This document shows, piece by piece, positions 1-63,803 of a stretch of DNA of 63,803 nt. The position numbers and the translations under genes were made by a program. The notes under the pieces were generated by a model. It made no database searches. It saw only the letters and a list, made by a program, of their open reading frames with translations, and was not told the origin of the DNA. The DNA comes from Macrostomum lignano (Eukaryota), in assembly GCA_002269645.1 (NCBI GenBank), contig NIVC01000844.1, forward strand, positions 1 to 63,803, in the 5' to 3' direction. The first letter of the stretch is position 1. Each line of letters starts with the position of its first letter.

Positions 1-94
1 TATCTATCTATCAATCTATCTATCCTATCTATCTATCGATCTATCTATCTAAACTATCTATCTATCTATCACTATCTATCTATTATCTATCTAC

Positions 95-193
<99 letters not shown>

Positions 194-232
194 CCTATCT
201 ACCTACTATCTAATCTATAATCCATATCTATT
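1..232. repeat. (CTAT)n / (ATCT)n microsatellite
   Basis: Near-continuous CTAT tetramers from the window start. Confidence 0.97.
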
Positions 233-802
233 TATCTAAGCGAATTCCATTTTTTACATATCGATTCAGCCTGCTCTACCTCAGTAGGATAAAAAGGAAA
301 TTGTGAATTTTTTAGCCTCTAGGAAGCTTCAAATTTGGACAACAGCAGACCTCTTCAACGGCACCAGAACTAAACACACCCACAATACCAGAAGTTATGG
401 AAATCCGCACTATCAGGCCGCCAAGCCAATGCTGGCCTTCACCACTGCACACGGCCTGCTTTATAAACATGGACCAGTTACAAGTCAGCAATAAACAGGC
501 CTGGGCTGATAGCTGGGCCAGTGCAGAGACGAATGAGGGAGAGCCTGAACTGCCAACCCAACCACCCAACCCAGGCTGCGCTCCGTGGAGCTCTGTTTCC
601 TATTTAATTTAGAAAATACTGGAGAGGAAAGTTCTTGTCGCCTTGCTTTTATTACCAAATTAGGAAAAATAATTCTTTTCTAAAGCTTGTTCTTAACTTT
701 GAAAAAATTCAATTTTCCTATACAAAGTCGTCTAACAGTCTGCAACTGTCAACTTTATGCATCGGGGGCGTAGACAGTGAAGTCAGGGCCTCTGAAGCCT
801 CA

Positions 803-1292
803 GGGTGCTGGCGCGTGCTGGCGCCCCTGTGCTGGCGCCCTGGTGCTGGCGCCCTTGGTGCTGGCGCCCCTGGTGCTGGCGCCCCTTGTGCTGGCGCCCC
901 TGGTGCTGGCGCCCCTGGTGCTGGCGCCCTGGCTGGCGCCCCTGGTGCTGGCGCCCCTGGTGCTGGCGCCCCTGGTGCTGGCGCCCTGGTGCTGGCGCCC
1001 CTGGTGCTGCGCCCCTGGTGCTGGCGCCCCTGGTGCTGGCGCCCCTCGCCCCTGTGCTGGCGCCCCTGGTGCTGGCGCCCTGGTGCTGGCGCCCCTGGTG
1101 CTGGCGCCCCTGGTGCTGGCGCCCCTGGTGCTGGCGCCCCTGGTGCTGGCGCCCCTGGTGCTGGCGCCCCTGGTGCTGGCGCCCCCCACGATTGTGCCCC
1201 CCACGATGGTGCCCCTGGTGCTGGCGCCCCCCACGATGGTGCCCCCCACGATGGTGCCCCTGGTGCTGGCGCCCCCCACGATGGTGCCCCCT
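803..1292. repeat. 15-bp minisatellite TGGTGCTGGCGCCCC with a terminal CCCACGATGGTGCCC variant zone
   Basis: About 30 tandem monomers read directly; source of overlapping GAPGA/VLAPL ORFs. Confidence 0.97.
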
Positions 1293-2004
1293 AGCTAGAT
1301 GGCGCTCGGCAGTTGCCCCACCTGGTGGACCCCTCCAATACACTATCGCTGCATAACTACGAGCTCGTATTAACCGGAAATTCCCTAACCAGAATCTCTC
1401 TCTGCTGCAGTTCGGCCCAGTGCTCCATGGCTGCAGTCATGTACACTAGCTGCGCGCACATAAGTAAAGCGAGCGCACTGGCCCTCCCCTGACGCCAAGA
1501 GTAAAACTGATACTGAGAGGCAGCTTGAACTGCAGTCACTTTGGAGCTAGCTAATTAAAGCCATTACTATTTCGCATCTTGCCTATTTATAGTACTAAAA
1601 CTAAATAATTCCTGCAGTCTACATCTCAAACAAGAGTACCTTAACCAGCAGCAAGTGAGATGTACAGTCAATCTGTTAAAGGTGAGTTCAATGCTACTTA
1701 AACTGCAGTTGTACAAAACCCCTTACCCCTATTCTCAATAGAAAACGAACTTGCATTGGCTGGGTGCTAGTTGAAATTTTTTATTTACGAGCTACTAGCA
1801 GGCTAAGGCTATACAGCTAGGACTGCTTATTGCAATTTTGTTCACTTGGGTCTGATTGAAGCTAGCTATACCTGTTGTTTAAGCAGAGTTCCAGTACTAG
1901 ATAAACAATGTATTTTTGAGTGCTAATAAGTGTGGCGCAGATTAACATGGGTGAGTTGGCACTTTCATGTCTCCGTAGTCTTGTTCCTCTGCTCTCTCGT
2001 TGCT

Positions 2005-2335
2005 GCTGGCGCCCCCTTGTGCGCGCCCCTTGTGCTGGCGCCCCCTTGGTGCTAAAGCCCCTTGGTGCTAAAGCCCCTTGGTGCTAAAGCCCCTTGGTGC
2101 TAAAGCCCCTTGGTGCTAAAGCCCCTTGGTGCTAAAGCCCCTTGGTGCTAAAGCCCCTTGGTGCTAAAGCCCCTTGGTGCTAAAGCCCCTTGGTGCTAAA
2201 GCCCCTTGGTGCTAAAGCCCTTGGTGCTAAAGCCCCTTGGTGCTAAAGCCCCTTGGTGCTAAAGCCCCGGTGGTGCTAAAGCCCCTTGGTGCTAAAGCCC
2301 CTTGGTGCTAAAGCCCCTTGGTGCTGCGCCCCTTG
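2005..2335. repeat. 16-bp minisatellite TTGGTGCTAAAGCCCC
   Basis: About 17 copies, preceded by GCTGGCGCCCC-type monomers like those of the 803-1292 array. Confidence 0.95.
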
Positions 2336-2533
2336 GTCTTGAAACACAAGATTCGAGACATGCCTGCCTATAAAAATAACATATCGAATTCCCGAATTGG
2401 TTTGTGCCACAGACAGTCTTCGGGCGGAATAATATTGTTCGTGTTAATCTATTCTCATATCCCAATGGTAATGAATTGTCTTCGTTACCTTCTAAGCAGT
2501 AAGGAAGCTGGGTAGCCCATCAATCAGTAGCCA

Positions 2534-4721
2534 ATGAATTCCAGCCGGTTGCCAGTGGAGTTTTCCTACTCAGTCGAGCGCCGAGAATGCCAGCAAACTG
2601 CTCGCGTGCACCCTCACCCGAACCCCAATCCAGAGTCCGACCTCCACCGAGTGGAGCTGCACTGCCACTTTGAAGGCGCCCTGCGGCCCAGCACGGTGTT
2701 CAACATCGCCAAACGGCGCGGTCACAAGCTTCCGGTAGCTACGCCGGAAGAATTCGCCGAGTTCATGCGCCGGAAGGAGCCGTCGCTGCTGCGCGAGTTT
2801 CTCAGCTACTTCCCGGTGCTCATGTCCTTCGTTGCCGGCGATCCAGACGGCATTGTGCAGCTGGCGGTGGACTTTATCGAGGACTGCGCCAAGAACAAGA
2901 TTGCGTACATCGAGAGTAGGTACGTGCCGCAGCTGTTCGCCAAAGACTCCTTCACTGCGAGGACGGGCTGCAGGCTGTGCTGCGAGGATTCGAGCTGGGC
3001 TCGAAACGGTTCGGCGTCAAGGTGCGATCGATTCTCATTGCGATTCGAGCTATCCCAGGTGAGATTGGAACTTTTATTGTATGATAAGTTCTAGTCTTAG
3101 CATCGGAATATCAGCGAAGAAATATCGTTGAAACAACATAGCAACAGCCATAGCAACAGCACAGCAAAAATCATAGAAACAACATAGCAACAGCCATAGC
3201 AACAGCACAGCAAAAATAATAGAAGCAACATAGCAACAGCATAGCAACAGCCATAGAAACAGCATAAAAACAGCATAGCGACAACATGGAAACAGCATAG
3301 CAACAGCATAGCAACAGCATAGCAACAGCATAGCAGCAGCATAGCAACAGCATAGCAACAGCATAGCAACAGTATAAAAACGGTGAGACGACTTGTAACT
3401 CAGACAATTGCAAATCTATTTCAATTAATCAATTCCATTCTTTTCTGCCGTTCCCGCAGAATTCTGCGACGAAACCCTCCGCCTGGCCAAAGCCTACGCC
3501 AATCACGGCGTTGTCGGCATCGACGTGGCCGGCGACGACAAAGAGGACTATGACAGCGAGCGAGGCGGTACCCACCCAGACATTGTCCGGCTGTTCCAGG
3601 AGGCCTACAAGGCCGGCATTCACCGAACGGCGCACGCCGGCGAGAACTCGGGCGCAGAGATGGTCACCGAGGCGCTGGACTCGCTGCACGCTGAGCGGAT
3701 CGGACACGGCTACCACACGCTGGACAATCCGACTCTGTACCAGGTAGGGCTATGCTATGCCGTTGCTGTGCTGTTTTCATACTGTTGCTACGCCGTTGCT
3801 ATGCTGTTTTCATACTGTTGCTACGCCGTTGCTATGCTGTTTTCATACTGTTGCTATGCCGTTGCTGTGCTGTTTTTATACTGTTGCTGTGCTGTTACTA
3901 AGCCCCTTTTTCCCAGTCATTTTCACCCATCTCAAAAATCGTCTGTCTTTTTAAAGAACTCTTGCTTCTAAAAGTGCCATTTTCTATAAGAAGTTCATTT
4001 TCTAAGAAAAAATCATTTGAAAAAACCATCCTTTTCTACGAGTATTTCTAAGAATCGCCCTTTCTTTTAAAAATGGCTTCTATTTCTAAGAATCGCCCTT
4101 CCTTTTAAAATCGATTCTTTTTCTAAGAATCGCCCTTCCTTCTAAAAATCGCTTCTATTTCTAAGAATCGCCCTTCCTTCTAAAAATCGCTTCTATTTCT
4201 AAGAATCGCCCTTCCTTCTAAAAATCGCTTCTATTTCTAAGAATCGCCCTTCCTTCTAAAAATCGCTTCTATTTCTAAGAATCGCCCTTCCTTCTAAAAA
4301 TCGCTTCTATTTCTAAGTCGTGCTCCTTTCTAAGAGTCATTCTAATCAAGTCCAATTGTTTAATTTTCATCGAACGGCTACACTCCGATCGCATCTCCAG
4401 CGCATACTGCACGACCGAGTCCACCTGGAGACCTGCCCGCTGTCCAGCCACCTGACCTCGGCGGTGCTCACGGACTGGCCCCATCATCCAATCCAGAGGC
4501 TGGCAGCCGACAAGGCCAACTACTCCATCAACACGGACGATCCCACTTTGACTGGCCAATGGCTCGATGCGGAATACCGGATGTGCTTGGACCGCATCGG
4601 CCTACCCCCCTGGGAGCTGGTGCGCACCAACTATTGCGCCGCGAGGTCCAGCTTCCTGCCGGAAGAGGAGAAAGCCGACCTCATCGCCCAACTGGACGCT
4701 TATTATCGGGTGCGACTGTGA
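2534..4721 (+). CDS. ADA: Adenosine deaminase (3-4 exons; apparent 1-nt deletion at about 2958)
   Basis: Exons 2534 (or alternative exon 2360-2399 spliced to 2634)-3058, 3460-3743, 4401-4721 with GT-AG ends and matching phases. Motifs VELHCHFEG, YIESRY, GIDVAGD, TAHAGE, RIGHGY, TCPLSS, SINTDDP. After ...FT-A the homologous frame shifts to EDGLQAVLRGFELGSKRFGVKVRSIL. Confidence 0.93.
3130..3385. repeat. Intronic (CATAGCAACAG)n-type minisatellite
   Basis: Tandem 11-mer core in the ADA intron 3059-3459. Confidence 0.9.
3750..3897. repeat. Intronic (CTGTTGCTATG)-type repeat, reverse complement of 3130-3385
   Basis: For example GTTTTTATACTGTTGCTGTGC near 3872 complements GCATAGCAACAGTATAAAAAC near 3361. 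Confidence 0.85.
4048..4318. repeat. 38-bp minisatellite CTAAGAATCGCCCTTCCTTCTAAAAATCGCTTCTATTT
   Basis: About 7 tandem copies in the last ADA intron. Confidence 0.93.
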
Positions 4722-4812
4722 GCGCAGCTGTTGATCGAATTCAATTGCGCTGTTTTACGACTCCAAAGTTTAACATATAATTGACTGAGCATAAATATGA
4801 TTCGAACGTTGT

Positions 4813-5390
4813 CTACCTGAGATGCTTACCTGAGATGTGTACCTGATATGTGTACCTGAGATGTGTACCTGAGATGTGTACATGAGATGTGTACCTGAGA
4901 TGTGTACCTGAGATGTGTACCTGAGATGTGTACCTGAGATGAGATGTGTACCTGAGATGAGATGTGTACCTGAGATGCTTACCTGAGATGAGTACCTGAG
5001 ATGTGTACCTGAGATGAGATGTGTACCTGAGATGAGTACCTGAGATGAGATGTGTACCTGAGTTGTGTACCTGAGAAGTGTACCTGAGATGAGATGTGTA
5101 CCTGAGATGAGGTGTGTACCTGAGATGAGGTGTGTACCTGAGATGAGGTGTGTACCTGAGATGAGATGTGTACCTGAGATGAGATGTGTACCTGAGATGA
5201 GATGTGTACCTGAGATGAGGTGTGTACCTGAGATGAGATGTGTACCTGAGATGAGTACCTGAGATGAGATGAGTACCTGAGATGAGGTGTGTACCTGAGA
5301 TGAGTACCTGAGATGAGTACCTGAGATGTGTACCTGAGATGAGTACCTGAGTTGAGTACCTGAGATGTGTACCTGAAATGAGATGTGTAC
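4813..5390. repeat. Composite minisatellite built on GTGTACCTGAGAT (13/18/20-nt variants)
   Basis: Direct reading; lies downstream of the ADA stop codon. Confidence 0.95.
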
Positions 5391-6189
5391 CGCCATGCGG
5401 CACTAAATATTAGGAATTTTAAACTGCTAAATAAAAAATATTAGTTAACTTGTTGAACTGTAACTGCCTAATGAACATCAGTCATAATATAGCTTGTTTT
5501 TAAACATCTAGAATTTAAATATACATAATTTAGTGTTTAACAAGTCTCACTGTTAAATCTATGCAATACTGTATTTACCCTTATAATTTTCGACTTCAAG
5601 ACTACAAAAGTTGAGGGTGTTATTAGTTGTACAGCCACTGCAGAGTAAATCTGATAAAAGGTGAGCAAACAAGCGTTCAGTGCTTGACATTTAGTTTTAT
5701 TTAACACCTTTACCGTCTACTAGATTTGGGTTTGGCTATTATATCTCTATACAATACTATTTGAAGTCGTGTTTTACGAGCTTCGGCTATTAACGCGATT
5801 AGATTAGGCGGTGAGTGTCTATTGTACAGCGTTTGTTTAACTGTGCTCGCAGTTGGCTCAAGTTATTTTCCTAAAAAAATTCTAGTCCCTAAAAAAGCAG
5901 TTCAAGTGTAGTGTAGGACTAACTCTAGCTTTTACACTACTATTAGTAGTTTTAGTTCAGGGAAATATCATAGTTAAGTTAGTTAAAGCTTATCTGTGGG
6001 ATGCTCGACTAGAAATGCACAGAGAAGTCACGCATTAACACTAGCGCCAGATGGTTCTGAAAGAATCACGTGACTGGCTCTTTTTTCTCATTTTTTTGAA
6101 AGGCCAGCCATCAATCAAATGCGATTTCAGCCCTATTTTTCGAAACTTCCCGGATTTTGACAGCTGTGGCCTTAACCCCTAAAAGTAGG

Positions 6190-6605
6190 GTGGCTCAGGC
6201 TATGAAATCCGCCTCCCGGCTTGTCGGAGTCACAGAATTAATTAACAAAGCTTCTGGCTTTGTGCCAATGAAAACTCGAATCCCGCATATGGATTTCGTC
6301 CATCGCGACCTTATCAACATCCACCATCGACACGGGTGATATGGACAAGTCGCCTCCCCGCTCTCAACATCAGGAGGGGCTTCCAGACCGCCATCCCTGC
6401 CAAGCAGTGTGCCAAGCAACTGCTCCTGGCGAAATTCAGAAGTTTCAACATTCATTTTTACACTGATAGCCAAGCCGCTATCAAGTTCATAGCCACCGAA
6501 AAAAATCGTGCAGTGTGCAGTGCAATCTCTATCAGTTCTTGTCAGGATTAGAACTATCTGGACACCCGGTCACAGCAACGAGCTCGCGGATTATCTCGCC
6601 AAGGA
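6190..6605 (+). mobile_element. Degenerate RNase H fragment of a non-LTR retrotransposon
   Basis: IHFYTDSQAAIK (about 6450-6485) and, in another frame, IWTPGHSNELADYLAK (about 6556-6603) match the retroelement RNase H motifs TDS and WxPGH..NExAD. Confidence 0.75.
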
Positions 6606-6930
6606 GCTGCATTTGATCTGACTGTGGAATGTCGGGTTGGAGCTGCATTTGATCTGAGTGTGGAATGTCGGGTTGGAGCTGCATTTGATCTGAGTGTGGA
6701 ATGTCGGGTTGGAGCTGCATTTGATCTGACTGTGGAATGTCGGGTTGGAGCTGCATTTGATCTGACTGTGGAATGTCGGGTTGGAGCTGCATTTGATCTG
6801 ACTGTGGAATGTCGGGTTGGAGCTCCAATTTGATCTGAGTGTGGAATGTCGGGTTGGAGCTGCATTTGATCTGACTGTGGAATGTCGGGTTGGAGCTCCA
6901 ATTTGATCTGAGTGTGGAATGTCGGGTTAA
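6604..6930. repeat. 36-bp minisatellite GGAGCTGCATTTGATCTGACTGTGGAATGTCGGGTT
   Basis: About 9 tandem copies starting directly after the RNase H fragment. Confidence 0.95.
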
Positions 6931-7774
6931 AGTTGCATTTGCGTCGAAAGAGGGTGGTAGGTGAGGGCAGAAGGAGAGGGTGGAGGAAGAGGGAGGAAGT
7001 AGAGGGCGGAAGGAGAGGTCGGAGGGAGAGGGCGGAGGAGAGGGCGGAAGGAGAGCGCGAAAGGAGAGGGCGGAATCCCAGCTCATGCTCCGTGCTCAGA
7101 CTCACCAGTCAAGCTGACTCTTCCGTGATCTCTCAGCAATTATTCGAAAATTCACTCCGCAGCACCCGATACTACGCAATGATGCCAGCCAAATACGAGC
7201 TATAAAAGCTCCAAGTATGAATTATACAGCAGCTGCGGTCGCCATGACAACCTGGCAGCTCTAGATTTCAACAGAGACTGCCTCTCCCAGAGGCGGTGGG
7301 GATGGGCCTCGTGAAACTGACTGCAGCTCACTGCATGCAGAGCTGGGCCGCATTCGAAGGCTCTGGGAGCGGCTTGGAGTCTGAGGCGGCCCGGAGCCGC
7401 GACTGCTGCCTCTGGCGGCAGGGGCTGCCCATGCGGGACGGCTGTCGGACTGGGGCTTGAGAGTCGAGAGAGAGAGAGAGAGAGAGAGAGGATGCAACTG
7501 GGGCCAACCAATTCATTTGTCAAAATCACTCTCTAGCAAATCAAACGGCATAACTGATCATTCCTGACCTCTAGATGTTCAATGAGAAAAGAAATTTATC
7601 TCTGTTCTCTACTGAGTCTCTCGTCTCCATCAAACTCTTCTCCATGCGGGAGGGCTGGAGATGTGGAAGTGACGTCAAAGTGGGTCACAGGAGGACCATC
7701 TCAGGCTGGAGAAACTTTAATATCTGCCCAAGTCTCGATATTTTTATAGCATCCGGCAATCTGCGCCCGCCATT

Positions 7775-8112
7775 GGCAGGGCGCCCCTGTCTCTTAGGAG
7801 GGCACCCTAGCTGTCTCTTAGGAGGGCGCCCCTGTCTCTTAGGTGGGCGCCTCTGTCTCTTAGGTGGGCGCCCCTGTCTCTTAGGAGGGCGCCCGGTCTC
7901 TTAGGAGGGCGCCCCTGTCTCTTAGGAGGGCGCCCCTGTCTCTTAGGAGGGCGACCCTGTCTCTTAGGAGGGCGCCCCTGTCTCTTAGGAGGGCGACACT
8001 GTCTCTTAGGAGGGCGCCCCTGTCTCTTAGGAGGGCGACCCTGTCTCTTAGGAGGGCGACCCTGTCTCTTTGGAGGCGCCCCTGTCTCCTAGGAGGGCGC
8101 CCCTGTCTCTTT
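7775..8112. repeat. 21-bp minisatellite AGGGCGCCCCTGTCTCTTAGG
   Basis: About 15 tandem copies. Confidence 0.93.
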
Positions 8113-8194
8113 GGGCCTCCTTGTCTCCTACATGTAGTTGGAGCGTCCCTGCTCCTGTCTTCTGTGGCCGGTGGATACCATGTCCATCTAGATT

Positions 8195-8395
8195 CTAGAT
8201 GCGAAACACTAGAAGTTAGATGCTAGATGTCATATGCTAAGCACTGGATGCTAGATGCCATATGCTAAGCACTGGATGCTAGATTCCAGATGCTAAGCAC
8301 TGGATGCTAGATGCTAAACACTAGAAGTTAGATGCTAGAGGATGCCAGCTGCTAGATGTGAGATGCTAGGCGCTAAATACGAGATAAAAGATGCT
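8195..8395. repeat. Degenerate GATGCTAGATG-core tandem repeat
   Basis: Repeated GATGCTAGATGCCATATGCTAAGCACTG-like units. Confidence 0.7.
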
Positions 8396-8885
8396 TACAA
8401 CATTTATGACGAGAAGCCAGAACCCCCGGAAAAAAACCTCTCGTTCCCTACATGGCAGCTCGTGAGCCAGTTATTCGCACGGGTGGAGACGGCGGATTAG
8501 TCTAATGGCTGGATTAACTGATTTTTACCTTTGAACGTCTCTCTGCGTGCCTCTCGCTGTCCTCTCTCTTCGCTATAGCATCCCATCTATGGTGTTCGAT
8601 CTGACAGGAGTGCGTGGTGGACCAGATCATTTAGTGATTGATTTCTACTTAAATTCAAACAAACTGTTTATTTGAGAGTTTGTAAGAAAAAAGAATGTTG
8701 TTGTTATTGTTTATTTTCGAAGTACATCAATACTTACTGCAGTTCGATAGAGTTCGATGCTAGTGCAATTAGGACAAAAAATACGATATTACTTTTTCAA
8801 ATTTGTTTTGTTTAATTTATGTCTTGTTAAACTGACGCCTTAGACCAGAGATCTATACTGCCCCGTCGGAATTGTAAAGCTTCTT

Positions 8886-11165
8886 TCAATGCTCTCGTCC
8901 GAAGACTTGAATCTCGCACAGGTTCACCAGAAAGTCGGCGTCCAACTCCCACACTTCGACTAGGGAAGAGCTCGCCAGCTTAGAGGCGGTGCAGGCGAAG
9001 TCGATGGCCTCCACGCCGTCTTTGCTGATGGACGCCTCGCCAGACCTGATGCAGTCCACGCCGGCCGAGGCCACCCGGAAGAAGGTCGCGCCGCCGTTGT
9101 CTGGCCGGTAGATTCGCACAGACGACACCGGGACAGACGCCTGCGAGGACGAGTTGAAGCCGCCGTACCAGCTGGGAAAGACGGCTGGACCGGACACAAC
9201 CGCTGGAAAGTCCGAAGCCAGCTGACCGTCCATCGCGCGGCCGCAGACTCCCGGCTCGGCAACTGAGCAGTAGGCAAACGGGATCGGCTGCCGGTCGTCA
9301 GAGTACGCGACCACCTCGAGGAGGCGCATTTGGATTACCAGCGGCTCGGAGCGGATCATCAGCGAGCTGACGTTTTCCAGCTCTCCGGCGGAGCTGCCGT
9401 CAGTTGTAAAGCAGTCCAGTGAATGAGCCGCAGACTTTGAGGGTTTAGTTGCGTCTCTGACAGTGGATTGGTGCATAGTTGGGTAAATTTATTAGTCTTT
9501 TAGAGCTTCAATTTTTACGCAAAATAAAAAGCAAACATTTCCAACCGCATGCAAGGTTAAAGCGTTCAAGCAGCAGGAGAAATTTGAACCTAAGAAGGTG
9601 CATAACGTTCACCTACAAGAGATTCACCCGTAGGAGGTTCAACCGCAGTAGGTTCACCCGAAGGAGGTTCACCCGAAGGAGGTTCACCCGAAGGAGGTTC
9701 ACCCGAAGGAGGTTCACCCGAAAGAGGTTTACCCGAAAGAGGTTTACCCGAAGGAGGTTCACCCGAAGGAGGTTCACCCGAAGGAGGTTCACCCGAAGGA
9801 GGTTCACCCGAAGGAGGTTCACCCGAAGGAGGTTCACCCGAAGGAGGTTCACCCGAAGGAGGTTCACCCGAAAGAGGTTTACCCGAAAGAGGTTTACCCG
9901 AAGGAGGTTCACCCGAAGGAGGTTCACCCGAAGGAGGTTCACCCGAAGGAGGTTCACCCGAAGGAGGTTCACCCGAAGGAGGTTCACCCGAAGGAGGTTC
10001 ACCCGAAGGAGGTTCACCCGAAGGAGTTTCCAAGGTGAAGGACATCTCTAATATTTGTAGCTCCATTGAAATGCCCATAAGGATAGCTAATAAAAAAAAC
10101 ATCAGTGCAGTTACACCAACCCAGCCGATTTGCAGCGCAGCTCGTGAGCTTGAGCGTTGCTAGCCAAGGACACCGAATAGTTAGTACTGCCGGCGCCTCC
10201 GACCAGCAGCTTCAGCTCGCTGACTTTGACCAAATGGCCAACCAGGTTGAACACGGCGAAGTAGAAGTTCTCTTCCATTTTGTGCGCAACGAAGCAGGTA
10301 GTGGGGTCGCCATCGCCAGCCAGCTGGCAGGCGCTGTTCTCGGGGTGCACAGAGCGATGGACAGGGTGCCGGGCAGGGCTGCGGAATGGACAGGGCATGG
10401 TTATATGTAATGCAACCAGTGAGTAGGTTGTAGCCTAGTGGTCAGAGCGTCGGACTCACGACTGAAAGGTATGGGGTTCGATTCCCGATCCCACTCGGAA
10501 CAATTTGTGGCCTTGAGCAAGACTCTTAACTCTGCATTTCTACAGTTCACCCAGCTGTAAACGGGTGTCTGCATTAGCTGGGGTAATTGAGGCTGTGTGG
10601 CGACCCCCCCCCCAGTCCTTGGACTGAACAGCCGTACGCAGCCTTCAGATGCGCCGCGCAATAGCTGCGGCTGAGCTGTCGGTTGCACAGGTGCCCATCA
10701 GGGCAGGTGTAATTAGTGATACTTTTATTACTAGTATCCTCGTTCTTTCATTGCTACTATTAGTAGAGTAGTTTATGAAAGCTTAAAGTTCTATTATTCA
10801 TTTTATGCGTGCAAAACTTATTATTACTGTATGTTCAGTAATGATGAAAATGCTAGCTATAAAAGTTTTAAATGAATGAATGTGTAAATATAAAAAGCTC
10901 GGTGATTTATTGCTGTCAAAAGCGCATGCTTCATTTAAAATAATCTTCTGAAGTCCGAAAACAAAATAGAAAATTTATCACCTAGCATAGAAAATTACAG
11001 CCTAAAAATCCCTCTGATTGCTCAGATTTATAATACACCTTGGACTTATATAGAAATGTTTTGCCTTTAATTTAAACTTCAAACTAACTTACCTGCTCCG
11101 TTAATGGGGCATACAGTAGCCAAGCTGAATAGTAGCAAACAGCAGGAAATCGGTACTAATGACAT
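8886..11165 (-). CDS. Secreted protein with F5/8-type-C / fucolectin-like (galactose-binding fold) domains
   Basis: Exons 10378-10115 and 9456-8886 join in frame (TTG GT|A GAC). Motifs LAGDGDPTTCF, CGRAMDG and terminal LVNLCEIQVFG. Probable signal-peptide exon 11165-11093 (MSLVPISCCLLLFSLATVCPING) needs one unresolved phase 1-to-2 exon between. Confidence 0.7.
9625..10025. repeat. 15-bp intronic minisatellite GAAGGAGGTTCACCC
   Basis: About 26 copies; an AAAGAGGTTTACCC variant doublet recurs at 9721 and 9871 (150-bp period). Confidence 0.96.
10421..10730 (+). mobile_element. tRNA-derived SINE with a CORE-like central domain
   Basis: Acceptor stem GAGTAGG/CCCACTC, A box TAGCCTAGTGG, B box GGTTCGATTCC, broken anticodon arm. 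It continues GTGGCCTTGAGCAAGACTCTTAAC...CAGTT...CTGTAAACGGG, resembling the MIR CORE consensus. 3' boundary approximate. Confidence 0.7.
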
Positions 11166-12306
11166 CCTTAAAGAAAATCTTAGTTTGTAAACAGTGCACA
11201 CTGCAAGATACTTGACAATATTTTTAATCAAATTGACTGTAGGTTTTTTATAAGCTTTTGGCGACCTGGGTCTGAATTGGGCTGTTACAAGCTAAAGTAT
11301 TGATTAGTTATCGCGGGGTCACGTCTTGCTCCCTCGGCGCTGATTGGCTGGACAGCCAGCCCCCCGTCCAGACCTGCCCCACTCCCCAATATTTGCTCAG
11401 CCTGCAATGTACGTCTGTTTTCTATGCACTGTACAGTCTGAACAGCCTCTGTCTATTTTTGCCAATAAAAAATCGCAAATGAGCTTACTCCCTTAACTGA
11501 AGGCTCGTTCACCCACACCGCCATAAAATAAGGCCAAATTTGTGTGATCCACACAGCGTACATCAAATTTGATTCCTATGTACATTGGTTTTTTTTTACT
11601 TGGAGGCTAAATTGATGGCAGTGTGATGTGAATGAGCCTGTCTTAAGACAGCTTAAGAAAATTGTTGCATTTTTTTAACATTAAAAGAGCGAATAAGATA
11701 GAGAGTCGATGTTGAATGCTTAAAACCTTGTATAAATTGCCATTAAACGAGACGAGAGTTGCATTTTTGAGTAATATTTTTGAGTAATATTAGGTGGCTG
11801 TGTGAACTACAAGTACTCACGAATGTCTAACGAAGGCAACAAGCTTTTTCATAAAGTTTTGCGCGCATTAATAAGTTGCTCAAGAAAAAGACGTTTTATA
11901 AATAACAAAATAATCAAGATACAATAACTAATACCACATATATACTTATGATACTACTCAAAGTGTGCAAAACTCATTTTAAACAAGACCTGTGCAAAAA
12001 GTATCACCCAGATCAAAGTAAAAGGTAGTGAGTAGTAGTATGAAGGTAAATATTTATATCGTGTGCTAGCTAGGCAAAAGTCGGCTGCAAGAGTAGCGAT
12101 TGATGTACAATCTTATGTACATAAAGGTAAATATATGCTCACCAACAGCTAAACCCCAACTGAACTAATGCTTTCACGGCACAAAAGCCAAGCAAAGCTC
12201 ATTGGTAGTGATTCAGTAAAATGTAACATGCAAGAGTTCCGTTACTCGTTGTGGAGTCGGGGTCAGCCTGGATCTTTTATGTCAAATGCAGCGCGCTATT
12301 TTACTA

Positions 12307-15295
12307 AGCTGGGGCTTTAGCACCAGGGGCTTTAGCACCAGGGGCTTTAGCACCAGTGGCTTTAGCACCAGTGGCTTTAGCACCAGGGGCTTTAGCACCA
12401 GTGGCTTTAGCATCAGGGGCTTTAGCACCAGTGGCTTTAGCACCAGTGGCTTTAGCACCAGTGGCTTTAGCACCAGTGGCTTTAGCACCAGTGGCTTTAG
12501 CACCAGGGGCTTTAGCACCAGTGGCTTTAGCACCAGGGGCTTTAGCACCAGTGGCTTTAGCACCAGTGGCTTTAGCACCAGTGGCTTTAGCACCAGGGGC
12601 TTTAGCACCAGTGGCTTTAGCACCAGTGGCTTTAGCACCAGGGGCTTTAGCACCAGTGGCTTTAGCATCAGGGGCTTTAGCACCAGTGGCTTTAGCACCA
12701 GTGGCTTTAGCACCAGGGGCTTTAGCACCAGTGGCTTTAGCACCAGTGGCTTTAGCATCAGGGGCTTTAGCACCAGTGGCTTTAGCACCAGTGGCTTTAG
12801 CACCAAGGGGCTTTAGCACCAGGGGCTTTAGCGCCAGTGGCTTTAGCACCAGTGGCTTTAGCACCAGTGCCTTTAAAACCAGGGACTTTAGCACCAGTGC
12901 CTTTAAAACCAGGGACTTTAGCACCAGTGGCTTTAGCACCAGTGCCTTTAAAACCAGGGACTTTAGCACCAGGGGCTTTAGCACCAGGGGCTTTAGCACC
13001 AGGGGCTTTAGCACCAGTGGCTTTAGCACCAGGGACTTTAGCACCAGGGGCTTTAGCACCAGTGGCTTTAGCACCAGGGACTTTAGCACCAGGGGCTTTA
13101 GCACCAGGGGCTTTAGCACCAGTGGCTTTAGCACCAGGGACTTTAGCACCAGGGGCTTTAGCACCAGGGGCTTTAGCACCAGTGGCTTTAGCACCAGGGG
13201 CTTTAGCACCAGGGACTTTAGCACCAGGGGCTTTAGCACCAGTGGCTTTAGCACCAGTGGCTTTAGCACCAGGGACTTTAGCACCAGGGGCTTTAGCACC
13301 AGGGGCTTTAGCACCAGTGGCTTTAGCACCAGGGACTTTAGCACCAGGGGCTTTAGCACCAGGGGCTTTAGCACCAGTGGCTTTAGCACCAGGGGCTTTA
13401 GCACCAGGGACTTTAGCACCAGGGGCTTTAGCACCAGGGGCTTTAGCACCAGGGGCTTTAGCACCAGGGGCTTTAGCACCAGGGGCTTTAGCACCAGTGG
13501 CTTTAGCACCAGGGACTTTAGCACCAGGGGCTTTAGCACCAGGGACTTTAGCACCAGGGACTTTAGCACCAGGGGCTTTAGCACCAGGGGCTTTAGCACC
13601 AGTGGCTTTAGCACCAGGGACTTTAGCACCAGGGGCTTTAGCACCAGGGGCTTTAGCACCAGTGGCTTTAGCACCAGGGGCTTTAGCACCAGGGACTTTA
13701 GCACCAGGGGCTTTAGCACCAGTGGCTTTAGCACCAGTGGCTTTAGCACCAGGGACTTTAGCACCAGGGGCTTTAGCACCAGGGGCTTTAGCACCAGGGG
13801 CTTTAGCACCAGTGGCTTTAGCACCAGGGACTTTAGCACCAGGGGCTTTAGCACCAGGGGCTTTAGCACCAGTGGCTTTAGCACCAGGGGCTTTAGCACC
13901 AGGGACTTTAGCACCAGGGGCTTTAGCACCAGGGGCTTTAGCACCAGTGGCTTTAGCACCAGGGACTTTAGCACCAGGGGCTTTAGCACCAGTGGCTTTA
14001 GCACCAGTGGCTTTAGCACCAGGGCTTTAGCACCAGGGACTTTAGCACCAGGGGCTTTAGCACCAGGGGCTTTAGCACCAGGGGCTTTAGCACCAGGGGC
14101 TTTAGCACCAGGGGCTTTAGCACCAGTGGCTTTAGCACCAGGGACTTTAGCACCAGGGGCTTTAGCACCAGGGACTTTAGCACCAGGGACTTTAGCACCA
14201 GGGGCTTTAGCACCAGGGGCTTTAGCACCAGTGGCTTTAGCACCAGGGACTTTAGCACCAGGGGCTTTAGCACCAGGGGCTTTAGCACCAGTGGCTTTAG
14301 CACCAGGGGCTTTAGCACCAGGGACTTTAGCACCAGGGGCTTTAGCACCAGTGGCTTTAGCACCAGTGGCTTTAGCACCAGGGACTTTAGCACCAGGGGC
14401 TTTAGCACCAGGGGCTTTAGCACCAGGGGCTTTAGCACCAGTGGCTTTAGCACCAGGGACTTTAGCACCAGGGGCTTTAGCACCAGGGGCTTTAGCACCA
14501 GTGGCTTTAGCACCAGGGGCTTTAGCACCAGGGACTTTAGCACCAGGGGCTTTAGCACCAGGGGCTTTAGCACCAGGGGCTTTAGCACCAGGGGCTTTAG
14601 CACCAGGGGCTTTAGCACCAGTGGCTTTAGCACCAGGGGCTTTAGCACCAGGGACTTTAGCACCAGGGGCTTTAGCACCAGTGGCTTTAGCACCAGTGGC
14701 TTTAGCACCAGGGACTTTAGCACCAGGGGCTTTAGCACCAGGGGCTTTAGCACCAGGGGCTTTAGCACCAGTGGCTTTAGCACCAGGGACTTTAGCACCA
14801 GGGGCTTTAGCACCAGGGGCTTTAGCACCAGTGGCTTTAGCACCAGGGGCTTTAGCACCAGGGACTTTAGCACCAGGGGCTTTAGCACCAGGGGCTTTAG
14901 CACCAGGGGCTTTAGCACCAGGGGCTTTAGCACCAGGGGCTTTAGCACCAGTGACTTTAGCACCAGGGGCTTTAGCACCAGGGGCTTTAGCACCAGGGGC
15001 TTTAGCACCAGTGGCTTTAGCACCAGGGACTTTAGCACCAGGGGCTTTAGCACCAGGGGCTTTAGCACCAGGGGCTTTAGCACCAGTGGCTTTAGCACCA
15101 GGGGCTTTAGCACCAGTGGCTTTAGCACCAGTGGCTTTAGCACCAGGGGCTTTAGCACCAGGGGCTTTAGCACCAGTGGCTTTAGCACCAGGGACTTTAG
15201 CACCAGGGGCTTTAGCACCAGTGGCTTTAGCACCAGGGACTTTAGCACCAGGGGCTTTAGCACCAGTTGCTTTAGTACCAGGGGCACCAGCAACA
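12307..15295. repeat. About 3-kb array of the 15-mer GGGGCTTTAGCACCA with G/T/A variants and higher-order periodicity
   Basis: About 199 monomers; variants CAGGGGC, CAGTGGC, CAGGGAC; single-nt register changes near 12806 and 14022. Confidence 0.98.
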
Positions 15296-15720
15296 GGGCT
15301 ATACTTTATGGTTTACGTACTTTATAAACTAGGCTATACTTTAAGGACGCGCCTTGCACCTTAGCTCGACAATCGGAGCCGAGGGAGATGCCGCTTCTCA
15401 CCTCTGGCTAAGCGCCTGCGAGGCAGCCCGAACAACAACCGGTTGCTTAATTCTTGGGCCAGCAAGTCAATCACCAATTACGAGCTATATTGCTTAACTT
15501 TTGTGCCACGCAACAGAGTAGTTTAGGCGTGCGGCTCAGGCTGTTCCTTATTGCATGTTTATGCATCACCACGAAGGCGTACAAGCATTCTCAGAATGAG
15601 ACAGTACGAGTAATGAACTATACGAGTTCCAGATAAGAACTAAGAATTAAAATATCATAAAGTTCATTGTTAATGTTTTTGTTAGAACCCGGGCAAGAAT
15701 TTCAGATTCTTCTCAATCGA

Positions 15721-24679
<8,959 letters not shown>

Positions 24680-27034
24680 CGGGCTTCGCGATCGACTGTC
24701 CTATAGAGACTCTCAGAGTTGGTTGTCAAACAATTGCTTTTGTAGCGCGAGGCACACAATAGAGTTATGAAAAGCTGCTAGGAGGAGAGCCAGCTGGTTT
24801 GCCCACGGGTTCACTTCCGGAAGTCGGATAGATACCATTGCACACTGCTTGGTATTGGCAGCAAAACAATCGGACAGTTGCCCATAGCAACGGACTTGGC
24901 ATTCTCTAGTTTCTAGTGCTGCGGCTTCACCAATCACTGTGTTTGGGCAACCATCAGCAAATTAGCCTAGCAGAGGAATAACTGATCGTGTGACAGAGTG
25001 AATTGAACTATTAGATTTGGAGTTTGAGCAGTAAATGGAGTTCATGGATTGCAGCCGATACTAACCTATTATATGATGCTTAACAATAAATGTGCATTCA
25101 GAATAGTGTAATAGACCGGCTGTGTGCAGAAGCTTTGCGAAAGCTTATATTGACAGCAGTTTAAGTCAGCGCTCGTATAAGTCAAAGCCGTTAGAATCTG
25201 CAATATCACTGCAATCTAGTAAGAGTCCAAGAAGCAGTTCAACTCGCAAAACTGAGAGACAGGGGCGCCTACCTGGAGTGACAGAGACACCTACCTAAGT
25301 GACAGGGGGCGCCTAGCTAAGTGACAGGGGGCGCCCAATAGACAAGGACGCCTACCTGGAGTGAAAGGGGCGCCTACATGACCTGACTGACAGGGGTCTA
25401 TCTGAGAAGTTTATCGATGTCCGTAACTACCAAACACATTGATAAGTGGATCACCCTGAAATTTAAAGACCCAGTGGATCGACAGAAGGAAGGGCGCTGG
25501 CCATAATTTTACATCTTTATTTATCAGATTACCTAAGAAAGGTGACATATGAACCACCAGGAGTAGGAATACTTATAGTATTTCCTTACGTATAGTACTT
25601 CAAGTATTTTCATTAGTGAGCCTGCAGCATGCAGTGCAGTCATGCAGATGGTCCTGAAAACCGCCGCAAACAAGCAGCTGTAGAGGCGGATGTGAAATTA
25701 GTCACTGAGATGAGTTATGAGTAATAAAAAGTCATTAATTACAGGAAGATTACTATAATAAAGCTGCTGTAGGCGGTGCCGGCCCAGCTGGCGCAATTTG
25801 ACGTCGGCGACATCGTCCCACCATGCAGCCACGCACACGGAATCAAATCGGGAGGGGTCCTGGTGTGATAGCTGTCTCGGATGCGTCCATATTCACAATA
25901 TACTCATCATCATCTAATATACTAAAAGTCCTACCTTTGTTTGTCTGTCTGTTTTGTGAATGACGCATTTAATACTGAATAGGGAACAAAATGAAAACTG
26001 CTGAGGTAGTTCCTCCAGACTTTTAAGCGTATAGCTGAAAACTGCTGAGGGAGCTGCTTGGAGGATTGGTAGACTTCTGAGCAAAACAACTCTCAGAGAG
26101 GATAGGATAGCAAGACATCAGTTTCAAAGCTGTACAGTTTAAGTGATTAATTGCAGGTTGTTTAGGGGATTACTGTGGACTGCTGAGTGAATTATTGTGG
26201 TTTGCTGACGGGACAGTTCTAGGCTGCTGAGAGGATAAATGCTTAATGTTAATGAAAGTTATAGACTGCAAGGGGATAACTCCCGGCTGCTAAGATAATG
26301 ACTGCAGTCTGTTTTGTGGGATTAGAAGGGATAATTTCAGGTTGTTGTGGGCATATCTCAGGAATTTCTGAGATGTCATGGCTTTTTGGGGCAATTTCTG
26401 AGATTTCAAGGCCCATGGGGAATTGCTGATATGTCGCGGCTTACTGGAAGAATTGCTTGAATTGAGGTTTCAAAGGCTTATGGGGGGAAGTGCTGAGATT
26501 GCTTTCTTTTGGGAGATGCTTGCTATTTAGGAATGAAGGTGTTGCTTAATGCTGATTTGTGCAAAACACTGCCGATATGCATTGAAAATTGATTAGTGAA
26601 CCGTACTAAATTGTTAGCAAATTTTCATGTTGAAAATATCATTGCAGTTTGCTAAGCAGGAGACTGAGGAGCCGGCCGACAGAAGAACTGCAGATTGTCA
26701 AAAGGATCGTTGCAGACTGCAAAGTGGACAAATTGCAAACTGCTAAGGTAGTTCCTCCAGACATATAGATCATATCGTCTGGAGGATCATATCATAGATA
26801 TAAAGATGTGAGATGTGCAGATGGAGTTCCTCCAGACCATATTCAGAAGCAATGATATGATCTTTGCTCCAGACTTATGAGCGTATAGCTGCAAACTGCT
26901 GAGGTGGTAACTGTGGACTACTGTGGACTGCTGAGTAAATTATTGTTTGCTGTGGGGACAATTCTAGGCCGCTAGAGTATGACTGAAGTCTGTTTTTTGG
27001 GATTGGAAGGGATAATTTCAGGTTGTTGTGGTGA

Positions 27035-27710
27035 CATCTCAGGAATTGCTGAGAGGTCAAGGCTTATTGGTTGAATTGCTGAGAGGTCAAGGCTTATTGG
27101 TTGAATTGCTGAGATGTCATGGCTCTTTTGGGATAATTTCTGAGATTTCAAGGCTCATGGGAATTGCTCAGATGTCAAGGCTTACTGGGGAAATTCTTGA
27201 GATGTCAAGGCTTCTTAGAGGAATTTCTGAGATGTCAAGGCTTACTGGGGGAATTGCTGAGATGTCAAGGCTTACTCGGGGAATTTCTGAGATGTCAAGG
27301 CTTACTCGGGGAATTTCTGAGATGTCAAGGCTTACTGGTGTAATTGCTGAGATGTCAAGGCTTACTGGGGGAATTGCTGAGATGTCAAGGCTTACTGGGG
27401 GAATTGCTGAGATGTCAAGGCTTACTGGTGTAATTGCTGAGATGTCAAGGCTTACTGGGGGAATTGCTGAGATGTCAAGGCTTACTGGGGGAATTGCTGA
27501 GATTTCAAGGCTTACTGTGGGAATTACTGGCATTTCAAGGCTTACTCGGGGAATTGCTGAGATGTCAAGGCTTACTGGCCTGGGAGAATTGCGTAGATGT
27601 CAAGGCTCGAGTTTAATTGCTGCGATGTCGATGCTTACTGAGGGAATTTCTGAGATGTCAAGGCCTACTGGGGGAATTTCTGAGATGTCAAGGCTCATGG
27701 GGGATGGCTG
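27035..27710. repeat. 30-bp minisatellite GGAATTGCTGAGATGTCAAGGCTTACTGGG
   Basis: About 22 copies; a diverged short paralog lies at 26360-26480. Confidence 0.95.
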
Positions 27711-29184
27711 AATTTTTGGGGGGAGGGGATTAGGTTGTTGAGCGATTGTCAGATCGTCAAGTAGTACAGCTCAAGTAGCTCATTTAATTCAGATAATAAA
27801 ATATTACACACAAGTTATGCTGAATTCTGCTGATAGAAAATACTACCAGCGTATTTATTAAAGGTTTGATTCTTTGAGTTAGGCTAATAAAGAGGGGTGT
27901 CAAAAGCCGTCAGGGATTGGCATATTGAGCTCCGCTGCGGACTAGAATATGCCCAGGCCAATGACGATATGCTCTAAGAGTTTGTGCTTGAAAGGATAAG
28001 CACTATTTGCTGATTGAAAAAGGGTTTTTGGCTGATGAAGGAAACTGTTTTTGCCGGTGAAAGTTTTGATTCATGGCAATTTATTTTTTTCAAAATGAGA
28101 AAAAGTAATTTTTGATTAATGGAAAGGGAAATTAATGGTTTACTGTTGGGCCAAAATAAAAACCACTTGGTGTCATTTTAATGCCCCCAGCGGGGGGGGG
28201 GCTAAATGGCTAGTTTAAGTCTAAATTGTTATTCTACGTAATAAAGCACCGCGGTTTAGCTAGCTGTAACACCGCTGTAGTTGTAATAGCACGGCATACA
28301 CGATTTAAATTGACGCAGAATTGCAATAGCACGACGTGCTAGATACATGCGTACTTGTGTACATGGTACGCAAGGACGACTAAAGTAGCGTATATATCTA
28401 CTTAAGTAATAAAGTCCTTGATTAGTTACGCGCACATGTAAATAAATGTACATGTACAAATTATATGCAAAGGCTGTTCCTACAATTGCATATGTAATTT
28501 CGTCATTACCACTTCGTCATCAGGGTGTCTTTGTGGGTGTTCGGGACGGTAATTTTTTCGGCAGTTTTTCCCGGTACCCGGACTATACGTACCCCGAACC
28601 CCGACCCGAACATTTTTGAAGCCCGAACCCTGGTACCAAAACCCGACGCGACCACGTACCGAACCTAACCCTGAAATTTTTGACGCTAAATTAGCCTGAA
28701 ATCATTTTAATCAATAAATGCGCTGTTTCGTTAAAAATACAGCGCTTTTTGTACTTTACTCTATTTGGAAACATTTGGCCGCGCCGACACGTGTTTGTAA
28801 GCTCAAAAATAAATATAAAACATATACAGCTTTAATTAATCGGCCTTATCCAGTAAGTAAAAATAATGACTCAATTTCAACTCTTCAGGAAATTTCAATG
28901 CCATAGTTAGACTCCCTGAGGGAAAAAGCGCTGACGCCACCGATTCCTGAAAAAATATGTTGGCCTTTAGGTAATTCCTTCCTTATCATGCACATTGAAT
29001 AAAGAGTAAAGGGAAAGTTACACATGTATAAGCGCTTATAACGAGTGAAAACTTTTAGTAAATTTACTGTAAGTCAAACCTCGGCAGGCAGACAAAAATG
29101 CGAGACAAACCAACAAAAAAAGCACTTCAAACTTTATTCTCCTTTTCCCATACATACGTCAGCTTTCCCATTCATGCGATACAC

Positions 29185-32100
29185 CATAGAAATCTAGAAT
29201 ACTAACTGGAAGTGAAGGCTTTCGCGGGGGCGTACATACCCGGGCCGGGATAAAAAGCTCCTCTTCCCCAAAAGTTTTATTTCCCCCAAAATTTTAATGT
29301 TTATTTATCATTCTTTCCATTGAAACAATTTTATTTAAGGTATATTGCTTACCAAGAGTACACAAGTTATATTTCTCAAGCAGTGCAGTGAATACGAAAC
29401 TTACCATCAGTGGGCGCCAAACTTTGCAACTTCTCTTACAGTCGGTCCAGTCGCTGATGCGGACAGGCGTTTAGTCCAGTTCTTTGCAGCAGTGTTAAAC
29501 ATCTTCCTGCACACCAGCTGCAAGATTGGATGCTGATACTCACAATGCGTTTGGAATCGCAATTGTGGGAGTTGTTCAAAAATCTTGGAACAAACTGCTT
29601 CAAACAGACTGATGTGTCTGTACCTCGATTTCAGAAACCGCTGACAGCGCTGCAGTTGCATGATTATCACCCAAGCCTCTTTGCAGATGGTGAACACCAG
29701 GTCAGAAGGGTTCGTTAGACCACCGCGGTCTAGCTGTCGCAGAAAGTCAGATGGCGCTTCGGCTGCAGATTCGTCTGGAGTGGCAACTAGTAGCTGGTTG
29801 CATGCAGTGCAGCTTCTTTGCGCTGTGATGGACTTGGCGATTTTTCCAGCCACATAGTAGGTTACGTTGGCATCAGCTGCTTCGATCTCCTCAATTAGGT
29901 TTAGTTGGTCTGCAATTTGCCCGGCTTCTTCCATTAAGTCGCTGCTCTCGCTGTGCAGGTCCTTTGCAGCTGCAAGTGACTGAATTGCCTGTGGTGCAGC
30001 ATGACTGAACTTCAGAACTGAAACAGAACGGATTGCCTTCTCACCATCCAGAACATCTTTGCACGAAACATAGTAGTTTAATCCTTTTCGGTGACGGTAC
30101 CATCCAAATCTTCCTTCCAGTGGGTCCGACTGGAAAGCTCCGACCAGAACATATTCGAACATAAGACTATTGAGTAAGTACCTGCAGACTTCAACTAGAG
30201 CATCCAGTGTGTGACTGAGGGCCAGAAAGGTTTCGTCGCTAAGACCTTTGCTTCTGCAGGCCTTCCATTCGCGCAGATAATTAGCGACGTCCGCGAGGTA
30301 GGTAAGCTTCCAATCTGTGTCTGACCTGACTGGATCTCGGCAACAGTCTCTTTTATGTTTGCCAATTGAGCTCGTCTTGACATTTAAAACTTTCCAAAGT
30401 TGCGTCACCGCATGGACAAAAGTCGCAGTGTCGCCCCACGGCTTCCTTGATTCGCCGAGTAATATTCCAAGGCGTGCGCGGTAGACTCAGAAAACACAGC
30501 TAGTGCCAACTTTGGTGAGGTCTTCTGAATACTTTTTGGATCGATGACGCTTGAGTTGAGTTTTGGGGCCAGTTTGAGTGGCTTGTCCTGTTCCAGATTG
30601 TACAGCTCTTTGATGTTCTCAAATTTTGCTACAATTAAGGAATCAGCCGTTCTCTTCTCATGTGGTAGCGGGACATTAAAAAAGGCGCTAATCTTTTGCT
30701 GGGAGCTCCAGAGACCGCCTTTTCTGAAAATTGTTATAGACGTTTTTAATTGTGTGCGTTGGGTCAAACAGAAGGAAAATCTTCTTTTCTCGATGGAACG
30801 GATGGGGTACGCATGTTTGCAGAATGCCACCGCAAAGCTTGTGGACAAAAAAAACGCACGGTTTGCGGAATGGTTGTCAACCAAGATGGTCACTACATTA
30901 AGGTTTGTGCGCTGCAGCATCCCCATGACGCTCGTGTAGTGCTCGTGCAATATTTCAGCAGTCAACTTGCTGAGGGGGAAAAGTGCGACGACATCGCGGT
31001 ACTTTCCGGCGATTGACTTGACCATGAAGCAGAGCATTGCTGAAGCCGGGTTGGCCTCCTGCATGCCAACAATAGACCCGGAAGAGCAGTCTATTCTTCG
31101 ATTTAGGTGTATCTCATCAATAATCAGGTTGACATTACTCTCCATTATTGACAGATTTTGAGTCCGTAGATGAAGGTAATTTTCGTCCGAGACGCCAGGG
31201 CTGACAGACAGAGGACTAGAAATCGCCGCTAGTCGTCTAACTGATGGCAGAACAAGCAGGTCCTGATCCAGCAGCACCTGGTAGCAAGCTGAACTGGTGG
31301 ACTTCAGCACCATGGCAAACACTATCAAACCAGGGGAGTACCGTCTGGCCTCCTTTGCCTGGCAACGAAGCCTAAGCTGCTCCACTATAAACTGGATTTG
31401 CTGCATCAGTGGCGTGGCAGAGTCATTCGATTCCTCCAGCAAGTTGCACAGGCAATCGATGGCAGCTTCAATCCATTTAGCTTCTGCGCTTCTCGGATTG
31501 GGATCAGGGATGCCCCACGATTTTGCTAAAGCTAATAAGTTTTGAATCTGCGAAAACAAGGTGATCTTTCCGAGATCCAAAAATTGTTCAAATCGCTTCA
31601 TTGGAACCGGTTGTCCTTTCAAACTTACAGAAGCAATCATATCGCGTTGAATTTTTACAGAGCAGACCAGATTCGGGACATCCTCCACATCAATCAGGCA
31701 GAACGCAATGGAGTCGGCGCCAAACACAGGAACGAATCCAACAGGAATCGGATTGCTCTCTAGCATGGTCTTGATTTCCTCCAACGATCCCACTTTATCC
31801 AACGACAGAAACTCCGATGCCGCTGTTTCTAGCCTGTCACTTTCGGCTTGGTGTCGTAGCTCAGCTGTGGCTGATTCGGTCCGGAAAGTAGAAGCCATTG
31901 GCTGCAGTCTTTCCGGAAGTTGAGGAAAAACAGAGGGGATGGCTCCCTTTCGTAAAACGCGCAGGCTCAGTTGCGCATTTCTCTTGCGCTTTCGACGAGT
32001 GTTGGAGTCTTGCGATGTGCTGATGAAGTCCGACTCCAAAAAGTGCGCAGAGCACAACCGAGACTCCTTAGTTGGGGCATAGTGCTCTCTGCGAATTCTT

Positions 32101-32704
32101 CGGAGTCACTCAGTCATCAGTTGTGGATAATTTAACGGAAAGGCATGGAAAGATGTTTTCACATTCGAATCATTGTTCGAAGTCCTTCTTGCGTAGCCAG
32201 ATTGGCAATTAAATGCAGCGCATTTGTATCCGCATTTGTTATCAGCGCAGTTTTGGCAGGATTTGGGTGCTAACAGCCGGTTGCCTCTTTGTTATATATA
32301 TTATTTTCCTGTGCAGAATACTGTTTGATGTACATTTCCCTCCTCTCATTTCCCATATCCTTTCCTTCCTCCCAAGAATATCCCCACTCCTATTCAATTG
32401 ATCGTGCACCACTGTAAAGAGCTCTCTGTTTTGCTCCAGTCCAGGGTTTGCTATCGATCACTGTACGCTCGTACAGCATTTACAGTGTACATCTGGGTGC
32501 TGTCTGAGCTTGAAGGGAATGAAAGATGAAGGCATGAGCAACAAGAAAGAGTTTTAAAGGGCTGGGGGGGTTTTGGGAGGGTCTTTTGGATGCGGGTTTA
32601 GTCACTATAACATTTTCAAGCTAAAAAGAATCGGCCGGGTAGGTACGACTTGAACTCCCCGACAAAGAAGCCTTCACTTCCAGTTAGTATTCTAGATTTC
32701 TGTG
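29185..32704 (-). mobile_element. P-element superfamily (THAP9-like) DNA transposon, disrupted
   Basis: 38-bp TIRs CATAGAAATCTAGAATACTAACTGGAAGTGAAGGCTT(T) at 29185 and its inverse ending 32704 (1 mismatch). THAP domain CAAFNC...FP...(TGA at conserved W)...LCSAHF. Catalytic motifs LIIDE, LVDN, FDPTH, QSDPLEGRFG. Three frameshifts. Confidence 0.92.
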
Positions 32705-35699
32705 GATAACTCTCGTACACATGTTTGCCGGTGGCCTGGCTGACCCCAGGAAGCCAGGAGAGAAATAAATTATTTATAAATTGCACACTTATTTAATTAT
32801 GATTGTAGCATGCAGATCAAAGTACGACTTACAATTACGTATACCCAGCATACGCACGGTCAAAAGTGGTTCCACCAACCAAGCAAAGATATTTTTATTC
32901 ACTTTTTACCGTGCATTTAAATGAAAAGTTTTTCTCTCCATTGTGATATTACTTTACAAAATAGATTACCTTGCCCCTGGTCACTTCGTCATACAATATG
33001 ACCAAATGGAATATGAAGATCTGACTAAGTAGAAGAAATATATGAAATGGTGTCACACGGATATGGCAACCAGGGTGATTATTCGATTCACACTGCTCTT
33101 ATGTTAAAATATATGTGACAGTGTAATTCGTAAATTCGTAGAAGCATCTGTATCGTATTTCCTTATCTCACTTGCATACCGTACTACCTAACTGTATTCT
33201 TCATTTAGCTATATTAACAATATTCCATACGTATTATTATCGCGCTTCTGTTCTGTTAAATGCCTTATTTTTGTAGCCTCGTATGTTTTTATTCTATTAT
33301 TTATAAAACATTCATATCGTTATAATTTCTCGTAAAGTAGTTCTACCAGGGTATCTATGTACATGTACTGACGTTATGATATTCTTGCACGATATATTTT
33401 ATCGATTAATTTGTACATGTACATTGCGCGTGGGGGGCTTGTCTGAGTTATGGATTAGGGGTGTTGTTTGTTATTTGTTTACTTACCAATTAAATATATG
33501 CTTACACTTGCAGTCAGCGGCCGCTCGCTGTCGCGCCCTTCCCTCCCTCTTTGCTTCGCTTCTCGCTCTAGGCTCGCGAACCCCTAGCTATCCCGGCCTC
33601 CTTGCCTCAACTCTCCCGCCGCCTACCCCGGCCCAATTAATTAATCAACTGAATTAATCCTAGCAATTTTCTATATATCTAAATCTAAGCTGTCTTATGT
33701 AACACTATAAGTCTAAGGGTGGAAGCGGCCTGCCGATCTGCTAACTAATCGTGAACTATCTGAATAACCGCTACTCAAAACCATCTTCCCGCCTTTATTG
33801 GTCACATAAATAAAAAAAATATAATTTTTTTAAGCACTTAATAAAATTAATACCTACATGAGATAACTTCTAAGGAGTCCCTTTTTCAAAACATATTGTT
33901 TAAACGTGTTTTAAAAGTGATTATTTTAAATAGATGTGTCCTTACTCCAAATAAAAAATATATCACTTTAAATTATTTAGGTCGTCTTCAGTTTCATTTT
34001 ATCCTTACCAAACTTGAACTGATATTAGAGACCATTGTCAAATTACATAATTGTAGTTTGTTATTTTTTGTTAGTATGCAGCATGCCACAACTTTTCTTG
34101 TTTCAGAGTCTGACTGTCCAATAAATAAATAGACAATGGCCATTTTCCTAGGTTAAGGAAGGCTAGTAGTAATAGCGTAGTAAGCTAGAGAGTAGAGACT
34201 ATAGTTAGTTAGAGAGTATGGAAATTTAGGCTATGTATTAGTAATAGTGTTTAATTTTATTTATACCACAGTCAGAAAACTAGCAATCAGCGCCCTCCAT
34301 TGGGGAGCTAAAAACAAAGAAATGAAAATAAACATTTTTGAATAAACTAGGGCTAGGCTTAGCCTACATCTCACCTATGCTTATGCAGCTTCTGACCCAA
34401 TCTGGCCCATTTACAAGATAATTGATTAAGGCAAATAGCCAGGATTTATCAGGGAGAACAAAGAAAAATCCATAGGCCTATCCAATGGAAGCATGGCAAT
34501 AAAAAATTTCCTCCCTCCAGGGGGGACATGCCATCAGTGGCTGTGCCGCTGAATTGATTACTCTACATGCTATTATATAGGATTATTTTAAATATATTGG
34601 AAGACTAGGTTTAGGCTTGAACTAGTATAAATAAAAAGTGTATAGGCCCTAGTAAATATTTAGTTAAATTGGAATGAAAGATTTCAACTAGGCCTATTTT
34701 TATAGTATCTTATCTTTGCATAAATTATTTTTCAAATAGCAATCCTAAATTAGTGGTATATTCAGTTAAAACTGATTAATTTAGTAATAAGGAAAAGCAT
34801 TCATTGTAATAGCAATAGTAATTTAACAATATTGTAGTAAAAATAATTTTTGTATATTTACAAATTGTAAGTAAGAAACTTAAAGGCCTGGATAGAATTC
34901 TTGCAGAAAAATCACAACGCGTTATGCAATTGTTCAAAAAAATGCAATTTTGCGTCAAAAAATCCGGAAAAACAAAAAGTGCATCGCAAAATTTTAGACA
35001 AAATTGCTAATTCTTAATATATGCAAAAGTGCACTTGAGATATTGGATTTTGCAAAAGATAATCCTACTAGCCTACCCTGAATCCTACTAAAAAGTAAAA
35101 ACTAAATAAGGCACAAAAGTAAAAATTCAAAAAATTCTATAAAAAGTAAAAACTCTTAACATTCTCTAACATATGTATTTAGACAAAAATTTAAATCACT
35201 ACATTTTCTTAGAATGCATTTTTCATTAATGTCTTATTCTTTTTTAGATGAACATTTTGTGACGTGCTAAGTACCAAAATAAAAAATGCGACCAATAAAA
35301 AATATTTTGTGCGCCATAAAAAATCCCATAATTCTGTTTGACTTAAGAAATACAAGAATTCCATCCTGGCTTAAAGGTAGTAAGCACAAATGTTAAAAAA
35401 TGTTTGTTAGGCCTTATACCTCGTAGTAATAAAGTAAGTTGCATTAGCAAAACATAATTAATAGGTAAGTAGGCCATAGGAAAATGAATTTTTTATAATA
35501 TATAGTGCAAACATATATCATATATGCAAGGTTTGAATAGGATATTAAGGGTAGAAATAGAAACATTTAATTGAAGTTCTATATCTATTTGTATGAAATG
35601 TTACAATTTTAGAAAAAAAAATTATGCACAATGACCAAATAACTTCTTGCAATTACCTTTAAGTGTACTCTATATTAGTCTATTATATATATTAAAAAG

Positions 35700-36956
35700 T
35701 TATTCTATAAATCCTCTTCCAGCTTTCACAACTTTCTGATAATGCTCCCAAAAAGTCTTTATATCCATGGCAACCTCTTGATTTAAGTTTTTTTCTATGC
35801 CTTGCAGATGGCAGCACATAGATTTGCTACACTCTTGTGTTGAACTCAGTAGGCCTCCTTCTCCACACGCATCTAGAAATAGAAGTCTAAGGGGCATACA
35901 TGCGCAACCTCCAAAATTCGGTCGGCCGTGCGACTTAGTTTTAACAAAAAATGCGACGTAGTTTTTGGCTAAAAATGCGACTTACATGTAAAAAAAAACC
36001 CTAAAGCAAAATTACCGCAACTTTGGGTAAACGGCAGGAGTAACTATGACTGTCTTATTAAGCATAAATGCCTCGTCATCTACTTAGTACTACTGCTTAG
36101 GTGTTTTTTCGGGTGGGCATTTTTGCGACTTCTTTGGTTGGCCGCCAAATCGGTCGGCCGGATCGGCCGACTCGGCCGACTGTTGCGCATGTATGCTAAG
36201 GGGTTCAAATCAAGCAAAGAGAGAGGCCAGATATCCTTACCCTAGAAATTGCTAAAGTTGCCTACCAAAAATGCTTCTATTGTTCTCGCAGTATAAGCTG
36301 AAGCGCCATCTTGCTAAAACATGTAGTCATCTCCTAGATACCTCTGCTGCAACCAGGGCAAGACTTGTGTCCTCAGCAGCTCCTGGTACATTGCAGAGTA
36401 GGCACTTTTGGCCATCAGATGTGATGATGCCTAGAACCATCACCGAGGCAGGGTGCTAGCAGTGTTGAATCACTTTCAAACATTGTTTAGGATCTCAGAT
36501 ACTGGCCTAGAGATGATGCAGAAATCATTTTGCCTGTTGACAATAGCATTGATGGTGAATAGCTTCTTGTCTGAGAAGATGTGCACAAGTTGACAAAGGG
36601 ACTTCAGCTAGTTCAGCAGACCTCTGGCCCTCTTTGCACAACAGCACTTCTAGTTAGTAAACACACTATGCTGGGCAACAACAGCCCTGCTGTGCATGCC
36701 TAGGTCATCTTTGATAAGCTTCCTCATTGTGGAGTCAGCCATGCTGAAGTCATATGCCAGCTGCCAGATGCTCCTCCTGGGATTTTGACGAATCTGTTGT
36801 TTTATGGCTCAAATTGTAGCAGCAGTGCAAGTTGTGCTGGAGCGCCTATCACCATGTTAATCTTTTGTGCCCCCCAGTCTTGTTAAGGAGCTTTTTGGTT
36901 CAGTAGACTCACATTACACCAAGCCATCTTGCAATTGACGCTAGCTTCTCATCCAT
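35700..36956 (-). pseudogene. Heavily decayed Tc1/mariner (maT/DD37D-like) transposase
   Basis: Residual motifs RQNPRRS..LA, IFSDKKLFT..A..NRQND, VMVLGIITSDG, (N)P|LDF and C-terminal KAGRGFIE with many stops; interrupted by a MITE. Confidence 0.8.
35895..36195. mobile_element. hAT-type MITE with 14-bp TIR CATACATGCGCAAC and 8-bp TSD CTAAGGGG
   Basis: TSD at 35887-35894 and 36196-36203 is identical; TIRs are perfect; internal TCGGCCG and TGCGACTT subterminal repeats. Confidence 0.93.
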
Positions 36957-37421
36957 GCAAAGCTTTTTGACTGTCTCTCTGCAAATCTCCTCATTCAAAA
37001 GCAAATGGAATCAAATTATTAATTAAGTATTGATTGACAAACTTTAGGCTCTCTAATGTCACTTGTGTCTGTATTTATAGCCCATGAAAATGAAAAACAA
37101 AAAAACAAAAACGATAAATTGTAAGTGTAACATTTATATGTTTTGTACTACTAAGTTGTCTCAATATGTATGCAGCTTGAAGTTTCATGTACCTTGACCA
37201 CTTATATTGCAGGTGTCATTTATCAGTATAAGTTTCATTGCTCTGAGGACAGAGTATCTCCTACATAGATGCAACAATTGTACACTAGTGTCAAGGGGCA
37301 TTAGACAAAAAATTCAGCCATCCAAGAACACCTGCTCACATTAAATTTATGTTGAAAAAGCAACTGATTTCACTACTTCATGCTTCAAGTTCTAACTTTG
37401 ATTTATTAAATTAAAGACATC

Positions 37422-39664
37422 ATGGCCACGCCTCCGTATCCCAGCTATGTCAAGGGTGGCGAACCATCTGCTCCTCCGCCCGGCTACGGGCCGCCTCCCC
37501 CAGCTTATGGCGGTAGTGCCCCTCCGCCCGCGGCGCCTTATTATCAGCCGCAGCCCCAGCAACAGCAGCAGCATGGAAGCAAGCCGCAGCCAAAACCCAA
37601 AACCAGCCACGGATTGTTCGGCTCGCTTAGTAGCATTGGGCGCGACGTGGCTAAAGGATTCAATTCCATTGCCACTGAGGCTAGCAGCGTCTATAGTCGG
37701 AGCGTTCACGGGGATATTGTGTCACAGTTGGTGTCTGGTACGTAATGATTGATACAGCTCTGCTTTGCAACTGAAATACTTGTTTCAAACTGTATCTTAG
37801 GTATACCCTTGAAATCGCAATTGTTAAACTCAAATCTACTTTAAATTTTTTTAAATTGTGTCTTTTCACTCCCCAAAAGAATAAAAGCTAATCAATCCCT
37901 CTTAAGCAATTTAACCCATTTCTTCATTATAAATCGCCCTTCAACGCCCCTCAAGAATCGCCCTCCAACCCTCCCTCAAGAATCGCCCTCCAACCCTCCC
38001 TCAAGAATCGCCCTCCAACCCTCCCTCAAGAATCGCCCTCCAACCCTCCCTCAAGAATCGCCCTCCAACCCTCCCTCAAGAATCGCCCACCAACCCCCCT
38101 CAAGAATCGCCCTCCAACCCCCCTCAAGAATCGCCCTCCAACCCCCTCAAGAATCGCCCTCCAACCCCCCTTAAAAATCGCCCTCCAACGCCCCTCAAGA
38201 ATCGCCATTCAACCCCCCTCAAGACCCCCTCTCAAAAACCGCCATCCAACCCCCCCCCCTTCAAGAATCGCCCTCCAACCCCTCTCAAGAATCGCCCTCC
38301 AACCCCTCTCAAGAATCGCCCTCCAACCCTCCCTCAAGAATCGCCCTCCAACCCTCCCTCAAGAATCGCCCTCCAACCCTCCCTCAAGAATCGTCCTCCA
38401 ACCCTCCCTCAAGAATCGCCCTCCAACCCTCCCTCAAGAATCGCCCTCCAACCCTCCCTCAAGAATCGCCCTCCAACCCCCTACAAAGTATCGGGAACCT
38501 GGGATCTGACCACCCAAAACCCGCTCGCTCTCCAGGCACCACGATAATCCTGATTTCTCGCATGAGCGGCCGCAGCCTAGAGATCTTGCAGGGCCCCGAC
38601 GGCAGACTGATGCTTGACGCTGCTTGCCAGGACTCGCCGCATGTGTTCAATAACAAATGGCTGGTCACTAAGATGGGCAGCTGGTTTCATCTGTCCAATT
38701 ATAACAACTTCTTGGCTATTGAAGGCGGCAATCTCGTTGTGGCTATGAATGTTGTAAGTCTAATCAGTTTAATGATTCCCCTAATCAGTTTAATTATTCC
38801 CCTAATCAGTTTAATTATTCCCCTAATCAGTTTAATGATTCCCATAATCAGTTTAATGATTCCCCTAATCAGTCTAATGATTCCCCTAATCAGTCTAATG
38901 ATTCCCGCAAACAGTTTATTGATTCCCTTAATCGATTTAATGATTCCCCTAATCAGTTTAATGATTCCCCTAATCAGTCTAATGATTCCCCTAATCAGTC
39001 TAATGATTCCCCTAATCAGTTTAATTATTCCCCTAATCAGTTTAATGATTCCCCTAATCAGTCTAATGATTCCCCTAATCAATTTAATAATTCCCCTAAT
39101 CAGTTTAATGATTCCCCTAATCAGTTTGATGATTCCCCTAATCAGTTTGATTATTCCCCTAATCAGATTCCCCTAATCAGTTTAATGATTCCCCTAATCA
39201 GTTTAATGATTCCCCTAATCAGATTCCCCTAATCAGTTTAATAATTCCCCTAATCAGTTAATTGATTCCTTCAGTGTAATAATAATAGTTCTAATCAGTT
39301 TGATGATTCCCCTAATCAGTTTGATTATTCCCCTAATCAGATTCCCCTATTCAGTTTAATGATTCCCCTAATCAGTTTAATGATTCCCCTAATGAGTTTA
39401 ATGATTATTACGTGCCAGTAACAGTACATAGAAGTTAAACTAGACTACCCCGTCTGACCACCCCCCAAACAGCAGGACCACAGCCGCCCCCCGCCATCGT
39501 CGCGGTTCAAGCTGCACCAAATGGAGCACTTCCTCCTGTTGGAGAGCGCCATAACGCCGGGCCAATACGTGGCCGCCACTGAGCGAGGCGAGATTAAACC
39601 GCCTGCGGCCAGCTCTAACGATAAATTTTCTCACTTCGGCGTGCAGTTCGTTACGACGCGTTAA
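37422..39664 (+). CDS. Pro/Gln-rich N-terminus plus beta-trefoil-like (FGF/IL-1/fascin-like) domain protein, 241 aa
   Basis: Exons 37422-37737, 38536-38753, 39473-39664 (GT-AG, phases 1 and 0) give ...TTIILISRMSGRSLEI...WLVTK...LSNYNNFLAI...RFKLHQMEHFLLLESAITPGQYVAA...FGVQF. Fold call is from the motif pattern only. Confidence 0.75.
37935..38480. repeat. 25-bp intronic minisatellite CAAGAATCGCCCTCCAACCCTCCCT
   Basis: About 21 copies. Confidence 0.95.
38758..39410. repeat. 21-bp intronic minisatellite CCCCTAATCAGTTTAATGATT
   Basis: About 30 copies starting immediately after the donor. Confidence 0.95.
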
Positions 39665-40274
39665 GAAGAAATCAGAAAATATTTAAAAGAAGTTGAATTT
39701 TTTCTAAAATAACAAACAGTTGTCATAAAAAATTACGGTTACGATTCGTTTTTGGTACTAATAGTAGGGTAGTTTGAAAACAGCAAGCATAAATATGCTT
39801 TCTCTACTACTTAGAATATGGTTTATAACTTTTATTACCGATCGATTTTTTTGTAACGCAATTTTATTATTTGCATCCGATTAATGACAATTAATGACAA
39901 TTAATGTGCTATCCATGCCTTGCAATACAATATACAGACCGTAAAGCTTCTTATTAATATATTGAAGCTTACACAGTTATTCCTGTAAATTATTGAGTTT
40001 TTATTTTCAGTTGGTATTCAATTCGACAATTCTTTGGTTTAAATATTTATCCAGTTACTGAAACAGTTTTTTTATCGCTGCTGTTCGGAATCTAAGAATT
40101 ATTATTTGAATTAAGAAATCAGATAAATTTGAAGTTTTGTTGTACGGCTGGTATTTATTTTATTCTAATAATTATTCAGATTTTTTAAATCCTAAAATAC
40201 ACGCGATATTTATTCGTTTGCTTTTAAACTGTTGTCGTCATTTTCTCGAAATTAAAAACGTATCCATAAATATA

Positions 40275-40508
40275 TAGACAGTCCAATCCAGCACCCAGGC
40301 AGGCCATAGACAGTCCAATACAGCACCCAGGCCAGCCATAGACAGTCCAATGCAGCACCCAGGTCAGCCATAGACAGTCCCATGCAGCACCCAGGCCAGC
40401 CATAGACAGTCCCATGCAGCACCCAGGCCAGCCATAGACAGTCCCATGCAGCACCCAGGCCAGCCATAGACAGTCCCATGCAGCACCACGGCCTGCCATA
40501 GACAGTCT
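40275..40508. repeat. 32-bp minisatellite CAGCACCCAGGCCAGCCATAGACAGTCCCATG
   Basis: About 7 copies upstream of the first identified DGKE exon. Confidence 0.92.
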
Positions 40509-40542
40509 TAGTGCATCCGCATTCAATTTCTCTCTATTGCAG

Positions 40543-43500
40543 GCCCCCCACTGGGCGTGGCAGGCGCTATACGCTGCCGGCCTTTTATTGCTCACCTACT
40601 TATTAATCTACCTGAGAAAGCTGCGACACCGTCGCCTACCGGATCCCAGTGTGCCGGCCCCGGATGACGGCGCTGCTCCTAGCAACAACGGTCACCGGTG
40701 GCGCCGAATCGGTCACTTCGATCGGCCAGCTTATTGTGGAGTCTCCGGCGGAGCCGCTATGCTCGAAGGCGCCGTCTGTCAGCACTGCGGCCTGTGCGTT
40801 TCCGACTCGGAACTGTCCGTTGCAGTCCGCGCTGTGCCCTGCAAGCCTGTCGCTTTGATACCTTCGTCATCCTCGCCATCATCGGATGCTGACATAGAAG
40901 GCACACCGCATCATTGGGTTGAAGGCAATTTGCCAGCCTATTCAATGTGCTGCGTTTGTCGCGATGCCTGCGGCGAAGCTGGCCGACTGTGCGACCTGCG
41001 GTGCGCCTGGTGCCAGCGCTGCGTGCATCCAGACTGCGCCCAGTTGACTGCCAATGGAGCGTAAGTGAGGCCCAAGGACAACTGCTTTAAAGTACAGTAG
41101 GAAGAGAAGGAGACCTTGACCTAAATGCAACTTTGGCTAACCCTGGCCAACCCTGGCCAACTTTGGACAACGATACGGTGACAACAATCGCTAAAGAGTT
41201 GTTGCAAACAACTCACTAGTGACTCTAGCGACTCTCTGGGGCGATTTTTGTGACTTTTTTTAACGATTCAAATGCGGCGAAGAGGCGCTGACTGTTGTGT
41301 CACAAGCGCGTCCCGTGAGTTGTAGAATCGTAAAAGAGTCACTAAAGTGTCGCCCAAGATTGACTCTACACAGCGACTCTGGCACGCCTCAACTACGACT
41401 CTACAACCCCAGAGTCGTTTCAGAGTCGCAGACAATCAAAGTGACTCTTGGGCGACTCTTTGACAAATATCTGGCGAGCTTTACCAAGGCATCTTGTTTT
41501 TACTGTCGTCTAGAGTCACTTTTTTATATTTCACCTGTGTTACCTGCAACCACTCTGGGGCAACGTAAGTGACTCTGGCTCGTTTCTTGGCCCGGGTTCA
41601 ATACTGCACTAATATTATCTACTATTAGTAGTCTAAATTGGCCTTTTCAGTAATATGACATTTAAATTCGCATTTCCAGTCCTTCTACAAGAGAAAGCGG
41701 CGAAGCCAACAAAATCAACAATGCTGACGCTTCGCAGCGGCGCCAGCTTCCAAGGCTGTGCGATTTCGGCCGCTACGCCGACGCGGTGGTGCCGCCGCAC
41801 TGTGTGCAACTGTCGAAACCGACTCGCCGTCGGCAGCCCAGTCTGCTGTCGATGGTGCGGGCTCCCCGGCTGCCCGCCGTTTGGCGGCCCCTGATTGTGC
41901 TGGCCAATCGGCACAGCGGCGGGGGCGAAGGCGACCAAGTGCTGCAGCGATTCCGGGCGGTGCTGAATCCTGCTCAGGTGAGAGGCTCCGGCCAACTGGA
42001 TTGTTGCTACCTGATTTTCAGTGATTGATTGGGGGTTTAAGAATTTCCTTAAGCATCGGCCTTCAATACCGATAAAATTGCTTTAAATTAGGAATCCATC
42101 AAAATCGGCCTTTTAAATCTAAAAATGTTCGGTCTTCAATTTTAAAAGTAATCGGCCTTTGATTCTTGAAAATAATCGGCCTTCAATTCCATCAAGAATC
42201 GGCCTTCAATTCCATCAAGAATCCGCCTTCAATTCCATCAAGAATCGGCCTTCAATTCCATCAAGAATCGGCCTTCAATTCCATCAAGAATCGGCCTTCA
42301 ATTCCATCAAGAATCGGCCTTCAATTCCATCAAGAATCGGCCTTCAATTCCATCAAGAAGCGGCCTTCAATTCCATCAAAAAATAATCGGCCTTCAATTC
42401 CATCAAGAATCGGCCTTCAATTACATCAAGAATCGGCCTTCAATTCCATCAAAAAATAATCGGCCTTCAATTCCATCAAGAATCGGTCTTCAATTCCATC
42501 AAGAATCGGTCTTCAATTCCATCAAGAATCGGTCTTCAATTCCATCAAGAATCGGTCGTCAATTCCATCAAGAATCGGTCTTCAATTCCATCAAGAATCG
42601 GCCTTCAATTCCATCAAGAATCGGTCGTCAATTCCATCAAGAATCGGTCGTCAATTCCATCAAGAATCGGCCTTCAATTCCATCAAGAATCGGCCTTCAA
42701 TTCCATCAAGAATCGGCCTTCAATTCCATCAAAAAAAAATCGGCCTTCAATTCCATCAAGAATCGGTCTTCAATTCCATCAAGAATCGGCCTTCAATTCC
42801 ATCAAGAATCGGTCGTCAATTCCATCAAGAATCGGCCTTCAATTCCATCAAGAATCGGCCTTCAATTCCATCAAGAATCGGCCTTCAATTCCATCCAAAA
42901 ATAATCGGCCTTCAATTCCATCAAGAATCGGCCTTCAATTCCATCAAGAATCGGTCTTCAATTCCATCAAGAATCGGCCTTCAATTCCATCAAGAATCGG
43001 TCTTCAATTCCATCAAGAATCGGCCTTCAATTCCATCAAGAATCGGTCGTCAATTCCATCAAGAATCGGTCGTCAATTCCATCAAGAATCGGCCTTCAAT
43101 TCCATCAAGAATCGGCCTTCAATTCCATCAAGAATCGGCCTTCAATTCCATCAAAAAATAATCGGCCTTCAATTCCATCAAGAATCGGTCTTCAATTCCA
43201 TCAAGAATCGGCCTTCAATTCCATCAAGAATCGGTCGTCAATTCCATCAAGAATCGGCCTTCAATTCCATCAAGAATCGGCCTTCAATTCCATCAAGAAT
43301 CGGCCTTCAATTCCATCAAGAATCGGCCTTCAATTCCATCAAGAATCGGCCTTCAATTCCATCCAAAAATAATCGGCCTTCAATTCCATCAAGAATCGGC
43401 CTTCAATTCCATCAAGAATCGGTCTTCAATTCCATCAAGAATCGGCCTTCAATTCCATCAAGAATCGGCCTTCAATTCCATCAAGAATCGGCCTTCAATT

Positions 43501-45973
43501 CCATCAAGAATCGGTCTTCAATTCCATCAAGAATCGGCCTTCAATTCCATCAAAAAATAATCGGCCTTCAATTCCATCAAGAATCGGCCTTCAATTCCAT
43601 CAAGAATCGGTCTTCAATTCTATCAAGAATCGGCCTTCAATTCCATCAAGAATCGGTCGTCAATTCCATCAAGAATCGGCCTTCAATTCCATCAAGAATC
43701 GGCCTTCAGTTCCATCAAAAAATAATCGGCCTTCAATTCCATCAAGAATCGGCCTTCAATTCTATCAAGAATCGGCCTTCAATTACATCAAGAATCGGCC
43801 TTCAATTACATCAAGAATCGGCCTTCAATTCCATCAAGAATCGGCCTTCAATTCCATCAAAAAATAATCGGCCTTCAATTCCATCAAGAATCGGCCTTCA
43901 ATTCTATCAAGAATCGGCCTTCAATTACATCAAGAATCGGCCTTCAATTCTATCAAGAATCGGCCTTCAATTCCATCAAGAATCGGCCTTCAATTCCATC
44001 AAGAATCGGCTTTCAATTCCATCAAGAATCGGCCTTCAATTTCCAGGAATAATCGCCCTGAAGCATGTCACTCTGAAGCACAGTTCTTCATTTCACTGAA
44101 CAATGATAAACACAAATTCCACAATGTCCACAGTGAATAATCGATCTCTAAATTTACCTTCTCTCGCAGGTGCTGGACCTATCCGAAGTTCCGCCCAAAG
44201 TGGCCCTGGGCTGGTGCCGCCTCCTACCCAAAGGTGTCACAGCTCGGCTGCTTGTGTGCGGCGGCGACGGCACCGTCGGCTGGGTGCTGTCCGCCATCGA
44301 AGAGCTGGGATTGAGTCCGCCGCCTCCGTTAGCAATTTTCCCGCTGGGCACCGGCAACGATCTGTCCCGCGTGCTAGGCTGGGGACCGGGTTCGAGCGCC
44401 GACGACCTAGATAGCGTCGATGCGTTGTTAAGCAACTTGGCTAACGCTAGCGTAGATCGATTAGATCGTTGGCTTGTATCTGTGAAGCCCAGCCGATCGA
44501 TGCTGTTGTCTCGATCTAAGCGGCTTACTATGAGTAATTACTTCAGTCTAGGAGTTGACGCTCTGGTTGCCTTGAATTTCGACTCTGCCAGGCGATCGCT
44601 GCCTGCGCTAACTGGTAGTCGGATGATTAATAAGCTTTGGTGAGACATTAACTGTATCTAATTGACTAATAGGTGACTGTATGTGTCTAATGAGTGCCTG
44701 CATCTAATTGGCTAATGATTGATTGTATCCAATTGGCTAATGAGTAACTGTATCTACTTCACTAATGATTGTCCATCTAATTCACTAATGATTGTCCATC
44801 TAATTCACTAATGATTGTCCATCTAATTCACTAATGATTGTCCATCTAATTCACTAATGATTGTCCATCTAATTCACTAATGATTGTCCATCTAATTCAC
44901 TAATGATTGTCCATCTAATTCACTAATGATTGTCCATCTAATTCACTAATGATTGTCCATCTAATTCACTAATGATTGTCCATTTAATTCACTAATGATT
45001 GTCCATCTAATTCAGTAATGATTGTCTGTATCTAATTCACTAATGATTTTCCATCTAATTCACTAATGATTGTCCGTCTAATTCACTAATGATTGTCCAT
45101 TTAATTCACTAATGATTGTCTTTATCTAATTGACCAATGCGTGTACTTAATTGACTAATGAGTGTCTAAGTATAACTGACTAATGAGTGTCTGTATCTAA
45201 TTGACGTCCTAATGATTGTCTATCTAATTCACTAATGCTTGTGTTTATCTAAATGACTAATGAGTGTCTGTATCTAATTGACTAATGATTGTCTATCTAA
45301 TTCACTAATGCTTGTGTTTATCTAACTGACTAATGAGTGTCTGTATCTAATTGACTAATGATTGTCTATCTAATTCACTAATTCTTGTGTTTATCTAACT
45401 GACTAATGAGTGACTGTATCTAACTAATAGTAGTCTATTTAAATTATCCCCAGGTATTTTGGCTACGGCACCCGAGACCTATGGGAGCGCGCCTGCCGCA
45501 ATCTGCACCGCCGATTGACCGTGATTCTCGACGGCCGAACATTGAACCTGCCAGAATTGGAAGGCCTGGTCGTGCTGAACATCGCCTCCTGGGGCTCCGG
45601 CTGCAGGCCGTGGGGATCGTCGGCTTCTCCGACCGTGTCGGACGATTCCTCGTCCGCGAAGATGTCGAACCCAGCCTCCTCGGCTGCTCAGCCGGATGCT
45701 CAGCTGCATTTCCGGCCGCAATCGCACGGCGACGGCCGATTCGAATTGATGGGGCTGCATTCCAGCTTCCACATGGCCCAGCTCCAGATGGGATTAGCCC
45801 CGGCTATACGGCTGGGCCAGGGTTCGAATCTGCAGATTGTACTGCGGTCCGGCAGCGTCCCGGTGCAGGTGGACGGCGAGCCCTGGCTTCAGGGTCCGTG
45901 CACTTTTACTGTGGCTCATCGAGGCCAGGCCGCGGTGCTTCGCTGCGCCACGGATAAGAGTCAGGGCCTGTAG
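40543..45973 (+). CDS. DGKE: Diacylglycerol kinase epsilon (start codon in an unidentified upstream exon)
   Basis: Exons 40543-41060, 41680-41977, 44170-44639, 45454-45973 in phase. N-terminal hydrophobic helix, two C1 domains (HRW...C; HHWVEGNLP...C), PLIVLANRHSG, VCGGDGTVGWV, PLGTGNDL, NYFSLGVDA, NKLWYF, LEGLVVLNIASWGSG, QVDGEPW. Confidence 0.95.
42150..44040. repeat. 23-bp intronic minisatellite AAGAATCGGCCTTCAATTCCATC (about 80 copies)
   Basis: Punctuated by AAAAAATAATCGG and GGTCGTC variants. Confidence 0.97.
44690..45425. repeat. 23-bp intronic minisatellite CTAATTCACTAATGATTGTCCAT and diverged derivatives
   Basis: Homogeneous 44760-45010, degenerate on either side. Confidence 0.92.
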
Positions 45974-45984
45974 GATCGCTTGCC

Positions 45985-45995
45985 TGCTGTCTGTG

Positions 45996-46074
<79 letters not shown>

Positions 46075-46087
46075 GTCAGTCTGTCTG

Positions 46088-46119
<32 letters not shown>

Positions 46120-46262
46120 CCTGCCTGTCTGTCTGTCTGCCTGTGTGTTTGTCTGTCTGCCTGTCTGTCTGCCTGTCTGTCTGTCTGCCTGTCTGTCTGT
46201 CTGTCTGTCTGTCTGTCTGCCTGTCTGCCTGTCTGTCTATCTGTCTGTCTATATGTCTGTAT
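45985..46262. repeat. (CTGT)n microsatellite
   Basis: Immediately after the DGKE stop codon. Confidence 0.95.
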
Positions 46263-47050
46263 CCCAGAGTCCCAGTCATTTTTTCACCATTGGTCTTTCT
46301 TTTGTGTAGCAGCCCTGGGTGAGCTAAAACAGATCAAATCAGCTCCTGCATGTATACTGTATATTTATTGAACTAACTTTAGCTAATGCAGCATGCCTAC
46401 ATTAGTAGATCTTCAATTCGAAATCGATGTACAATAGGCCACCATTAAGTCTGTATATTAAGCACTGTTGGATTTCAAATCCTGCTTATTATCAATACTA
46501 ATTGCACCTTGTTGCGAACATGACAATTAGCTATCGGCAGTTCGACTGCTGAGAACTGCTTAGTTAGGGATTGCTGTTAGTTCAGGGTTTAGAATAGGAT
46601 TTAGATTAGTTAGGTCAGTTTAGAGTGAGGTTCGTAGTCCCTACATAGTTAGTACATAGTTTATGCGCTATTTTATCCTGGATTTGTCAGCTTAAAGTTT
46701 GTAATTTCTGTAAAATTTTTCTTTTTTACTACAAAATTTTTGTTTGCATCTTTAAAACTTTTTATGTATTTTGTTCTAGATTCTTTTGTTGTCCTTGATA
46801 ATTAACCGTTAACTTGTCATAACTGTTTATATGGCTGTTATTTACTCAAACCACAATTTTTCCGTTATTCAGCAATCTACTTAAAAGCTTTGTTAGCTGC
46901 GCACAGCCAGTGTTCTAGTTCACCATTCACACACAATAAATATGTTGCTTTCTAGATTTCATTTCAGTTTTGTTCTATTTTTAGACAAAGCATATCAAAG
47001 CGTTGCTTGTTATAGTTCTTTAGACATTTAACTTTAGTAAGCTGATTACT

Positions 47051-47960
47051 CTTGCTGGGCCAGCCTCCCAGATCCTCAGTTGGTGGGCCAGCCTCCCAGA
47101 TCCTCAGTTGCTGGGCCAGCCTCCCAGATCCCCGGTTTCTGTGCCAGCCTCCCAGATCCTCAGTTGCTGGGCCAGCCTCCCAGATCCTCAGTTGCTGGGC
47201 CAGCCTCCCAAATCCTCAGTTGCTGGGCCAGCCTCCCAGATCCTCAGTTGCTGGGCCAGCCTCCCAGATCCTCAGTTGCTGGGCCAGCCTCCCAGATCCT
47301 CAGTTGCTGGGCCAGCCTCCCAGATCCTCAGTTGCTGGGCTAGCCTCCCAGATCCTCAGTTGCTGGGCCAGCCTCCCAGATCCTCAGTTGCTGGGCCAGC
47401 CTCCCAGATCCTCAGTTGCTGGGCCAGCCTCCCAGATCCTCAGTTGCTGGGCCAGCCTCCCAGATCCTCAGTTGCTAGGCCAGCCTCCCAGATCCTCAGT
47501 TGCTGGGCCAGCCTCCCAGATCCTCAGTTGCTAGGCCAGCCTCCCAGATCCTCAGTTGGTGGGCCAGCCTCCCAGATCCTCAGTTGCTGGGCCAGCCTCC
47601 CAGATCCTCAGTTGCTAGGCCAGCCTCCCAGATCCTCAGTTGCTGGGCCAGCCTCCCAGATCCTCAGTTGCTAGGCCAGCCTCCCAGATCCTCAGTTGCT
47701 GGGCCAGCCTCCCAGATCCTCAGTTGCTAGGCCAGCCTCCCAGATCCTCAGTTGCTGGGTCAGCCTCCCAGATCCTCAGTTGCTAGGCCAGCCTCCCAGA
47801 TCCTCAGTTGCTAGGCCAGCCTCCCAGATCCTCAGTTGCTAGGCCAGCCTCCCAGATCCTCAGTTGCTGGGCCAGCCTCCCAGATCCTCAGTTGCTGGGC
47901 CAGCCTCCCAGATCCTCAGTTGCTGGGCCAGCCTCCCAGATCCCCAGTTGCTGGACTCCC
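47051..47960. repeat. 28-bp minisatellite GCTGGGCCAGCCTCCCAGATCCTCAGTT
   Basis: About 32 copies upstream of TMEM17. Confidence 0.97.
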
Positions 47961-48085
47961 AGATTTCAGGCAGTCACAGCTGAATATTCATTTAAATGCT
48001 TTGCATGCCTACGCTCGAACAACTGAAGCAGACAAGCAGTGATATCGCTTAGACAGCAGCATCGCCAGAAGCCCAACCAGACCAA

Positions 48086-48799
48086 ATGAACACAATGAAC
48101 AGCATGCAGCAGCAAGCCAGCCAGGCTGTGCAGCGCCTGCAAGGCACCTGGCGGTCAGCAATGGGCCGCATGACCAATCAAATGTTCCCAGTTCGCAAGC
48201 AGGATCTGGAGAAGATCCGCTTACAGACTGGCCGCACAGGGCTTGAGTACGCCACCTTCTTGCCATTGCAGATTGTGTATTATTTCAACGCATTCTTTGC
48301 TCCATTCTGGATTGTCGGCTTCCTATTGTCCATAGTTGACAAGTACAGCCAGCTGAATTACATCTATCAGCCAATATTGATCGCCCTGTTCTGCTTGTAT
48401 TGCATCCTGGAATTTATCCGGCTTTACATTGGCTATTTCGGCAATCTGTCGGAGAATATTGCCGATTTAGCCGGTAGTTGGCTTATCACGACTATTATAC
48501 AGCTGCCAGCTATCTGCTTCTTTCTATTCAACTATTTTCTGCTGGTGAATCCCTTCGAGATCGTCATGCACTCTGTGGAATTCATATTCGTACTGCTAGA
48601 AGTGATCATGGGCCTGTACACTATCAAAGTGTTTCAAACTGTTCAGGCATTGAAGTTTCACCACAAGATGGAGTATTTCAATGCTGACGGGTTGGACCAG
48701 TCTGGCGAGTCCAGGGAAGACGGCTACGTCTATTATAACAATGCCTTCGAGGGTACCGAGTTGCGAAGGAGGAACGCCGGCCAAACCACCATTGCTTGA
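48086..48799 (+). CDS. TMEM17: Ciliary transition-zone membrane protein TMEM17 (TMEM17/216 family), intronless CDS
   Basis: 237-aa ORF with four hydrophobic helices; LQIVYYFNAFF and LEFIRLYIGYFGNLSENIADLAGSWL...IQLP match the family signature. Exact start Met uncertain. Confidence 0.88.
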   Translation: MNTMNSMQQQASQAVQRLQGTWRSAMGRMTNQMFPVRKQDLEKIRLQTGRTGLEYATFLPLQIVYYFNAFFAPFWIVGFLLSIVDKYSQLNYIYQPILIALFCLYCILEFIRLYIGYFGNLSENIADLAGSWLITTIIQLPAICFFLFNYFLLVNPFEIVMHSVEFIFVLLEVIMGLYTIKVFQTVQALKFHHKMEYFNADGLDQSGESREDGYVYYNNAFEGTELRRRNAGQTTIA

Positions 48800-48929
48800 T
48801 TGACTTCTTTACTGTGCTAATTATGACTGCTTTTAATTAAAATATTGAGTTTTGTTCTATTTCGGTTTTTAATCAGAGTTATTCTGAATTCTGAAATTGT
48901 TGAACCTCCTATCTGATATCTGATATCTT

Positions 48930-49322
48930 GCAGATCCTCAGCGGCTGGGTCAGCCACCAGATCCTCATTTTCTGGACTAGCCTCCCAGATCCTCAGTTGC
49001 TGGGCCAGCCACCAGATCCTCTTTTTCTGGACCAGCATCCCAGATCCTCATTTTCTGGACCAGCATCCCAGATCCTCATTTTCTGGACCAGCATCCCAGA
49101 TCCTCATTTTCTGGACCAGCATCCCAGATCCTCATTTTCTGGACCAGCATCCCAGATCCTCATTTTCTGGACCAGCTCCCAGATCCTCTTTTTCTGGACC
49201 AGCATCCCAGATCCTCATTTTCTGGACCAGCATCCCAGATCCTCTTTTTCTGGACCAGCATCCCAGATCCTCATTTTCTGGACCAGCATCCCAGATCCTC
49301 AGTTGGTGGGACAGCCTTCCAG
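48930..49322. repeat. 28-bp minisatellite TCTGGACCAGCATCCCAGATCCTCATTT, sister of 47051-47960
   Basis: About 13 copies; same length and CCCAGATCCTCA core. Confidence 0.95.
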
Positions 49323-50080
49323 ATATCCAGTAATTCCAGTTGCTTGAGCTGCGAGATTAAAAGTTTTAAATTTGATCGATTGTAGAACGAAATAGTTAAC
49401 TGACTAAATATCATGAATTACTCGTACATAATAAATTGTATTGTCTTGCGCAGCTGTTTAGTTAGAAACCTGCAGATATCTGATATCTTTGGATTATAGC
49501 ACCGAATCAATCGTTGCGAACCTAAGTTGTGAATATTAAATTCAACTGTATTTAAAAACAATTTGAAGTATCTTATACATTAGACATTCCACCATTCCGT
49601 CCATTGTTATTTTTGTGTTGTTTCATTTTACAAGACTAAAGTACTTAAAATTTTTCAAGGTAATGTTCTTAAGAGTAAGAGAACTTATAGGGAGCATGTG
49701 TGTCCACTGGCTGTGACGCATAACACTTTTTATTTATCAGATACTTGTAATGTCTGTATATGTATTTAATAAATATCTCTTTTATTCGTTTGTTACAAAC
49801 CTATTGTAGTTTTTTTTACTGTGTTGACACAGTTTATTGTATTTAAGTACCAAAAAACATAATTTTTTTATTAAACTTGTAGTACAAGTCTTGTATTTAT
49901 TTTTTTCATGAAATATTCAGTGCAGTATTTAGTTGTTATAGCTATGGTGACTCAATTAGTTTAATTTCAACCGGCTGGATCTGTCTGTCTACTGCTGCTA
50001 AAAGACGTCGATTGACTGTTTAAAACTGTGAGTAGTTTTGTATGCTTAGATGTAAATTTTTATTAGTAAGAGATTTATCA

Positions 50081-50178
50081 ATGATGACCTCGAATGTCTA
50101 ATTTGAGTCTAGAGAGTGACTATATTTGTTTATAGTTGCTCGTGAGTACCTTGAAATTAAACAAGAATTACCGTCTGA
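50081..50178 (+). ncRNA. Box C/D snoRNA candidate A, predicted guide for 18S U578 (yeast)/U627 (human); snR77/SNORD65-like
   Basis: Box C ATGATGA, box D CTGA. GAATTACCG (50165-50173) complements 18S CGGUAAUUC; the D+5 rule points to that U. Confidence 0.65.
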
Positions 50179-50245
50179 AGTATCAATACCAGATGAGGTT
50201 TGTTAATATTCCCACTTTTAATGTTACAGTTATTGGCCTATATTA

Positions 50246-50325
50246 ATGATGATAAAATTATTGTATGCAAAGATAGAATCGTGACTTTTTGCAATCTAAA
50301 GCTGATTTAATGATAATGAGACTGA
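50246..50325 (+). ncRNA. Box C/D snoRNA B, 18S Am99/100 guide family, guide interrupted by a TAATGA duplication
   Basis: ATGATGA ... AAGCTGATTTAATGA-TAATGAGA-CTGA. Confidence 0.7.
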
Positions 50326-50522
50326 ATATTTAGAGCCAGGAAACTTTATTATAAATATAGTTTGTAGCTTCTATTTTTAATATCGATCTTCCTATCAACC
50401 TGCTCCTTTTGTTTTAGGACCTCTACAGTGTATTATCGGTTCATGTGTTAAAGAAGATAGGTAAGTCAATTGCATTATTAGTTACTAAATTTAGTAGAAC
50501 AAAGGATTTTATGAATACAGCT

Positions 50523-50593
50523 TTGATGACAATCTCTATAAAAATGACCTCAAATATTATGAGTGTAACCTGAAGCTGATTTAATGAGACTGA
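50523..50593 (+). ncRNA. Box C/D snoRNA C, 18S Am99/100 guide (snR51/SNORD57-like target)
   Basis: TTGATGA ... AAGCTGATTTAATGAGA-CTGA; 15-nt complement to CUCAUUAAAUCAGCU. Confidence 0.85.
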
Positions 50594-50792
50594 ATGCTTA
50601 TCAGTAGCAATTATTTGTTCAAACAGAACTCATTTTCTTGAATTAAATTTACTTAAAACAATCAATAGCGTAACATTTTATTTCATTTTCCAGGATTGGA
50701 TTTCGGCTGTAATGGAACTGATATCTGGTAAGCTTGTTTTTTCATTTTTATTACTGTTCTTCAGTAGCAATTACTGTTTGATATTTAAGCAC

Positions 50793-50887
50793 ATGATGAC
50801 ACTTGAACATTAGAACGTAATTATTAATAAACACCTAACAAGTGGCTTATTAGTTTTACGAATTGATATTAACACCCAGCTCTCTGA
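50793..50887 (+). ncRNA. Box C/D snoRNA D, LSU C2948 (yeast numbering, snR69-like target) guide family
   Basis: ATGATGA ... TAACACCCAGCTCT-CTGA, complementary to LSU GAGCUGGGU. Confidence 0.82.
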
Positions 50888-51414
50888 AGCAATGTTTAGA
50901 ACCCAACCTAGTACTAATACACCTATTTTAATGAAATTAGCTAATCGAAATTTCATGCACAGCCATTATTTTTGTTACAGGTCGCAGTTTTAAGACCAGT
51001 TTGTGTGTAAAAGATCAAGTTACTGCTTAAATTGCACGTCATAGGGTAAGTGTAATTTATTTCCTAATAACTGTGTTATTAATTATTTAACTTTTTGCAT
51101 CAGTTTTCCACTGAGGCCTTGTGAGTGAGTAAAAGATTTATCGATTTTATGGTCGACCGTCCCTATCTAAACCCCACCTCACTCCGCTAACCCCATTTTA
51201 CTGTAGCAAGCGTGTGGAATCGGAATGGGTAAGAGAGCTTTATCGATTTTCTCGCTGGCGTCTTAACCCCACCAAATTCCCTATCTTATCTGCCCCCACC
51301 ATTAGCCCCACCAGCTAACAGCCCCCAAGGCACGGAGTGAGTCAGTGTTGTTATCGATTTTCTGGTTGGTCGCCCCAAGCCAAGCCCCACCCCATTTTTA
51401 GGTTATTTTGTGCC

Positions 51415-51867
51415 CTAGGGATTGCAAAATCCCGGATTTTTATGATCCCGGGATCAGAATAATACAGATTTTTATGCTTTTAGGTTGAAATTTTAAGGCA
51501 AAATATGCGCTAAACGCTTTTTTGCTTACTTTTTTATTGTTATAGAGATAATGATCTATTTGTAGATGATAAACAGCATTATCTTGTGACCTATTAAAGT
51601 AAGTAGTATAAATGTACTAATTAGTAGTAAAAAAGCAAATTATATCAAAATTTAAATTGGAATTAATTTCACATTTAAATCTATGATGCGGGGTTTAAAA
51701 AGGTGCCACGCGACGTGAGGCAATTAACGGAAATTAGCGCAGTATAATAAACTAATTGTGGGCCTAATTATGTTTATATTACAGCACTTTTTGTAAAAAA
51801 TATTAACAAAAATTAGTTTCGGGATTTGGGGTCCCAAATCCCGGGATCCCGGGATTGCAATCCCTAG
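51415..51867. mobile_element. MITE-like insertion with 12-bp terminal inverted repeat CTAGGGATTGCA
   Basis: Ends CTAGGGATTGCA...TGCAATCCCTAG, subterminal (A)TCCCGGGAT repeats, AT-rich middle; TSD at most TA. Confidence 0.8.
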
Positions 51868-52036
51868 CCCACTAGCGTTACTTTATCCGCATATAGCTTG
51901 TGACTACTGGTTTTAAAGTGACAACAACCTCCATTCCCCATAATACGTACGGGGTTAATTTCTCCCTTTGCGTATCTGAAACTTTGATACGTTTTTTTCT
52001 GGTAAAGTTTAATTTAATGTACTCGTAGATTTGCTG

Positions 52037-52104
52037 ATGATGAATTTTTAAACAATAAATGATCGCAATGTGATTGCAATCCAAAGCTGATTTAATGAGA
52101 CTGA
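52037..52104 (+). ncRNA. Box C/D snoRNA E, 18S Am99/100 guide
   Basis: ATGATGA ... AAAGCTGATTTAATGAGA-CTGA. Confidence 0.87.
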
Positions 52105-52290
52105 AATAGCATTTCTGTGTTCGTAAAATTTTTTCGCAGGTATTTATTCAAAATTCACATGCTGTTACGCTACAGCTCTGCAATTCGTTCCAATTTTAGA
52201 TTTGTTGATGAAGTGCTTCTATTTCATTGCCAATGGTAAGCTTGCCCCGTGTTATTTTTGGAAGCTACTGTACTCCGTTCAGTATTAAAA

Positions 52291-52374
52291 GTGATGACAT
52301 TCGAACATTCGATAGCAATGGACACTTTTAGTGGCTCATTGTTTTCTAAGTGATAATAACACCCAGCTCTCTGA
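52291..52374 (+). ncRNA. Box C/D snoRNA F, LSU C2948 guide family
   Basis: GTGATGA ... TAACACCCAGCTCT-CTGA. Confidence 0.82.
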
Positions 52375-52558
52375 ATAGTGATTTTATATTTGGTTTTTGA
52401 ATGTGAATTTTGTTCTATTTGAAATTTGAAGCATTACAGTCTCGCCTTTGCATTTGCAGGCATTGAAATCGAGAAAAAATTACCATGGTTCATGACACTG
52501 ACAAGGTAAGAAAGCAAGTCTGAAATAGTTGTACTCATTTTATTTTTAAAACATTTTT

Positions 52559-52622
52559 AGGATGAATTTATATTTTATGAAAATTTTTGTGATTAACACA
52601 AAAGCTGATTTAATGAGACTGA
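52559..52622 (+). ncRNA. Box C/D snoRNA G, 18S Am99/100 guide, degenerate box C
   Basis: Box C reads AGGATGA; guide and box D intact. Confidence 0.7.
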
Positions 52623-52819
52623 CAATTCTTTATACGAGCTTAGATTAGGAGTTGGAAGTTGTTAATATCGTTGCCACTGAACTATTCCTTTTTTTACTAT
52701 TGCAGACCTCAGTGTTCATTTCGAGAAGATTCTGCGAAAGTCAATAAATTTGATCTACTGTAAGTAGTTAGTTCGATCATACTTTTCGTTGTATTTTTAA
52801 CTACGATATTTTTCCAAAT

Positions 52820-52887
52820 ATGATGACCTTTGAACATTTGAATGCAGGATTCCATCCGACTATTTGATATTAACCCCAGCTCTCTGA
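52820..52887 (+). ncRNA. Box C/D snoRNA H, LSU C2948 guide family
   Basis: ATGATGA ... TAACCCCAGCTCT-CTGA. Confidence 0.83.
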
Positions 52888-53097
52888 ACTTTCGTTGAAC
52901 TTATATTTTTGTACTTTTGATTTGGCTACATGCACTTTTCGTAACCAAAATAATTTGATCTTAATAAACAAACATTTCTATTTTTTAGACTTGCTGAAAA
53001 CACTCAAATTTGATTGGAAATTGGCTAAAGTGTAAGCAATAGCTCTTATTCATGTTTAATTTCGTTATATATTTTTCACTTCATTAAACGTAAAAAT

Positions 53098-53182
53098 ATG
53101 ATGAAAATCGAACAGTTGACTAAAGTTCATCGTACAAGCGAATGGTGTACTTTTATCTTTGATATAAACCCGAGCTCTCTGA
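53098..53182 (+). ncRNA. Box C/D snoRNA I, LSU C2948 guide family (extra G in guide)
   Basis: ATGATGA ... TAAACCCGAGCTCT-CTGA. Confidence 0.75.
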
Positions 53183-53356
53183 GAATTATACAGTATTATA
53201 AACCTTTTAAAATAATTTAAAATACTTAAATTAAATTTGATATACCAAATACACAGGGCTGTTTATTTTTCAGATCGCACATGGAGCCTTATTTGTTTCT
53301 CGATTGCTCTTGTAACAAGTTCATAATTTATTTAAATATCAAAACCCAATATCAAT

Positions 53357-53425
53357 ATGATGATACTTTATTAAATATTTGATCACAACCGTGACCTTAC
53401 ACTAAAGCTGATTTAATGAGACTGA
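53357..53425 (+). ncRNA. Box C/D snoRNA J, 18S Am99/100 guide
   Basis: ATGATGA ... AAAGCTGATTTAATGAGA-CTGA; flanking AATATCA/TGATATT inverted repeat. Confidence 0.88.
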
Positions 53426-53620
53426 TATTTTGCACTCTGCGATAATATTACTTAATAATATCTAAATTTCTCGTACATTTTCTCATGATATTTTTTCTCT
53501 ATTTCTTTTAGAACTAATTAATTGAAGCTGAAGTCGAAAATTGGAATTTAAAGATAATATCAGTAAGTATAAAATGATTTTTTAATCATGAAAAAATATT
53601 GAGTTATTAAATGGTTGAAA

Positions 53621-53692
53621 ATGATGAAAGATTTACATAGTTGAGTGATTTAATCTCTGATGATCATTCGAAAGCTGATTTAATGAGACTGA
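53621..53692 (+). ncRNA. Box C/D snoRNA K, 18S Am99/100 guide with canonical D' box
   Basis: ATGATGA; D' CTGA at 53657-53660 followed by TGATCA; guide plus box D at 53689-53692. Confidence 0.87.
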
Positions 53693-54334
53693 AAATTGTC
53701 TACTCATTCATTTTTATTTTTATCTTTTCGCGTCAAAGTTTGTGTTTTTTAACAAATAATTTTTAACATCTAATTTTAGATGGAAACTGATCTCAACAGT
53801 TAAAGTAAGTGACATACTAATAACTTGGAAAGGAATTTAATACTGTAAAACTCCATGTTTTTGGTTGGTATTAAGAAGATTCAAAAAGCCGCTTGAATGC
53901 TTAGCAAAACAGCTTTCTACTTACACTACAGTAGTAGAGAAGAATACATAAGCTATTTTATAAAAATAAAGGCAGCTAAAATAACTTCGATAAGATTAGA
54001 AGCCCACAAGCTTGCTAATTGGTTCAGCAATAATGTACATTAGCCAGTCTACTGAATGTACATGCAGCTTTAGGCTGGAATTCCGAGAAATCAATGAAAA
54101 TTTGGGCGGGCGGGGGGGTAGTGTGAAAAGGCGCCGTCGGAAGGTTTACGCTCTTAAGGAGGGGTAAGACTGAGCCAATAAACTTCCTACTTACTACTTA
54201 CTTACTACTGAACTGAAAGTAGCTTGCACGCAAATGTGCTGAGTGGCCCATCCTGCGGTTTGTGCACGAAAATTGACCAGTTCAGGGGCTGTCGTGCGAT
54301 TCACTTTGAAACGTTACTTTTGCACAAAAACAAT

Positions 54335-54436
54335 ATGATGACAATTGAACATTTGAACTGCTTTAGTGCTAGACAAATATTAAGCCTATTTGTTTATCCA
54401 AAAGCTAAAAATTGCAATTAAACCCCAGCTCTCTGA
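54335..54436 (+). ncRNA. Box C/D snoRNA L, LSU C2948 guide family
   Basis: ATGATGA ... TAAACCCCAGCTCT-CTGA. Confidence 0.82.
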
Positions 54437-54624
54437 GACTCTTTGATTTTATATTATTATTTTAAGACCTATTGGATTTCTTAGAATGTTTAACTTTTCG
54501 TCAAAAATTTTGTTATTTCAGATTTCCCTTGTAAAATTTTCGGTCTTCTGTTCCAAGTTATAAAGTAAGTATTACGAAACTATCTATATATATTTAGTTA
54601 TTAAGCATTTCACGTTCTAAACAC

Positions 54625-54722
54625 ATGATGAAGTTGAACATTTGAGACCGGATTGTAGCAAATTCTTTAAAAAAGTGTTTTGTGCTTTCGCGGTTTATTT
54701 GAAATTAACCCCAGCTCTCTGA
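54625..54722 (+). ncRNA. Box C/D snoRNA M, LSU C2948 guide family
   Basis: ATGATGA ... TAACCCCAGCTCT-CTGA; flanks AAACAC and GTGCGTGTTT can pair. Confidence 0.83.
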
Positions 54723-54864
54723 GTGCGTGTTTGATCAGTTTTGAGAAAACATGTCTCATTATACTAGATATCGGTTCAAATTATTTCAATATTTCTTATC
54801 ATCATTTTGCCTTTCAGATTGAACTCCAGGCAGCAAACAGCGGGAATAAAGAAGTTTATAGGAT

Positions 54865-55180
54865 GTGTAGAATGTACTTTTTACTCTCATAGAATGTGTA
54901 GAGTGTACTTTTCATCTCAGAATGTGTAGAGTGTACTTTTCATCTTATAGAGTGAGAGTGTACTTTTAATCTCATGGAGTATGTAGACTGTAGTGTACTT
55001 TTCATCTCATGGAGTGTGTAGAGTGTATGGTATCTATTAATGTACTTTTTATCTTGTGGTATGTAGAATGTACTTTTCATCTGATAGTCGCATAGTGTGT
55101 AGATAATGCTTTTCGACTCAGTTTGTAGAATGTACTTTTTAGTTTCTAGAATGTGTTGAATTTACTTTTCAGTTTCTAAG
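54865..55180. repeat. Degenerate TGTAGAATGTACTTTTCATCT tandem repeat
   Basis: About 10 loosely conserved units. Confidence 0.75.
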
Positions 55181-55217
55181 AATCCTACTAAAGTGTTTTT
55201 TTACACGTAATTTCCAG

Positions 55218-55611
55218 CAACCAACAATTGATTGGCTGGGTTACGCAACCGATTTGCTGATTGATCGGCTGGCTGCGCTGGCTTCTGATTGGCTGGCCGC
55301 TGCGCCTGCAGATGCGCTGCAGCACAATCGACATCAAATGTGGCTGGCTTGCTGCCATTGGACTAATACAAGGTTTGTGTCTGCGGGCTAAGCTTTATTG
55401 CTGTGACCGAGTGCGGACTGATCGCTGTAGCTAGCTGTCTGCCTGTCCGTCTCGCTGTCTGTCTGTCTATGTTTCCGTCTGCTGTGTCTGTCTGCCTGTT
55501 CCTGTCTGTCTGTCGGTCTGTCGGCTGGCTGTCTGTCTGACTGTCTTAGCGTCTGTGTCTGTCTGTCTGCCTGTCTGTCTGTCTGTGTGTTTGTCTGCCT
55601 GCCTGCCTGCC

Positions 55612-55654
<43 letters not shown>

Positions 55655-56454
55655 GTGTTTGTCTGTCTGCCTGCCTGCCTGCCTGTCTGTCCATCTGCCG
55701 CTGCCTGTCTGTCTATTTGCTCATGCAACAGATGATCCAACCTCTCGCCGCCCACAGGGTGGTCCACTGCCCCGGCCTGAACCGGCCCGCCCTGGTCCCG
55801 TACTTCGACCTGTTCAACCACTCGCCAGCCGTGTCCGCGGTGACCTCATTCAACACCGAGACGCGCTCTCTAGTGCTAACCACTAAAACAGCTTATCAAG
55901 CTGGCGACCAGGTCTATATTAACTACGGTAACCATAGCAACTTGACGCTACTATTAGAATACGATTTTGTTCTCGAGTCGACTAATCCTACTGAGCACGA
56001 CTGCGTGCCTGTGAGTTTGAGCAATGTAGCAGATGTACTGTCTGCTAAACAGCAGCACATTGTTGACTTCTTGAACCAGCTTGCCCATATTGGCATGTGT
56101 CCTCCGGCTGATGCACTTTTATCCGATCGTCTGTTGCTGTTAAAGTACATTCATTTGTCTGTTGACGGGCCAAGCTACTATCTGCTATTGCTGCTCGTGT
56201 TTCTTTCTGAATCAACGGACAAGCGTCTTATTGATATTGTACACTCCATGAGCGAAGATCAGCTGACGAATTGCGTCCGGCGTCAACTCCGATTGATGTA
56301 CAAAGCGTTGAAGATTGAACTACTTCGCGACCGGAATTGGCTTGTTAAACTGGCTATGGAATCTCATCATGAGATTTGTAGGCTAATTAGTAACTGTGTT
56401 CAACTGATTGACATCTGGTGTAATATTGTCAACTGTTTGATTGATAGCCAGTGA
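55218..56454 (+). CDS. SETD4: SETD4-like SET-domain methyltransferase, C-terminal half only
   Basis: Exons 55218-55372 and 55758-56454 join as HWTNTR|VVHC; ALVPYFDLFNHSP and QVYINYGNHSNLTLLLEYDFV match SETD4/Rubisco-LSMT-type SET motifs. No N-terminal SET exons found upstream. Confidence 0.75.
55435..55715. repeat. (CTGT)n-type microsatellite in the SETD4 intron
   Basis: Direct reading. Confidence 0.93.
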
Positions 56455-56639
56455 CTTTCTGTGCTTGTTAACAATTTATTGTGCATAAATAAAACATAAA
56501 TTAGGTTGTTTGTTTTCGAGTCAATTTTATAAAAATAAAGGTGTGTACATGTATTTTGTTTAATTTATTTGCGGTTTCTAAGAGATTATATATTACTTCA
56601 TAGAAACAGCAAAATTTACTTTCTTGGAAGCATCTCCAA

Positions 56640-57205
56640 GTCTTTCTTAGAAATATCTCCGAGTCTGTCATCTTTCTTAGAAATATCTCCAAGTATGTCA
56701 TCTTTCTTTGAAATATCTCCGAGTCTGTCATCTTTCTTAGAAATATCTCCGAGTCTGTCATCTTTCTTAGAAATATCTCCGAGTCTGTCATCTTTTTTAG
56801 AAATATCTCCGAGTCTGTCATATTTTTTAGAAATATCTCCGAGTCTGTCATCTTTCTTAGAAATATCTCCAAGTATGTCATCTTTCTTAGAAATATCTCC
56901 GAGTCTGTCATCTTTCTTAGAAATATCTCCGAGTCTGTCATCTTTCTTAGAAATATCTCCGAGTCTGTCATATTTTTTAGAAATATCTCCGAGTCTGTCA
57001 TCTTTCTTAGAAATATCTCCAAGTATGTCATCTTTCTTAGAAATATCTCCGAGTCTGTCATCTTTCTTAGAAATATCTCCGAGTCTGTCATCTTTCTTAG
57101 AAATATCTCCGAGTCTGTCATATTTTTTAGAAATATCTCCGAGTCTGTCATCTTTCTTAGAAGCATCGCCAAGTCTGTCATCTTTCTTAGAAATATCTTC
57201 AAGTC
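56640..57205. repeat. 30-bp minisatellite TTAGAAATATCTCCGAGTCTGTCATCTTTC
   Basis: About 18 copies; variant pattern repeats every 150 bp. Confidence 0.96.
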
Positions 57206-57358
57206 TGCCAAGTCTATCATATAGTAAAAATAGTAGAAATATAATATAATAGAAATAAATAAAGAAATAAATTCTTTCATTCTTTAATAGTCTTTAGAAA
57301 ATGTCGCCCGAGTTTCATTATTATGAAGTCTATCCTTGACATTTCTTTAATGTGTTGC

Positions 57359-59583
57359 ATGTCGAACAGCAAGTCCAATTCGAGCGCAGCTGCCAGCAAG
57401 CGCAGCGGAGGAGGCGGCAGCGACATAGTTGACAGTCTGGGCAGTACGGCCACTAACGAGCGAATTCTGAAGGAGTGCCACCATCTGTACGCCAACGAAG
57501 AAAATGGCCTGGCAAAGCTGGCCCAGCTAGTCAATGTGAAACTGTTACCACCGAGGAAGAAAATCACAGTCTTATTGATTGGCAATCACTCCGCTGGGAA
57601 GAGCGCCTTTATCAATTGGTATATTGAGAAACAGATCCAGAAGGAAGGCGTTGCTATTGAGACGCAAGGTATCACCATAGTAACACAGGGTAAACGCCGA
57701 GAATCGCTTAGCGGCAACGCCACTTTGCACCTGTTTCCTCAGCTGGCTCCGCTAGGAAAATTTGACGGCGTAGTGTCGAATCTGAGCACAGAGCTGTGCG
57801 ACAGCATTGCTAAAAGATTCGCTCTCGTGACCTTTATTGACACGCCCGGTCTAGTCGACGGCTCAATGTCGTACGCGTTCGACGTGAACCGGGTGCTGCT
57901 TTGGCTGGCTGTTCAAGCCGATTTAGTGTTCGCCTTCTTTGACCCCATCGGTCAGGCGCTGTGCAAGCGCACTATGCAGATCCTGGCAGATATTGGCGAT
58001 AGGATTGATCGTGACAGAATCGTCTTCTTTTTAAGTAAAGCCGACGAGAGCGGCGACGAAACTGACAGACAGCGCGTGCTGATGCAGATCACCCAGGAGG
58101 TGTGCAAATGGCCGTCTCTAAATCGGACCTGCTTCGACATTCACACCATCTACAATCCCAATCGGGCCAAGCCGACTCGTTGCGTCAATCAGATCGACGA
58201 AGCCGCCAAAACTATTGACAAGGCTATTCAGATGACGCTGCAGCATACTCTGAATGCGCTTGAGCACGATTGCAAGGTTAGAAAAAACTTAAGTCATCTT
58301 CCAAGTATTCTTATATAGAGGCATTGTCTTCAAGATACTCACAGATTGAGACATTCTTTTCAAGATCGATCCTCATAGATTGAGGCATTGTCTTCAAGAT
58401 GCGCATAGATTAAGACATTGTCTTCAAGATACTCATAGATTAAGCCATTGTCTTCAAGATGCTCATAGATTGAGACATTGTCTTCAAGATACTCGTAGAT
58501 TGAGCCATTGTCTTCAAGATGCTCATAGATTGAGGCATTGTCTTCAAGATACTCACAGATTAAGGCGTTGTCTTCAAGATGCTCATAGATTGAGGAATTG
58601 TCTTCAAGATGCTCATAGATTGAGTCATTGTCTTCAAGATGCTCATAGATTGAGCCATTGTCTTCAAGATGCTCATAGATTGAGTCATTGTCTTCAAGAT
58701 GCTCATAGATTGAGCCATCGTCCTCAAGATTCTCATACAAGACTAGTAGATTGAGACATTGTCTTCAAGATGCTCATAGACTGAGACTGTGTCTTCAAGA
58801 TGTTCATAGACTGAGGCATTGTCTTCAAGATGCTCATGGACAGGCATTGTCTTCCAGTTGATCAGAGGTTGATCTATTATCTTCCTGTTGCTTTCAAGAT
58901 CCTGTTATCCATACTTGGGCGCAACCTAGGGATTCACCCGGCCTTTTCTATTGGCAACACACACACACATGTAAGTCGCTATTGGACGGAATAGTAGTCA
59001 CGTGACTGCTCTCAGCCAATAGCGACTTACATGTGTGTGTGTGTGTGTGTGTTGCCAATAGAAACGGCCGAGTGATTCCCAAGGTTGCGCATGTATGCTG
59101 AGTGTTATCGATCGAGACACAGCCTGTCAACCCCTCCCCTCCCCCCAGTTGATCTCGCGTCGCTGCCACGAAGACATCGCTGCCGACGCCGCCCGCGGTC
59201 GCGCCAACTGCGGCGCCAGATTTCGTTTCCTACTATTCAGCCTGCTGGCCCTCGTGCTGCCCGTACTGCTCGCCATTTGCGTCTCCCAACCTGTTGCTAT
59301 CCAGTTTCTAGGCTATTCGACTCCGTTGCACGACTTTCTCGTGCCGCTCTATCGACGCTTCCCGGCCGAGTACAGTTCGCACCTGTTCGGCGGGGTGGCC
59401 GCTGTTGCCCTGTTCTGCTTTGTCCTCGCCCGCCTGTGCGGCCGCACCGCCAAGCGGCTCACCAGGGCTGAGCGGCGCCGCCTCGGCCAGGTCAGCGATC
59501 ACGTGACCGGCTTTGTGGAAGCCCAGCGGAAGGAGCTGTACACCGCCTATTTGAAGCAGAGCGTGAAAGACTCCGACTTTTGA
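57359..59583 (+). CDS. Dynamin/EHD-like P-loop GTPase with two C-terminal transmembrane segments (about 450 aa)
   Basis: Exons 57359 (or 57323/57350)-58276 and 59149-59583 in phase 0. G1 GNHSAGKS, G3 DTPG, G4 SKAD. Hydrophobic segments FLLFSLLALVLPVLLAICV and LFGGVAAVALFCFVLA. Confidence 0.85.
58315..58858. repeat. 30-bp intronic minisatellite GATTGAGCCATTGTCTTCAAGATGCTCATA
   Basis: About 17 copies. Confidence 0.95.
58910..59097. mobile_element. Fold-back MITE sharing the CATAC..GCGCAAC terminus with the 35895-36195 element
   Basis: About 75-nt arms (GCGCAACC...CTATTGGCAAC(AC)nATGTAAGTCGCTATTGG) are inverted around a centre with palindromic GTCACGTGAC; TSD degenerate. Confidence 0.8.
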
Positions 59584-60344
59584 CAGTTCGATATAGGGAT
59601 TCGGGGTCTGGGAGCTTCGTCTTAGTATTTATGAATTGTAATTGGGATGTCTTGGATTCCTAATTGGGATCTGTTGGATTCCTAATTGGGATCTGTTGGG
59701 ATATCTGTGGGATATCTGTGGTTGATCTAATTGGGATATTTCAGATTCAGAATTGGGATCTAGCTTTAAGAGTCAAAATTGGGATATTTAGAATCGGATT
59801 AGTGGTCTTGACGTTTATATATAATCAGTTTAATGACTTACTACGATATTAGTGACTATATATTCGGTCATAGTGCAGTTAACTATTGTCAATCAAAGTT
59901 TTTTACGAGTACCTAACTCATCCCGATAAACTCATGCTTAATAACTTGTGTTAGTCGAATTGATTTTGTTTTATTTAAATTATGATTCATACGATTGGCT
60001 ACTTGCAAATTCAACTTTGGTTTCGTTTAGCTTTTCAAATTTGATTTAATCAATATGCTGGTTTTGGGATGTTGCAAATAAAATACCGACAATGTTGTTT
60101 CTTATAAACTTTTTCTCTCCTTACTGCGCGCTCCGTACTATGATAAGTAGTATGATTAGTTTCTCTACACTCTGATCTCCGTATTTTCTCGATTGATGAA
60201 ATATAATTGCCAAAAATATGTAAGCAAGAGACCGACTATTTTTGTGCAATTTATTTTTCCGCTTACTCAAAATTTAATTCGACTTTCTGACTCGTTTGAG
60301 CATGTCTGACCCGTGTAGTGCTTTTTTGACCCAAATTTTGGCTT

Positions 60345-60690
60345 GTCTGACTTGTGTTAGTCTGACCCATGTGTTAGTCTGACCCACATCATGTTAGTCT
60401 GACCCATATTGTGTTAGTCTGACCCACATAGTGTTAGTCTGACCCACATCATGTTAGTCTGACCCATATTGTGTTAGTCTGACCCACATAGTGTTAGTCT
60501 GACCCATATTGTATTAGTCTGACCCACATTGTGTTAGTCTGACCCACATTGTGTTAGTCTGACCCACATTGTGTTAGTCTGACCCACATTGTGTTAGTCT
60601 GACCCACATTGTGTTAGTCTGACCCACATTGTGTTAGTCTGACCCACATTGTGTTAGTCTGACCCACATTGTATTAGTCTGACCCATTCA
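60345..60690. repeat. 20-bp minisatellite GTCTGACCCACATTGTGTTA
   Basis: About 16 copies. Confidence 0.95.
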
Positions 60691-61329
60691 TACAGAGTTG
60701 GCCTGACCTATCAGTTAGCCAATGATGAGTTACGAGTCAATGAAAATCTATTAGCTTACTTTACATATCGTTTCCGGTATTCGCCTATTTTAATCTTCCC
60801 TGCTGCAGGCCTATTGTAAGCCCTGTGATTTCTTTATTATTGTCGTTTATTTGCGAGTAAGCTTATACTTGACAAATTATATTTTTACGAGTGCCAGAAA
60901 CACACAAGTTTACTTTCATTACTCATTGGTTTAATGTTCCGTTAAACATAATATTCACTTTTGTTTTCTCAGCAGGTGTTATTAATAGTAATAATTATTC
61001 TTAATATCTATTTCTGGTAGATTCGATAAGTAGAGAACGGATCTAATCACAAGCTTAGTTGCGAAATAAGTCAAATACATTTGCTAATTGTTTGCTCTCT
61101 AAAATATATTTAATGTCGTTTTGCGATTCGAGAAATTTAGCTTTGTGCTTTGTTCTACTTTTTTGCTAATTTATTTCACTTTTAAGAAATATCTGTCTAG
61201 CCGCAAACTTAATATGCGTCTCATGCTACTACTCGTATTATTCGAGACATCAAATAGAATGTGCGGAGAAAATATTGAAAACCGTATGGGTAGTTCATAC
61301 CGCAATCCATTAGGTTTAATCCATTAGTA

Positions 61330-61858
61330 GTATATACGCAACCTGATTAGACAAATCTATAAGTAGTATATACCGCAACCTATTCAGTTAAATCCATAAG
61401 TAGTACATACCGCAACCTATTCAGTCAAATCCATAAGTAGTACATACCGCAACCTATTCAGTCAAATCCATAAGTAGTACATACCGCAACCTATTCAGTC
61501 AAATCCATAAGTAGTACATACCGCAACCTATTCAGTCAAATCCATAAGTAGTACATACCGCAACCTATTCAGTCAAATCCATAAGTAGTATATACCGCAA
61601 CCTATTCAGTCAAATCCATAAGTAGTACATACCGCAACCTATTTAGTCAAATCCATAAGTAGTATATACCGCAACCTATTCAGTCAAATCCATAAGTAGT
61701 ACATACCGCAACCTATTTAGTCAAATCCATAAGTAGTACATACCGCAACCTATTCAGTCAAATCCATAAGTAGTACATACCGCAACCTATTCAGTCAAAT
61801 CCATAAGTAGTACATACCGCAACCTATTTAGTCAAATCCATAAGTAGTATATACCGCA
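61330..61858. repeat. 37-bp minisatellite CCGCAACCTATTCAGTCAAATCCATAAGTAGTACATA
   Basis: About 14 copies. Confidence 0.96.
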
Positions 61859-61977
61859 AATCGACTAAACAAAACCATCATCAGAAGTAGAAGTCTGTAA
61901 CTATAAAAATCAATATAAGTAGCATGTATCGCATAGTTACCACTCTAAGTAGTATCTATAGCGCATGCAAAAAATTT

Positions 61978-63668
61978 ATGAGAGGCACTCTAGGCATCGG
62001 ACCGCCCAGTCGCTTGGTGGCCGCGCCACCGACGCCATCAGCCGACTACTACCGGCACCGTCGGATTCGCCGTCGCCGTCGTAGGAGGTTATTTCGCCGT
62101 CGGCTCGCCAACAGACTGTCGGGCTTCGGCTGTTTAATTGCGTCGGCTCTGCTTAGCGCGTTTGGCGGTCACCTGGCCAGGCTGATTGTCGACGCCGTTC
62201 ATCGTCGACATGCGAGACCGTCGGACTTGTCGGCGGTATTGTCGAATTTCACAATGTCAACAGACGGTCCGGAGCCCAGTACTCTGGCTAATTCGGATCG
62301 GCCGTTTCTAGTGGTGTACACATCCGCTTGTCTGATGTCGCTGCAGTTGATCGGCTTCTCCTTCCTGCCGGATTGGTGGCAGCAGCGGAGATTTTTGTAT
62401 TCTTCTAGGCGTCGGCCGGAGCGGCAGCGCCAGCGACCTGCTGTAGTTGACGCTAGCGATGTACAGATTGGCGAAGGCGTGACTGACTATGATAATCTGG
62501 CAACTGTTGAAGAAGCCGCTGAAAAGGCTGATGAAGCAAAGATGGTGAATAAAAGTTGGGTAAAGGGACAGTGCTCCGCTGATAGGAAGGTCAGTCTGAG
62601 TTCAACACATATCAACCTGAGGTCAATACAGATATCAATCTGAGGTCAATCCAGATATCAATCTGAGGTCAATCCAGATATCAATCTGAGGTCAATCCAG
62701 ATATCAATCTGAGGTCAATCAAGATAACAACCTGAGGTCAATCCAGATATCAATCTGAGGTCAATCAGATAACAACCTGAGGTCAATCCAGATAACAACC
62801 TGAGGTCAATCCAGATATCAATCTGAGGTCATCAATCTGAGGTCAATCCAGAAATCATTTGAGGTCAACACAGATATCAATCTGAGGTCAATCCAGATAT
62901 CAATCTGAGGTCAATCCAGATATCAATCTGAGGTCAATCCAGAAATCATTTTGAGGTCAACACAGATATCAATCTGAGGTCATCAATCTGAGGTCAATCC
63001 AGATATCAATCTGAGGCCAATCCAGATATTAACTCGAGGTCAGATCGTTAATTCTAACGTCAACCCAGGGGTCATCTGAGGTCAGATCGTTAATTCTAAC
63101 GTCAACCCAGGGGTCATCTGAGGTCAATTTACTGTTAGTACTGTATGCAATCCAACCCTCTTTTCCTCTCTCAGAGCGACCCCCATTTTGTGCCGGTCCA
63201 ATTCGACTCGAGCAGCACGGAGGCGGAGCTGTACTCCAGTCTGAACGCCGAATATGCTTCGCCTGCCCCATCGGCCCCGGGAGCATTCGCTGCCGCCGAT
63301 GAAGCTTCCCCCTGCTGCCGCAGTCTCAACCTCTGCCTGAGGCCAGACGAGCTCGTGGCGTTCGATTCTCTCGAATCTCGGAGGTTCGCCAGCTAAGCGA
63401 AAGCGAAGCCCACGCCGCCTCGATGGCGAGGATGTCCTATCAGGCCTACCAGCGAGCCTTGGAATCGTCGCTAGAAGTCACCGACGAGTTGGACGAATTC
63501 GACGAAGACGAGTTGGATTACGATGATTTTGAGCACGATTTCGATGACGAGAATGTCGAGTTCAATGCCGATGCTGAGGTGACGCCGGCGAGCGAGGCAG
63601 CTGAAGCGACTCCGACTGATCCAGCGTCTGCCGCAGCTGGGACTCTGTCACTGGTGGAAACTGTCAAG
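61978..63668 (+). CDS. SLC35F5: SLC35F5-like transporter, 5' part (continues beyond the window; apparent 1-nt deletion at about 63310)
   Basis: Exons 61978 (or 61924)-62589 and 63175-63668. RPFLVVYTSACLMSLQLIGFSFLPDWWQQ, SDPHFVPVQF and, after adding one C to the 63308-63312 run, RGVRFSRISEVRQL...MARMSY...LSLVETVK parallel SLC35F5 KPFF..., EPLYVPVKF, RVRFSNIMEIRQL, LSRMSY. Confidence 0.82.
62612..63128. repeat. 23-bp intronic minisatellite TGAGGTCAATCCAGATATCAATC followed by a 42-bp doublet
   Basis: Direct reading; the 42-mer (63036-63125) shares the TGAGGTCA core. Confidence 0.93.
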
Positions 63669-63803
63669 GTGGGCGTTTGGAGACTGCCGATATGTATTCG
63701 AAAAGAATAAACTATGTATCTGCTCTATTTTCAATAGCGGCGTTATAACACGAGTTAGCCTTTTGCAATCCTAATCTCGATTTCTTGATGTATCTGTGAC
63801 TGC

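Follow-up and report, generated by a model that had tools for sequence, protein, structure and literature searches.

A predicted non-coding host gene with thirteen intronic box C/D snoRNA units in the flatworm Macrostomum lignano

The vertebrate snoRNA hosts UHG (SNHG1) and GAS5 give rise to multi-exon, ORF-poor and poorly conserved spliced RNAs, with one rRNA-methylation box C/D snoRNA per intron. Each host carries mostly different guides, a 5'TOP start is typical, and the distance quoted between snoRNA and 3' splice site is about 70 nt in vertebrates and flies. In mammals, SNORD115/116 form large one-per-intron arrays. In Drosophila, tandem isoforms of one rRNA guide are found one per intron, about 70 nt before the 3' splice site (PMC1821038). 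This layout, already known in flies and mammals, has not been described so far in flatworms.

The locus reported here lies at 49921-54870 on the + strand of the Macrostomum lignano contig NIVC01000844.1, within a window of 63.8 kb (the whole stretch of DNA that was analysed). With a probability of roughly 0.8, the region from 49.9 to 54.9 kb corresponds to a multi-intron Pol II transcript without protein-coding function, a snoRNA host gene of the UHG/GAS5/dUhg type whose products would be 13 intronic box C/D snoRNAs. The designations gene and non-coding host, and the ends at 49921 and 54870, are what we infer from sequence signals. The predicted host shares with UHG and GAS5 an ORF-poor multi-exon layout and a fixed distance from snoRNA to 3' splice site, but has just three guide types among its 13 units. 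Like SNORD115/SNORD116 and SNORD113/114 it holds many snoRNA copies, each in an intron of a repeated non-coding module; those mammalian loci, however, are imprinted and far larger, with modules still visibly repeated whereas the flatworm flanks have diverged, and their snoRNAs are orphans without canonical rRNA targets while the flatworm guides match conserved rRNA sites. The closest likeness is to Drosophila dUhg1-8 and the mfl 3'-UTR cluster DmSnR60 a-d. As described in PMC1821038 (citing Huang et al. 2005), these likewise have introns with a single box C/D snoRNA each, short exons lacking a function of their own, successive introns with duplicated isoforms of one rRNA-methylation guide, a constant snoRNA position before the 3' splice site and conservation restricted to the snoRNA parts. 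Set against that description, the flatworm locus differs in amplifying two guide families six-fold each, interleaved in one host, in its spacing (about 90 nt, against about 70 nt) and in the SL trans-splicing of its host organism. The initial annotation had presented the six-fold amplification of two guides as unlike GAS5/UHG; the amplification holds, while the novelty was overstated in view of the fly tandem isoforms (PMC1821038) and mammalian SNORD115/116.

All elements first described, with the 13 units on the + strand, are present at the coordinates given for the locus.

50081-50178, + strand: unit U1, box C/D snoRNA of the snR77/SNORD65 type (18S Um578), D guide GAATTACCGT then CTGA
50246-50325, + strand: unit A2, SNORD57 type, guide interrupted by a 6-nt insertion in the window contig
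50523-50593, + strand: unit A3, SNORD57 type, C box UUGAUGA, SNORD57 22.2 bits
50793-50887, + strand: unit C4, snR69/snoR69Y type, guide variant ACACCCAGCUCU
52037-52104, + strand: unit A5, SNORD57 type, SNORD57 26.9 bits over the full model length
52291-52374, + strand: unit C6, snR69 type, guide variant ACACCCAGCUCU
52559-52622, + strand: unit A7, SNORD57 type, degenerate C box AGGAUGA
52820-52887, + strand: unit C8, snR69 type, guide variant AACCCCAGCUCU
53098-53182, + strand: unit C9, snR69 type, guide CCCGAGCUCU with one mismatch
53357-53425, + strand: unit A10, SNORD57 type, SNORD57 28 bits, E = 0.011
53621-53692, + strand: unit A11, SNORD57 type, perfect C' box TGATGA
54335-54436, + strand: unit C12, snR69 type, snoR69Y 19.4 bits, Afu_190 19.3 bits
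54625-54722, + strand: unit C13, snR69 type

Motif matches reproduced the proposed order U,A,A,C,A,C,A,C,C,A,A,C,C and its three guide types (A six times, C six times, U once). The type A motif GCTGATTTAATGA and the type C motif AGCTCTCTGA each have six matches, on the + strand only and inside 50301-54722, with none on the - strand or elsewhere in the 63.8-kb window. RTGATGA C boxes are concentrated in the same way: 11 of the window's 18 + strand matches fall within the locus, which is 7.8% of the sequence, and the - strand of the locus holds one; the C boxes of A3 (TTGATGA) and A7 (AGGATGA) are off consensus. Units measure 63-101 nt from C to D and recur with a period of about 270 nt, and about half of them have weak terminal stems beside boxes C and D, or none. 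Type C has the canonical layout C / 11-nt guide / D' (UNGA) / C' (UGAUAU) / 13-nt guide / D, and its D' carries an invariant second element of 7-8 nt (UYGAACA + UNGA); type C is a snoRNA with two elements rather than one guide. The region is AT-rich, as had been claimed, with a GC content of 32.7% against 44.9% for the window.

Between the units lie short predicted exons, delimited by splice signals.

49921-50027, + strand: predicted exon 1, donor GTGAGT at 50028 kept in 3/3 copies
50418-50460, + strand: predicted exon 2, splice signals kept in copies
50694-50727, + strand: predicted exon 3, splice signals kept in copies
50981-51045, + strand: predicted exon 4, splice signals kept in copies
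51410-51872, no strand assigned: MITE-like insertion with 18-nt terminal inverted repeats, intron 4, upstream of A5, absent from homeolog L002
52200-52235, + strand: predicted exon 5, splice signals kept in copies
52460-52505, + strand: predicted exon 6, splice signals kept in copies
52706-52759, + strand: predicted exon 7, splice signals kept in copies
52989-53031, + strand: predicted exon 8, splice signals kept in copies
53274-53311, + strand: predicted exon 9, weak donor GTAACA
53512-53562, + strand: predicted exon 10, splice signals kept in copies
53780-53804, + strand: predicted exon 11, splice signals kept in copies
54522-54564, + strand: predicted exon 12, splice signals kept in copies
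54818-54870, + strand: predicted last exon, AATAAA at 54845-54850, predicted 3' end

The 12 donors comprise 11 GTAAG/GTGAG and one GTAACA, and the 12 acceptors consist of a Y-tract followed by AG; the M. lignano donor motif GT[G/A]AG (PMC8629364) fits every predicted donor except GTAACA. Exons between predicted splice sites are 25-65 nt long. Counted from where box D ends, the 3' splice site is 83-101 nt away in 12 of the 13 units (mean 91.1, sd 5.7), exactly the range first reported, and across all three genomic copies of the array the range is 82-101 nt; U1 lies at 239 nt because it shares intron 1 with A2. The accompanying statement that this spacing is close to the position favouring splicing-coupled assembly needs qualification, the distance being somewhat longer than the roughly 70 nt quoted for vertebrates and flies. 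The earlier description was also amended in that introns 4 and 11 hold insertions of 0.5-1 kb, both upstream of the snoRNA and one of them the MITE, which is outside the functional unit, and in that the guide of A2 has an insertion and that of C9 a mismatch.

The regular unit period, the presence of U1 and A2 in one interval with no exon separating them and the many units without terminal stems would also suit a polycistronic or independently transcribed cluster of the plant or trypanosomatid style, released endonucleolytically, in which the GT-AG exons are fortuitous. We regard this as the least probable of the alternatives, with hardly any chance of being correct, as the 12 donor/acceptor pairs alternate strictly with the units, 11 of the 14 + strand GTAAG of the region fall exactly at predicted exon ends, GT and AG are all kept in three copies, and the distance from box D to the acceptor is constant despite complete divergence of the flanks. 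These signals and the three-copy comparison support the intronic host interpretation of the initial annotation.

The spliced product of 638 nt has 11-17 stops per frame, and its longest ATG-ORF, 50 codons in length, carries a frameshift in a paralogous copy, in agreement with the claim that the region holds no meaningful ORF. The assembly annotation calls no gene at the locus. TRF likewise reported no array from 49325 to 54862, while arrays fill the neighbouring genes; the contrast in minisatellites was correctly noted at the outset. A TMEM17-like gene ends at 48799 and a SET-like gene runs from about 55218. The acceptor-like ATATTCAG stands directly before 49921, so the 5' end of exon 1 is uncertain: this T-rich tract and CAG may be an SL trans-splice site, and the transcript may start elsewhere, since 49921 is an acceptor-like site. 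The snoRNAs could also be intronic while the exons belong to a + strand neighbour, as a TMEM17-like 3' extension or a SET-like 5' leader, or make up a cistron that follows TMEM17 in an operon resolved by SL trans-splicing. All four genes lie on the + strand, and the tract before exon 1 resembles the SL acceptor motif [T/C]TNCAG; SL trans-splicing affects 30% of M. lignano genes and operons 15% (PMC8629364), an AATAAA at 49768 precedes the acceptor by about 150 nt, near typical operon spacing, and the Drosophila "dUhg6" turned out to be mfl 3'-UTR introns (PMC1821038). Against this, several poly(A) signals occur between TMEM17 and 49921, the AATAAA at 54845 ends the last exon, CCAAT-like repeats at 55230-55300 point to a separate promoter for the SET-like gene, and the acceptor matches the SL motif only in part. 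We consider such an arrangement unlikely, and favour the separate host gene.

The guides are complementary to conserved rRNA sites, and fall on sites that the SNORD57, snR69 and snR77 families modify. Guide-target pairing was computed on two eukaryotic rDNAs (18 kb of rRNA), with 200 shuffled guides as control. The type A guide forms 15 bp (14 Watson-Crick, 1 G-U) with SSU position 99-101 in both rDNAs, a score reached by 0/200 shuffled guides; this is the only guide-target match that is statistically exceptional by itself. SSU 99-101 is the yeast Am100 site, guided by snR51 (PMC5199042), and the type A target is contained in WormA (GCGAATGGCTCATTAAATCAG), a primer that works on M. lignano rDNA (PMC5068713). 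The type C guide pairs with GAGC*UGGGUUUAG of large-subunit rRNA, where the target C follows the A-loop U at a distance of exactly 27 nt. As that U is yeast 2921 and the snR69 site is Cm2948 (PMC5199042, PMC8817022), the type C target equates with the snR69 site (2921+27 = 2948). The U1 guide forms 10 bp with GCGGU*AAUUC of the 530 loop (the Um578 site), with an alternative site at SSU ~152 (11 bp including 2 G-U pairs); the target is probably the 530-loop uridine (yeast Um578), which makes the label U578 given to this unit defensible. Duplexes of the U size (10 bp) were matched somewhere in the 18 kb of rRNA by 25/200 shuffled guides and those of type C (9 or 8+4 bp) by 31-47/200, and the U and C assignments are made because the duplexes land on known methylated sites and because of family resemblance.

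This resemblance is largely confined to boxes and guides. The type A guide is the same as that of SNORD57 (18S Am99/Am100; yeast snR51) at 13/13 nt plus CUGA, CUGAUUUAAUGAG+CUGA being identical to the Rfam consensus; outside boxes and guides, a UGACCU motif is the sole likeness. Type C shares CCCAGCUCU and the box with snR69 and the consensus of plant snoR69Y (25S Cm2948), including an identical mismatch at guide position 10, but snoR69Y has its guide at D' whereas type C has it at D, and type C carries an additional conserved D' element. The U1 guide by box D matches the snR77 / SNORD65 (HBII-135) / snoR77Y family (18S Um578/Um627), although U1 matched no Rfam family. In the Rfam comparison that had been proposed as a check, SNORD57 was the best match for five A units, but 0/13 units reached a gathering score (best 28 bits vs 47).

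Two more copies of the array are present in the same assembly, L002 (about 95% identical) and L003 (about 99%), and the 13 units and every GT/AG are kept in all three. Between the window and its homeolog L002, boxes and guides carry 5/415 substitutions (1.2%), compared with 3.7% for internal spacers, 4.9% for exons and 5.6% for introns; boxes and guides differ from introns (p = 2e-5) and exons do not (p = 0.56), which supports the view that the predicted host exons are neither coding nor constrained. Within the array too, boxes and guides alone are invariant and alignable between paralogous units, with no residual similarity in the flanks or exons of the modules. Individual lesions occur nonetheless: the 6-nt guide insertion of A2 is found in the window contig and not in L002 or L003, the C9 mismatch in the window and L003 while L002 has the consensus C, box D of A3 is deleted in L002, and the degenerate C box of A7 is common to all three; C8 is identical in 3/3 copies. 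Together with the failure of every unit to reach the Rfam gathering threshold, such lesions might indicate a decaying relic, that is, snoRNA pseudogenes or a repeat family that has lost expression or function. This is very unlikely, given that boxes and guides evolve about 5 times slower than introns between homeologs and are the sole parts still common to old paralogous units, and that each genomic copy has its own lesions, the pattern to be expected when a family is redundant but under selection. The array now behaves as a redundant multicopy family whose individual members are decaying, different ones in different homeologs.

The processing steps proposed for this host gene draw on established knowledge of intronic box C/D snoRNAs; transcription, splicing, snoRNP assembly and methylation, and a host that is separate from the neighbouring genes, are what we infer from sequence. 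The host gene would be transcribed and then spliced, and each snoRNA, about 90 nt before the 3' splice site, would bind Snu13, Nop56, Nop58 and fibrillarin during the spliceosome stage. Exonucleases would trim the debranched intron down to the protected snoRNP, and the exon product would be thrown away. 2'-O-methylation would take place at the rRNA nucleotide opposite guide position five, counted upstream from box D or D'. For all six A units this would be the 18S adenosine that corresponds to Am100 in yeast and Am99 in human, for all six C units the LSU cytidine of the peptidyl-transferase region that corresponds to yeast Cm2948, and for U1, probably, the 530-loop uridine (yeast Um578). The proposal expects CUCAUUAAAUCAG in M. 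lignano 18S and GAGCUGGGUUUAG in 28S. The array itself probably arose by old tandem duplications of ~270-nt exon-intron-snoRNA modules, including an (A,C) pair. The internal spacer of C6 still resembles that of C4, and A11 holds internally a partial copy of its own guide.

The locus is best read as a predicted host gene for snoRNAs, comparable in kind to UHG, GAS5 and dUhg. This reading is based on its sequence anatomy, on the restriction of selection to boxes and guides, and on complementarity to conserved methylation sites, and from these features we infer transcription, splicing, assembly of snoRNPs with fibrillarin, Nop56, Nop58 and Snu13, and methylation. The spliced exons of such a gene would be disposable and each intron would deliver a box C/D snoRNA via a splicing-dependent pathway. 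A box C/D snoRNA is expected to have box C (RUGAUGA) close to its 5' end and box D (CUGA) close to its 3' end, with 60-110 nt from one to the other. All 13 predicted units carry CTGA as box D at a C-to-D span of 63-101 nt, and the C box is RTGATGA in 11 units and imperfect in A3 (TTGATGA) and A7 (AGGATGA). On the + strand, 11 of the 18 RTGATGA sites of the window sit in this 5-kb stretch; its - strand has one. A scripted motif search of the whole window located six copies of the type A guide core GCTGATTTAATGA and six copies of the type C guide end AGCTCTCTGA, each on the + strand only and within 50301-54722, with none elsewhere on either strand. The remaining unit was also placed by motif location:

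50081-50178, + strand, the single U unit (U1)

The motif positions reproduce exactly the unit order proposed in the initial annotation (U,A,A,C,A,C,A,C,C,A,A,C,C), by which the units are numbered U1, A2, A3, C4 and so on to C13. The remaining RTGATGA...CTGA pairs of the window are without convincing rRNA complementarity. Flank duplexes resembling a terminal stem clearly beat shuffled sequences in only about 4 of the 13 units (A2, A5, C13 and C4), with none in the others.

Twelve donors (GTAAGT/C/A, with one GTGAGT and one weak GTACA-type GTAACA) and 12 acceptors (pyrimidine tract plus AG) alternate with the units, giving predicted exons of 25-65 nt that concatenate to 638 nt. The M. lignano cis-donor motif is GT[G/A]AG (PMC8629364), with which the array donors agree, and 11 of the 14 + strand GTAAG sites in the region coincide exactly with predicted donors. 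Judged from these signals, 11 predicted introns hold one unit each and intron 1 holds two. Box D had been claimed to lie 83-101 nt from the 3' splice site in 12 of the 13 units, and measurement returned the same range (mean 91.1, sd 5.7); the box D of U1 lies 239 nt from the acceptor because U1 shares intron 1 with A2. The introns are about 230-290 nt long, save introns 4 and 11, which are enlarged by insertions that both lie upstream of their snoRNA unit. A rule of ~70 nt to the 3' splice site was reported for vertebrates and Drosophila (PMC1821038), and the constant ~90 nt spacing of the M. lignano array parallels it. A fixed snoRNA-to-3' splice site distance is now also seen in a lophotrochozoan, at ~90 nt despite diverged flanks.

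The G+C content is 32.7% in the region versus 44.9% in the window. Two further claims about this region held up. The lack of a meaningful ORF is apparent from 11-17 stops per frame in the 638-nt spliced exons, whose longest ATG-ORF has 50 codons, and no tandem-repeat array occurs in the region while the neighbouring genes are filled with arrays. A protein-database search with the longest spliced-exon ORF gave no protein predicted from the spliced transcript.

Two additional copies of the locus, the homeolog L002 (about 95% identity) and L003 (about 99%), were reached via the TMEM17-like protein cluster in the same assembly (GCA_002269645.1, of which the window is the whole contig NIVC01000844.1); the paralogous contigs of the locus are NIVC01000137.1 and NIVC01000497.1. 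M. lignano has a hidden tetraploidy and the large chromosome is duplicated in the sequenced DV1 line (PMC5068713, PMC8629364), and the extra copies fit both circumstances. L002 and L003 hold 13 units in the same order, with GT and AG kept at every junction and D-to-acceptor distances of 82-101 nt. Substitutions relative to L002 amount to 2.7% in units, 4.9% in exons and 5.6% in introns, with p = 1e-4 for units against introns and p = 0.56 for exons against introns. Within the units, boxes and guides differ at 5 of 415 positions (1.2%, p = 2e-5 against introns) and internal spacers at 3.7%. The longest ORF of the spliced exons has a frame shift from one copy to another. By these rates and the frame shift, the exons evolve as neutral sequence would, and the boxes and guides of the snoRNAs show the pattern of selected sequence. 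With stops in all frames, no conserved ORF and an intron-like divergence, the exons have the character of non-coding exons.

Alignment of the units within the array is in keeping with this division of the sequence. The six C units are invariant only in box C, the D' element, the D' box, a C'-like UGAUAU, the D guide and box D; in the six A units this holds for nothing but box C, the D guide and box D. Similarity between flanks and exons of different modules is not above shuffles, except for the spacers of C4 and C6 and for A3 and A5 in their guide-proximal parts, and these matches suggest an (A,C) block duplication. Individual units carry lesions. The A2 guide has a 6-nt insertion in the window contig only, the C9 guide has a mismatch in the window and L003 and not in L002, and an 8-nt deletion in A3 of L002 (12275-12295) leaves box D without its GA (GAGACTATCAG). 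The A3 lesion in L002 and the A2 lesion in the window signify that different array copies decay in different homeologs. Such private lesions of single copies are the pattern of a redundant multicopy family selected as a whole.

Guide-rRNA pairing was tested on rRNA of eukaryotes other than M. lignano, using rDNA units from metagenome contigs (SSU, 5.8S and LSU rRNA were confirmed by Rfam in loci L028, L033 and L042) and 200 shuffled guides as control. A box C/D guide is expected to run for at least ~10 nt up to box D or D' and to place its rRNA target at the fifth position. The type A guide pairs with GGCUCAUUAAAUCAGUUAU over 15 consecutive positions (14 Watson-Crick, 1 G-U), a duplex score reached by 0 of the 200 shuffled guides. 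Its fifth position faces the A at SSU 99-101, which makes type A a predicted 18S A99/A100 guide; the site corresponds to yeast Am100 (snR51) and human Am99 (PMC5199042). The CUGAUUUAAUGAG+CUGA of type A is identical to the SNORD57 consensus (Rfam RF00274), and a UGACCU motif after the D' box is common to both. The target core occurs in 24 of the 29 rDNA loci containing the region. Two of the 29 have C for U opposite a guide G and read CTCATTAAATCAGCTATGG (C instead of T), a variant with which the guide would pair over 15 Watson-Crick positions and no wobble. The site in M. lignano 18S is predicted as CUCAUUAAAUCAG[C/U], with C favoured, so that guide position 15 would form a G-C pair. The flatworm primer WormA amplifies M. 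lignano rDNA (PMC5068713), and its sequence contains the type A target. Type A was treated as a single-guide snoRNA because no two of the six units have the same D' guide and the rRNA pairing of these D' guides is not above that of shuffles. Within A11, window positions 53645-53663 hold an internal partial copy of its own guide (GTGATTTAATCTCTGA), the 3' end of which is overlapped by a perfect TGATGA (shared TGA). The 5' half of A11 was considered as snR60/Z15 (Rfam, 23.8 bits) and dropped, as only 7-8 positions pair with the snR60 site.

Type C was assigned to the LSU cytidine equivalent to yeast C2948 on the basis of the site and of family resemblance, not of duplex strength. Its D guide forms 9 bp with GAGC*UGGGUUUAG in the variant ACACCCAGCUCU, and 8 bp, one mismatch and then 4 bp in the variant UUAACCCCAGCUCU; these duplexes alone are not above chance, their score being reached by 31-47 of 200 shuffles. 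In L033 and L042, counting exactly 27 nt in the 3' direction from the A-loop U leads to the target C (2921+27 = yeast C2948), and yeast C2948 is the snR69 site (PMC5199042, PMC8817022). Type C matches the snoR69Y consensus (Rfam RF01198) in CCCAGCUCU next to the box, and a mismatch at guide position 10 is also common to both. The invariant UYGAACA(K) followed by UNGA stands 11 nt after box C, the canonical position of a D' guide. It forms 10 bp with 18S GUGUUCAAAG in one copy and 5-8 bp in the others, and 7-8 bp with the 5.8S-type CUGUUCGAG in all six; neither pairing is above chance, and the latter fits the T/C variation at position 7 of the element. Further rRNA target sites named for the guides would be GCGGUAAUUC and GAGCUGGGUUUAG.

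U1 is the candidate for the snR77/SNORD65/snoR77Y kind. Its guide pairs with the 18S 530-loop GCGGU*AAUUC over 10 bp (1 G-U), a score reached by 25 of 200 shuffles, and a competing site at SSU ~152 offers 11 bp with 2 G-U pairs. The 530-loop site is yeast Um578 (snR77) and human Um627 (HBII-135) (PMC8817022). No Rfam family matches U1, and its D' guide gave nothing convincing in the rRNA pairing or Rfam search.

The Rfam search advised in the initial annotation gave no match at gathering thresholds over the whole window, and lenient searches gave sub-threshold matches only, among which SNORD57 is the best match for five A units (28.0, 26.9, 23.1, 22.2 and 22.2 bits; threshold 47) and snoR69Y matches unit C12 only (19.4 bits; threshold 45). 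Standard Rfam annotation thus misses 13 of 13 units, and threshold-based flatworm ncRNA annotation is therefore blind to them.

Mammalian UHG and GAS5 carry different guides, and SNORD115/116 and SNORD113/114 are many-copy orphan arrays. Unlike orphans of the SNORD115/116 type, all three guide types of the array match conserved rRNA methylation sites, U1 as a candidate. The proposed contrast with GAS5/UHG stands in that two guides occur six-fold here; the layout itself was already known from Drosophila, whose hosts have isoforms of a single rRNA guide in tandem, each in an intron of its own and at a constant spacing to the 3' splice site (PMC1821038). Particular to the present array is that two rRNA guides, each amplified six-fold, are interleaved within one host, in a flatworm. 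A full-text literature search turned up no snoRNA host gene reported from Macrostomum or from flatworms, and the present one is apparently the first to be reported from a macrostomid, its methylation guides likewise being the first assigned there. RNAi and transgenesis are established in M. lignano, and a single host holding six copies of either guide would be a convenient handle to lower two defined rRNA methylations at once and to learn their role in stem cells and regeneration.

A stand-alone snoRNA host gene is expected to have its own promoter and 5' end, often with a 5'TOP, and a poly(A) site, and to give a spliced RNA. Of transcript-end signals the sequence shows an AATAAA at 54845 and, at 49920, an acceptor-like site, and no others, and the assembly annotation has no gene calls between the TMEM17-like gene ending at 48799 and the SET-like gene from 55218, all neighbours being on the + strand. 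The host may not stand alone: the stretch could belong to a neighbouring gene as an extension of its UTR, or could form a downstream cistron that is trans-spliced. The drawn start of exon 1 adjoins an acceptor-like T-rich tract plus CAG (window 49905-49921) that may be an SL trans-splice acceptor, an AATAAA lies at 49768, ~150 nt upstream of the acceptor-like site, and SL trans-splicing affects 30% of M. lignano genes and operons 15% (PMC8629364); Drosophila dUhg6/mfl is a precedent (PMC1821038). The CCAAT-box-like, inverted repeats GATTGGCTGG / GATCGGCTGG at window 55230-55300, just upstream of the SET-like gene and probably its promoter, argue against the snoRNA host as a 5' leader of that gene.

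Am100 is substoichiometric in yeast. Beyond the host-gene reading, it is conceivable, and in our estimate improbable, that the six-fold amplification is other than plain redundancy and ties the dose of two methylations to one host, with a flatworm-specific type C D' guide and an SL-operon host. Amplification could set the dose of Am100 and of Cm2948 (peptidyl-transferase region), and that dose could follow the expression of one host transcript, for instance in stem cells. The type C D' element could guide a flatworm-specific modification at UGUUCGA/UGUUCAA, be it in rRNA or in some other RNA. An SL trans-spliced operon could contain the host as its downstream cistron; if true, snoRNAs would here be expressed in a manner not yet described.

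Several other features were observed on the contig. Intron 4 contains three ~100-nt direct repeats (window 51128-51400; start TTATCGATTTTCTGG) with CCCCACC-rich tracts inside, and a MITE-like element (window 51410-51872) with 18-nt terminal inverted repeats GTGCCCTAGGGATTGCAA / TTGCAATCCCTAGCCCAC, located upstream of A5 and so outside the interval from that snoRNA to its 3' splice site. The element is present in the window and L003 and absent from L002, and is therefore a recent insertion. The extra ~500 nt of intron 11 (window 53806-54330), partly GC-rich and common to all three copies, are probably an old repeat insertion; they diverge faster than their surroundings, with substitutions at 32 of 299 positions in 53900-54199. 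On the - strand, window 29407-32057 holds two adjacent, intact-looking long ORFs of 333 and 550 aa, the latter with TNP-like RNase H and GTP-binding insertion domains (THAP9/P-element transposase type). A neighbouring ORF has 97% identity to a M. lignano protein (UniRef GTPase). Minisatellites fill the introns of neighbouring coding genes, at window 12311-15285 and many other sites; TRF gave 75 rows for the window, overlapping rows being the same array, and the largest minisatellite has a 15-nt unit in ~198 repeats.
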